Source: Eutreptiella sp. 'Long Island Sound 2002' (lineage: Eukaryota > Protista > Euglenida). Taken from it: a stretch of DNA of 64,000 bases. The stretch lies in assembly GCA_964036045.1 (NCBI GenBank), contig OZ038378.1, positions 9,114,001-9,178,000 on the forward strand. Reading direction: 5' to 3'. This document shows, piece after piece, positions 1-64,000 of the stretch. The first letter of the stretch is position 1; every line of letters begins with the position of its first letter. The notes under the pieces are model-generated. The model saw only the letters and a list, made by a program, of their open reading frames with translations. It was not told the DNA's origin and did no database searches. Position numbers and translations under genes: made by a program.

Positions 1-482
1 GTATTCTGGCTGCTACGCCTGGCCGGGGTTACTATACGACACAAGAAACTTCGTGAAGGAAAGTCTGGTCGCCAGGTTTGGCGATTGGCGATTACCCCCC
101 GGCGGTTGGGCGTAATAGATTGAAGGAACATAGGTGACAATGTGCACGAAGGCCAAGGAGGGCCCTCTGAGCCGGTTACTGGCCACTCACCACGAGTCCG
201 CCGCCAACCGCTGGCACCTCTCCGCCAACTGCCTGTAGACACTGGCGAAAGTTTTTTGGTCAGGCACCAGCTGCCGTCTCATAACCGCCAACTGGTTCCA
301 GTAGATGCCAAGTGCCGCTGGTTAATCGCCCACTCTGGCTGGCCCGGCGCTGCAGGTCAACTGTCGTCGTGTGTGGCATGGTGGAAGGCTTTGTCTGGCA
401 TTGCTTGCACGAGTCAGCAGTAGCCAGAGGGGATATTGATTGACCCTTGGTTGACGGGGCTCTGGTGGCCATGCTACCCTCC

Positions 483-3400
483 ATGACAGAGTCGCGGGCA
501 GAAAGTTTGGATGCCGAGTACAAGCTGCTGCATGACCAGTACATTGATTTGGAGGCGAAGTATCAACGCCTGCAAGACGAGCATGAGAAGCTCACCGCCG
601 AATATACCGAGGTCATGAATCGCAACGAGAAGCGCAAAGGGACCATTACCAGCCTCATGAATGTATGTGTTGTGCAGCGGTGGCGGGTTCTTTATGAATG
701 TATGTGGTGTTCGCCAGGAGTGTGATGTCAGCCTGAAAAACATGGATTTGTTGGTTTGTACGTGAGCCTGTTCAGTACCTGCCCCAAACAGTCCATTTTT
801 TTGGGGCTGATGGGTGCATTAGCGGGATACATGGGCTTCATATGCACAGCTCTGGCCGAGCTCAAGGTGCGAATGTGTGAATCTTGAGTTGTGCAGTAGT
901 GTGCAGGGGCTGCGTATGGCCACGAATGGTAGAATGCGTAGGCTCACCTGTGCCTTGATTGCAGAACCAGGAGTGGTACCAGATGCGGATTCAGGAACTT
1001 GAGAACGAGGTTGCCGAGCAGAGCACACGCTATGACAATCTCTACGCCAGTGCCACAGACAAGCTGGCCACTGCTACGAAGGAGCTTGATTCGCGGGACC
1101 AGCTGCTCAAGGCTGCGACGGTATGCGTCCGAGACCTCCCTCGTTATCTCTCAACCTTGGGGATGCCCAGCCCTGCCGAACCAGCAATACACGTATGGGG
1201 GTTGCAAAACGGGTATGGCTTCCACGGTTTGGGAGGCTGGGGAGCTGTCCCAATCAAGGCTGGTTGTGGACCTCATAGTACACTTGGCGTCCAGTGCCAT
1301 GTCTTTTGTTTGACCTGCTTGTTGGTTGAGAGTGTGTTTGGAGAGGGGGTGTGCGGAGGGGAAGGGCGTGCAGTTTTGTGGGTGAGAGTGGGGTGCTCGT
1401 TCCACTGCTGGTGATTGCAGCCTGCTGTCCCCACGGTGTCCACTGGCTTACCAGCGTGGGCAGAGGCTTCATATTCAGTCATTTCCAGACCGTGATCTTT
1501 GGAGGGTGCTCTCACAGCAGCAGACTTTTAACAGGGCAGGGCCAGGCCTGTGCTTAATTTTTTTTTTCCACAGGGAGGAACCTCCACCAGCCCAATTTTT
1601 CTCAAATGGTTGGGGAGCAATTTTCTTGACATTTCTCAGCCTCCAGCCCCTCCAGCCCTTCCCCCCATCTCCCCAACATTTTCAAGTCCTTTTGCCTTGT
1701 GTTGCCTGGGAAGACGCCCTGGGCATAGAGCCTTTCATCAGGGCGTGGGTGCATCTTCTGGTCAAAGGGGGCCAGCCCCCCCCCCCCCCCCGGGACCCCC
1801 CCCTCCTCTGTAAGGGAGGTCAGAAGTAGGTGTCTGTGCACAGTAGAATTTCTTGTTGTTTGATGGGTAGTGGCCTAGTGTTGTGCAAGTCCATGTTGCA
1901 GGACGGGCTTTGGGGTTTCCTCATTTGTATTTCCCTGTTCAGATGTCTCCAGGCACCCATGGAAAAGTCTTTGAACCTCAAATCTGATGTCAGTTTGTCC
2001 CCCCTGTGGATACACAGGAACTTGTAGCAGCCATGTTTTTTTTTCCCGGTAGAAGGACCACTATACCAGGAAGAAAAGGGCAACTGTTTACAATGTGGCA
2101 CAAAAAGCTGCTGCTTGTCTTTTGACTCTTTTCTCTCCTGAACGGGATAAATTTTGCTGATTGCAGGACCTGAGAAATGTATTCGTTGGATAAGTTATTG
2201 GTTGTGGCACGTGATGCTGCACTTTTTTATGAGTACAACTACCAACCTGTAGTTGAGGAGTACAGAAACAAAAGGAGGCTCACAAATCTGCAATCAGAGC
2301 GTGCAGCCAAGGGGAAACGGCGAAAGGGTGCGCTAGGAGGAGGGTCTCCATTCTCTGACCCCCCCCCCCCTCCACTTCTTCCTTCCTGGCCCAAAAACCC
2401 CTTCTCCCCCCCTCCGGCCCCTGTTAAGCACAGCCCTGGTCAGGGCTTTCAAGAAGCGATGAGCAGCAGTGTTCAGAACAACAGCAATGGCAGAAACCCT
2501 TTTCATCCTGGCTTTTTTTTTCTGCATCTCTGGTGAGTCGCCAGAGTCAAACTTGGAGCATGGTGTTTCTCATGTCACACAACACCTACAAACCTGTGTT
2601 GCGGAGGTGCATCAGAAAAGAAAATCACTGCGGACGTGCAATACCAAGTAGCTGCTGCATTTTTCAAGGTACCAGCAGACAGCTGCTGAGCAGGCTGTAA
2701 GACGAAGTGCAGTGACTGTGGGTTGTAGTGGCCGCGGTGTGTTGTTGCTTTCACTGTTTGGGCACGTCCATGTGATGTGCCAAACCATACTCAGATGTTC
2801 ACTGACATTTTTCCACAGATTTGAGTTACCTTGGCATGCTGCAAGTGGCACAGTGAACAGGGATGCATCTGCAGCCTCAGACACACCCCTAGTCCCCACG
2901 AAATTTTGGGTGGCGGATTGAAGGGGTGAAAATTAGGGGGTGATTCCACCCCTTTTTTTAGTCCCCAAAGTTAGTGCAGCCCCGCTCTTTTATGCGTGAA
3001 CACTCCCCGACCCCCTTTTCAGGCACTTCGGTTACAGTGCTGCAAATGTGAGCTGAAGGCATCTGCTACTGGTCTAACACCGGGGTCCCGAGGGATAGGG
3101 ACGCTCCCAGGTTTAACGCGGACACTCGCTGGTAGCCCTAAGTTTCCATTCGTGGTTAGAAGGGGGAAGGGGGCAGGGCACCCAGGTTTGAATGCACTGT
3201 GTTTGGTTTTTGGAGCTGTTTGTCTGCCATCACTGAAAATTGGTTCTTGACCCCATTTTTCAGCATATAGCTACCCTAGCAGCTACAGTGGCAAGACACT
3301 AACCCCAACCCGAAGGCGGGAATCCAAGCCCACAATGGGTCTGTAGTGAAACCTAGTAAAAATATTTTTTTGAAAATTTTTTTTTACTAAGTAGCAATTT

Positions 3401-6400
3401 ACTAGGTTCACTAGTTTTTACTAGGTATTGGGAACCTAGTAAAAAAAACTTTTTTTTTACTAGTTTAGAACCTAGTAAAAAAATTTTTTTTTCTAGGTTT
3501 CGGAACCTAGTAAAAAAAAGTTTTTGTTTTTGCTAGGTTTCGGAACCTAGTAAAAAAAAGCTTTTGTTTTTACTAGGTTTCGGAACTTAGTGAAAAAAAA
3601 AGTTTTTTTTACTAGGTTACTAGGTAGCCACCTTACCCACTTGTGGGCCACCTCTGATTCTGCCCCCCGCTCTGAAGCGGTGGGGACCCCCCCAGGCGGC
3701 AGGGGTTATGTAGCCACCTTGCCCATTTGTGGGCCACTTCTGATTCTGCCCCCCGCTGTGAAGCGGTGGGGACCCCCCAGGCGGCAGGGGTTATGTAGCC
3801 ACCTTGCCCACTTGTGGGCCACCTGTGAGCTATGTCACAGATTGTGCTCAGATTGTGGTGTATCACTGGTGGGCTGCCCAAACCGCTCTCAGTGCGGATT
3901 GGGACACAATGGGCTTGGCGTGGGTTGTCTGCGACTCTTTGTGGAATGCCTCATGTGCCAGTGCACAACACCGCAAACAGCTGGTTAAATCGTGGGCAGA
4001 GCGCACTTTGCAAGCGTCGTCCATAGATATGTCTTTCGCCCCACCCGTGATTGTGGCCCAGGTATATAATTTGAGCAATTCCCATTGGGTGCTCCGCTTG
4101 TTGTTGATTGCCCCAACTGGCGAATACCTGTGCCTTAAGTTTGACCCAATGTGTGACCGGCCACACATTGTTGGGGCAAACCAAGAGGAGTTGGCTGTTG
4201 TGGATTTGATTGCCGAGCGAGAAGGCGTTGAACCACAGTAGCGGAAGAGGTGGTCAAATATTTTGGATGCTTTCGGTGCCCTTGCATTTGCAATTGCACC
4301 CCTGCATTCCACCTTCATCTAGCAGCTTGATGGTGTCAGTTGCCATCCGGCATGTCTCTTGATGTTGCATTGTGCCTTGTCTCGGCGCGGTGTCAAGGGC
4401 ATATTGCAAGTGCCACAAGATCGATTGTGGTTGTTTCGTGAAATGGCTGAGGCTACTCTGTACTTCAGTCGTTCGAAGTTGGCCTCCACCCCAAGGACCC
4501 CAGCGGTACATTGGGAGGTGGCTCGGATGTACCCCCAGCCCAAATCTGTGGACCCCGTTGACACATGCTTTTCTTGTGATGGCACACCTCACATGGCGTG
4601 CCACGAATGTAAGGTTCTTCATTGTGCCTTGCATGCGTCCATCTTGTGTCAATCGGACATTTGTGTTGGGTTGCGCCAATTCTGGACGGCCAACCTTGCT
4701 GCTATTGCTGTTGCTTCTGCTGTTGCTTCTGCTGTTGTTGCTGCTGCTGCTGTTGACACCCATCCTGGTGTGCCTACTGTTGTTGCTGATTCTGCTGTTA
4801 ACACCCGTCGTGGTGTGTGGATCTGTCGCAAGTGGTATGCAGTGCCTCCTCAATATCCCCAAAATGCCGATGGTCAACTGAGAAATGACCAAGCATTTTG
4901 CACCGAGCTGCAAGGGGAGTTAAAAACGGCTCTGTTTGGGATGTGCACCAATAATCCCACAGTGCGAGGCAAACCGCGCCATGCAGATACCAAGGCCGAC
5001 TTGATTTTCAAGCGTGTCTTTTGTAACTACTTGTAAGTAGTTCGTACAGATTTTGTTTCTATTGCCCAACCCCAATTATATTTTGTTATGTTGGCCGAGT
5101 GCCAACTAATTGGTGTGCATGATGGTTTGGCCTGGGTGGGGCGCCACTAACACAAGTGGCCGAGAATCGACTCGGGGGCGTTATGCCCTTAAACGAAAGT
5201 ACCACCTACCATCGAAGTGTTGACTACCTTGTTTAAAACGGCAGCGGGGGGGGGGGGGGGGGCTTAGTGGACTGAGGTAAAACTTAGTAAAAAAAATTTT
5301 TAAAAAATTTTTTCAACATTTTTCTTTAAATTTTTGCTTCCTTTACCTAGTAAAAAAACCTTTTTCAAAAAAAATTAAAAAAAATTCTTTTTTACTACAT
5401 TTTACTACATTTTACTAGGTTTTACTACATTTTACTAGGTTTTACTACGGCGCATACTAGGTTTCACCAAATGCCCGCCCACAATGCCCTAGCATCACCC
5501 CAGCCCCAATTTGTACCCTATTGCTACCCCATGTTTGTACAAGGTTCTCAATCTACTGGTGGAGTGAGTGTTACCAAAGTCGACAGCATGTTGGATAAAA
5601 CAGGTGTACGCAAAATGTAAGAATGTACCAGAATTGGGTATGAAGCAAGATTTCAGGGCTGTGAGGGTCTCCCCCTTTTGCAATTGGCTTTATGTGGACT
5701 GCTGGAAAATAGCCCTCACACAACACCCCTCACATAGTACTCCTCACGCAAGGCCACCACAGGCCCGCACGCAACCTGCATGTCCGCCGTACCCCCCAAA
5801 CAGTGCCTCTAGCGGAACTGCACTGTGCATCAACACACCTCCACCCAGCTGGCTTGCTCTGCCACCTTGCCTTGCTCTTGCAGAAGGAGGCTCAAGCGGT
5901 GCAGCAAGAGCTGGATGCCAATGCCACGCAGTTGAAGAATGCCAAGGTATTGCACCACAAGCCCCAGGGGTGTGGCGCCATTCCCCTGGAATGCGTCATG
6001 CGTTTTGTCAGCCTCGAATTGGGTGGTTGATGGGTGAAGTCATGCATGGATTCGCTGGGACCGAAACGCCTGTTTCGTTTGCTGAATATATTGCTTTTCC
6101 CGCCGTCGCCGAGCATCACCGCAGGCACACCACACTGGTGCCTTCACTGGCAATCGTGTTGGCACAAGGTAAAGGCCTTCAGTTGTGGAGAAGCTGGTGC
6201 ACCACATGTGCAAGTTTCTAAGCCTTTTTTTTTTATGGTTCTGTGGCACTCGTCAGGTTCTGAAGGGCGGGAAGTAACGGCGTCCATTGCCAGTATTGCA
6301 TTGGCACCGCCAAACTGCAAACTGCACCCACCGACACAACACACATGACCATGTAAGGCTGATGACAGATGGAATGTTGCGGGATGAGAGCCCTTCGGAG

Positions 6401-9400
6401 CCTCGAAATTGGGGTGGGGGCTTGGAAAAAGGGCTTCACGGGCCACAAGCCTGTGTGTGAGTGCCATTGAAGGGCTTTGCAGGCCAGTTTGGCGTTTTGT
6501 AGTCAGAGGGCATCAGAAAGGGCTAGCCGACATTTCCCAGCTTGGCAAGCAAATTGTAACACTGGGTACAGGTTGGAGGAAACGACGCCATAGCTGCAGG
6601 AAGCTGGGCAAGGGCGAAAACTATTGGGCTTTGGAAGCATCTGGAAGGCAATTGACCCTTCAAGGCCCCGTTACCCAATTAGAAAGGGGCACCAAGGGCC
6701 TCCTTCTCCAACAATTTGATTTTGATTGTTGCAGAAGCCGCATAGGCAAGTAGCCAACGTGGAAAAGTGTTGGATGGGAGCATTTGCAATACGTCCAGCA
6801 GCATGATAACTACGACTGACAGACAAATTCACAGGGTCCAGGAACAAGGACGCAATCCTCTGCAAATGTGGTACACTGCATTCCGAACCACATTCAGCCC
6901 ATGAAATCAAAGCCCATTGAAAGTCCTGGAATTCAGTTCTCAAGCAGAGACACCAACCTCAAAGTTGTGTTTCTGGCAGAGGTTACAGAATGCCAAGCTG
7001 GCATTACCAGAGCCCAACTGGCTCAGCCCCGGACCACACTCCTGACTCTGATGGAGGGGAGTGTAGGAAGGGCAGTGGCAAGGGCGTCTCCTCGGGAAGG
7101 GATGGCAGCAGCGAGGGCTGGTGCCCCTGCTTGTATGCTCCTGCCCCACAACACCCTCTAGCCAGGCCCTACAACAAAGGGGCATTCTCTGCCAAGATGT
7201 TTGTGCTCCGGATACACATACATGCTCCTGTAGGCTGGGATGCGATACACAAATATTCGGTTGGTTGAATGCACAATGGGTCCTTTTGCAGTAAAGTCCC
7301 GCACAACACATGCATGAAAAACCAATCAAAACAATCGAAAATTGGTTGTTTCGTTAAATGAGATTCCAGATCAGAGGTGCACTTGCATCATGGAGCGTGC
7401 AAGGCCCTCACAAGGCATTTCAGTTTTCTTTTCCTGTCCGTTACTGTGGGATACAGTGCCCTAAGCCAGTTTTCTTGTTAAATACCCAGAACAAGGTGTT
7501 CGAAGAGCCGTGTCAAATTGTTCCTGTCCTAGTGCCATAACAAGAAATTAAAAGCTGGCTACTCGAAGAAATTCACCAAAATTTCTTTTGTAGAATAAGG
7601 CAATAAGGCTGGCGATCCTACTCTGTTCTTAATGCTTGTGCAGGGCACTCCCATGTAGGGAAGAAGGGGCCCATGACTGACGTCACATACTCTCATCCCA
7701 TTGCAAGGGTAGCAGATCACAGAAAGCAGCGAAGAGGTTGCATAGCAAGGCATCGTCGAGCATTGTAGAGCATGGATAGACCGGGAAGGTCTTCAGATTA
7801 GTGGTGAGCGCAGTGTCCATTTTTTTTTGGAAAAAGGCCAACTGTTGTGCAGAGCTTCAGCTGGCTGCACAGGCTCAAAAAAACACATAGAACACCCACA
7901 CCCACACCCATCCCCACACCCGCGCCCACACCCGCACCCATATCCACAATGACACCCACACCACACCCACGCGGCACCCTTTCAGTGGTCCTGTTTCAGT
8001 GGCCCCCGTTCAGCCCCAGTTCAGTGGCCCTGTACCCGCCCTTCCCCCCTCCACGCTGCCCATATCCATACCCACCCACCCACGCACACCCACCCACCCA
8101 CCCACACACACACACACAAAGCCAACACTACACCCACACTCACACCCATGCGCACACACACGCCATGCTCTACCACTGCTCTAGGATCATTTGGTGTCTA
8201 CCGAGCGGAAGTTGGAGACCACAACACAGCAGTTGTCAGATGCAAAGGTGCTCCGCCCTGACCCTGCCCTGTTGGAGGGAGGACTTCCAAATGTGTCCAC
8301 TTCAATTTTTGCCCGATCTACATTTTTCCTGTTCCCTTCGGGGGACCTGATATTCAGTACATGCGCCAACCCCTCCTGGAGAACGAACCAGTCGGCGCAT
8401 CTGGACTGCACGTGGGCTGCACCCAAAGGGCTCATCCCTGTCGCCCCCCCCCCCCCCCCTCCAAGGGCCTGTTCCCCTTGGCGGCGTCCCCCTTGACTTA
8501 GCCGGCCCATTACACACTGATTGAAGTACATACTGTATGTTTCCTTAAATTTTAAGGATGCTAAGATGCGTGCAAGGGGCAGGGGAGTGTGGGACCTCCA
8601 AGTAGTCCTGCAAATACCCCTCGCCCCCGGTGTAGGCACTGGTCAGCCCCCCCCCACGACGAAACGCTCCTGCACCTGGTTTTCATTCACTCAGACAGAC
8701 ATGGATTATTTTGTTATACCAAGGGGGCGGGGTTTGGCACTCCTCCTTTGGAATGGAGGACATTTTTGGTCGTAGGTCTGTGGGGGTCTCTGGACGGATG
8801 CTATTGCTTTGGCCTTTGATGCATGGTACTGTTGAGCTACTTGCCGCAAACTCCCTTGCAGATTTTCAGCATCAAACAGATTTTGCCCTCCCAGAAACCC
8901 CCTCCAACCCCCCATCCCCCTGCACGGACCTGGAAGAACCATACATCATCATAGAACCACAGCTGGCCAGAGATGAGAGTCGCCCGCAGTATACTGCAGG
9001 CCAACTCTCCTGGCAGTGTATCACTTCCCACACCACTGAACCTACCTGACTGAAACCCAGCCATGTCCAGAGCCATGATCCTGGGGTGGTCATTGAGTAG
9101 AGGGGGAGGCGGGCAGTCGTCATTGGACACGAGGGCAGTGGTACCAGTAATTGAAGAAGGGCACAGTGGCGATTGATGGGCTGGGGCACATCTGCAATGG
9201 TGCGAGTGCTAGCAGGGGAAGTAGGCAGGCCTTTTTGAATAGAGTAAGGGGAGGTAGTGGTTACGTATCGTCGCTTTAGTGTGTATGGCAATCCAATAGG
9301 GCTGAGGCATTTGTACCCCTGACAGTGACTCTTACAAAGGACATTTCAAAGGGGGTGTATGATGCCCACGTCCCTCTCAAGACCCCCCCCCCCTGGCGCC

Positions 9401-10466
9401 TCAAAGGGTCTGTAACAATCGCCGGACTCGTCAGTGGCCCATTTACCCATGCACACGCTTTCTGTTGAAAGACGGAGTGCAGGCCTAAGGGTACCAGCCC
9501 GCACCCCCGCATCCTGTCGCAGCAACGGCTTGAGTCGCTGGAGTTGCAGATTCAGGCCTATCACACAAGTCTCGAGCAAAAGAATATGAGTTATCAGGCG
9601 GCAGTGCAGCAGCTGAATCAGGTGGAAAAGCAGCTGGAGGACACCAAGGTGTGGTGTGTGTTGAAGGGGCACGTGTAGCGTGGGTTGTGCCCACTGTGGT
9701 AGGAAAGGGGCTCAGGGCATATGGCATGAGGAGGGCGGAGGGGGGCAGTGATGCTTGTTCCCAGCGGATGAGGATAATCCAGGTATCGTCGATGGGCTTG
9801 AGAACCCTTCATCCCCTTGCACAAGGATCAAAAGACCTCGGTCTTGTGACTGAATGTGCAGGAATGGTCATAACGTTGTTCCTTGTGCGGGCTACGGATG
9901 ATGTGGAACCCTGTGTTGATTGCTGCCAAGTTCACACACACTGCCAGAGTGCCACACAGCTGCATAGTGCCGAGCTGCATCAGGGCTGTTGGCCTGTAAG
10001 TGGCCACACAAAAACGATTACGTCCTAATTTCATTGTGCAGTGCCAGACCAAAACCCGAGAGGCTACGCTGAAGGCTGAGGTGGCTCTTCTTAAGGTGAC
10101 CTCCCTACCATTGTGTGCAGTTTGGCAGGCAGGCGCTTCCTGAGTCTCAGGCCCACGGGGCAGGGGATTGCTTAGTGGCTGGGGCGGTACTGCGCTAGCA
10201 CGTGACTCCACCGCCTCTGGTGCAGCCGGATAGCCGCCACCACTGCAGCACTACCAGCGTCTGCACGGCGTGCTGTGGTGGTGCGCGCGATGTCCATGAG
10301 AACAGAACGCCTACACCACCAAACCAGAAAACCGCAAAAAGTGTCCATGAATCGATCTCAGCAACATCTGCATGTGATTTACCTTTACCCCATTACTGTG
10401 TCAATTCAACTGCCCACCCACCAGTATCCCCAGCAACCCAACAACAAAATCATCCCCGTTGGAAGC

Positions 10467-10548
<82 letters not shown>

Positions 10549-13500
10549 AACAGAACAGAAAAGTAGGAGCATCATACCCATCGTATATCTGTTTGTCCGC
10601 CACCCATGAAGATGTTGCAAGGGAATTTCTGGTTCCACATTTCGACGGGGTCAGGTGAACCCACAAGCCAGGGTAGGTAGCACAGGCGCTCCCGAGTGCT
10701 GCTCTCCTTTGCTCCTGCTCTGCAACTTTCCTACTCTCCTGTTGTCCTGCTCTTTCTGGAATACTCCACCCATATCCCATAATCCACATGCAGCTGGGCA
10801 CCTACCCATCCTCAGAATCCATAAAAATATTCATGTGCAAAGAGTTCTTTCAGTGCTTGCATGAATGTTTTCCTGGGCCGCTTTGTTCCTCTCCAAGGCA
10901 CCAACCACCCACTCACCCACTCTCCCAATCAGAATCATCCGCCCCAGCCCTAGAGCCAGCCCCTGTTCCAGCGCAGAGGTCTGTACCTCAGCAATGCAGT
11001 GCCACACACCCCGTGGCAGGGGATTGCTCGGTGATACTGCAGGGCTATGCGTTCGCCAAAACCTTGGCGAGCCTGGCGAGTGGACTTCCTTTGGCTCTGG
11101 CGAGTGAATTTCCCATAATTCCTAAAGGGGTACCGTGGGAGTGGTTGTCGGCCAATGGCGCGTAGGGACCGTGGGGTGGAATTATGGGGAATTATGGGGA
11201 ATTATGGGTGAATTATGGGTGAATTATGGTTGAATTATGGGGAATAATGGGGAATTATGGGACAATCATGGTTGAATTTTGGGGAATTATGGGGAATTAT
11301 GCGGATTTATGTCAGGGTTTCTGCTAATGCTAGTGTCTTTCTTATTCCTTTTGTGCTCATTCCCGCAGACATGTCAGATTCGGATTTTCTTGCTTTCAAT
11401 GATGTCTTGTATGTTCGTTTGTCATATCTGTACAAACCCCCAGGGAGTACTTGATGCAGGGTCATCTGGCTAGGGTCATGAAGAAGCAAGACATCAAGTG
11501 TTCCGCCACCTGTGGCCATTTGACATGAAGCTATGTGAATGAATGTCTTCCCGACTTGTGTTGCACACGCATCCAGATATTTCCCCATAGCCCCCCATAA
11601 TTCCCCATAAAACCCCATGAAATCCCATAAAACCCCATAAAACCTCATAATTCCCCATAAAATGCCATAGTTCCCCATAATTCCCCATAATTCCCCATAA
11701 TTCCCCATGATTCCCCATACCCATAATTCCCCATATAACCCCATACTTCCCCATAATTCCCCATAATTCCCCATATAACCCCATGAAACCCCATAATACC
11801 CCATAAAACCCCATAATTCCCCATAATTCGCCATAATTCCCCATAACTCGCCATAATTCCCCATAATTCCCCATAATTCCCCATAATTCCTATCCTTTGG
11901 CGAGCAGACGTCTTCTGGCGCTGGCGAGCGCATAGGCCTCATACTGGGGGGTATCCTGGCCTTCTTGGGATTTTGGCGAACCCACCCACCCACCGAAAAA
12001 TTTTCCTCGGCAGAAATGAATTTTAAAATCTATCAAATGAGCCGGAAAAGGGAGGCTGAGTTTAGGTGCACAAACATTTTGTGGCCGCAGACCGCCAAAC
12101 GCCCCATGAGCATTCGTGGGGCACGCTGTGAGGCTTATGCAGTTTTTGTAGATCATTTCCATCACATGGCCCCTCCGTTGGAGGCTGATGGTTCACTGCC
12201 AGACACGAGATTTTCCTTGCAGAAAGTTCCATCTGACCCTCCGACAGATCCCCCTTCCCCAGTTTTTATCGACATCCAGGGGCCTTGAATTGTCTCAAGG
12301 GCAGATATAGTGGCAAACCAACGGGGATTACCCTGCAGTCTCCCTGTCATGTTTTTCAGCAGCAGCTCTGGCCCGTTCAGCTCTTCCCACTTGGGGTATC
12401 CCTACAGAATGCATACCCTGCCGACCACAATGCTTGCAATGTTGTCGGCCACAATAATGGCCCAGAGGGAATGCACCGGTTTTGAAGAAGAGACCTCGGC
12501 ATGCCTCAGCCCTGTCTTTGGCTGTAATGTGACAAGGCCACCACACAACCCTCTGCACAAAACTGGGTTTTACAACCAGGCTGTGGTACTCGACCTGCAC
12601 AGGCACATTTAATTTGCTCTCCGGAGCAACACCGCATCTGTTGGAAACCTGGCAGCATTTTTTATTGGATTTTTGTCTTTTAAATTTTTCTCTGCTGTCT
12701 GTCTTTTGCGCCTTCCCCAGCTGCAGCCATTCCCACTAAAAGGGGCAGGTATGATGGTGTCCGCAGGCACTTCGCCGGGAGGTGGATTTGTTGGAGGCAA
12801 AAGAAGTTGTGAATGGCCCAAGAAAGACACAATACTGGGGAACTTGATGTCGTTATGAACCTGTGTGTTCTTCAGTGCTGCACATTTCATCATAGAACTA
12901 GGGAGCAGGTAAATGCCACGATACTCTGCCCAAATGCATGAAAACTGCTCAATCATATAAGAATGTTCTCTGCTTCTGAGGGTGCTTCCACTAATGTTGA
13001 TCACAGCTGGGGGATTGTCGTTGATCTTTTGTCCCAGGGATGTGGCTCTTTTGGGTGTGTATGGCCGTAATGACAGTCTGTGCAATCACATTTTCCACTG
13101 GCCCCGTTTCATCTTTCTCGACTACCCACCGCTCTTATACAGCCTTCCCTGTGTTATCGAAGGAGGCACGAGCACGCTGTGTGTGTGGCGGGAGATTTGC
13201 CCTGGTTTCCCCTGATTTCCCCGTCTTTCCAAAATCTGCCAGTGCCACCCATGGCACGCCCTGCCGTCATCAGCCATGGACCATTCTGTCTTCACAGGCA
13301 CAAATGGAAGAAAAAGACACTGAATTGAGGCAGTTTCAGGTGTGGCAGGCACTGGTGGTTGTATGATGTTGTCTAGCGGTCTTTTTCAGTGGTATCTCGG
13401 CTCAGCAGCGGTGTCCACCCGCCAACACGCCCGCCCTGATTGCATTGCCGCACACTGGTGGTGTTTGGAAGGTTCAACTGATGCCATATGACGTCAAGGA

Positions 13501-16500
13501 GGACACAGGAATCGTGCGCCAGTTGGGATTGGCGGTGGTGGGGGGTCCCAAACACATACAAGTTGCCACTGGCTGAGTCACAGCATCCTGTAGAAAACGA
13601 GCTGAGGAAATTGCAGTCCAGCCCGTACAAGCAGGTTTCCATAAAAGTGACAAGATGCACCAGTCCTTCAGCCTCCACCCAAGAGGGATGGGGGGGCAAT
13701 TGCTGGCTAGGCTCCACCTGCCACGCGCTACCATAGTATGTTGCAGGAAATACAGCCCCCCCCCCCCCGGTTTTTTTGTTGGCAAAATTGCCCATGATCT
13801 GGCTACAAGCGTTGGGGGTATGTAGCCATTTTGGCTCCACCCCGGAAGGGGTATGCAGATGACCGATGTGATTCTAAGTATGCAAAATTTTTTTCGACCC
13901 TCATGTGAGTATTCATCATTTGAACGCAGGTGAATCATCTGGGATGAATCCTCAAAGCCCCTTTGCAAGAGCCACGGTAAGGTACCAAAAACGAGTGCAG
14001 CACTTTGGCAACATCCTCTGTCACAAACACCCACCAAACCCCCTGCCAAAATCACCCCAATTATCCCTGACCAACCCCCCCCAAAATATCCAAAAATATC
14101 CAAAGATGCATGGTGGAGGCACCAAATAGGCTATACCACAACAGCACATTGGGGTGGACACCACACCCAAGCAATCAGGCGTGCCTAAGTCTCAGTGTAA
14201 AGTTGCTGGCTTCACTTATTTGGTGTTTGACGCAACCTCCAGTAAAAAAATTGTATTTGCCTTAGCAAAAAACAAGTGACTGGCGATAAGATTTTTCTTG
14301 TACTCGACTTACATTTTCCCCTGTTGATACTGTGTGCCATGAGTCATACGCATGTATGTTGCATGTTGTATGGATGTATGTACATTCACTAATGCAGATT
14401 GCATTTGGGGGAGCCTTAAGCGCAGTGCGCGCGCAGTGCAACTATTTGGGCGTCTCGCCGTACTAGAGACTTACTAGAGATTTTGTTCCCTTTGTTGGGG
14501 ACCCCCGAGAATGCAGGGGTGACGTAGCATTTCCGCCCTCTTTTGGGCCCCAACCTTCCGGTGCTATTGAGGAAACCGGGACAATGTTTGAATCCACGCT
14601 TTGTTGCGTGGTGCAATGATGTTCATGGTTTCTACAGGGCACGCATTGAGCACTTGTTTGCACGCATGTGGCACTGGGGCATCGGAAGGAACATATGGAG
14701 GGGATCCGGTACGGAGTTGCATGAGTACGTGCGTGTACTCTTGCATTTGCAACAATTTTTGATTCGAAGACAGGTACGGTACCCTCCATATGGTCCATGG
14801 GAACACGTACCTGCACATGTATGGACCGCACCTACACAGGAGGACAATGATGATGAGGATGTTGTGGGTGATGATGGGGATGTTTGTGCCCTTTGTTGCA
14901 CCAAGTTTGACCCTGAAAAGATGTCCATGTGTGACAAGTGTGAACTGCAATATTGTACGGATTGCATTGACACACACACATGTGACAATGTGACATTTCT
15001 TTGATTCTGCAACTGTGTCATGTTGTGCACACAAGTTGCGTATCCTCAATGTATACTTAGTTGACAATGGACCAGAAAGACAGTTGTGTGTTCTTGAGGG
15101 TGGCGACCAATGCGCTGTTCATGGCCTTTCCAGATGTGCATGATGTGTGTTATGTGAAGGGAAGGTGGTTTGCAACTTTCTTGAGCTGGGGCAGTTTGGG
15201 TCACCTAATTCTAAGGGCGTTTCCAAGGGGTGTGCTTGGGGGCTCTTCGGCGGGAACATAGTCTAAAAGTAGCGCGCAGTGCAAAGATTCCCCCTTTGGG
15301 CCATGTCTGCAAAAGGAACACATGACGTATGATGTGAAATTGCACCGCAAAGCAATTTCTCTGTTTTGCTTGGGGTATGTTTGGTTCCATGATTGAGAGT
15401 GAAGGGACAATTTTGTAGCATGGCACACACAGATGGCTCCAGGGCCTCAGAAATGGGAAATGTATTTTCTTTTTCACCCTCTAGGGGGGAGGGTATGTAT
15501 GGGTATGGGTATGGATAGAGCCCTTGTACCGAGTACCAGGCAAGCACCACCACGTGTCTCACCAGTTGTACTACAGTGTCCTCTTCGGGCTCGTGAGGTA
15601 TCTGGGGCCCGCCACTGCCGTAGCCATGGGCCACGGGCCACGTAGACAGGTGAAACGGGTGTGCTGTGTACTCTCAGCTGTTGCGGGGGGGGGGGGGGCT
15701 CCACGAGTACCCGCCGGGCTGGATGCCTTGCACGGAGGGTGCTGACAGGGCGGCCCATGCATTGAGCTGGTCTCACTGCAGTTCCTCACACGGTGAGGCA
15801 TGGACACTGCCTGGTCCATGCTCTCCCAAGCCAATGGCTGAGAGTCACAACCCCCCACTGGTAAGGGTCCCTTGCTACCCTCTTGGAGGACTGACCTGTC
15901 AGGGTGATCCACAGGCCATGGACCCCTCATGAGCATCCGCGGGCTCCAGGCCATTTGGTACACTCTGAGGATTAAACCCTGCCAGTCCACAAGACCTCTT
16001 GTGACAGTGAAGCCCATGGACAGTCCCGAGGACTGATCACTCAGGGTGGGCCACAGGCCACACACGCCTCTTGAGCATCCATGGGCTCCAGGCCATGCAG
16101 GACACTCTGAGGGTTTAGCCCTGCTGGTCCACAGGTCCTCTTGTGGCATGGACACCTCCCACTCATGCACAGCCACAGTTGAGTGAGCTAAGACACCGGG
16201 CTCCTGGCCACTGGTACCCAGGGGACACAGAACTGAGCGTGCACGATACCCCACCCTGCCATGCGGAAATCAGGCTCTCCTGGAGACCATGACTGGCAAC
16301 CCCTATTTCTTCCACTTGGTCTGGCAGTGGTAGGGCTGCCCCATCCAGATAGCACCTTCCCCAGGGGGTGGTGTGCCCTGGTGGTGGAGGCCCCCTGTCC
16401 AGGCCCATCTGACTCGGCTCTCGGGGAAAGGGGGGGGTTTATGTGCCACCACCTGGGGAGAGGAGTTTCCCTTACCCCCTTCCCCATGCCGCTGCACGAC

Positions 16501-19500
16501 CCACTACCATGTTGTTGGGCTTTCCACCTGCCGCAATGGTGCTCGTGGCTGTTCCCAGGATCAACCAGCACAAGGGCAGTGCCAACAGTTGGACAAGGAG
16601 CGTGAGGCTTTGAAGGTACAATGCATGCACCCTCGGAGAGGCATATCCTGAGACCCCAAGATGTTGAGGTTTGGCGATGAGGGGTGTTTCAGAAATTGAG
16701 AGTGCATTAGTGGAGCAGAGTCTGCTCATGAAGGAGGAGTTTGGGTGTGAACACAGAGTCCAAATCCTCATCACTCCACTTGCAGCAGAGCAGCCTGTGA
16801 TGCACGGGGGAGCCAGCACCATCACGAGTACATCTATTGTCCTGTCAGAGGGGGGGGCTTTGTCACCGATCAGGATCTGTTGATGTCAGGTGCGTCGGGC
16901 GGAGCCGTCTGCTGCAGTGAGATTGCTGGTCCCTGCGGTGGCTGGGCGATGCAGTACAAACTTCTGCCCTTACGTGTGTTCTTGGGAATGTGGTATGCAT
17001 CACCAACGTGGAATTGATATGCAGTTGCGCATGGGAGACCAACACCACATGCGTTGCTTTTGCGCATAGGGGCTGGAGCGGTCAGGCTGGTAGCTAGGAA
17101 GCCGTCTTGTGCCCCTAACAAAACGAGCTGCGGCACCAGGGGCGGACAACACAGGCTGTGCCACCAGCCCTCAAGGAGAGGTTGGAATGGGGTCACTGTC
17201 ACCGACTGCATAAAAGTGAGGTAACGGGGCTCTTGCACACTGTAGCAGGGTACTGAAGTATCATACACTATTGAAAGGGATAGTGCAAGATAAATGTAAT
17301 TTGGATGTCTGTTTGGGGTTTTAATTTGACCTATCATTGCAACAAAATGGGTATCCCCTTCCCCGGGGAGCATGGGGGGATAGATTGGAATCTGCATGTT
17401 ACAAATTGCCTTTGCATATTTTCGCAGGTCTCTTTGCTGAACATCATTTCTGCCGCTGGCGCTGCAGCACCGTCGAGCGAGGTTGTTGTCCCACTGATGT
17501 ATACCTACGGCGCCACAGTAGGGGGCCCTCCAACGTGTTGATTGCTGAGGGCATGCATTCTGTTGATGTGTGGGTGGGGGGGAGGGATTTACGAGAGCAC
17601 CAGAACCGCTGAGGGTTGTTGAGGGTGGGTGATATATGTTGAGGTTACCGAGCTGGTGGAACCAGTCTTGGTTTTATAACCCTTTTTAGTGTCTAGGGTG
17701 GACCTACCAGGTTTAGCAGCAGCAGCAGCAAGGAGCAAGCAGCAGCAGCAAGCAGCAAGCAGCAGCACGCGCGAAATGGGTAAAAATCAGATTTCCGTCG
17801 TGGTGCTTCAGATTCGGGTGAAATTTTGGTGGATGATACCTATGGGTGTGAAGTACAATCACACAAAGTTTGAGCAAGAAACTCAACGGTGGCGGCCAGG
17901 AACGGGATTCGCAAGTGGCGGACCTCAGTTTCAAAATCTGCAGTTTAGGGCCAAAAACAGCCATTTTTGGGCCAAAAATGCCCTGGAACACATTCAAAAC
18001 GGCCAAACGAAGGGAAACGGTGGGTACACTCCACGTGCCGCTTGACTTCCCCGTGTCAACGAGCTCTTTGCGGCCCTCTAACTCCATGATATGCCGCGGA
18101 AGCGGCCCAAAAAGGCCCCCAGAAGCTCCAACTGCCGACAGCCACAAACCAAGAATAGGCCATATCTTTGGCTACATGGCTCAAAATGCGATTCCGAGGG
18201 CACCTACTCCACCCGCAACCCCCCACGTTTTGTGGTTTCCACCCCTCAGAATTGCCCAAACGGACGCCTAGACCCCAATAACTAGGCCCACTAGGCTGTG
18301 GCAAGCTGCAAGCTCAAGCCCAAAGAGGTGGGTACCCAAATGGGTCAACAGGGTCCGAAAGGGGTAAAAATGTGACTTTCCGCAAAAATGATCCTAGACC
18401 ATGTGCGACGCTAAAACAAGTGTTTTTGGACTGTTTTGAGCTTGTGGTGGCCCATTTGGGTCCTCCAAAAATCCCAAAATGCCTTGAAAATGGGCTGTTT
18501 TGGGACCAAAAATGGGTCAAAAATGGGTCAAAAACACATTTTTCCAAAACTCATCGTAGACCATTTGGGGTGCACAAAAGGGTGAAATGAGCCCATTTTG
18601 AGCCCATTTTGGGGCATTTTGGCCCCTGAGAAGTCCAAAAAGCCTTGAAAGTGGGCGTCGTGGTGATGGGGTTCAGGTGCATTTCACTTTGTCAAGAGCC
18701 ATCAATGTGTGAATCATTCTTGATGTCCCTCACCATTCATATCTAATGTTCCCTCCCCCACCAGCTCGGTCCCAATATTCAGTCTTGATTAGCTGTTGAG
18801 GGCTGTGGAGGGTTTGTTGAGGTTTCCTGGGGGAGGTCAAGTGTTGTTCATGGTTGAAGGTTGGTGAAGATTGAGTGAAGGTTGTTGAGGGCTGTTGAGG
18901 GTTGAGGGATTGTATCACACTTGCCACTGGCCTCCGGCACCTGAGGTAAAGTCTGAATGAGTTCTACTGAGCATGTCACTCGAAGCAGCTGGTTCCCTCT
19001 AAGTGCTGGCCGCTCTCAACGAACGTCGGCAGCAAACACAAACCTTGGAAGCCACTAATAGCCCTCACCAACCCTCTGAACCAGACTTGCCGCCAGCATC
19101 CAGCAGGAAAATCACGTCTCATCATGGACCGGCCCCATAGCAGGGGTCACTGAGGCATACCTGCCCAGTCTTGTGGGTTGTTGATGGCTGTTGAGACATG
19201 TTGGCGATTGTTGACGGATGGGGGGCGGGGGAGTTGAGGTTTGGTGAGGGTTATTCAGGGCTGTTGATAGTGGCGTTGAGAGCTGTTGATGGTTATTGCT
19301 GTTGGGGACGGTTGTTGACGGCCGTCGAAGGCTGTTTTGTATTCCCCTCCTCGTTCTGCTCCTCGTTCTGTATACAGAACGAGTATGAATTCGCCCTCCT
19401 CTTGCTGTATACAGAGCGGAGCACTGGATGTCTATGTCAACTGCATCGGGGGATTGCTGCAACAGAAGTCCAAGGTGTGTATCTGTGGAAGCGGCAGCCA

Positions 19501-20295
19501 GGGTATGAGGGGCACTGGTCAAGGCCCATGGACCCCTGCCCCTTTTTCGGTGTCATATATCCCCCGCCCCGCTGCCCCACGAGGTCAATAGTCCGACTGC
19601 CCAACGGGTCTACAGCGATGCATCCATTTCCCCTTCACGCATTTTGCCGGCCAGGCCATTGTGCAGCCAATATGAATTATGGAGCCCAAGGGGCCGAAAA
19701 AGTCTGGCAGGATTCAAAAACGCTTGAAAAGCAAATGGTCATTTTTCACATTTTCTGAAGTCTGGGGTCCTGGTGGCATTCGGGGCAGTCAGGCCCAATG
19801 AGCCCTTTCTTGGCGGCGGGGGGTTCATGAATTTTGGCATTGGGGAAGGTCCAGGTAGAGGGCTCCAACCCCCAGTTTAGAAGGAGGCAGGCGTAGATCG
19901 CCCCGACAGTCGTTCGTCCGTTTCATTTGTCTGTTTGTTGTTGTGTTGTCGTATGTCCTGCACATATGGTGTTGTGGCTGTGGGCGCCATCTGCGGTGTT
20001 GTGGCTGTCGACATCATCCTGGGCCTCGATTACCAGTGCCACAGACACGCACCTTCCTTCCAGGCTCGTTTCAGTCTCCTCCTCAGTCCTCTTGGGGTCC
20101 TCGCGGACTACCGCCGCGAGGCCGGACATGGGCTGCTGCCGCGGCACCGGACGTGCGCATCCGCTAACCCCAGCCTTTTTGAAGTTGCCCCCCCTTTTTG
20201 TCACAGACCCACGGCTTTGGCTTTCTCAGGAAATCACGGAGCTCGTGGGCTATTGTACTAAGCTCCTGGACCAAAAGGAAGAAAGCCCCAAGTGA
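483..20295 (+). CDS. Multi-exon coiled-coil protein (about 270-300 aa); C-terminus weakly reminiscent of a TACC-type tail
   Basis: Phase-0 exons bounded by AG/GT: 483-662 (MTESRAE..ITSLMN, donor GTATGT), 965-1120, 5884-5946, 8185-8247, 9523-9648, 10042-10095, 13298-13339, 16559-16615, possibly 17428-17517, and terminal 20230-20295 (EITELVGYCTKLLDQKEESPK-TGA). The joined sequence is E/Q/K/L-rich with heptad periodicity. The true 5' start is uncertain and may lie upstream. Confidence 0.75.
3337..5476. mobile_element. Non-autonomous Mutator-like (MULE/foldback-type) DNA transposon in an intron of the coiled-coil gene
   Basis: 9-bp direct repeat GCCCACAAT at 3328-3336 and 5477-5485. Termini GGGTCTGTAGTGAAACCTAGTA vs reverse complement GGGCATTTGGTGAAACCTAGTA. 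Subterminal arrays of AACCTAGTAAAAAAA / TTTTACTAGGT at both ends. Confidence 0.75.
3846..5036 (+). pseudogene. Ulp1-like (C48) cysteine protease + Cys/His zinc finger + SAP-like tail, two in-frame TAG stops
   Basis: One reading frame throughout. VYNLSNSHWVLRLLL (His 4083), LKFDPM (Asp 4143) and QLDGVSC (Gln 4323, Cys 4341) match the Ulp1 H-D-Q-C order. Then CFSC-x7-CHEC-x4-C-x2-H-x4-C and GELKTAL...TKADLIFKR. Stops at 4239 and 4320. Confidence 0.65.
7870..8162. repeat. CA/ACC-rich low-complexity tract
   Basis: Imperfect (CA)n and CACCC runs just upstream of exon 8185. Confidence 0.85.
10469..10546. repeat. (GA)39 microsatellite
   Basis: Perfect dinucleotide run. Confidence 0.97.
11178..11310. 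repeat. 10-bp satellite (GGGGAATTAT)n, left arm
   Basis: Tandem imperfect decamers. Confidence 0.92.
11582..11890. repeat. 10-bp satellite (ATAATTCCCC)n, right arm, inverted relative to 11178-11310
   Basis: About 30 tandem imperfect decamers, the reverse complement of the left array. Confidence 0.92.
14407..15294 (+). mobile_element. PIF/Harbinger-like internally deleted element
   Basis: TTT|GGGGGAGCCTT ... AAGATTCCCCC|TTT (3-bp TSD at 14404-14406 and 15295-15297). Contains a transposase C-terminal fragment. Confidence 0.75.
14543..15004 (+). pseudogene. IS5/Harbinger-type DDE transposase C-terminal fragment with B-box-like zinc finger
   Basis: NDVHGFYRARIEHLFARMWHW resembles the YN..H...R..IEH.FG.L motif carrying the catalytic Glu. 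Ends with C-x2-C-x11-C-x2-C-x4-C-x2-C-x3-H-x-C (14885-14983). Confidence 0.65.
15899..16150. repeat. Diverged tandem duplication, unit about 142 bp
   Basis: TCAGGGTG..CCACAGGCCA..GAGCATCC..GGGCTCCAGGCCAT..ACACTCTGAGG occurs from 15899 and again from 16041. Confidence 0.75.
17690..18640. repeat. Probable dispersed repeat of unknown class
   Basis: (GCA)n head and reiterated AAAATGGGTC / CCCATTTT(T)G motifs, no credible protein. Copy number cannot be judged from this window. Confidence 0.35.
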
Positions 20296-23200
20296 TCGCT
20301 ACTGTTGCCACTGCCCTTCTCCTGTAGCCCCTGCTTTCCTCTTGTGGGCATTTCTGTACACTCATTCGTCCCAAGGCTCTTTTGATGTGGGTGCTGCAGA
20401 TTGCTTCGTAGCAGACCCGAGGGGGGAGGCAGAGCCCGAAGCTGGCACCCCATGGCACAACCCTGCACCACTGCTTTCGCCTTCTGCCTACCTTGTTGTA
20501 CAGACTTATTACGGCCATACACATCCGCAAGCCTCGCCTCCTGGGTCAAAACATCAGGCAAGGGCATCCTAGCTGTGATAGAAATGCCCGAAGAGGGCAG
20601 GTCAGGATTAATGAGAGCAGCTTTTATGCATTGGGGAAAATATCATTGCCTCTTTTTTTTTATGTACCTGGTTCTTCCTGCGGTAATGTTTTGCAGTGTG
20701 CAGGATTACTAAGAGAAATACAGCACGGGGCTGGTTCATGATGACATCAAGTTCACTGTCGGATATTTTTGTAATCATAAGCATAAATCACCCTGGGATC
20801 CTTGAACGCCCATGGCGTGCGTATTCTGTGACTCATAGACATGTCTCTCGTCTACCCGTAAAAGAAAAGGAGAACGCCATATGGTGCTTCGCCCCTTCTG
20901 GGTGCTAAAGAGGACTGGACAATTTGTGATTGGTGCAGCCCGGAGAAAGCGTGGAATAGGGAAAGCTGATGGAGCCCAAGCCCAGGTCATGGGGTTTGAT
21001 GGGCATGATACCCCATTGGGATGATGGACGAAATTCCATATTTTGCGTCCCTGGTCCCTCGTCCGTGGATATCAGGTTGCAGCAATTTTCTTGTTTTGGG
21101 TGGCGTTGGGAAGGTGGGGGTCCTGGATGACGAGCAACTAAATTCTTCGATCAACATCCTTCAGCCTGATGCCAGTGCACATGATTATGTCAGGATCCTG
21201 CGGCAGTCCTGACAATGATAGCACGCCCGGGCGACACAGGAATCATTTCATTTGCGCCACACATACCTGCATTGCATCGGGGTGTGCTTTGCGCAACCCA
21301 TGGGGCTCAGCCCTGCTCGTTCCATTGACAAGCTCCTGAGGGACACCAGTCGCCCAGTCCTGGAGGGTGGTGCTGCCTCCCACAGCCCAGCACTGAGGGC
21401 AGGCCTCAGGAGGGTGTGGGGGGCTGTACTTTTTCATACTCTTTTTCTCGATTACCTGTTGCTCACGTCCAAGAAGTGCTTGCCAAACTGAAGAAGTGAG
21501 CATTCCTTTGATATCATGGAATGATTTGACTTTTTTTTTTGTGCACGTCCGCCCCCCACTCACGTATTGCAGCATTCCGTGATTTGGCACTGCTTCTTTT
21601 TGCCTTTCTACGTCTCATCCTTTGCTGTGATGCTACAACCGGCAGAAACGAATTCTTTGAATTCAGGCAGCTGCCTAGAGCAGTGCTCAATTTCTGTGTA
21701 CTGTGCTCATCTTTGGACACTGACCCTCTGACCGCTGATTGTGCTTTGCAGGGGCGCCAGAGCATCAGCCCACACACTACACGTTGTACAGTACGTTACG
21801 GTATGATTCCAGATGAAAGCAGGCACACATGGCGTAAGCAGGTCGTGGGCACGCTTCCACGGAGATCACATGATCCCAGGAGGGAGACTCCCTTGCTCAA
21901 CAAGACCAGTGGTTTCTCCACAGCTAAATCAGCCCCTGTGGCATGGATGGAGGGAACCAATGACAGATGCACCCAGAGGCTCATGCTACTTATCATGCTC
22001 TTCTTTTCCTGCTCATGCTTTGCATACCGTGCCCTATGAGCTGGCAAGGCTGAGCCACATAAGACATCCCCCCATCCCCTCCCAAGTGGTTCTACACACT
22101 CTGACAAGGGGTATATGCTGCTTGAACATGCTGGTATCTGGGGGGTTTGGCTTGTAATTTGACGAAATTAGTGAGCGCAGTATCCCGTTTGGAAGCGGCC
22201 CAAGTGGCCCAGGAAACACAACCAGCACACCACTGGAGACCAACCCCACCCCATTTCGTATTGGGTAGATGCTTGGACAGTATTCGCAAATCCTACCCTC
22301 AAGTGTGCGCACTGTGATTTTGCAAGGGCTGCCTTGCTTTTGGTCTGCTCCAGACGAGCGCTCGCAGACACACCACACCACCCACCTATCGCTTTTTCTT
22401 AGATTTGTTGCTAGACTGCCCTCCGCCTTTTCACTCCAGTGCTTGGCACACTGCCAAAAGTGGCCTTTCTTCTCCCTTTTTTGGCAACTCCAAGCACCTT
22501 CCTGCGCCCTGGTGCAGCCGTTTCCATGGCTGTCATTTTTCCATTCCCCCTTTTTGGTACACAAAGAGGCTGTTAACGATGTGCTGTCAAGCGACATCAA
22601 TCACCAAACAACCTCCACCAACGCAATTCAGCATTCATCTCCGTAGAGTTCTGATTGCCATTTAACCTGCCAACAACCCCCCACCCCCTTCACCCTCTGC
22701 GGCGTATTGATACTCTGACCTGAGTGTGTACAACCGGCTCACCTTCACCACTGCAGTGATGGTGGCACTAAGTTGATAGATCATATATCCCTGGTGCCTT
22801 GCCACTATCCTGTTTGGCAGCGTGGATAGTGGGTGGGGCATTGCAGCGGTGCTCACGCTGGCAGCCTTCCATCTCCTGATTACGTGCACATCATACCAAA
22901 CATCGCATTCCCACCCCCTGCGGTTTGCCCGTGTCTGGGGTGTCCGTATCAGATGTATTTCACACTGTCATGGCTCACCCCAGACCCGGTGGCGGGCAGC
23001 AGTTGTGGTGTTGTGTTTTTTTGCACTCTCTGATGTGAATTCGCTAACAGCCAACTGACTTTGCCAACAGCCAACTGACGCACGTCAGACGAACAACGCT
23101 GCGGAACCTCGGGCGGCATCCACGAGGAGGATGGCAAATGAGGTGGCGTTCTCTGGTGTGAATGGGTGGCGTCTGAGGGGAAATGCGTGATGACGAGATC

Positions 23201-26200
23201 TCAAGTGCAGACAGCGCTGATGGTAGCTGCAAGGGCCTCTGCTTGCCACACTGGGTTCTAACGGCTGGTGACACCCCTGAGCGACTGTGTTTTTCAGTGC
23301 ATGTGGCTTCAGGCTACCCAGCAATTTACAGTGCATGCAGCAGGGCAAGCAGCGTACTTCCGAGACTGCCTGTCTCTGGGATCCCAACCCCAATGTTGCC
23401 CGATGGCAGGGCTGCCCATCGTGAACAGAAACCCTTTGCTGCAGCAACTGGGCTGTTCGTTGGATTTGCTTCTAACAGTATTCGGATGAGAAGTTGGGAC
23501 ATGTAATAGGGTATGCGGGCAACAGTAGGTGAAGACAGGTACTTCCATAGGTCAGTGCAACGTGAGTGAACTGTGATGGTGATAGGAGGTAAGAGTAGTG
23601 TGTTGATGCTTCAGCCGGATATGGTGAGCAGCTCAGACATCTTTGGTGCCTGGTTGTGAAGACTACGCGCACCGAACGGCTGTTTGGACAGTGCAGGGGA
23701 CCACTGGACTCAGCCTGTGCACGAAGCGCGGTGTGCTCTATGTGGGTCCAGGTCGTTGATGGAAACATGCTGCACCAGCATGAAGCCCGTGGCTACCAGA
23801 TGACGCTGTGCATTGTGGAGGTTGAACCGCCAAAATGCGCCTGTCTGCAGCCGTTGCCCTGAGCATATCCGGTGCCAAAGCCCATAACAACAGTGGCTTC
23901 TGACATGCTTCATGAGGGCCTTTGTCCCGGTTCTGGACTGTTCCCATTCAGCAATGGGCCACGCGTCTTTTGGGGGGCAAAGGGGTTTCCTGTTTTTTTC
24001 CCCCCTCAAAACGTCATCCCCTCCTCGCCGTGTTTTTTCCCAGCCAACTGACTTATTCCCTGACCAACAAACTTTTTGCCTGGCGCAGGTATTTCCTCCC
24101 ACAAATTTCCCTTCAGTCGGGATGGCTGTGCACCGGCTGCCGGACACCCCCAATAAATTAAACTGTCAGGCAAAAGTGTCCTGGTATTGGGCCTCAGTAG
24201 CACTAATCCGATGTTGAGAGTCTCCAGCATTTGTCCACCTCAATTTTCATGACTGCTGCCCCCTCCCCCCCCAAAAAAAAGAAAAGAAACGCCCTGCTCA
24301 CAATGTTGTGTACCAAATTGTCTCTTTGCGGACATTTGAACTCCTGTCTATCCTGCAGAAAGGGCATGCTGAGGCGAAGCTGCTGCAACCAGAGAGCCTC
24401 TGGAGCTTCCACGTCATTTGCAGTGGGGCAAAGACCCAACCAATACACTGTGCAATTCAGCCCTATTCTAATTGGAAGGACCCATATAAATTGATTGACT
24501 AAACCTGAGACACCCTTTTTTTACTGAATTCCGGTCTATCTGTACATATTTGGTGCCATATCTGTTGGAATGTCTGGCAACCTGTAGTTCATGTGGGGCA
24601 ACGCAAACTACAGTACTCGGACCTGATGCCACGGAACCAGTACCGTGCTGCGGAGTTAGCAGCTCCAGTAGGCACTTACACCAACCTCCACCACCAAGTT
24701 TGTTTGTGCATGTGTGCTGCCTGCTCTTCCCCTTTTTCTTGCCCCCCATTCTGGTCCGAGATAGGCTTGTCCAGAATAAAGGAGGTGTAACGGCCAAAAA
24801 ACAAGGGCACTACAGGTTTGGTCCTGGTTGTAGATGTGAAGACAATGGTTTAAGTTCATGGTGCAATTATGGTTGATTGCTGAGTCACAACGCTTCTTTT
24901 GTCATCTGGCTGCTGCCTCCGACCAGTTGCGTGCCATTCACTCTGTTTAAAGTTCTATCCCTAGTCAATGGTGCATCAGTGGAGGCTTGTGTTTCATTGT
25001 GTTACTGCCACACCCAAGTCACATACTTCATCCAAGGTACACAGGTCCAAGGTCTTAGCCTGTTGACTCAGAGGCTTTCATTCAAACCCTGTGTACATCT
25101 TGGTTGCACTTCAGTGCTTCAGACATCTAGCAAAACAGAAGTCTGAGGGTTCAAGTCCCACAATGGCATTTTTATGGGTGTCAGCTTGGTACCCCTCCCT
25201 CATTCACCCTTCTTGGAGCACTGGAAATGGTGCACAGTGGGCCTTAGCCCCCCCCCCTAGGCAGCCATTTTTATCAAGGGTTGTGGGAAGAGTGTTGCAT
25301 GCACCCGTCTTTGTGTCACTGTTGGGGCCTGTGGAGACCCTCTTGCATCTATTTGCATCTTGGGTGGCCCCAACCCAAGATGCAAATAGATATTTTTGCA
25401 CCCTTAGCAGAAAATGGCCATTTTGGGTTGTGTGGCACGGTGGTGGGTAAAACTTGGTAGACCCACTGTGGCCATGATGCCTGGATCCAAGGCTCCAGTC
25501 CACTTTTTTTTTGTTACCAATGGTTGGGATCCTAGATTCTCTCTCTAGATACTCCGTGGTCCTTTTTGGGCTGCACGGGTGAAGACTTTGCCACTATTAG
25601 GCGAGTTTGGGTTAGCTAAAAGGGGTGCACCGTGCACCGTGCAATCGCTAATTGAAAGTAGGCTATTTTGGGCACCTGATGTTGTTGCAGTTCCTCAAGC
25701 ATTGTTGTTTGGCCAAAGGGGGGAAGGTGGGGCAGTGGATTGGGCATCACTGCTGCATCATTTGCCCACCACCTACCTGCAAATGCTTTATGAAATGGGC
25801 ACCCTGAGCTCCGTGCATGGTGATACAGTTTTTGGGGGCCTGTTGCAAGACATCTCACATCCTTCCTCATTTCTTAGTCCCGTTTTCTCATTCTCCATAG
25901 ATCTCAGTTTTGTAGGGTTGTGTATGACATTTGGTTGGGGTTGCGTGAGGATTTGCATGCAAATGCGTGCATCCTCTTGCATTTTACGCAATTCATGGTG
26001 AAGAGGCAAATATGGCATCAACCTTACGGCCCATGGGGGCACATTCCGCACTCCGTTGGGAGAGAGGACGAAGCCCCTTGAGGTTGATGAGGAAGAGAAT
26101 GGTTCCCATCTTTGCCAAGTTTGCCGCAAAATTGAGATATTGGAACATTCTTGCACGAGCATGCTTGTGATATTGGTGTCCCTGAGGAGCCACTGATTTC

Positions 26201-26783
26201 TTTGAATATTTCACATGGCTATCTCATGTGGCGACGAATTAATGTGTTGTGACCAAAGAGGATATCCACTGGGACCACAACTCAATTTGAGAACATGCAA
26301 TTATTCAATGTTGTTTTTGCCGTGTGCACGTATGCTTCCCCAAAGGTGGGTGCATTTCATGGTGGTCACGGGAAAGGTGAGTCATGATTTGGCACGGTGC
26401 ACGTGCTATGCAAAAATGCCCTCAATATTGCAATTTTTGGTGACCTCCTATGGCCACTAGGTTCCCTTGCGTCGGGCGTGGGTAATCGTTTGGTGACAAT
26501 GGGAGCACATGCAAACAAACCCATGTGGACCGTGCAGCACCAAGTACACCCACCTATTGGGGTCCATGGACCCATGAAAGCGCCGTTTGTATTGACGGAT
26601 AGGCAAAACTAGAGGCCCCTTTTGTGGTGCATTGTTAGGGGCAATTTTTTCGGAGGTGAATTTGCATGAGAATTTTTTTGACATTTTGTGCTCAGAGCAT
26701 AGCAGTTGAGGTTACACTGGACGCAACACACACGTGTTGCTCAAAGCGAAGCCCGATGGACCCTAGATGGCCAGCAATCTTAA

Positions 26784-27597
26784 GGGGGAACGTTAGCGCG
26801 CCGGGCGCGCGCCGGGCATCTTTTTGGACCCGTGCCCCTCCACTGGCCTTTTAGGGGGTGCACTAAGGGGGCGCACTTAGCGCAGTGCAGCTGTTTGGGC
26901 GTCTGGCTGTACTAAAGGCCCGCACTTTGAGATACTAGGAGCATCATGGTGACCCCTAGCGTAGGTTTTGACTTCTGATTTTGTCCCCATTGTTGGGGAC
27001 CCCCGAGGGTGACGTAGCATTTCCGCCCTCTTTTGGGCCCCAACCTTCCGGTGCTATTGAGGAAACCGGGACAATGTTTGAATCCACGCTTTGTTGCGTG
27101 GCCCCTCGAGTTGGGGTTAAGGACTCACAATCCACGCTTTGTCGCGTGGCCCCTCGAGTTGGGGTTAGGGACTCACAATCCATGCTTTGTTGCGTGGCCC
27201 CTCGAGTTGGGGTTAGGGACTCACAATCCACGCTTTGTTGCGTGGCCCCTCGAGTTGGGGTTAGGCAGCTAGGGTTAGGCAGAAGTGTGTGTGTTGTGTT
27301 GCCAACGGCACTCCACCGTCGCAGTTTGTGATGAGTGTAAGGAGCACTATTGTAATGAATGTATTGACACCCACACTTGTGGGACCAATGTTGTTTGTTA
27401 AGTACACTACAAATGACAGTTGGAGTGGTTGAATTCACAGATATTGCTTTATTATGCAACGTGCTTTGTAGGGAAGGTATGCAGTGCAATGTGGTCTACT
27501 TGGGGGGCTTCTCCATGAGAGGGTAAATCTGGGGCCGACGTCGGGATAGTTAATAGAAAAGTAGCGCGCCGGGCGCGCACCGGGCAAACATTCCCCC
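26784..27597 (+). mobile_element. PIF/Harbinger-like MITE derivative
   Basis: TAA|GGGGGAACGTT ... AACATTCCCCC|TAA (TSD 26781-26783 and 27598-27600). Retains PNLPVLLRKPGQ and the zinc-finger tail (27282-27400) of the transposase. Confidence 0.85.
27081..27262. repeat. 48-bp minisatellite containing GGGGTTAGGG (about 4 units)
   Basis: Unit AATCCACGCTTTGTTGCGTGGCCCCTCGAGTTGGGGTTAGGGACTCAC starts at 27081, 27129, 27177 and 27225. Confidence 0.95.
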
Positions 27598-29664
27598 TAA
27601 GTCTCTATTTTCCAACCCCTTCCAACACCATTTGAAATGGCTGGTGCACGGCTGAGGCCAATGGAGGGTCCAACTGTTGTGTGTCTGTTACCTGATGGGA
27701 AACTGGGGTTGTCTCGTGGTGCAAAATTCTAAAAGGTATATGTGGTATGTGCATAGTGCATGCACTATGCCGGTACCTCCCCTTGACCCATTGCTCCGAC
27801 ATCTTATTTTGTTGAGTTAAAAGCAAACTTGTCTATTGGATGCAATTTCACGTGTCAAGTCCAAATATTCTTGTCCCATATCTGAACTCCTCAACATGCA
27901 AAGATTCTTAAATGCTTTGTCTCCTAGGTCAATTTTGTTTTGATTTTGTGTAACATCACCCATCATCAGCAACGCCCACCATGTCCAAGGGGTTGTGGTA
28001 CACCTCGCGAGCATCATCAATTATGCGTTTGGTTCTGCAGTGCGTATAGAACTCATGGGGATGACCAGTAGCCAGCCTCCTCGAACCAAGTATTGCATGT
28101 AGAGGGTAAGCACTAGCGTAACCAGCATATTTTTAGGCCTAAACGCCCTCAAACGGTGATGTCCCAAGTGCTATCCAAGACTATCCCACCTTGGGGACCC
28201 TAGCCTGGCAGCATCCCAATGTGGTAGGTATGTTATTCTTCCCCACGTGGTAACCACACCGCGGCAGGGGTTGTGTAGGTCTTTCGGTGCTCTCTGCGTT
28301 GGGGACCTCAATATAGCAAGGGTTGTGGAGCCTCTTTGCGTACATCTGGTGTGGCATTGTGAATGAGTTCCAATCATTCACCCATCCATTAGTCAGTACG
28401 CATTGATGGATCTGAAGAACAACATGATATTATTAAGGCAGGGACATTGACCAACTTAGCATGTGGGTTGTCTAGTGCTTTACATATTTGTCCCATCAAC
28501 ATTTTGGTTTCTCCCGAGCACACTCAATGACACTATGAGAGTGTGTGGACCCTAAAAACAAGTTGATGAGTGCCATCGGCCAATGCACATTCTATTGTGA
28601 TGTGCACAATTTTGCATTGGGAGGCAGGCCCGTGCCCTGCCGCCCCTCTTCATGACGCTATCATCGTTGAATGAGCTGTCGCATGAAGAGTCATGAAGCT
28701 AGAACGGGAACATGCATCAATTTTGGTAAGAAAAACGGGAGTCGTTCCTCAGATCTCAAAATGAAGTTGACACACCCAAACCTTATAACACAGGTGCAGG
28801 TGCAAATATGCCACTAGCGTCCGGTAACAATTTGTCACATACTACGAACGGCTGAATAGGACCAAGCTCTGCTTGAGCATGTGTGACGTGCCGGACACTC
28901 ACGTGTAGTGATGCATTTGATTGTGGACAAATCAAAAACGCAATTGCCAACCCACCACTCCTCATAAACAAGCAGATTGCGCATGCTGTTCACCGTGGAG
29001 TTCCATAATCTGGCTCATGGTCTGATGTGTGGTATACCCCTTACGACTTCCAACTTGGGTGTCACCTGGGGCTTTATTGATGGGGCGTTGTATTGCATCT
29101 AGTATGAGCCGGGCGAGGACCATGTACACGCAATTGGACACATTGATGTGCCTGTGATTCATGGCAGAAGTCATGGAGCCCGTCTTGCACAACAAGGACA
29201 ATCTAGTTGGACACCGGGGCGGGGGGGTGAGGGACAACTTGTGCACCCCCTTGAGGACCAAAGTAATGTCAACAACATACACAAAAAAAGTAGCCTCATG
29301 ACATTCTTTGGTGAGTGTGGCATGGAATGTCTCAAAAACTAATACAAACAGTGCTTTTTTTGGGGGGGGGACCTAATTGATTAGGTACCGAATTTGGCAC
29401 CTCGCTCGAATCTCATGCTGAATGATTCATGCTATCAATTCAATGAATTCAGCTCAATGATGACTGGGTGCAAGGGTTGGTGCTTTCACCAGGGACCTTG
29501 GTCGGATGCGAGGATCCGCCTAGGGCAGTTAGCCCTCAAGCACTCGCCCTCACCCAGCCCTCTCGACTGCTCTTCCTCTCCAGTGTCGTCCCCGGCCTTC
29601 CGCTGGATGGACGTCCGGGGGAATCGATGTTTCAGGCTAAAGGTTTGGGGAAATCTGGCGCTAT

Positions 29665-29725
29665 TGTGATGTATATAATTTGTAAAGCAGGCTGTGATGT
29701 ATATAATTTGTAAAGCAGGCTGTGA
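29665..29725. repeat. 28-bp perfect tandem duplication near the 5' boundary of the LINE
   Basis: TGTGATGTATATAATTTGTAAAGCAGGC x2. Confidence 0.9.
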
Positions 29726-30127
29726 GGGAAGGGTGTCCCTCAACTACAAGATTTCTATTGCCCACCATGACCAATTCGTTGCTTGCACCTGGCCGGGAGT
29801 TGCTATACAAGTGGTACCACATTGGTGATTGTCCGTCCCAAAGGTGCCAAAAGTTGTTTCAGTGTTACGAAAGGGAAGAGCAAGATAGGATGGAATTGCA
29901 CCGGTTAGGTGAACTCAAAGGGCTACTTGCAAGGGCAGACATCGGTGAGGAATCACACAAACAACACCGTAAACAGGTTGACAGACTTATGCTCAACCTA
30001 AAGAAAGCCAAACAGGTGGCCAGGATAAGAAATAAATACGGTTCCTTTGTTACCGATCCAGTAGGGGTAGCCAAAGCCTTGAGTGACCACTGGAGTGGCA
30101 TCTCCAAGGAGGGGGGTGGCACCTCAA

Positions 30128-30399
30128 CCCTAAGCCTATACCTTTTTCTAAGGGGGGGGAATGATTTTTGAGTCATTTTGACCCCCCGGAGGGTTTTTTC
30201 CATCCAAGGGATAATATTTGCGTCCCATGCACATTTGTACACATGGTTGCTTTTAGGTTGAAGAGGGCACACTTCGTGCCGAAACGCGTACTGCTGGGCA
30301 CTCAGTAGTCATTCTTTTTGTTTCCAACGCTTTGGTTTGAGACCGTGTGGTTTTGCCTTTGCCGTTGAGGGTATTCATTGGACTTCTTGCATCTTTACA
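30128..30399 (+). mobile_element. 272-bp insertion in the LINE, no TSD; probable Penelope-like pseudo-LTR or retrozyme-like unit
   Basis: Removing it rejoins ACC TCA A|TT GAG CAG TGT (..GGGTS-IEQCAEYMQSLP..) in frame. It starts with (A)CCCTAA and contains a hammerhead core. Confidence 0.65.
30250..30296 (+). ncRNA. Minimal type-I hammerhead ribozyme-like motif (Penelope type)
   Basis: TTGAAGA (30258-30264, U at the usual C3), helix II GG(G)CAC-ACTTC-GTGCC, GAAA (30281-30284), palindromic ACGCGT (30284-30289), then A as H17. Helix I pairing is weak. Confidence 0.55.
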
Positions 30400-33300
30400 T
30401 TGAGCAGTGTGCGGAGTACATGCAATCCCTCCCAATCCCAACATCGCTGAACAGACTGGCCCCAGCACTTTTCAAATCATTGCCTTTGACTTGGTGCAAG
30501 AGGCTCTCCAGAGGCAAGTCCCAGGAGCCTCTCCAGGCATCGATGGATTTGCCTTGAACATATACCAAGAATTTCATGAATTCTTTTTTGTCCGTATGCT
30601 GGAAATCCTGCGACAAGCACAGGAAGATGGACGTTTCCCAGAAGCCTGGAACAAAGGCCTGATCAGGTGCATCCCAAAAATAGCAGGGGCATCCACTGTC
30701 GAGAAATTGCGCCCTATTGCACTCCAGCAATTGAAAAAGAAGTGGTTCGTGACGGCCCTTCTCATTCAGGTTGAAGACATCCTGCGCCAGATCACCCCCC
30801 CCCCCCAACAAGTGGGGTGCATTAAACACCGACAAATGCAACACCACATTTGGGGGGTCAGAGGAGAATGGGACACGGCGGAGTCCATGATGTTCCTCAC
30901 CATTGACTACCGCAACGCCTTCCCCACGCTCTCACATAACTTCATCACAGCGGCCCTCACCTTTTTCTCCTTCCCACCCACATTTGTGAACCTTGTCATC
31001 TCCTCACTACGATCACAATACGACTTCCTGGTGGGCAGTGAGCCATCAGGGAGGTGATTTTCTACCAGGAAGCAGGCATTGGTCAGGGCGCCCCCTTTCC
31101 CCCCCAACTCTTCTCTTTTTGCGCAGCAATTATCATTTACCCACTACGCCACCTGCGTGTTAAGATGGGCATGTATCTTTATGTAGATGACTTCCTCATC
31201 ACGTTTGGTTGGGAGACCACCAAGCAGCAACTAAAACAGTGTTCCACGAGCTTCAGCATTTTTCGGCAGTTAGCGGCCTACAACAAAACATAGGCAAGTC
31301 AACGTATGTCACGAAGGGTACCCTACAACCGGAGGCACTGCATTTTATGCAAGATTCGGGCCTACAGCATGAAACAAAGGTCCGGTACCTTGGGGTACAG
31401 ATGGGGCACGTGTCAGTGAAAGAAGCCTTTGTAGGTCCCCTGCGAGAAGCTTACCGCAGAGCGCGCATACGGCTACCATTGCACTGTCCATACCGTAGAA
31501 AATCACACTTCTAAAGATGTGGATTCTCCCAACGCTATTGCTGACTGCTAGGGCTTATGTTGCCGATCGGTCTGTAGTCTCAGCCCTCAACACTGTATAC
31601 AACATCCTCTTCTGTTTTGACAATTGGGGAATCACAACCCACCAGCTTTCCCAGCACAGGGACCAAGGAGGGTACTCGGTACCCTTGCCACAAATATGGC
31701 TCGCTGCCCAAGGAGGAACAGCTGCAGTGGCAGTGCTGACCTCCCCCGCAATTATGCCAATGTACGTAATGCAGGCATTTGTTAAATTCTGCACACGCTA
31801 CGGAATTCCCACCAGCCACAAGGTACTTGCGGTGACGGAGTTGGGGCCAGTCCCCATGAAAGGAGCAGGCTACCTCGCACACAGTTACAATGCATACTCC
31901 CTTGCGCGCAAAGGCATCAAAGTCAAGCTCTCGCTTCCATTAAAGGATCTACCACTGTGGCACTCCACAGTCTTTTGTAACAAGCATCACAATACATACT
32001 TTGCCCCCCACCTCATCAGGCAGGGAGTACTGACGGTGGCGCAACTATTTGACAGTAATCTAGTCATGCACTCACACATGCACCAATACATCTCACGCTC
32101 ATGGCTACCCATCTACCAGCAGGCACTACACCAATGTGAGGCACTCCCTATAAACGACTGGTCCCCGCCAGCCGTATGATGGTATGGAGATGGAAGCAAA
32201 TTGACCCAAGAGGTAGGAGGGCGAACGACACAATACGTGGGGCCACCACCTGTGGTCCCCTACAAGTCATCACGCCAGTCATTGGAGCCCAAACTTCCTA
32301 TTGTGGAGAACTCTAGAGTTTTGCGGTCAATATTGCAGTGGCTAGGGAGGACTAGGAGTTGACTTACGACACCGTTGTGGACCATGCTTTGCAGCCTCCC
32401 CACAGGGGGTGTTCCGATGGAGGCTTACCATCTGTATATGATGCCCCACATGGTCTACCAACTTAGAAGGGAGTTCACAATGCCTCCTAGGGATGAGCTA
32501 GAAACCTAGCGTAGTCAATCAGTTAGCGCATGGTACCGTAAGATCAAACTGAGAGTGTGTTTCCCGGACCCCATTCCACAAGTGTTACGGCAGCTCATCC
32601 TTTATCTACCGGGTAAACAAACACACTAAGGTCAAGAAATCTGTCACAGTAGCACACCCTAGTGACAAGGAGTGCCACAGGATCCTACACAGTAAAGATT
32701 CATACTATACAAAGCTCAAAGCGCTCAAATATCTTGATTCCACCCAAGACTCCAAAGGGCACCAGAAAGTGATGGAGAAGCTGTCTGCCCCCATAATCAC
32801 CCCATAATGATAATCAGGTACGCCATGATGTCCTCAAGGCAAGGCACTTTGACGGTATGTGGTATAGGAGGGTGGGTAAGTGGCTCCAGTGCATGGAATG
32901 AATGCACTAGGACTGGTTGCATGAGGTTGACTTATCATATCACATGCTGGGTTTAAGACACGCACATCCTGAAAGTGTACAGCGGCGCGAGGTGGAAAAT
33001 TATATGGACACCTCCTCTCTGCCTAAGGCTAACTGTTGATGTGCCACTAGGAAAGTAACGGGATGCGTCAGATCATCACCGGACTCATAGGTGAACATGC
33101 CCTAGGCAAAAAGGACGTACCACAGGTGAGATGATGGGGCCCACACAGGGGCGTGGCGATCAGAAGTCGCACTGCAGGTATACTCAAGGTAGGAATGTAA
33201 GTGATTCCTACAGCCCATGTCCTTGACAAGGGAAGAAGCTATGGTATATTATTCTGAGAGTGTACTTAGATTCCGAGACTGTTGCAGAACTGTTGAAGCT

Positions 33301-33459
33301 TTGTGAAAAAAAATTCCATGCTGAATTAGACGCACCATCATCTGCTGTGTCAGATGCTTTTCAGTATCTCAGGTCAGGGGAGCCAAAGCCAGTGCAAAAA
33401 AAAATAAGCACCGCATTTCACTCTCAACTTCAGCCAGCACATTGCTTTATACCAGGGTC

Positions 33460-36400
33460 ATGATGCCTGCTTGGGCCCATGTCTCCCTCCTTGCCATTGT
33501 GCTGCTGCTGGAGGGCCTGTTGCCAGCCTCAGCAGCTTCATCCTCTTCTGACTTCCCCAACGAGGCCACCCTTGCAGTGAGGCTGCTGAACTTTAGTGTC
33601 CCAGCCCCTGACCCAATGCACGACTTCTTCAAGTGGTTAGCCACAAATTCTTCAACAGACTTCTGCAAAGTGATGCGGAATTCGTACTTGCGGCTCTGTA
33701 AGCACGACGAGGGGTTTGTGGAGCAATTCTGTGCCGATTTTCTGGAGGTTTGTGCTTGGGTCAGGATATTCTTCTGCAGTGCAGCTGGCGTTGTGGACAA
33801 TGAGTACATTTGCCACGCCCAACATAAGTCTATGTCCAAAGAGCACCTGGGGCAATGTTTTGGAACCCAATACTTGTTCAGGGTTATAATTGTATGTATA
33901 GGGGCATGCAGTCATCTGTCGCAGTGTTCACTGGAAGGGTTGCTAGCAAAGGGAGCTCCCCACCATCCCGTTTTGCTCCCCCATCCCTTGATGGGGCCTC
34001 CTCCAGCAGGGGCCTCTTCTTCATGCTTTGCTGAAAGACAACCCTGACCTGCCCCATCTATTGTTGCTGTGCTGCAGGCATACACAACACGCTGTAAGGA
34101 GAGAAAAGAATTGTTCTCCAGCATTGGGTTGGTGTCTGTGCTCTGCGTCCTGATGACATGTTTTTTGGTGGGCAATGGCCTGGGCCTGTCTAAGTTCACG
34201 CTGCTGCCCCCATCTGGGGCCAGTATACTTATAGGTATGTGCTCTGCAACACCCTCGTCATGTGACCGTTTTGCTGCCACCTGCAAACTCCGCATTAGGT
34301 AAGAGCTGTCCCAATATTATACCCTATTTGTAAGATTTGCCTTAGAGGGAGCATTAGTGTGCAGGGCAACTTTTTGGGCTTTTTCTGATTCCTACCCCTT
34401 TTTGGGGGGGTGGATTCTGGGGGAGTGTCAGCGCGCCAGGCGCCGGGCATCTTAGTTTTGCTTCTTCAAGTTGTGAACAAATTTGATGGAACAAAGTTGT
34501 GAAGGTGATTCAGATATGCTTTGCCTATTCAATGTTGTGCAGGGATGGTTTGTCGCTTCATCTGGTAGGCAGGAGGCATTTGTTGGTCTACTTGGGGACT
34601 TGATTGGGTAATGGTGAACTTGGTGACTGAATCTGGGAAAGTCATAATAAGAGTAGCGCGCAGGGCACGCGCAGCAATCCCTGGCCCAGAACAACGCAGC
34701 ACTTGGTGGATTTGAAGTGACTCAGTGGGGCTCAGCCACACTCAATTGGACGAATGCTGACATGCCATGTGGGGCTCAGGTTGTCCCATGGGTGTTGGCC
34801 AATGAGTCAGTGAGAGTGTTGTGCTGGGAGGGGGCGTTCTGCAATTGTGCTGCAACGTTGTGTGCATTCCTTCCATTTTTTTGTCCCTGAACAGTGAGGA
34901 TGTAATACTTCCAAGTATTTAAAGTTGGTGTGCAGGGGTGCAAAAAAGGGTCTTTGTTCACACCTTACTTTCTTTCTCTATGCTGTGTCGTCTTTGTGGA
35001 TGGTGAGGGGCTTGAGAGGACTCCGGGTGTTCCAAACTTCGGAGCTCAGGATAGGGTTGTATGCTACTCCATCCACCCCCTGGGCTTTGTAAGGGTGATC
35101 ACCAATGGTTTGGAGACTATGTCTCAGAATCATGCCGCAGACCCCGCACCTTGGACCGAGTGACAGAATCTACTTGGGCGCAGTGCATGTTTTCGGTTGA
35201 TGCCCAAGGGTCAACGGCGTAGCCGGCTGTTGGGGCATCCTCGTAGATGGGCCCTGAGGGGGAGGGTCCACAGGGGAGTGGGGCCACATGTATAGCTCAA
35301 AATGATCATAGCATTGCGCTGATCATCTTGAGGTGTATGGGGGTGAGTTTGCACAGAGCGCGCACAGCATGCATTTTTCAAGGAAAAAGTCAGAAGAAGT
35401 CAAGAAAATACAAATCTTTTGTGATGATTCTTGTGTATCCATGAACTAGTGCACCTCCATACATGGTCAAACCCCCTCTACTGGACCTAGCGAACTTGCT
35501 AAACCAAACTGGGAACACTACGTGGTACCTTTGTCCCCCAATGCTGTATGGGGAAGGGAGGCTAGAAGGTGCAAACCCCGAGAGCACGGCCGCTCCTGGT
35601 TGCCCAAAGCAAACGTGCTCTGCACTTGTGCAACGGCAGATGGGTGCATGTTGGTAGTGCCTCCTGCCCCTGTGCCCGTTTCACTGTCCCTCCAAGTCAT
35701 GATTCTTGTGCTGCCCCCAACTCCGCAGTGCCTCATCCCGTCCTTCTTTCCCCATCCCTGTTCCTCTGTGGACAGGCATGCTCGCTGGTGCTGCCCTCAA
35801 AGCCTCAGTGCCCGCCACTGATCTGAAAGACTTCCAGTTCGATGAGTCCATCTTCTTCCTTGTTTTCCTGCCGTACATCATATTTGAGGCGGGGTTGACC
35901 ATAGATAAACGCCTCTTGTCCGATCAGCTCGGGCCCATTGCTCTGTTCTCCATCGCAGGCACTTTCCTGTCGATCTTCTGCATTGGGTACCTGCTGTTCT
36001 TTGGTGGCGAATTCCTTGGGTCTCTGCCGTCCTCCCACAACTGCCTGTGTACACTGCTCTACCATTTGGAGCATTGCACTGTGCTTAAGCTTCATCAGCG
36101 TTTGGCATCTTTTCAATCATCCACATTTGGAAAGTGACTTCCTTTCCATTATCCCCCTTAATCTCCATTGCATTAACATGGAAATAACATGACGTAGAAG
36201 CACACCCCCTTGAGCACCCCCAAGGCGAAGGGGGGGGGGGGGGCGTGGAATTTCTACTTTCAGGGGATAAGTCTGCCCCAAGGCAGTCAGGTCTTTGACT
36301 TGTGTAGGAGGTGAGGTGAGGTGATGTGCGGTGCGGTAAGGTGAGGTGTGGTGGGGTGCGGTAAGGTGAGAATCTCCCGGGTCCTATGGTAAGCAATTGT

Positions 36401-39400
36401 TACAATGTGTAACATTTTTGGTTCCTGTGATGCATTTTCTGTGGCCCTGTGCAGGTTATTATATTTATGTACATTCATCTTTTTTTTTTTGGGTTGCGGT
36501 GCGCTTTTTCCGCCTCTTTTTGCTTCATCAATTCTGTGTGAATTGTCGACTGTGTGCGCTAAATTTCTTGTTTTGATATTCTACGCCCGACTGGTCATTT
36601 TAGTGGTTTTTACAGCAATGTTTCTTTGCCCATTGGTGAATTTGAGAACCCCATGACACACGCTTTTGATGCTTCTTCTTCCCTGCCGAAGGCACACAGA
36701 AGAAGCAGAAGTGTGGGTTGTGCAAAGTTGGGGCTGCTGTCCATCACTGTACTGTACTGATTGCTTCTTGTATGGCGCAGATTCTAAATAAGCGCGCTTG
36801 GGTTTGCAGAACCGACCAATCATGTGGTGTTTAGCATGTGGCAAACCTACGGAATATCAAACAAAGAGCTCCGTCGAGAACCATACATATCCAGGAAAGC
36901 CTTGTTCAAAAGACAACAAGAAAAGCAAAGGAGGCCACGAGGCCACAAAGCAGGACATGGAGCACCCATGGGAATTTGGGACAATCATGTCCCTTCTGAG
37001 GCGCCATCTTTTTGCGTTTACAGATTTTCGAAACAAGGCTTGAAATGCGCATGTTGCAATTGGGTGGTTACAATCTATCACCTGCTTTCATATTGTTTTA
37101 TTTCCTGTTTTGATCGCCCCCCAATTTAAGCTGCTCATGCAACTGTACATTCTGTGTGCGCAAATATGCATGCAGAATTTTGCCTGCACATCGTGTTCTA
37201 GTACCATGTTTGTGAGAATTGTGCTTGGTGTGGGGAACAGGCAGGTTTTCTATGTGTAGTGTCTTTTTGTGTTGCGCGTTGCGCGCAAGCAACGGCTTGT
37301 CTAAGCACGAAGACCCCGTGTGACTGTTGTTTTTCTGACCTTGGCTGTGCTTGGACAGGGGGGGGGGGAGGAAGTACAGGACTGTCGCTGAGTGTGCGAA
37401 TGCCTGGCCAGCACACCAATCAGCTTTTGAGGTGAGATAGCTCCTCAGGTGTTGCATGAACCTACATGCGAATGCTGGGCAGGACAACAGCACTATGGGA
37501 CTGAGCAGCGCAGAAGTGGGGCCGTCACCTTTGTCCATCTCCTCCTCCTCCTCCTCCTCCTCCTCCTGTGCATTCATAATGTGCATGTGGTCATACATCC
37601 ATGCTGTGCATGAGATTGTGAGTTCATCATTGCATGTGATTCTACATTCATACTGTGCAACAGGATTTCTTCCTTTTGCTTCAGGTACACACTCCCCCTC
37701 ACGGAGTGTCTTCTCTTCGGCTCTCTCATCTCCTCCATTGACCCTATTGCCACATTGTCGGTGTTCTCCTCCGTCGGTGTGGACCGCACACTGTACATTT
37801 TGGTGTTCGGGGAGTCTATCCTCAACGACGGCGTGTCAGTGGTCATGTACGATGCCTTCACCCGCCTTATTGACAAGCCTTACGATGGCTTTGAAAGCCT
37901 TGTGGACAGTGTGGTCTCATCTCATGCCCTTCGCCCGAGAACCTCATGTTACAGGACTGGGACGGGAGAAGGGCGTTGTATCTCAGCTTCTTACCAGAGT
38001 GGAGCCCAGCACATGCCATTGCCAACACCACTACCACGATACACTCTACTGCACTCACCACTGCACCAAGAAACACCACTGCCCAGCCCTGTCCCAACAC
38101 TCGACACCTCTGCCCACAACACTTCCCAACACACTCTGGTGCCCTTAACACGACCCCAACACAAACCACTGCCGACACATCTGCCTACATCCCCTCATTA
38201 CTCCTACACACACCATCTCCCACAAACCATCACAAGTGAAGTGCACCATGCACACACCGACCTGTTGACTTGGGCATGGTTTCTTTATGCATTTTCCTCT
38301 GTTACCTTTTTCCTATGCATAGCGTGGCCTGCAAGATCTGCCGTCCATCCCCCCACTTCTGCTCAGAACCGTGTGTGACACGCCTTTGTATCCTTAGAAG
38401 CCTGGTTGTTGAACCGCAGGGCCTTGATTGATGCAGGTTTTAGAATCCTGATGCGGCCGGAGTGGGGGTGGTTCATACTTCGACCTTTGCGGCGCGGGGA
38501 ATCAGGAAACAGGCTCCTTTAGTTCAATGAATTCGCCAGCGATTTCGTGAGATTAGCACGGTTGTGAGAAAGCACTGAGCGCATTATGGGGGTATATTGC
38601 TTCGGATACTTTTCGGCCCAACACTTGGGAACCACCTATTTCAGTGCGAATCAAACACAAAAAAAGGTCACCCACCCCCAAAGACACATGATTCTGGCCA
38701 TTTTTGTTCACACAAATGCAGAATATGTTTGCGGCGGTCTTAGGTACTCTGTGGGACCCAGGAGCCGGCCCAAGGAGGGCAGTCACTGGCCCAAGAAAGG
38801 GGATTTTATGACAGGGCAGGGTGCCAAAGCCGCCCCCGTGGCTGAGCCATGACGTCACCAGCATGCACACTTGACTTGGCTTCCGGCATCTCCATCCCAT
38901 TTCTCATGTCAGATCCGGTTTGCAGTCGTCTTCTTTGGGTCATTGGCGGCGGGCATTTTATTCGGCCTGGGCTCTGCATTACTGTTCAAGTACGGGCGGC
39001 TGCAGCACTCCCCCATTTTGGAGACCATTCTGTTCATGATTGTGGCACTGTTCCCGTATTACGCCTGTGAGCACCTGAAGTGGTCCGGCATCGTGGCAAT
39101 TTTGGTAGCTCTTTGCGATCATTCTGTTGAGGGGCAGGGAATTGAGGGCCCAGTGTGGTTGGAGTCATAGCAATCAGAGATATGCAGTGTCTGACTTGAT
39201 CTCAGTTGCCTTGGCATTGCATGCATGCATGCATGCATGCATTGCGTGCATATGGGAAGGGGCAATTCACATATTCCGGGCTTTGGGATTGGGATTGGCT
39301 GTGCAGAATCTGGAATGTACTCGATCGAGGAGTCCACGTGGGTTCAAGGTCCATAGGAGGAGCACCTGACGCGGCGCGCGGCGCAGAGAATTGTCGGTCT

Positions 39401-42400
39401 GGTCCAACCAAGCACCTGCAGTTACTGCTTCGATGACTCCTCGTCTAGGGGTTGTGTAGCCATTTTGGATTCCTCCCTGTGTTGGGGACACCGTTTGGAG
39501 ACATGTGTCTGAGTGCAATACTTGTCATCTCCATTTTTGCAATGATTGTTTCACCTCCATGACACATGGGGGAATGAATTGGCACAGGCAGAGTAGGTTG
39601 CCAGCGCATTTTGGGAGGGGGTAAAAAGCCAACTCATTCTGGGTAAACCTGCCATAAAAGTTACACGCGGCGCAGATATTGGGGGAGCGGCAGCACGCCA
39701 GGCGCGCGCCGGGCATCTTTTTGGGCCCCTTTTGACACCGAGCCGTAATCTAGGCTTCTTGTGTGGCCCCTTTCCGGTTGAAGATATGGGAATGCCCCTT
39801 TTCACAAGTTTTTTGTTCATTACCCATATTTTTTATTCCTTCTAATGCATTTTGGATGTGGCATATTTGAATTCCCATCCATTTTTACCCGTTTTCAACC
39901 ATATTTACCCATTTTCCATCCCTCTTTCCTCCCCACTATGGGGAACCCAAGAAGGTAGGGGCGATGTAGCCATATTGATCTATCCCCACCATGGGGACCC
40001 CGAGAAGGCAGGGGTGATGTAGCCATATTGATCTATCCCCACTATAGGGACCCCGAGAAGGTAGTGGTGATGTAGCCATATTGATCTATCCCCACTATGG
40101 GACCCCGAGAAGGCAGGGGTGGTGTAGCCATATTGATCTACCCCCATTATGGGGACCCCGAGAAGGCAGGGGTGATGTAGCCATATTGATCTATCCCCAC
40201 TATGGGGACCCTGGGGCAGCAGGGGTGATGTAGCCATTCCGCCCACAAGTGGGCCCCCGAGGCGGGAGGGGTGATGTAGCCATGCTGAGTGACAAAGGAA
40301 GCCGGAGCATCTACGTTGATCGCTTCTGGGGGCAAGTGCTAAGGAAGTACCTTTGGGAAACCCAAGGCCATCCCGAGCTTTGCTTCAGTGGTTTCAGTAC
40401 CTATGGGGAACCTAACTGTGCTTTGTCTTCGATTCAACCTTCCGGACCTATTGAGGAAACCGGACCAATCTTTGTTTGTGTGTCTTGTTGTGCATGTCAC
40501 TCAAAACGGTAACCTAGGATTCATGTCATTGTGCCATTCATTGGAAGAAAGAATGGAACTTTGACGGCCCGCCAACAGTCGTACAATGATGTGCATGGGT
40601 GGTATAGGGCACGGATTGAGCATTTGTTTGGACAGTTGTGGCATTGGGGTTTGGTTAGGAACATCTGGCGTGGCGGCCCTAATGAGTTGCACCAGTACGT
40701 GCGTGTTTTGTTGCATTTCACGCAATTTTGCATTGGGAGGCAGGTCCGTCACCCACCTTATGGGCCATGGGACCATGTCCCGCCTCATGTTTGGACTGAT
40801 AAAAGCAACTCAGCCGCCACGCAAGATGAGGGAAAGGATGAGGCAGATGTCTGTGTGTTATGCTGTCAAAAGCGCTCCACCATCTCAGTTTGTGGTGAGT
40901 GCCAGGAGCACTATTGTGAAGAATGTATTGATGCCCACACTTGTGGGGAACAAGTTGTTTATAGGCAATACATGAGGACACGCATTGATGTTGAATTCAA
41001 CTATTTGGACTTATGCAATGTGCTTTGTAGGGAAGGTTTGCGGTCCACTCTGGTCGACTTGGGGGGCTCCTATGGGGGAGGGTAAATCTGGGATTAAAGC
41101 CGGGATAGTTATACAAAAGTAGTGCGCCAAACACCCCCCCACTCTTTCACAGACCCTTAGCCTAAGCACAGAATCACAGAGCCTTTTGGCACAGGGAACG
41201 CACTCCACTCCACTGGCAACACCAAGCACAAAATGGCAACACCAAGCACAAAATGCCTGGAAATGCTGCAATAGTGTGGCTTTTGGTTGTCTTTGGTGCA
41301 CCTGGTTCTGCGGGCCAAGCCGTTTGTAATAGGGAAAAGGGCGTCACTGTGGGTCATCTTGGATGGTATGATCCCACCAGTGACGTACTGCATGTGCACA
41401 GCCTCCTTGTCCAAGCCTTTTGCCGAAATTACCCTTCTCCCAACAAGCCCCCTGCCCTCTGAAGAAACCCTGCTGTGACCTGCTCTGCTCTGCCTCTCCT
41501 TTGCACTCATGTGTGAACAGGCAGAGTCAGTGGTGATGGACCTGTACACATACCAGAATCTTAGCAAAGAGGCTCAAGAGAACACCAAGTTCACTGTAAA
41601 ATGTGTAGCACATCTCTGTGAAGAGGCTATCTTCGCCTACCTCGGCATGCAGGTACCCCTGCGCCCCCCTGTACTGTCTGAATTGTTCGGTGGTACATTC
41701 TGAATCGACGACAATTTAAAAGGGGAGGGGGAGGGGGTTTGGTGCAGGGGAACGAGTGTTTGGACCAGGGGAGGTTCTGAAGGTGACGCCGGGCGGGGTT
41801 GACCCTCCTCCTTGGCAACTAAGCTTCTTGAGCACCAGATTTCTTTGTGGTGGTGCAAAGGCAAAGGCTGCAGGTATTGGGATTGCAATCTGCAGAAGAG
41901 ACGTGCAGTAAACGGCAAATCGCCCAAAGTCAAACGCCCAAAGTCAAACGTGAAAGGCCCACAGACAATGGCAGACAAGACATGCAGTGGATGCTGAACA
42001 GTGGCAGAAACAAAATTGTAGTAACAAGGGCATAATGAGGGTGCCCCAGGATGGGGCCTTTGCAGAACCACTGCTCCCCGTGCTGTTTTTGAATGGAACA
42101 TTGGAAGGGCAACAGGTAACACCCTCTGCCTCTGGGGAGTGGGCCCCGGGCAGTTACGCTGCCCCTGTGCAATCATGTACTGCCCCTGAGCAGATAGACC
42201 CCGCCCGTAGGAGGACCATGGGGCCCAGCCAGGACGTTCCCTAAGATCCTCTTTTTTTTTTCTCTGAAGGAACGTTGGTTGTAGGGTTACCCTGAACCAT
42301 CTAGGACCCCCGTGAGGAGCTTGTTTCCACTTGCCCGGTGAGGGCCCTTTTTGAAACCGTGTTCAACCCCCGAGAAGGCAGGGGTGAGGTGGCCACTTCT

Positions 42401-45400
42401 GATTTTGTTCGCCTTTGTTGGGGATCCCCGAGAATGCAGGGGTGACGTAGCATTTCCGCCCTCCTTTGGGCCCCTGAGAAGGCAGGGGTGGGTAGCCACT
42501 TCTGATTTTGTTCCCCTTTGTTGGGGATCCCCGAGAATGCAATTTTGCCTCCCACTTTCTTTCCTTTTTTTTTGACTCCCACGCTTTGTTGCGTAGCCCC
42601 TGGAGTTGGGGTTAGGGACTCGCAATCCACGCTTTATTGCGTGGTCCCTTGAGTTGGGGTTAGGGGCTCGCAATGCACGCTTTGTTGCGTGGCCTCTTGA
42701 GTTGGATTGAGGCATCATCTTGCTCATGTGAGCGTGTTTTTTCTTTTGTGACATCCCATGACCACGGCCAAAGCACCCAGCGTATGTGCGAGGTCCCGTG
42801 GATTCGGTGTAATGGGCCATGTGTTGAGGAGTGGTGTCCAGGTGAAGTGTTTGCTGAGCTGCGTGCGTGGCACGCAATTTAGGCCACGACGTCGTGTCCG
42901 ACGGCACACTGTAGATGTAGAGGATAACACATTGCTTTGCTTTGAAGCATTGAAAGATTTTTCAGTCCCTTGTGATGCAGAGGACTTTGAACCCACCAAA
43001 GAGATGCTGTCATTTTGGGCTAGAACCAGCAGTGCACACACACAAGACGTTGAAATTTCTGAAATTGAAGAGCTGTATGGCAGGGAGGGGGATGCACACT
43101 CAGAAGTTGAGGAAGACCTCATTCAACCCACAACAGTTTTTAAAGCTATGCAACAACCCAAGAAGGCTCCCCCCATTCCTTCCGGAGGGTTTTGGTATGA
43201 TGTGGATGCAGCACTTGCAACATCTATGCAAAATGGCACGATGCATGAGTGGGTGTTGTGTGAACTCAGGGCTGTTTGCCGCATGTATGATCTCTCTTTT
43301 CGGGGGAACAAGGCAGATGTGTTTGCGCGTGTTGTCAGCCACATTGCAAGCAAGTAAGTATATATTATTCACTATTATGCACCCCACTTCAGTTCATTAC
43401 AAAACTGCTGGGCGTGAATAATCTGAAATTGTCCGCGTTGGTTTGCATGTTTGTGCTATGGACTGCAATCCCAGAGTCCAACTGCTCCACATTTGTATGC
43501 CTGTGTAGGAATGGACTGCAATCCCAGAGTCCAGGGTACCCAAGGGAGAAGAGTGGCAACACCCGGCTGGGAACAACCGTTTTGAGGTTTTGGGTGTAGC
43601 ACGCCGTTTCATTTTTTTTTTTTGGAGTTAGGGAACGTCTTGGGCCCAGCCGCCCACAGGGAGTCACACAGCCTTGCCCCTTGCCGGTTTCTTTGGTGTG
43701 TGGTGGAGGGGTGAGTCCAACCCTGGCTGGGGTTCAAATCCCCGCCCTACCAACCTTGATAGTTGCTAAGCTATGCCTGCCTTTGCTTGCTTTGGGCTTG
43801 GCAAGCGAGTCAAGGGCTCGCTGCCACCAGGTGCGGCACCCCCTATTGGGGCTTCGGCGCGAACGCATCAATGGCAGACTTCCTTTCATCCACTGTAGCG
43901 TGCCTTCAACCATATCACTAGCCTCAGGGGCGGTGCACAAAAAATGCCCGACGGGCGGCATATCCTCCATGGGCTTGGGGCACCACATGCCACACACACA
44001 CCCCATCATTTTGCAGGCCATGTAAGTGGCTCATTGGCCTCATATTCTCCACCTGCTCTGTTAGGGGCTGTGTCCATGTTGTCCATACCTGAGCCAGTTC
44101 AGACCATTATACCTTAGCACCCGGTCCAGCGCAGCCCCGACTGAGTACACTCTTTTCTGATATTCTGCTCAGGTGTTCCTCTCAGAGCCATTTTTTCAGT
44201 GGCGATTCAATTTGATCTTTGCAGCGATCCTCACATGCCTCGTGTCCCGGCTGTGGGTATTCCCCTTGACGGCCCTTGTGAATGCATGCCGGCCTGGCGA
44301 TCGCATCCCTGGGAACAGCCAAGTAATGATGTGGTTCTCAGGTATTTCTCAACCTTCCCAAGCAAGAAACTACCAGCCACACCCGAACATTGGCCACACT
44401 CTAGTGTAAACTGGGGGAACGCTAGTGCGCCGGGCGGGCACCGGGCATGCGCTAGGCATCTTTTTAGGCTGACACATACTATACTAAGCAACCAGGGGCT
44501 ATGCTCCCTTAATATGCAGCCTTGCCATGCTGGGGATCTCAGACAAGTGGTGAAGTTGGGTCAAAGGTGCGCTGTTGAGGGTGAGAGTGGAACAGTGATG
44601 TCCAGACACATATCATGTTTGCTGCAATCATCGCATGTAAGGTGAGTATGCTGTGCAGTGAATCAGGGCAGAGCCCTGAAAAGGGGCAGGGCTGCTAAGG
44701 GCGGCTCGGTTGGGGGTGTGGCTGGTGTTGGCATTGCACAAACCGAGCGTGTGTGCACCCCGACCATTTTGTGTTGTAGGGTGTCCATTCCTTTTTGGTA
44801 TAGCTCCCTCCCCCTCCCCCTCCCCTGGTCCGCCGCAGGGTGGGAGGGATGCCAAGGGGCAGAAACAGCACCTGTGAGGAACGGGACAACTGTCCCACTC
44901 TCACCTACTGAAAAATAATACCTTTCCCAAGTGGCCGTGGGACGAGCCATGTAAGCATTTTATTTCGAGAAACTGAAACCAGTGTGTACACCCAGAGGTA
45001 GTAACCGGCACAGTTACTCAGCCTTTATGGCAATCCCCCCCTACCCCCTGGCTCCCCACCAACAGAAGAGTGGGTGGCATGTGGGGTGCATATATTGAGG
45101 TGCACACTACCTTCGATGTCTTTTGTGGGGTTGTGCAGGTGTTGGTTCTCCTGCCACCTGAGGCCCTAGGACCGTGAGAATTTGGATTGAACGCTAAACC
45201 CTCCAGAGCCTACCAAGTGGGGTGTGCTGATATCTCGGTGCCCTCCGCCCTCCTCTGTGCTCAAAGGACTGCGTGGGGCCGTGTGCTTTGCCTTGGCCAT
45301 GAAGATTCCCCGCTACGATGTGCTGCTCAAGAGGGGCAGTCAACACGTATCAGAGCTGTTGGCCATGACCACTGCTGTCGTCATGTACAAAGTGTTCGTG

Positions 45401-47299
45401 CACGGGGGACTGACAACCCAAGTCCTCCGTCTCTTGAAGATTCCCATGGGATCGGAAGTGGTGTGCCGTGCGTCTGTGCTCCTTGGATTACAAGGGCCGA
45501 CATTCAGGTGAAGGTTGCACACATGTTGCGTTTCCGAAGGTTAAACAGCTGATAGCGGCATTTGGCTCTCTAAGTGATGAGGGCTGTGCAACCCTGCCAT
45601 CTTCCTCGGCACTGTGTAGCCCTGCTGCCCTCCTAAAGTCCCGTGATATTATGGGATCGCCCCCCCCCCCCTCCCCCACAAGCCGCAGGCTGGCAGGCTC
45701 TGCAGCTTGGATCCACACCTCCGTGCCAGAAACGGGGTGTTCTCCTTCAACGAGCCCCTCCACCCCCACATCTGCACAGAGGGCTGGGCAAGGGACCCAT
45801 CAGTCTTGCATCACCCTCGACCGCATTGTTGCAATGAATTACTTTTCTACGTGCAGACGTTACATCCCCGCTGCCAATTTCCCCCCCGGGCCAGACCCAC
45901 ACGTCCTCTCTTTTCTGCGTCGTTGCCTCCTTCGCCGCTTGCCCCCCCCCCCCCCCCCTCCCCTCCCTTTCTCCCTCCCTCCCTCCCTCCCTCTCTCCCC
46001 CACTCACTCACGCATCCAATGCCTTGTACACTGCTGTACCCCAGCCCAAAGGCTCTTTCTTCTCTCACCTGCCCCCAATGAATCTGCCTTCTCCCTCTTT
46101 GCTCTGTGCACAGCACCAGCAGCAGCGCCCCTGCCACCAACGTGCACCCGCTGGCCCTAGCCCCCCTGTGTGACATTCTGTCTGGTTGTTGTTTGTTTAC
46201 GGGGCCCTGGACAGTCACCCGTTCTTCCCTTCGCATGTTGCGCCGGGTTGCTGCTTTCTGTCGGCCGCTGTGGCTGTTACTCTTGCTGGTGTCGTTTCCG
46301 CGTTCGCGGAGCCCAGTGGTTGGTGTGCCGGGGCTGCGCTGGATGTGGCATGGTGTGCTGTTTGTGCGTCAGTGGCGCCCAGTAGTTGGCCTATTGAGGT
46401 TGTGCTGGTTGTTGCCAGGGTTGTTTGACTGTTTTTGCTGTCCACACACCTCTGTCCACAGGTCGTCCATAACCTGCCTCGCCGTGTTTCCGTGTGGGTG
46501 AGGCCCAGGTGCCCTGCTCCTCCATGGGTTGTCCAGACCATCCACCATATGTCTCTTTCCCCCTCACGGCTGGTCTGCCCCTGGTGGGCTCCCGCTCCTC
46601 CTGTTGCGCAAACAGCCCATCTGGGCTGCGGGAGACACCCCCCACCTGATGCCGGTTGAGCAGGGGTTGCCCTGGCACCCGGTAGCGACGGGGCTGGCTG
46701 GCCAAGCCATTCCCTTTGTTGTCGCTGCCTCCCATGCGCACGCTCCCATTCTCTTCATTCTGGTTCCCTGTCCTGGTTGCCTCTCCTGCCTTGCTGCGCC
46801 CCACCTCCTTGTCTGCTGTGCTCGCCCTGGTCCCTCCTGGTGTGGCTCCCGCGTTCTGTGTGTCTGTGTTGCTCCTCCTCCTGTCTGTTGGCGCTCCTGG
46901 GTGCCCCTTGTGCGCACCCACTGGTGTCCCACCCGCCTGGCCCCCCGTACGCGGATTTCACGTCTCTGTACGACATTGACTGTCCTGCGCGCGGTTGGCT
47001 GGTCATGGCCCTGTTGCCACCCCTGTGCACCCGCCGGCCCTAGCCCCCCTCCCCCCCCCCACTGTCCAGTGCGATCTGCTGAATCTTGCCACCCCCTTTC
47101 CATTTCCCCTCATCCGTTGTTCTTTTCGCAGGAGACATACCCGGTTATACCCACAGGCTATGGGCCCTGTGCGTGGCTGCACCAGCGTGTCCTCTCGCCC
47201 ATGTTCATCCGCCAGGACGAGCAACGGGTGCAGCCCTTGTTCTGGTCTGGTGCGTATTCCGTCCCCTACACTGCCCTGGAGAGGGATTCGAGCTTCTAA
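33460..47299 (+). CDS. CPA1-family Na+(K+)/H+ exchanger, NHE8/intracellular NHX-like, about 590 aa
   Basis: Nine GT-AG exons with consistent phases: 33460-33747, 34078-34234, 35776-36019, 37685-37913, 38913-39104, 41521-41652, 44173-44341, 45267-45460, 47132-47299 (TAA); total 1773 nt. Motifs: LPYIIFEAG, SSIDPIATL, FGESILNDGVSVV, SGIVAIL, WFSGLRGAVCFALA, and tail WLHQRVLSPMF. N-terminal signal peptide. The donors at 37913 and 45460 are uncertain by one codon. Confidence 0.92.
34419..34681. mobile_element. Short degenerate Harbinger-family MITE in exchanger intron 2
   Basis: Left end GGGGGAGTGTCAGCGCGCCAGGCGCCGGGCATC and right end AGTAGCGCGCAGGGCACGCGCAGCAATCCC resemble the ends at 26784 and 27597. 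The TSD is not clean. Confidence 0.45.
36308..36369. repeat. Pentamer microsatellite (GGTGA/GGTGC/GGTAA)
   Basis: Tandem imperfect 5-mers. Confidence 0.8.
37541..37567. repeat. (CCT)n microsatellite
   Basis: About 9 units. Confidence 0.9.
39945..40285. repeat. 53-bp minisatellite (about 6 units)
   Basis: Unit GATGTAGCCATATTGATCTATCCCCACTATGGGGACCCCGAGAAGGCAGGGGT, spacing 52-53 bp. Confidence 0.93.
40520..40960 (+). pseudogene. Harbinger/IS5-type transposase C-terminal half with B-box-like zinc finger
   Basis: HVIVPFIGRKNGTLTARQQSYNDVHGWYRARIEHLFGQLWHW; C-x2-C-x9-C-x2-C-x4-C-x2-C-x3-H-x-C at 40852-40944. Confidence 0.7.
42230..43642 (+). mobile_element. Non-autonomous TIR element with 8-bp TSD (hAT- or Zisupton/KDZ-like)
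   Basis: TSD GGCCCAGC at 42222-42229 and 43643-43650. TIR CAGGACGTTCCCTAA vs reverse complement CAAGACGTTCCCTAA. Confidence 0.85.
42758..43357 (+). pseudogene. Remnant ORF ending in a SAP DNA-binding domain
   Basis: C-terminus WVLCELRAVCRMYDLSFRGNKADVFARVVSHIASK fits the SAP pattern (xELKxxLxxxGLxxxGxKxxLxxRL). It is preceded by an acidic linker and a decayed Cys-rich segment. Confidence 0.6.
44413..44465. mobile_element. Solo left end of the Harbinger-like family
   Basis: GGGGGAACGCTAGTGCGCCGGGCGGGCACCGGGCAT...CATCTTTTT matches the 26784 end. No partner end was found. Confidence 0.5.
45905..46110. repeat. Dispersed repeat; second copy inverted at about 53340-53525
   Basis: CTTCGCCGCTTG-polyC-(CCCT)n-CACTCACTCACGCATCCAATGCCTTGTACAC..CCCAGCCCAAAG is shared with the reverse complement of 53340-53525. 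Confidence 0.85.
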
Positions 47300-49465
47300 T
47301 GACGCTCGTTGCCCCTCTGCGGCACCTTTGCAGTTCACTGAGGGTTCGGTGCCAATACCAACCTAAACCACCTGAGATGCCCCATCCTACCCTACCCAGG
47401 CAATTCCTTGGGGTGGCGGAAGCCCAACCCCCCGCGAGGGGGGGGGGGGGGGCAGAGGGTTGGTAAGTGGGTCAAAGGCACCTTCCCGTGACGTTGGGTG
47501 ATGTCTTCAGGGCAAGTGGGTAAAAGGATTGGGCGTTCAAATCCTGGGCGATGGGGAGGGTCTGGAAAAGGGCTCCTTTGACGGACTAGTTCTTGGTGCT
47601 AATGGGCACTGCGAAAGCCCGAAGGGCCCGCTCGACCCGGTCGTTGGGTGCGACCCCACCTCCTCCCCCGCTTCGAGCACCCCGAGACGATAAGGGGTAA
47701 TGTAGCCCCCACCCAAAGGGGGCTTCGGTGACAGCAGCCCGAAACACCCTCCCCCCGCCCCCCACACCGCCACCACCACCAACACAGTGGTGGTACTGGT
47801 GTCCAGTCAATTCTGGCTACATCCCATGAACCAAATTTTTTTTGAGATTTAGCGCCCTCAGGGGCGATTCCCAGGCCCCGGTCACAGACCCATGATTGTG
47901 GGGGGGCAGGGGGGTGTCAGGGAAAGGAGGCTCGGATGACCCCGCGCACGCTAACCTTTTACCGGAAGGAGGGAAGGGCAATGGAGGGAAGAAAGGGAAA
48001 GGAGCATGGACGGGAGGGAGACTGCTGCATTTGCCATTTGGGCAGTCCGCACAAACACAACAGGCAGACACTGCACATGGCTGCGCCCCCCCCCCCCCCA
48101 AAGCAACGCAATACACATTCCAACGCGTGGGTGGTGTCTGAAGATTATTTGGTGTCATGATTGGGTTCAGTCTGAGTCGGCATCGGTGTCTGAGGGATGG
48201 GTATTGAGGGGGGATTCGGTCAGGATTTGAAGTTTGTGTGGGAGTTAGTGTGTTGGTGGGATTGGGTTGCAGGCCATTGCAGAGCAGCCCCGAGGGGGAT
48301 GGGGGCGTCGTTTGGGACCTCAGTGGGCTTCAGCTGACCCGCCCACCCACCCCAATTCCCTGTGAGAAGGCCGGTGTGCCCGCTGGCCCAATCTTTTGGC
48401 TTGAGACTAATGGCCCGTGAAATGGTGGATGTGACATGTTGGCTGCAGTTTGCGATCGCCAATGAAGCATTTGTGTTGCGAGTGCTACAACCTCCATACC
48501 TCATGATGGCGGCATGGCTGTAGGCGCATGTGCCAATGAATTTATGTCCTGAAGGCTCCAGCTGGTGAGCCCTGGAGTGCCCCTTGCGTTGCGTGCGCGC
48601 GCATTCCTGCGGGCATTCCGCCCGTCATTCGTAACGCACCTCAGTATCAGTCGTGAAGGTGCAGTCTGCGATGGCCATGGCTCTGGTTGGGGTTGGAGTG
48701 TCTCAACAGGACAACAGAGTTGTATTTCTTGAGCGTTCAAGTCTCCCCGTCGAAAAAGCCGCATGTTTGCATGGCTTCTGCGCCAGGGGTGCATGCCTGA
48801 ACCTTTCATGCGCATGCTCGCCCCGTTTCGCGTGTTGCACCCGGAAATTCGTTTCGTGTTGCTGAATCAGTCCATCTGTTGCTGAACCCAAACTTCAACT
48901 TCAACCCAACGCCAATGCGGATTTCACAGAGTTTGGGCGAGGGCTGTGGCAGGGGCAAGTGCATGAGTGACTTTCTTTGCGTGATTTTGCACGGAAGTCG
49001 GCGTGATCTTGTGTTTCGGGCTCACACCTCTTGCGTTGATTTCCACTAAATGCATTTCATGTGCCCTGCTGTAAATAGTGGGAGGGCGAAACGCTGAAAA
49101 GGTCTGACAAATGATTGTCACGGAAAAGTGCGATGCAATTTAACACCTTTTTCAGAAGTCTTGAACATGAGTTTCTTTGAGCGAGCACAATTGTTGAACA
49201 GTGCTGAACCCAACCTCCGCAGCACTTTCGCCACTTGGACCCGTGCGTTCATACCTGACTGCTTGATTGCATCGCACAACGTGTGTGACAGCTCCATCCC
49301 ACTGTTGTACAAGACCGCTGTCTTGTGGTGTGCAGTTGCTTCTTATCATTAGCTGTCCCGGCAAATTTCAGAGCTTCAGCTGCTGCTAACAGATTGTTGA
49401 GCTGAATGTAATTAAAACCAGCATGTTTGACAATTAGGACGAAGCTGCTGGCGTCTGAATATCAC

Positions 49466-51086
49466 CTAGATTTGGAAATATGGTTTGTGCCAGAGACATT
49501 TGTCTCCCAATGGGATGAAATGTATAGAATGATTTTGTAGGCTTTGGATGGATGGTGCATGGAATCGGATTCTGTTTTGGTGATAGTCGGCACAAAGTCG
49601 CCCCCCTGTACCCCCCCCCCCCATACCCCCTCCCCCCCGTACCCCCCCCCCCCCCCCGTACCCCCCGTACCCCCCCCGTAACCGTACCTCGGCTCGCTTC
49701 GCTCGACGTGGGGGCCAGCCCCTCGCACCCCCCCCTTAAATAACAAGACTCCTGCGGTGGCTACAGACCACCTGTTGTGTGCACAGCCTTGTGTGTGCAC
49801 CGCCTTTTGTGTGCACCGCCTGGTGTGTGCACCGCCCACGGGGGGGGGGGCGTCTCCTCGGTTCAGGTACGCGACTCCCCCCCCCCTCCCCCCTGCCCTC
49901 CGGGCCCACTTAGTTACCAAGGGTCAATGGCTACAGGCCATACATAGGGTCGCGCCGAAGGCACCCGAAAATTTTGTCCCCTTTGCTGGGACCCCCGAGA
50001 ATGCAGGGGTTAGGTAGCATTCCCGCCCACTTGCGGGCCCCCAAGAAGGCAGGGTTGAGGTAGCCAATTGTGATTTTGAGGTAGCCGCTTTAGTTAGGTT
50101 AGGGACTCTCAATCCACGCTTTGTTGCGTGGCCCCTTGAGTTGGGGTTAGGGACTCACAATCCACGCTTTGGTGTGGCCCCTTGAGTTGGGGTTAGGGAC
50201 TGACAATCCACGCTTCGGTGTGGCCCCTTGAGTTGGGGTTAGGGACTCGCAATAAGCGACGTTTTTCGACGTTTTTTAGGTAAGTGCGGCACGGGGCAGT
50301 TCCCCGTGCCATAAAACGTCCACCCAGCACAGTGCCCAAACCCAAACCCCTGTGTAGGCCTGGGCAGCCTGCTAGGCACCCAGCTGCTCTCCGGTGTGAC
50401 GGGCCGTGTCGGAGAGAACAGCATATATATACGCCCCTCCCCAGGCAGGGGGTGTGGGCGCCTACAACCACCATTGCACTGGTGAGGAGGTAGAGTGGAG
50501 GCCTCCGTTGTTGTAGAGTAACCCCTTAGGCCACCGCGTCTCTACCAGACTGGACTAGACCTCTGCTAACCCTCTCCCCTAGCCTCCCCCCCCCCCCCCC
50601 AGCAACTAGCAGCGACTAGCTAGTCCCCTAGAGAAGCCCTCCTCGGTGGCTAGCCTCCCCCCCCAAAAGCCCCCCCCCCCCGGGGCCTTCGGCCCACTTC
50701 TACTGGGGGGGGGGGGGGTCGCGTCTAAAAGCGAGGAGACGGCCCCCCCATGGCACCGCCTTGTGTGTGAACCGCCAAACCTTCCCTTGCCTCGGCTCGC
50801 TTCGCTCGACGCGGGGGCCAGCCCCTGCACCCCCCCTCAAATAACAAGACTCCTACGGTGGCCACAGACCGCCTTTTGTGTGCACCGCCTTGTGTATGCA
50901 CCGCCTTGTGTGTGCACCGCCTGGTGTGTGCCACCCCCCCCCCCCTACATCCCCCCCGTACCCCCCCCCCCCCCGTAACCCCCCGTACCCCCCCCCCTAC
51001 CTCCGAGGTAGGGGGGGCGACTTCGTGCTGTATATGGTTTTGGTGCGGATTGCCAAACCACCATTAATCGACATCCGGTTCAACAC
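49466..51086. mobile_element. Composite repeat insertion of unclear class
   Basis: Flanked by ATATCAC (49459-49465, 51087-51093). Internal 17-bp inverted motif GCAC(A/G)AAGTCGCCCCCC (about 49590 and 51027). About 150-bp direct repeats (49687-49836, 50790-50930) surround the minisatellite cassette. Confidence 0.45.
50111..50250. repeat. 46-48-bp GGGGTTAGGG minisatellite (3 units), same family as 27081 and 42575-42700
   Basis: Direct sequence identity of the units. Confidence 0.93.
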
Positions 51087-51261
51087 ATATCACTGTTCAA
51101 GTGTAGCTCCAACACCTCACTGGAAATGCAGGGAGTCTGAACCTCTGAACCACCGCACCTCCTGGTCTGAAAGATCTAACCGAGCACACCTGTCAACTGC
51201 CTTCTCCTGTGTGGAAAGACGCCTCACCGTCTTCTGCTTACACCTGTGTTTGACTGTGTGG

Positions 51262-51296
51262 TGTGTGTGTGTGTGTGTGTGTGTCTGTGTGTGTGT
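51262..51296. repeat. (GT)n microsatellite
   Basis: Near-perfect dinucleotide run. Confidence 0.9.
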
Positions 51297-54262
51297 GCTG
51301 CGGACCCCCAGTTTCCCAGTGTCCCTTCGTTCTCTTGCCTTCCGTCGTACCCTGTGGTGGTAGCATAGTGAGGGTCCCAAGGGAACTCATGCAGACTGTC
51401 TTCAGGCAACGGTCAATCCGCTTTCTGCAGTGCATTTCAGACTGCTCATCATGTTTTGCAATCAACACCCATCCAGTTTTGTATACCCCGATACTACCCG
51501 TCTCAGAAACTGGAGGATGAATTAATCCATTGTGTATTTGGCCAGCGCTGCGGCAATGTAAGCCATTTGTGTAGCCGGCTGCTGCTGCATGCAAGCAAAC
51601 CTACTCCCTTTTGCACTAGCACGGTGACCCTGTCTGACCATAAACTTTCGGACCGCAGTTTTGATGGTCACGAATGCAATAAGACATGTTTGTAAGCTGG
51701 TAGTGGGAAACAAGGGCTGGGTCAGTGGTTGAGACTGCAACCCTCTTCGATTTGCTTTGGCGTGATTTTCAGTGAATACTACTGCAATGGGGCCCAAACC
51801 CCACAACAACCGCTTGTGTTGTGCACCAGGCCTTGTCTAAGTACCCCCCGTCTGACCGCCATTGTCCCTGAGTTTGGTGTGCTTGCACAACAGGGGAAAG
51901 GGGTGGTAAAAAAATGGGGTTGGGGTGGAATGTGCGAGGGACCTGACCTGACAAGCTTGCCCTTTGACCTGAAGGATTACAGCCATCCCTTTCTGGACGT
52001 TCTGGATCTCCTTTGTAAAAGCCTCTTGTCATGTCTGACATGACCATTGTCCGACTGTTGCTGATGTCTGTACACAGTGCTTGTTCATCATAGTTACTGT
52101 GTGTGTGTGTGTGCGTGTGCACGCGGGCATAGCATACTGTTGACGGTGTGTCAGGGGGAGTACCTGCCGCGGTGTGCGCGCGGTGCGTGCGCGGTGCGGG
52201 TACTGGGGTTGTTCCGTAGACCCTTTCATCAAGAGCCAATCAGGGGGAATGGTAACGCCTCAGAGCCCACCAAGTACCATCTACAACTCCTCCCCCGGGA
52301 GACCATCTCCTGGAGAAGTTGTTCAAATACCCGACGCGGTGCGCACACGTTGTGTACACGAGCGGTGCGCACATGGTGCGGATACTCCCCCTCAGTCAAG
52401 GACAACTGCTCGTATGTTCAGTGTACCCTCTATTGTATGTGCAACTGGACCCTTTGTGCAGCGGCTTGCCTCTCAAGGTCATACCAAGGTGATCGCTGAT
52501 GGAGAGGGATGATTTGGGTGAACCCATGTTACAGTAGACACAGAGCACCACTCGCTACTAGACATGTCACTGATGAGGTTTTTGATCCCTGCCTGTTTGT
52601 CACATAATTCCTTTGTGTGCGCACAAGTGGGTGGTTTGACCTGACCTGCAGAGGCCTGGACCAGCCTTATTTTGTGCTGTGCTGGAAGGCCACACACTGA
52701 TGCTCACCGTCTACAGTAAGGCACCGAGTTGTTGTTGCTTTCCTTGTGAGTGCAGAGTCTGTTAGCATTAAATGGTCATAACATGGCGATTTCTGGCCCT
52801 TTTCGACAGGCTTTGGAAAGTGCCATCTTTAATGCTGCACTTGTCGCCAGCTGCCACCAACGAGTTCAATTTTTGTCGGATTTGCCTTCATGTGGAAAGA
52901 TGTCATCCACCAAAATTTGGGCAGAAAGGGAGCCACAGCAACAGATAAAGGGGTATCTCCAGCCTGCACCCCAAGCAGCCTCACTGGTTCCACAGCTCTG
53001 ACCCCAACCTTGATTTGGAACATGCAACGCAAAACTGCATAGCATCCAGCGTTGCCCAGGTGCTCTAGAGAGCGCACATAAGCCCTATCTTTGAAAAACA
53101 ATGTCGATTGGCGATGTCGTGTGTTGGTGTCACTACACGGCGCTTTGGGGAGAGACCCAAAAAATCTCATGTTTTTGCATGAACGTGTTGTTTGTGCGTT
53201 GTATTCAATTGTCAAATCTCGGATACCTCATCTGTGCAGTGCACACAACTCACTGTGATGTTTTCGGGTCATTAGGTCTGGCAAAAGCGGATGTGTGGGC
53301 AAGACAACCCAACTCAAGCATGTGGTGTCTCTCCTACCATGGCCTGTGCACATTGAAAACAGTTGGGTAGAGAAGAGAAGAGAGAGGCTTTGGGCTGGGT
53401 TCAAGTGGTGTACAAGGCATTGGATGCGTGAGTGAGTGAGTGAAGGAAGGAGGGAGGGAGGGAGGGAGGGAGGGAGGGGGGGGGGGGGAGGGGGGGGGGC
53501 AAGCGGCGAAGGAGGCAACCACGCAGCAAAGGGAGGATGTGCGGGTCTGGCCTGGGAGATGCAAATCCGTATAAAAATGTGTTTACTGTCGAGGAATGTT
53601 ATTTTTGCCATCACAGATGCTTTCAAAAAACTACTTGGAATGACATGGACGGCCTCTACATGCAAGAATATTCCGCCCCCTTTTTTCTCAAACCAAGCAC
53701 AATGACCCCATATGAGACCACCCCGCCCCTTCCTCTTGATACAAACTTAGAATGCCTTTAATGGGCAGAAGCAATCAAATGAGTCAAAGGTGCTGCAGTT
53801 CAGGCCTGTGCTTTAATATTTGAAATGCTAATGGTGCCCCCCCCCCCCCTCTTGAACCCCCCCCCCCCCCACAACACCCTCTTCAAGCTCCGGGAAAATC
53901 AGGAAATGGGGTGACGATTTTTTTTTCAATTTTTCGACGTACTGTGTTCTCTTCATCCGTTCAGGGTCAACACAGACATCTGTGAGGGGCCTGGGGTTGT
54001 TGCTTCATTTTCCCATTCCCCCTAGGCACCCATGGAAAAGTTTTTGAAGCTTAATGTCAAATTGTCTGCGCCTATTGATACTGGTGCGCTGGCATTAGCC
54101 ATCCAGTTCTTTAGGTACGAGGGCCGTCTCTCTGGCAAGAAGAAGTTGCAGGATTTTTTAATTTTTCGTCTAATGCATCCCATATGTCCAGGGGACAGGA
54201 TTTATGCAGATTTTGGGGTCTCGTGGTGTGTCACCAACAACAATTGAAAGGCACGAAGGAAC

Positions 54263-54671
54263 GTGTGTTGGTTGCAGGTAAAAACGATGTTCAATGCCTT
54301 TGTTCGCACAGAAACAACCAAGCTGCAGAAGGATACCCTTTCTTCATATTTGCAATTCTTGAATCCTGCTACATGGCCCTATCCATTAAGTAGTGAATGG
54401 GAGGCATTTGGCCTTGACCTTGGGGTTGTGCAGGGCGTGGTCCAAGTTCTTTTTGGATGTTCACAAGTGGAGTGATGCATGCAAAGGTGTTGAGGCAGAA
54501 TGGCATGAGGTTCAGAAGTTTGTTCTTACCCACGATTTGTTGAAAATCAACATGAAAAAATGTTTCGCCCTGGATTTTTTGTCCCCCATTGTTAAGGCCT
54601 GGCAGAAGTTCCCTTGCCTCCACGTTATTTTAAGATGTGCTCTTGCACTTCCCCATGCGCCAGCAAAGTAG
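54263..54671 (+). pseudogene. hAT transposase C-terminal (dimerisation-domain) fragment, ZNF862-like
   Basis: QFLNPATWPYP..EAFG; after a frameshift, EAEWHEVQKFV..KAWQKFPCLHVILRCALALPHAPA, resembling the W...FP.L..L...AL.LP motif. The expected ERxFS is missing. Confidence 0.55.
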
Positions 54672-55183
54672 GTCTGTTGTGCAGCAATATTGGTACCCCC
54701 CCCCCCCCATTGTCCAAGCAGAGGCTTCTCCAAGCACATGAGCCCGTTTGACCGTCGGTTTTCTGGATTTTTCTGACCATGGTCTTTATGGCCCAAAATG
54801 TGACGTTACGGGGTTGTGCTTTGAGTTTAGAGGGAAAGGGGAGCTGGATCACGCTTCTGGTAGTTACTCCTGCTCATACCAACATTCCGCTTGCAACTGC
54901 AACCCAATGCTGTCTGTTTTGGTATGATTTCTGCCATAGGTGGTTTTGCCACTCCTGGCATACACGTCCGGTCCACCGGTGAACATTTTCCCACCACAAT
55001 CGTTGGTCCTTCTACTTGTGGGGATGGTTCCTTTCACGTGAAGTACATGCGGAATGGGCATGAGCCTGAGCATTATGCTCCAGGGACCGTGTCCTTTTCG
55101 CAATCCCAAGGAATACGAAGCCTAAACCCATTCCAAAACTTGAAGCCAAGCCTGCTCCAAAGCCTGCCCCAAAGGGCAAGCAT

Positions 55184-56446
55184 GTGCAATTGTTGGTGTT
55201 GTGGGCGGGGTTGAAGGCGCAGTGGTCCATGCGCTGGTCCCTGCGCTGCGAGAGCACGTTTCAGGGCGCCACGCCGTCACTCGATGATTTCGTGGCTCGG
55301 TGGATGGGGGTCCTTGAAGTGTGGAGGGCAGGAAAAGACCTCTCGCTCTGCAGGTCAGATTTACAGCACTTGCTGAAGCAGTTGCTTTCGTGGTTTGACG
55401 GGGGCATGTTTTAGCTCAAGCGTCCGAATCCAGGGGTTTTTCCAAAGAAATCCGTGGTCGGTGCGGCGGCATTGAAAGAAAAAAAGTGGGGAGAGTACCG
55501 TGATGCGGTGGTGAAACGCCTCGTAACATTGGAGTCCGAGGGCTGGACGGTAGCATTCACAGATGGGCCGGCAAAACAAGTTAAGGGGTGGTGGCAGGCG
55601 GGGTATGGAGTTTGGTTCGGGGAGTCATCCCCACGGAACTGCTCACTGCCGGTGCCCATCGCAGAGCGTCAGAGTGTCAGTCGAGGGGAATTGCGTGGTG
55701 TATTGTATGCCTTGCAATCCCGAGTCAGGGATGAGCGATTGGTGGTAGTTTTGGGCTCAGAGTATGTCTATAAGGGAATAATGGAATGGTCGCCAAAGTG
55801 GCGCCGACATGGTTGGCGCGTGAGAAACAGAGAGGTAGGCCACCGAGACCCGTGGCAGCTTATTTGGAATCTCCGATAGGAAGCAGGCTCTTAGGTACGA
55901 TTGGTGTGGACCCCTTCTCATATGAAAGTTTTCGGTAATGATACGGCTGACCAGCTGGCGGAGGACGGCAGACTCAGTCATTCACAGGGCAAGAAACGGC
56001 GGTCCGAGGAACTGCTAGAACCGCAGTGGGTGGCCCTGGGACTACAACCGATGCCCTTTGACGTGTCATCGTCAGCGGGGTTAGGAGGGGCAAGGTCATT
56101 TGAGGGGGGGGGAAACCACCGGTTTGAGCTTTGAGACCGAGCGGGGTCCAGCAACCCATCTATCAGTGAGACGACTTCGGGCACCGCCTCGAGGGACTTG
56201 GACAGTGGATCGGAGGGGTCATCGGACTTTAGCACGGATGTAGGAGAACGGCAGCATGCCCGAAAGCGCTGTCGCGGGGGGACCGGGGGTGTAAGTAAGC
56301 ATGGGTAATCAACACATATACACCTAAAGGCGCACTGACCGTACCCCGAGGGTCGTCGCACAGGAAGTGTGTCAGGGCACACTAGCTTCAGCACAGACGT
56401 CGGCGATCGGCAGCGGGAGCGCAAAAGAGTGAGGGGAGCAGCATAG
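55184..56446 (+). mobile_element. 3' fragment of an L1/Tx1-like LINE carrying an RNase H1-type domain (pseudogenised)
   Basis: Single frame 55184-56134 with three TAG stops. LINE C-terminal LWAGLKAQWSMRW is followed by AFTDG, AGYGVWFG, QSVSRGELRGV, GSEYV (D>G), WSPKWRRHGW, HRDPW and WTPSH..GNDTADQLAEDG. Confidence 0.82.
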
Positions 56447-56552
56447 CATAGTTGGGCATGCGCAGCTCTTCCATTTCACAGAGGGTGGTTCGAACCCCGG
56501 GGAGGGCTGGGAACCGCCGAACGTCCCGCGCCTCAAGGGATGTTGGTTTTTT
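56438..56552 (+). ncRNA. tRNA-derived Pol III-like unit (pseudo-tRNA or SINE head)
   Basis: Box A TAGCATAGTTGG 56444-56455, D-stem GCAT/ATGC, CTTCCAT loop (possible Gly-TCC), Box B GGTTCGAACCC 56487-56497, T6 at 56547-56552. The anticodon and acceptor stems do not pair. Confidence 0.45.
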
Positions 56553-57534
56553 ATGACTGCGCATGAAAGGTGAGGGGCGAGCATACCTGAAAGTGCACGA
56601 GGGCCTGGCCCGGCAGTGCGCTCCGTCATCGCGGCTCGTGGAGGTCACGGCGCCAACGATCATGAAGAGCCGCTGCTCTTGGTGCGGCTACGGCGGAGGC
56701 GGTGACAGCAGCGACGTGGACAATGAGGTGTAGGGGGGTGGGCTGGATGACGGTGATTTAACCACATCGGTAGCGTAGTATACTGGAAGTGCACGCGGGT
56801 CTCGTCCCGGAGAGCGAAGGTTCGATGACTGGCGTGTAGAACATAGCGCCGACGGGCATGACACAGCTCTTTTTCCTGAGCCTGGGTGGCAACAAGACCC
56901 TATCCAACAGGGAGGTAGGGGCAACGCACGGGATGTGCGCGTACACGAGAGGGCGGCTTCGCCGCCGTGCTGGACTCATGAGCGCGGCTTCGCCGCATAT
57001 GAACAATTTGTGGCCGCGGCTCCGCCGCGTGTGCTGGACACAAGAACATTGATTTCCTGCCGGTGGGATACTGGGGGTGACGGCCATCTTCGGATTATGG
57101 CGAAGCACATGAGCCTGTCTGACCGTGGTTTTTCTGACTTTTGGCGTGCTTGGACAAGGGGGGGGGGGCATGTAAATGTGTCCTTTAAACATTGTTCAAC
57201 GGATTCCAGTGCAACAATACGACTTTTGCTATCTTATGCATTTCACTCAACTTATCCATACACGTTTGTTGCTCACTTGAGTGTGTTTGTGATGGTGTGC
57301 TGTTACAGAATAGAGGGCAGGAATGATTTGTACAACCATGGAAAGGGCACCCCAAACTCGGTTTGGTGGTAATGCATTTTTGGGGTGCTGTTTGTGGGGC
57401 TTCATCAATGTGGCTTCATCCTTCTCCTTTTACACCACTCAACATGTTTGAAGCTCACAGCATTGTCCGCTACACGCGGTCTATGGGTATTGACCAAAAC
57501 AGTTGCAGGGACAACTAGGCACATGTGTAGTGCA

Positions 57535-57650
57535 ATTGGAATTCACAGATTTGGTCTTGTGTTGTGTGCTGCGTAGGGATGGATTTGCTGTTGGTTCTGG
57601 TCTGCCTGGGGGCTTCTCCAAGGGAGGGTAAATCTGGGGCTGAAGTCTGT
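57535..57650 (+). mobile_element. Remnant of the Harbinger-family 3' interior
   Basis: GAATTCACAGAT...GGGGGCTTCTCCA.G.GAGGGTAAATCTGGGGC matches 27430-27535. Confidence 0.6.
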
Positions 57651-57809
57651 GAGGCTGAGGATGTGAACATTTCATGGGGTGAAACACCATCTCCCTATCC
57701 TGCAGTGTTCCTGCACATATCCTGTCCGCCGTTCCCCGATCCCCATGAGCTGTCTGTGATGCACCCAGGGACTCGTCCAGAACGACATGTCCAGCCTTGA
57801 ACGCTAGCC

Positions 57810-60800
57810 ATGGCATTGGTTGAGACCTGTAGTGCTGCAGTGGGGACCACCATTGCAACCTTGGCCTTCTACCCTGTGGACCTTGTGAAAACCCGGTACC
57901 AGGCCCAGGTTGGGGACAGCAACGGTGGTGGCCTCAGCAGCAATGCTCCTGCAAGTGCTACGGATGTGGTATTGCAGATCCTACGTGAGGAAGGGGTGCT
58001 GGGCTTGTACCGCGGCCTAACACCCTATCTGGCCAAAGACATTCTCACTGTGGGCTCCCTGTTTTTCTGGAAGTATATTGTAACAGAGTTATATGTGCGC
58101 AGTACAAATCGTCAGCCCCGTATCCTCGAGGGACTGCTGCTGGGGATGGCGGGCGGCGCCGTGAACCAGTGCATTATGCTGCCGACAGATCGCATCACAG
58201 TCTGTCTCCAAGTGGACCAGAGTCGACCCTCAGTTTTGCAGGTGCTCTGTTGATGTTTATGGACATGTTCCCCAGGGCATGGGGCTAGTGGGCGGGTCCT
58301 TCCATTGACACCTACCCATGCCGCACATGATTAGTGAAGGTGCTATGCTGGCCCAGGTGAGTTGTTGCCTTGGAGAGTCATTAAGCACAGGATACGCCCA
58401 GTCCCACTTTGTAGGGGCATGGGTGAGCGTGGTGCTCGCACGGTGCGCATATTTTGGCTGCACCAAGACATGGTCGAAATGCACCAGTATATGTGCCTGG
58501 GTGGATGTGAGTATTGGCCTAACAATATGTAATTTTTGGTCTTCTAGGGGGGCGCACCGTGCCCGCGCTGTGCGAAAAGTCGGCTGTTTTCCACCACTGG
58601 TAGCCACGGGTCCCAGGGTCCTGAATTCTGCACCCCATGCTGTTTTGAATTGATCATGCATCCTTCTGTAGGCAGATGGTTTTCAAGGGTGTTCCCGGGA
58701 CAAACAATGTGATAGTTGGCGCTGTGCGCGTGCTGTGCGACAACGCCCCCTAGCAGGCATCTTGCACCCGCTTTGCGCAAACAATGCAAGGGGTTGTTCT
58801 GCAATTTTTGGAACGATTGAATTTTGCGGTTTCATTTTCTGGTTGTGGGTGACGGTGTAGGTGTTGTTTGCCGTGTTGTGTGTCATCAGAGCCGGCTTCA
58901 TCAGAACTGCATTGCATCCCAAGGCTGCCCCGAAGGATGTCCCCAAGCATGTGCAGCAGTGCAGTATACTTATGGCAAAGGCTTAACGGCTGAGCATTTA
59001 AAGCATTTGAATGCTTTTCTGCAGGCTGCATGTGGACCATGGCGACAGATTGTCAACCGTACATGCCTATTTCAGGAAGCAATATTGCATGGGCCTCCAC
59101 AGACATGAATGTCTCGATGTCATTGATGTACCCTTTCCTGTCACTGCTTGTGTCTTCTGAGGGCACACGTAGACAGCGCCTTTGTCCAAACAACGTGCAG
59201 TGTTGTTTCCGCAACTTTTCGGAACTTTACTGCTGTTTGCACAGGTGGGAGGGGGGTGAGTATTTCTTCTGTACAGGGGTGGGGATTTCGGCTTTTGGAT
59301 TTCGATTTTGTGGGGAAATTTTCATTTTTCAGGTCGGTACCCGAATTCTCCCCAATTTTTTTTTTTTTGCACAATATGAATATGTGGCGTACAGTTTTGT
59401 TCTGTATGGATGCACTGGCGCCTGTGTATTGTGTGTCAGGATGTATTAGCAGGATTGTGGTGGAAGGACAGTGTATTGTCGAATTGCAGACACAAGAAAA
59501 GTGTTCTCATGGGCCACACGCATTCTTGAACAAAGACATGTCCACACCAATGGCCTCTCGGCCCCTGTGTGGCACGAGGATTTTGGAAAGAATAATTTCC
59601 GCTGGGGAATATTTCGGCAACCCCAAATTTTTTTTATGGACAATCAATTGCTGGAGTTTTGGGAGACCCACATTTTTGAAATATTGGGCTGCCTCCTTTT
59701 TTTGCAAAGCTTACCCCTTGTACCAACTTTTCTCTTCATATGAAGCATGTTTCTTCGCCTTGGCCAAAATTTCTCACAGCTTTGCCCTAGATTTATTCAC
59801 CAAGAAAGGTTTTTATTTGCACTAATGGTTGGCGTGCCTGTACATGTGTGGGAGGCCTTAAACATTTCTTAGTTTGTACTGCTTTCTTCGCCCCTCATGC
59901 AATGGAGGTTCAGCTGCTGGGGCTCCAGCCCTAAGCCCCCTTACTATCATAAGTCGGTCTTGCTATGGCTCCATATCCTGTCAACCTGTAGTCCTGCACT
60001 GCAAGTTGCCAAGAGTGGCTATCCTTCAGCGTGTCGGTCTTAGAGGCCAAGGGGTTTGCCCGTTTTGTTCATAAGTTGCATGGGAGTGCAGGTGTTAAAC
60101 AGTACCGTGCAAGACCTTTGCACGACTAGCAGTTTCAAACAAATCACATTACCACCAGCCATGGGGGTAGGGGGCCCCTTGGCATGATTGTACCTGGTTG
60201 CACAGGATTGCCTGGCCATAGAATCCAAGGATGGAGGAAGTTGACCTCACCGGGGATTTGACCAAAGGGTGGGGGGACTGGGCATGTCGGGTTTTCAATT
60301 CCCGGGGGGGGGGGGGGTCAATAGAGCCCCCCAAAACTGGGGGGGGGGGGGTTCGGGAAAAGGGCTCAATTGAGAGGCACCATTAATCAGTCATTATGAA
60401 GTCTGGTGCCAAAGGCGTCGAAAATTTTTTTGAGCACTACAATTGGTCGATTTTTTTTTCACCAAATATATGGCAAATGATGGGGGGATCCGGCCGGAGG
60501 GCTCTATCGATCCCCCCCCCCCCCTGGAAACGAAAACCCGGCCTCCCCTGGACCCAGTGGGGTTGCACCCAATATTGGGGGCTTTAGGAGTGTGGGGGAT
60601 TGCCTCAGTCACAAGAGCTCTTTGGGGGGCAGGACTCAGTGCAGGCCCAACCAGCCCCAGTGGATTTGAGGTCGTGGCTCAGGTCCCCACCAAGAAAGTG
60701 CCCTAGGAATGGGAAGTGTTTGTGCAAATTGTGGTGTATCATTGTTCCTTAGAACACCTAGGAACCTGCCTTGTCACCTCACTTTGTTACAAGCACATTT

Positions 60801-61905
60801 TGCCATAACCCATATTGGTCTCTGAGGTATCTAGCAGCTGCGCGCTCATGTGTGTGTGTGTTCGCCCCAACGACTTGCACTCCATGTTGCTGTCACTGCA
60901 GAAAGGTGCCTAGCCCACATGACACTGTCATCCTCATTGTTTTGCATGGCCTGACCAGAAGTTGAGCTGCCCAGCGCCCTGTTGCCTTCAGGGGTTTTGT
61001 GTGGGGGGCTTGTAACATAGTGTGTGTGTCCAGCCCCAAAGTGCTGCAATGCACTGGTGTAATCAATGCCTGTCCTAGTTGGTGGACATTCACTCAGCCC
61101 TTATCACTCCAATCCTCCCTTGTTTTCGATTTGTGAACAGCACTACACAGTATCACGCACTTCTGGGGCAAGACACGCTGTTGGTGCCAACCAACCGCAG
61201 GGCCGCACGCAACCACGGGCACATTGAGGCTGCATATCCCCTACCATACTCTGGCCACACACTGGAGTTGCCACAGGAAGTGTTACCTGCTGGCCAGCAT
61301 GCTCTTGCAGGGCTGCCCCCCCCCCCCCATCCATGTGGGCTGGCAATTTTTTCCTCCCGCCCATTTCCACATCATTCTCTCTTGTTATGTCTTGGGACAT
61401 AACCTGTCCTGGGACAACAGAGATGTAGTACAGCAGAGATGTGGTTCTGTCTTGTCAAAACAACTGGGTACACCATTTCAAGCAGGTGTCCAGATGGGGG
61501 ACATACCCCCCTGGGTACGTCTGGCATCTTGGGCAAGTAGGCGCCACATCAGAGGACAGCTCGGCGAACCCCAAAAAATGTGTCTTTGCAGGTCGTCCAA
61601 AACATTTACAACGACGGTGGCTTGGGGGCCTTCTGGACTGGTCTGGCTCCATCACTGATCCTGACCGCCAACCCCGCCATCACATTCACTGCGTTCGACA
61701 ACCTCAAACAGCGTGTGGCCCCACTGCTGAGCCGCACGGCACAGTCCCTGACGATACTGCAGAGCTTTGTGCTGGCAATGGTCTCAAAAACCCTGGCCCT
61801 CATTCTCACATACCCCCTGATCCGGGCGAAGGTGGTGATGCTGGGACGCCTGCGGCAATTGGCCCTTGAGAACAGCGGTGGCAGTAAGCCAAAGCAGCAC
61901 AAAAG
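57810..61905 (+). CDS. SLC25 carrier, peroxisomal adenine-nucleotide/cofactor type (PMP34/ANT1/PNC-like); 3'-partial
   Basis: Exon 57810-58241 (YPVDLVKTRYQ, EEGVLGLYRGL) and exon 61592 to about 61905 (GGLGAFWTGLAPSLILTANPAITF, TYPLIRAKV). NPAI and YPLIRAK are typical of peroxisomal members. An alternative donor GTAAGC lies at 61884. The last exon was not found in the window. Confidence 0.88.
60288..60540. repeat. 42-bp inverted repeat pair (small foldback/MITE-like) in the carrier intron
   Basis: CGGGTTTTC..polyG..TCAATAGAGCCC (60288-60329) vs GGGCTCTATCGAT..polyC..GAAAACCCG (60499-60540). Confidence 0.7.
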
Positions 61906-64000
61906 GTCATGTCCTGTGTTCCCTGGTCCTGCCACCCCACAGCCCCAAATCTTGTATCCTATGGCCCCAACTCCTGCTCCCCTCTGCCGTCCCCCACCTT
62001 GATAGTGGCGAATGGATTTCGCCATCCACTCGGGCTTCTCTGCAAAAAGCAAACCTCCGAATGGGACAAGAACGGGCGGAGGATGAAATGTATCCCACTA
62101 AATTGGGGGCTTATTGCGTGCACAGCGCAGGCTGCACAAAGGTTGTGCAGTACCATACTCAAGCTGCATAGTGGTGCCTAGTACGAGTAACAATGAGCCT
62201 TGTTATGCATTTATTCGGGGCCTTTGCGCTGTGCAGAAACGCTCCCATTGAACCCCCCAAACTGGGGAAGAGATGGCATTCCAGTAGCCATGCGTCGCAG
62301 CCGGGCACCGTGGCCCCGAGGATAGAGAGGCAGAAAGCAAAGGGGAAGTGCTAAGGCCACGGACTGCAACCCCACCTGTGGGGACACGTACAAAAGGGAA
62401 ATAGTCCCGATCTCAACCCCTTGGCCACTTGGGGGCGCTACAGCAAGATGTCCCACCGCTGCTCCATCCAAGGTAATCAGTACTTTTGTGATCATGAATT
62501 TCCTTGCAGAACAGGCCTGGATATGTGAGTCAACAGAAGCAAGTGGCCAAAAACCTACCACCACACCGAGCCATATTGTCTCATGTGGTGCAAACATTAC
62601 ACAAGGGATGGACAGCTGTACACACACCATGATGGGTTCGGCCTGCATGGGGCGGTTCTGGGGGGGATGGCGGGCTCGCCACACAGAGGATAGAGTGCCC
62701 GTGCCTGGGAAGTGACCCTGCAAGTGGACATCCCCAGGACCAAGAGCCACTGCTGGACAGGGTCAGTCCACCGTCAGCATGGGATGTCTTCCTGGATGTC
62801 TGCCTCGGCCAATGGCGAGGGCCAAATGCCCTTCTCTGCGTGGACCCAACACAAGGTTGTGAAGCAGGGCAAGTCAGCAAGCTCTGTTGGCATAACTGAC
62901 CAAGCGATGGAAATGGAGTGTTGGGAGGTAAAGCCAGGGAGTAGTAGCAGAGTAAGTGCGTTTGGTGGTGCAAGGCCAGCTTGTACCACCACCTACCAAG
63001 AGAACGGGTTCTGTGTTGGTGGTGAGAGCCTGATAGGTGCTGCCAGCTTCCCACCCCAGCAGACAGCAGCAAGCTATCCACGGCGTCATGCCATTCCCCC
63101 GCCCCCCTTTCTTCAGAAACTCAGCACAACCACCACGGGTGCACCCCACATCTGAGCCCCCCACATCACACTGTGCAAACAAGTTGTGCTCAATGTCTGG
63201 AAATGCAGCGCACCACTGATGAAGCAAGGGATCTGAAACCCTGTGGCTCTGCGTTACAATTCCAACATCAGATGTGATAGAAAATTCAAACTGATCATGG
63301 TTATGCAAATGACTGCATGTGAAACACTGGTGCAGGAGTGGATGCCAAGGGTGCCGCCATGGACAGCAGTGGACCCACACAAAGTGCACTTGAACCCCCC
63401 CCCCCCCGCCAACACCACTATTTTGCTGTGTGTTGACTGGCTTCGCCATGGTGAAACACCTCAATGGAGCAATGGGGACCATCACTGCATACACTACCAC
63501 TGTACAGTATAAACAGCAGCACTGCACACACGTGCACACACCTGCGAATGTACTACAGACCCCCCCCCAGACCGGTGACATCCTCAACAGCCGCTGTCCC
63601 TGTGGATTGGTACCCTGACAACCTGGGCCCCAACATGCATGGCTGATTGGGGTTGCAACCCGGGGCAACACGTGAGGCCAATTACCATAGCATACAAACG
63701 CTTGTGAACAGAACTGCACCCGGACAAAAATGCACGTTGTGAGGAACAGACAACAAGACTCTATAAACAAATTAAAGAAGCCCGTGATGAGTCGCCCGGG
63801 CCTTGACCAAGGAGTCCCGCACCATGCTTAGGGATACCAACTGTGTAATAGGCAATCCCGGCCCACATTCTTCCATAGTGACATGCCCTCATGCCACAGT
63901 TGGTAGTTGCCACCAGGTTTAGACCCCCCCCCCCCCCGCCCCACCAACCAAAGAGGGCCCCTAATAGTGCCCTTGCATAGAAGACGGCACTTTCGAGACA

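Follow-up and report, generated by a model that had tools for sequence, protein, structure and literature searches.

The window analysed here, a stretch of 64,000 nt from the euglenid Eutreptiella sp. 'Long Island Sound 2002', carries within a LINE-like open reading frame an insertion that is very probably a dead-on-arrival, 5′-truncated retrocopy, comprising the terminal ~275 nt of RNA transcribed from an autonomous euglenid Penelope-like element (PLE). The fragment is functionless at this locus and is in itself an ordinary dead piece of DNA; its value is that of a pointer to the parent from which it was copied.

Comparison with paralogs confirmed that 30128–30399 is an insertion within an ORF encoding a reverse transcriptase (RT). 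In an alignment with the 45-nt flanks on either side of the insert placed end to end, 12 paralogous copies of the host element, 80–91% identical, were uninterrupted at the site, and the paralog ORF crosses it without a break (..SDHWSGISKEGGGTP-EQCAEYMQSLPIP..). The earlier note had proposed that removal of 30128–30399 restores the LINE ORF; the insertion is supported by the continuous paralogs, but the limits have to be moved, as excision of these 272 nt leaves three nucleotides that the paralogs do not have (GGGTS-I-EQC in the window vs GGGTP-EQC). Since the parent also has the base that precedes CCCTAA and the TT that follows ..TTTACA, the most likely limits are 30127–30401, giving an insert of 275 nt that is wholly colinear with the parent element. 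Coordinates given as "q" are positions along the 272-nt query (window 30128–30399). The site comprises the following features:

29722..30126, + strand: upstream part of the interrupted ORF of the LINE-like host retroelement (..SDHWSGISKEGGGTS), from paralog comparison
30124..30127, + strand: TCA(A) microhomology at the 5′ junction, common to the target (..ACCTCA) and the parent (..AAGTCAA, then CCCTAA)
30127..30401, + strand: inserted fragment, matching unit positions ~3421–3693 plus a 2-nt TT tail, with up to 97–98% identity to other copies and absent from the host paralogs
30394..30401, + strand: 3′ end of the element (..TTTACA) and short TT tail; other copies end in ACA, ACATT, ACATTG or ACATTGTG(TT), with which the following unit begins where copies stand in tandem
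30402..31057, + strand: downstream part of the interrupted host ORF (EQCAEYMQSLPIP.., followed by the RT domain), from an RVT_1 match (E 3.9e-5) and paralog comparison

No target-site duplication accompanies the window insert, in agreement with the first description: the longest word shared by its flanks is 4 nt, which is the random level (mean 4.4). Duplications were likewise absent from nine of ten other truncated copies of the family, the sole candidate (17 bp, at L023) lying within a local tandem repeat and hence being ambiguous. The target was neither duplicated nor deleted, and target and parent overlap by TCA at the 5′ junction and by G at the 3′ one. Of note, the host copy carries a separate 1-nt frameshift near 30480–30490 (..FKSLPLTW.. 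vs ..FKPLSLELVQEAL.. in the paralogs) and must be regarded as defective independently of the insertion.

The genome search proposed at the outset showed the fragment to be multi-copy, with at least 54 matching places in the 2.28-Gb assembly, 20 of which cover all 272 nt at 85–98% identity. In 20 other copies, conservation reaches 50 nt further upstream than CCCTAA. Elsewhere the 5′ ends are scattered, falling at q45, 54, 87–100 (eight copies), 108, 113 and 129, with some copies running upstream beyond q1, and every copy has one fixed 3′ end, ..CATCTTTACA, followed by 0–9 nt of TTGTGTT.. and then by unrelated DNA. Scattered 5′ ends combined with a single 3′ end are the signature of 5′ truncation; of the conserved ends expected earlier, the 3′ end is thus common to all copies, whereas the 5′ end is not conserved.

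On C8, two homologs of the 272 nt are spaced 3,693 bp apart and thereby define a tandem unit of 3,693 bp, in which a 28-nt leader region is followed by ORF1, ORF2 (742 aa, in the -1 frame) and a 3′ UTR of 430 nt that terminates in the 272-nt query; the window insert corresponds to the final 273 nt of the unit plus a tail of 2 nt. A solitary full copy on C3, 99% identical, is preceded by a partial unit (3303–3693), and a copy on C13 is preceded only by unit positions 3521–3693, arrangements that both constitute a pseudo-LTR (pLTR). Head-to-head inverted copies were found on C2 and C14. From about q90 to q272 the insert corresponds to the pLTR, in which a spliced-leader (SL) acceptor, a minimal type-I hammerhead starting 1 nt further on, its predicted cleavage site, a leader-complementary stretch and the 3′ end succeed one another. 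Because copy starts cluster at q87–100, the upstream pLTR of C13 begins at q100 and the edge of a sub-repeat lies at q102, the 5′ end of the parent transcript may be placed near q87–100. The sub-repeat in question (208 bp, unit 3303–3523) lacks the hammerhead and is tandemly repeated at least eight times just upstream of full copies (L101:6487–8001 on C3; L033:~7966–9419, C5:102599170–102601933); its 3′ edge coincides with the 5′-end cluster of the short copies.

As to coding capacity, ORF1 has coiled-coil and Ser/Arg-rich basic parts, and ORFs 1 and 2 occupy the whole unit except for the 3′ UTR. At L031:5797–6200, the ORF2 frame is open for ~400 nt over the end of ORF1, in the -1 frame; ORF1 and ORF2 are likely to be fused by frameshifting, and no slippery site was identified at this overlap. 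ORF2 contains RT motifs and matches RVT_1 weakly. Homologs of it in the databases have ~700 aa and carry PF26215 (HTH_animal) and PF28514, with one cluster including a marine-protist transcript, and the Atlas clusters nearest to ORF2 are rotifer-rich HTH_animal proteins; a phmmer search of ORF2 against PDB gave no match and NCBIfam nothing meaningful. The genome contains at least 95 relatives of the ORF2 RT, in families of 37–57% identity and many with intact frames. A linked RT, for which a check had been suggested, is present within the same unit, and its probable place in the PLE clade is indicated by architecture and by the Pfam and Atlas hints. No GIY-YIG domain was detected at E≤1 in ORF1 or ORF2 of one full unit or in homologs P0002, P0004, P0010 and P0011, and as the two ORFs fill the unit we file the parent provisionally as an endonuclease-less PLE.

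The assignment to PLEs rests on structural hallmarks described for these elements (PMC8557442, PMC11167929), namely units arranged in tandem or with a pLTR, truncated copies in inverse orientation, a 3′-proximal hammerhead and a tail of variable length. Tandem or partial-tandem pLTRs (C8, C13, C3) and inverted copies (C2, C14) are all represented in the window family, the hammerhead motif lies inside the pLTR, and the four features listed in PMC4209133 are matched. Internal initiation of reverse transcription, leaving a 'tail', is a further hallmark of PLEs (PMC11167929); here the tail beyond the unit end extends 0–9 nt into the next unit and is shorter than the 30–40 bp reported for PLE tails (PMC8557442).

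The hammerhead was first described as TTGAAGA–helix II–GAAA–CGCG–TA and lies precisely there, the window holding a single copy. It consists of the following parts:

30258..30290, + strand: minimal type-I hammerhead, recognised by family covariation, an invariant G10.1-C11.1, a bulged nucleotide and a palindromic helix III (definition of PMC4209133)
30258-30264, + strand: core U3UGAAG8A, fitting the YUGANRA core of PLE hammerheads
30265, + strand: bulged G
30266-30270/30276-30280, + strand: helix II, 5 bp, with loop 30271-30275
30281-30284, + strand: GAAA (G12A13A14 = 30281-30283)
30284-30289, + strand: palindrome ACGCGT, A15.1-CGCG-U16.1
30290, + strand: A17, with the predicted cut between 30290 and 30291
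30291..30308, + strand: alternative local hairpin directly behind the cut site, with a CTGCTG / CAGTAG stem, from fold predictions, which would compete with leader pairing

Helix I in cis amounts to 2 bp only. An exact-pattern search for the hammerhead of the window family returned 58 matches in the genome and none in the control. Position 3 is U in all 58 copies, and position 8 is G in 48 and A in 10, mostly more diverged copies; the closest sister families are U3-A8. It had been suspected that U in place of C3 might make this copy inactive. The substitution is real, but a copy-specific defect is not indicated, since U3 is shared by the entire family and sister families have C3-G8 or U3-A8; judged from these comparisons, U3.G8 characterises the young family as a whole, as a wobble intermediate linking C3-G8 and U3-A8, and is no lesion of the window copy. 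U3.G8 is a putative active core.

Conservation across families supports the assignment further. The hammerhead is kept in at least eight sister families with RT identities of 37–57%, and 21 of the 25 sister-family 3′ UTRs obtained carry one such motif at the homologous place. Sister-family motifs were aligned with those of four other hammerhead-bearing element types, 19 sequences altogether, and the proposed pairing holds in 98.1% of cells vs 76.6% in shuffles (0/500 as high) and 28–44% with a slid partner; the pairing signal is partly selected, as motifs were collected by a pattern requiring a Y3..R8 core and at least 4 bp of helix II, with one match per locus, at the homologous place. Seven of nine pairs are altered on both sides. 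For helix II alone this applies to four of five, with 97.8% of cells paired, and its variants are GGCAC/GUGCC, GGGAC/GUCCC, GCCUC/GAGGC, GACCC/GGGUC, GCCCC/GGGGC, GACUGC/GCAGUC and GGGC/GCCC; the palindrome occurs as CGCG, CAUG, CCGG and UCGA. The 3-8 core pair is C-G in 8, U-A in 8 and U.G in 2 sequences, with no other state, and U4 G5 A6, A9, G12 A13 A14, A15.1-U16.1 and H17 are invariant or nearly so in the 19 sequences. A consensus lacking the core or helix II covariation would have spoken against the original proposal; instead, the core is near-invariant, with G or A at position 8, and helix II covaries.

Rfam hammerhead models reported no match in 29000–31500 at E≤10, in the window at the gathering score or in a genome search with RF00163. 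Minimal PLE hammerheads do without the helices I and III that these models expect, and the silence of Rfam therefore points to a limit of the models and is weak evidence against a hammerhead. Cofolding of two copies predicts an intermolecular ACGCGU helix (-47.7 vs 2 x -18.4 kcal/mol). The hammerhead is genuine and, as the earlier note had recognised from its palindromic helix III, of the Penelope minimal type, matching the features in PMC4209133; its catalytic competence is suggested by the sequence pattern.

Immediately upstream of the ribozyme core lies an acceptor for the euglenid spliced leader, a sequence that has 3,309 exact matches in the genome and is contained in the published Eutreptiella leader (PMC3621762), and just downstream of the cut site lies a stretch that is complementary to this leader:

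30250..30256, + strand: SL acceptor, pyrimidine tract and AG (CTTTTAG), with the exon running from G30257, 1 nt before hammerhead position 3, as defined by the junction in copy L058
30295..30305, + strand: leader-complementary stretch, TGGGCACTCAG here and TGGACACTCAG in most copies

An AG, mostly as CAG, precedes position 3 by 0–1 nt in seven of eight sister families, CAG being the consensus of the 3′ splice site of E. gracilis outrons (PMC11170887). The only sampled family without the acceptor (L070, L072; C2:192924776, C11:47801227) has TTTTGG, not AG, before a canonical CUGAGGA core. In L058, the single leader-joined copy of the window family in a search allowing up to 3 mismatches, a 28-nt leader with two mismatches is joined, directly after the AG position, to GTTGAAGAG and then to the remaining pLTR. 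Genome-wide, the leader 3′ end followed by 0–2 nt and YUGANRAGG occurs at 48 places vs 0 in the control, and 14 of these have PLE-group cores (1 from the window family, 13 from sister families), with flanks that differ for each copy. Leader–hammerhead junctions in differing flanks indicate that element RNAs were trans-spliced at the ribozyme core and reverse-transcribed to the very 5′ end.

Other element types, whose cores are canonical CUGAUGA, account for the remaining 34 junctions, among them L096–L100 (C1:441717, C3:185778485, C1:124282924, C4:9071057, C7:76460087), and the element type of L096 and L097 has a leader-complementary stretch after the cut site as well. At L086:~440–620 (C6:10535443–10535521), two leader-headed hammerhead copies are arranged head to head, 56 nt separating the leaders, and form an inverted pair at the extreme 5′ ends.

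The family version of the complementary stretch, UGGACACUCAG, begins four nt past the cut site and would pair with CUGAGUGUCUA of the leader; an A-to-G change in the window copy converts one pair to G.U. The energy of the predicted leader duplex is -18.6 kcal/mol vs -6.8 for shuffles, with 0/300 as low. Families A, F2, F3, F5, F7 and X1 show significant leader complementarity; in F4, F6, F8 and X2–X4 it is absent or insignificant, and it is thus not universal. Leader-joined RNAs were folded solely as natural genomic retrocopies; the MFE fold of L058 forms the leader helix, and natural leader-joined copies show the outer helix. This led us to a tentative model, to which we attach limited confidence, in which trans-splicing supplies the 5′ strand of helix I by pairing with the stretch behind the cut, so that the ribozyme would be competent, or regulated, only on trans-spliced RNA. 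If true, the ribozyme would be assembled by trans-splicing and would couple removal of cap and leader to the choice between translation and retrotransposition. A literature search found no description of a leader–hammerhead link in any retroelement and none of a ribozyme assembled by trans-splicing.

For the parent element we propose that trans-splicing of the leader at the acceptor, the occurrence of which is evidenced by the retrocopies, would yield a capped mRNA that starts with leader and hammerhead. The hammerhead probably cuts multimeric or read-through transcripts, acting as a dimer via the ACGCGU palindrome, and leader pairing may aid cleavage by lengthening helix I. Several observations favour uncut RNA as the usual template for reverse transcription: the leader is kept in retrocopies, insertions run ~110 nt past the cut site, and the young U3.G8 family thrives. 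The same observations leave room for the possibility, which we regard as real though less than even, that the motif does not self-cleave in this lineage and serves as a structured 5′-UTR, RT-recognition or trans-splicing signal, with the leader-complementary stretch recruiting the leader RNP. Retrocopies that keep leader and hammerhead show that uncut RNAs were copied, insertions that end ~110 nt past the cut site imply that the 3′ hammerhead was uncut in their templates, and the family with U3.G8 thrives; moreover, metazoan PLE mini-hammerheads cut poorly in vitro (PMC4209133). Against such a role stand the catalytic-core positions, which are invariant or nearly so across families of 37–57% RT identity, and the covariation of the 3-8 pair together with retention of G10.1-C11.1 and the palindrome, as expected for catalysis over a mere hairpin.

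The insertion event itself can be reconstructed as follows. RT of the parent, having no endonuclease of its own, would have been primed on a nick or break in an old LINE-like copy, reverse transcription would have started in the ACA/TTGTG tail and stopped prematurely after ~275 nt, and the cDNA was probably joined by the 3-nt microhomology. Instead of the full-length RNA, the template might have been a short non-coding pLTR transcript, for example from the 208-bp array plus pLTR, mobilised in trans; the insert lines up just as well with the 3′ UTR of the full-length RNA, and DNA cannot separate the two sources. Full copies on C3, C5 and C8 do have a segment spanning q-118..q272 upstream of them, and pLTR-only copies from the q87–100 cluster, along with the leader-headed short copy, indicate that short RNAs of this region are reverse-transcribed. 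The window copy, however, starts neither in that cluster nor at the acceptor, and we consider a short template unlikely.

Truncation of a full-length RNA from the autonomous PLE also accounts better for the insert than the first interpretation did, in which it was a small (~272 bp) non-autonomous, self-cleaving and retrozyme-like element, with a telomere repeat at its start and with telomere-like or broken DNA as its priming site. We now hold this to be very improbable: multiple copies, missing target duplications, a hammerhead, a parent without endonuclease like Athena-type elements, short copies of ~181 bp (q87–100 to 272) and one leader-headed copy of ~170 nt would all suit it, but the 5′ ends are scattered, the tandem arrays seen exclude the hammerhead, and the sequence above CCCTAA, conserved in 20 copies, runs on into the 3.7-kb coding unit. 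Both this upstream conservation and the two-ORF unit argue that the insert is no independent element. The check for tandem copies returned no hammerhead-bearing monomer array, only the 208-bp arrays of C3 and C5.

The telomeric part of that interpretation fares no better and concerns one feature:

30128..30133, + strand: single CCCTAA hexamer, internal to the parent 3′ UTR, CCCTAAACC in most copies, with upstream sequence conserved in 20 copies and occurring at chance frequency

On the same strand, CCCTAA is found 10 times in the window vs 15.6 expected, and once in the 3.7-kb unit vs 0.9 expected; that of the insert is 124 nt upstream of the hammerhead core, and two adjacent repeats, (CCCTAA)2, were seen in 1 of about 100 fetched loci. 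The hexamer is therefore not a terminal telomere repeat, being single and internal. The telomere repeat of this genome is TTAGGG, with (CCCTAA)5 abundant and plant-type (CCCTAAA)5 absent; an 11-nt match of CAACCCTAAACC to the plant-type repeat was dismissed as irrelevant for that reason. Priming on telomere-like DNA likewise finds no footing, as the flanks of 30 element copies contain no telomere arrays and the copies occupy internal positions on at least 20 chromosomes. The reverse-complement telomere repeats next to the hammerhead and the location at chromosome ends that mark Athena and Coprina were not found in the element copies. Genome-wide, (CCCTAA)5 has ~54,500 matches, many of them interstitial and in apparent strand blocks, e.g. 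C1:507221–590061.

Minimal hammerheads in the pLTRs of PLEs were described, in metazoan variants, by Cervera & de la Pena 2014 (PMC4209133), and the euglenid motifs resemble them in many respects: type-I order, an extra nucleotide between A9 and G10.1, an invariant G10.1-C11.1, a helix II of 4–7 bp and a very short helix I, an A15.1-U16.1 pair closing a palindromic 4-nt loop, which makes a dimeric ribozyme probable, a U3-A8 core variant as in Cercyon, and occurrence mostly as single motifs from truncated elements besides tandem and inverted arrangements. They differ in having a euglenid rather than a metazoan host, in the SL acceptor adjoining the core and the leader-complementary stretch past the cut site, and in the U3.G8 wobble of the young window family.

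Athena and Coprina are endonuclease-deficient PLEs (Gladyshev & Arkhipova 2007, as summarised in PMC8557442), and as far as that summary describes them the window family is similar in the missing GIY-YIG, in the hammerhead near the 3′ end and in its rotifer-rich protein clusters, and shares with Athena a coiled-coil ORF1 separated by a frameshift. Unlike in the Athena and Coprina of that summary, stretches of reverse-complement telomere repeats by the hammerhead are missing from the window family, and its copies are dispersed internally without telomere-repeat flanks, its clade being suggested by architecture.

Non-LTR retrozymes of animals form tandem monomer arrays that give rise to circular RNAs (PMC5680766; bioRxiv 10.64898/2026.07.22.740005). 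Like these short hammerhead sequences, which are related to PLE pLTRs, the euglenid genome has short pLTR-only and leader-headed retrocopies; the window insert differs in being single, non-tandem and 5′-truncated and in reaching above the pLTR into the parent 3′ UTR.

Insertions at DNA breaks that are independent of endonuclease and 5′-truncated are established for LINE-1. The window insert is like them in its lack of a target-site duplication, its junctional microhomology and its 5′ truncation, and unlike them in the class of its RT and in that priming at a break is, for the window insert, what we infer.

Our literature search found no work linking Penelope-like elements with euglenids (Euglena), so that the earlier suggestion of an element undescribed in this lineage is plausible. 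What appears to be new is, plausibly, a PLE without detectable endonuclease in a euglenid, judged by one full unit and database homologs. New as well, as far as genomic comparison can tell, would be an endonuclease-lacking PLE family that is dispersed internally without target duplications, and a mini-hammerhead flanked by a leader acceptor on one side and by a leader-complementary stretch on the other. With at least eight sampled euglenid PLE families, many intact ORFs and no detectable endonuclease, the system bears on the source of primers for endonuclease-less PLEs, and it offers a natural series of the hammerhead core pair, C3-G8, U3.G8 and U3-A8. The fixed juxtaposition of acceptor, core and leader complement, frozen in retrocopies, could make the role of PLE hammerheads, long an open question, testable in a culturable organism.

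A bias towards microsatellites is known for the Naiad and Chlamys PLEs. At L031:3840–4530 (C8), an imperfect (CA)n array of ~700 bp precedes the tandem PLE copies by ~280 bp.
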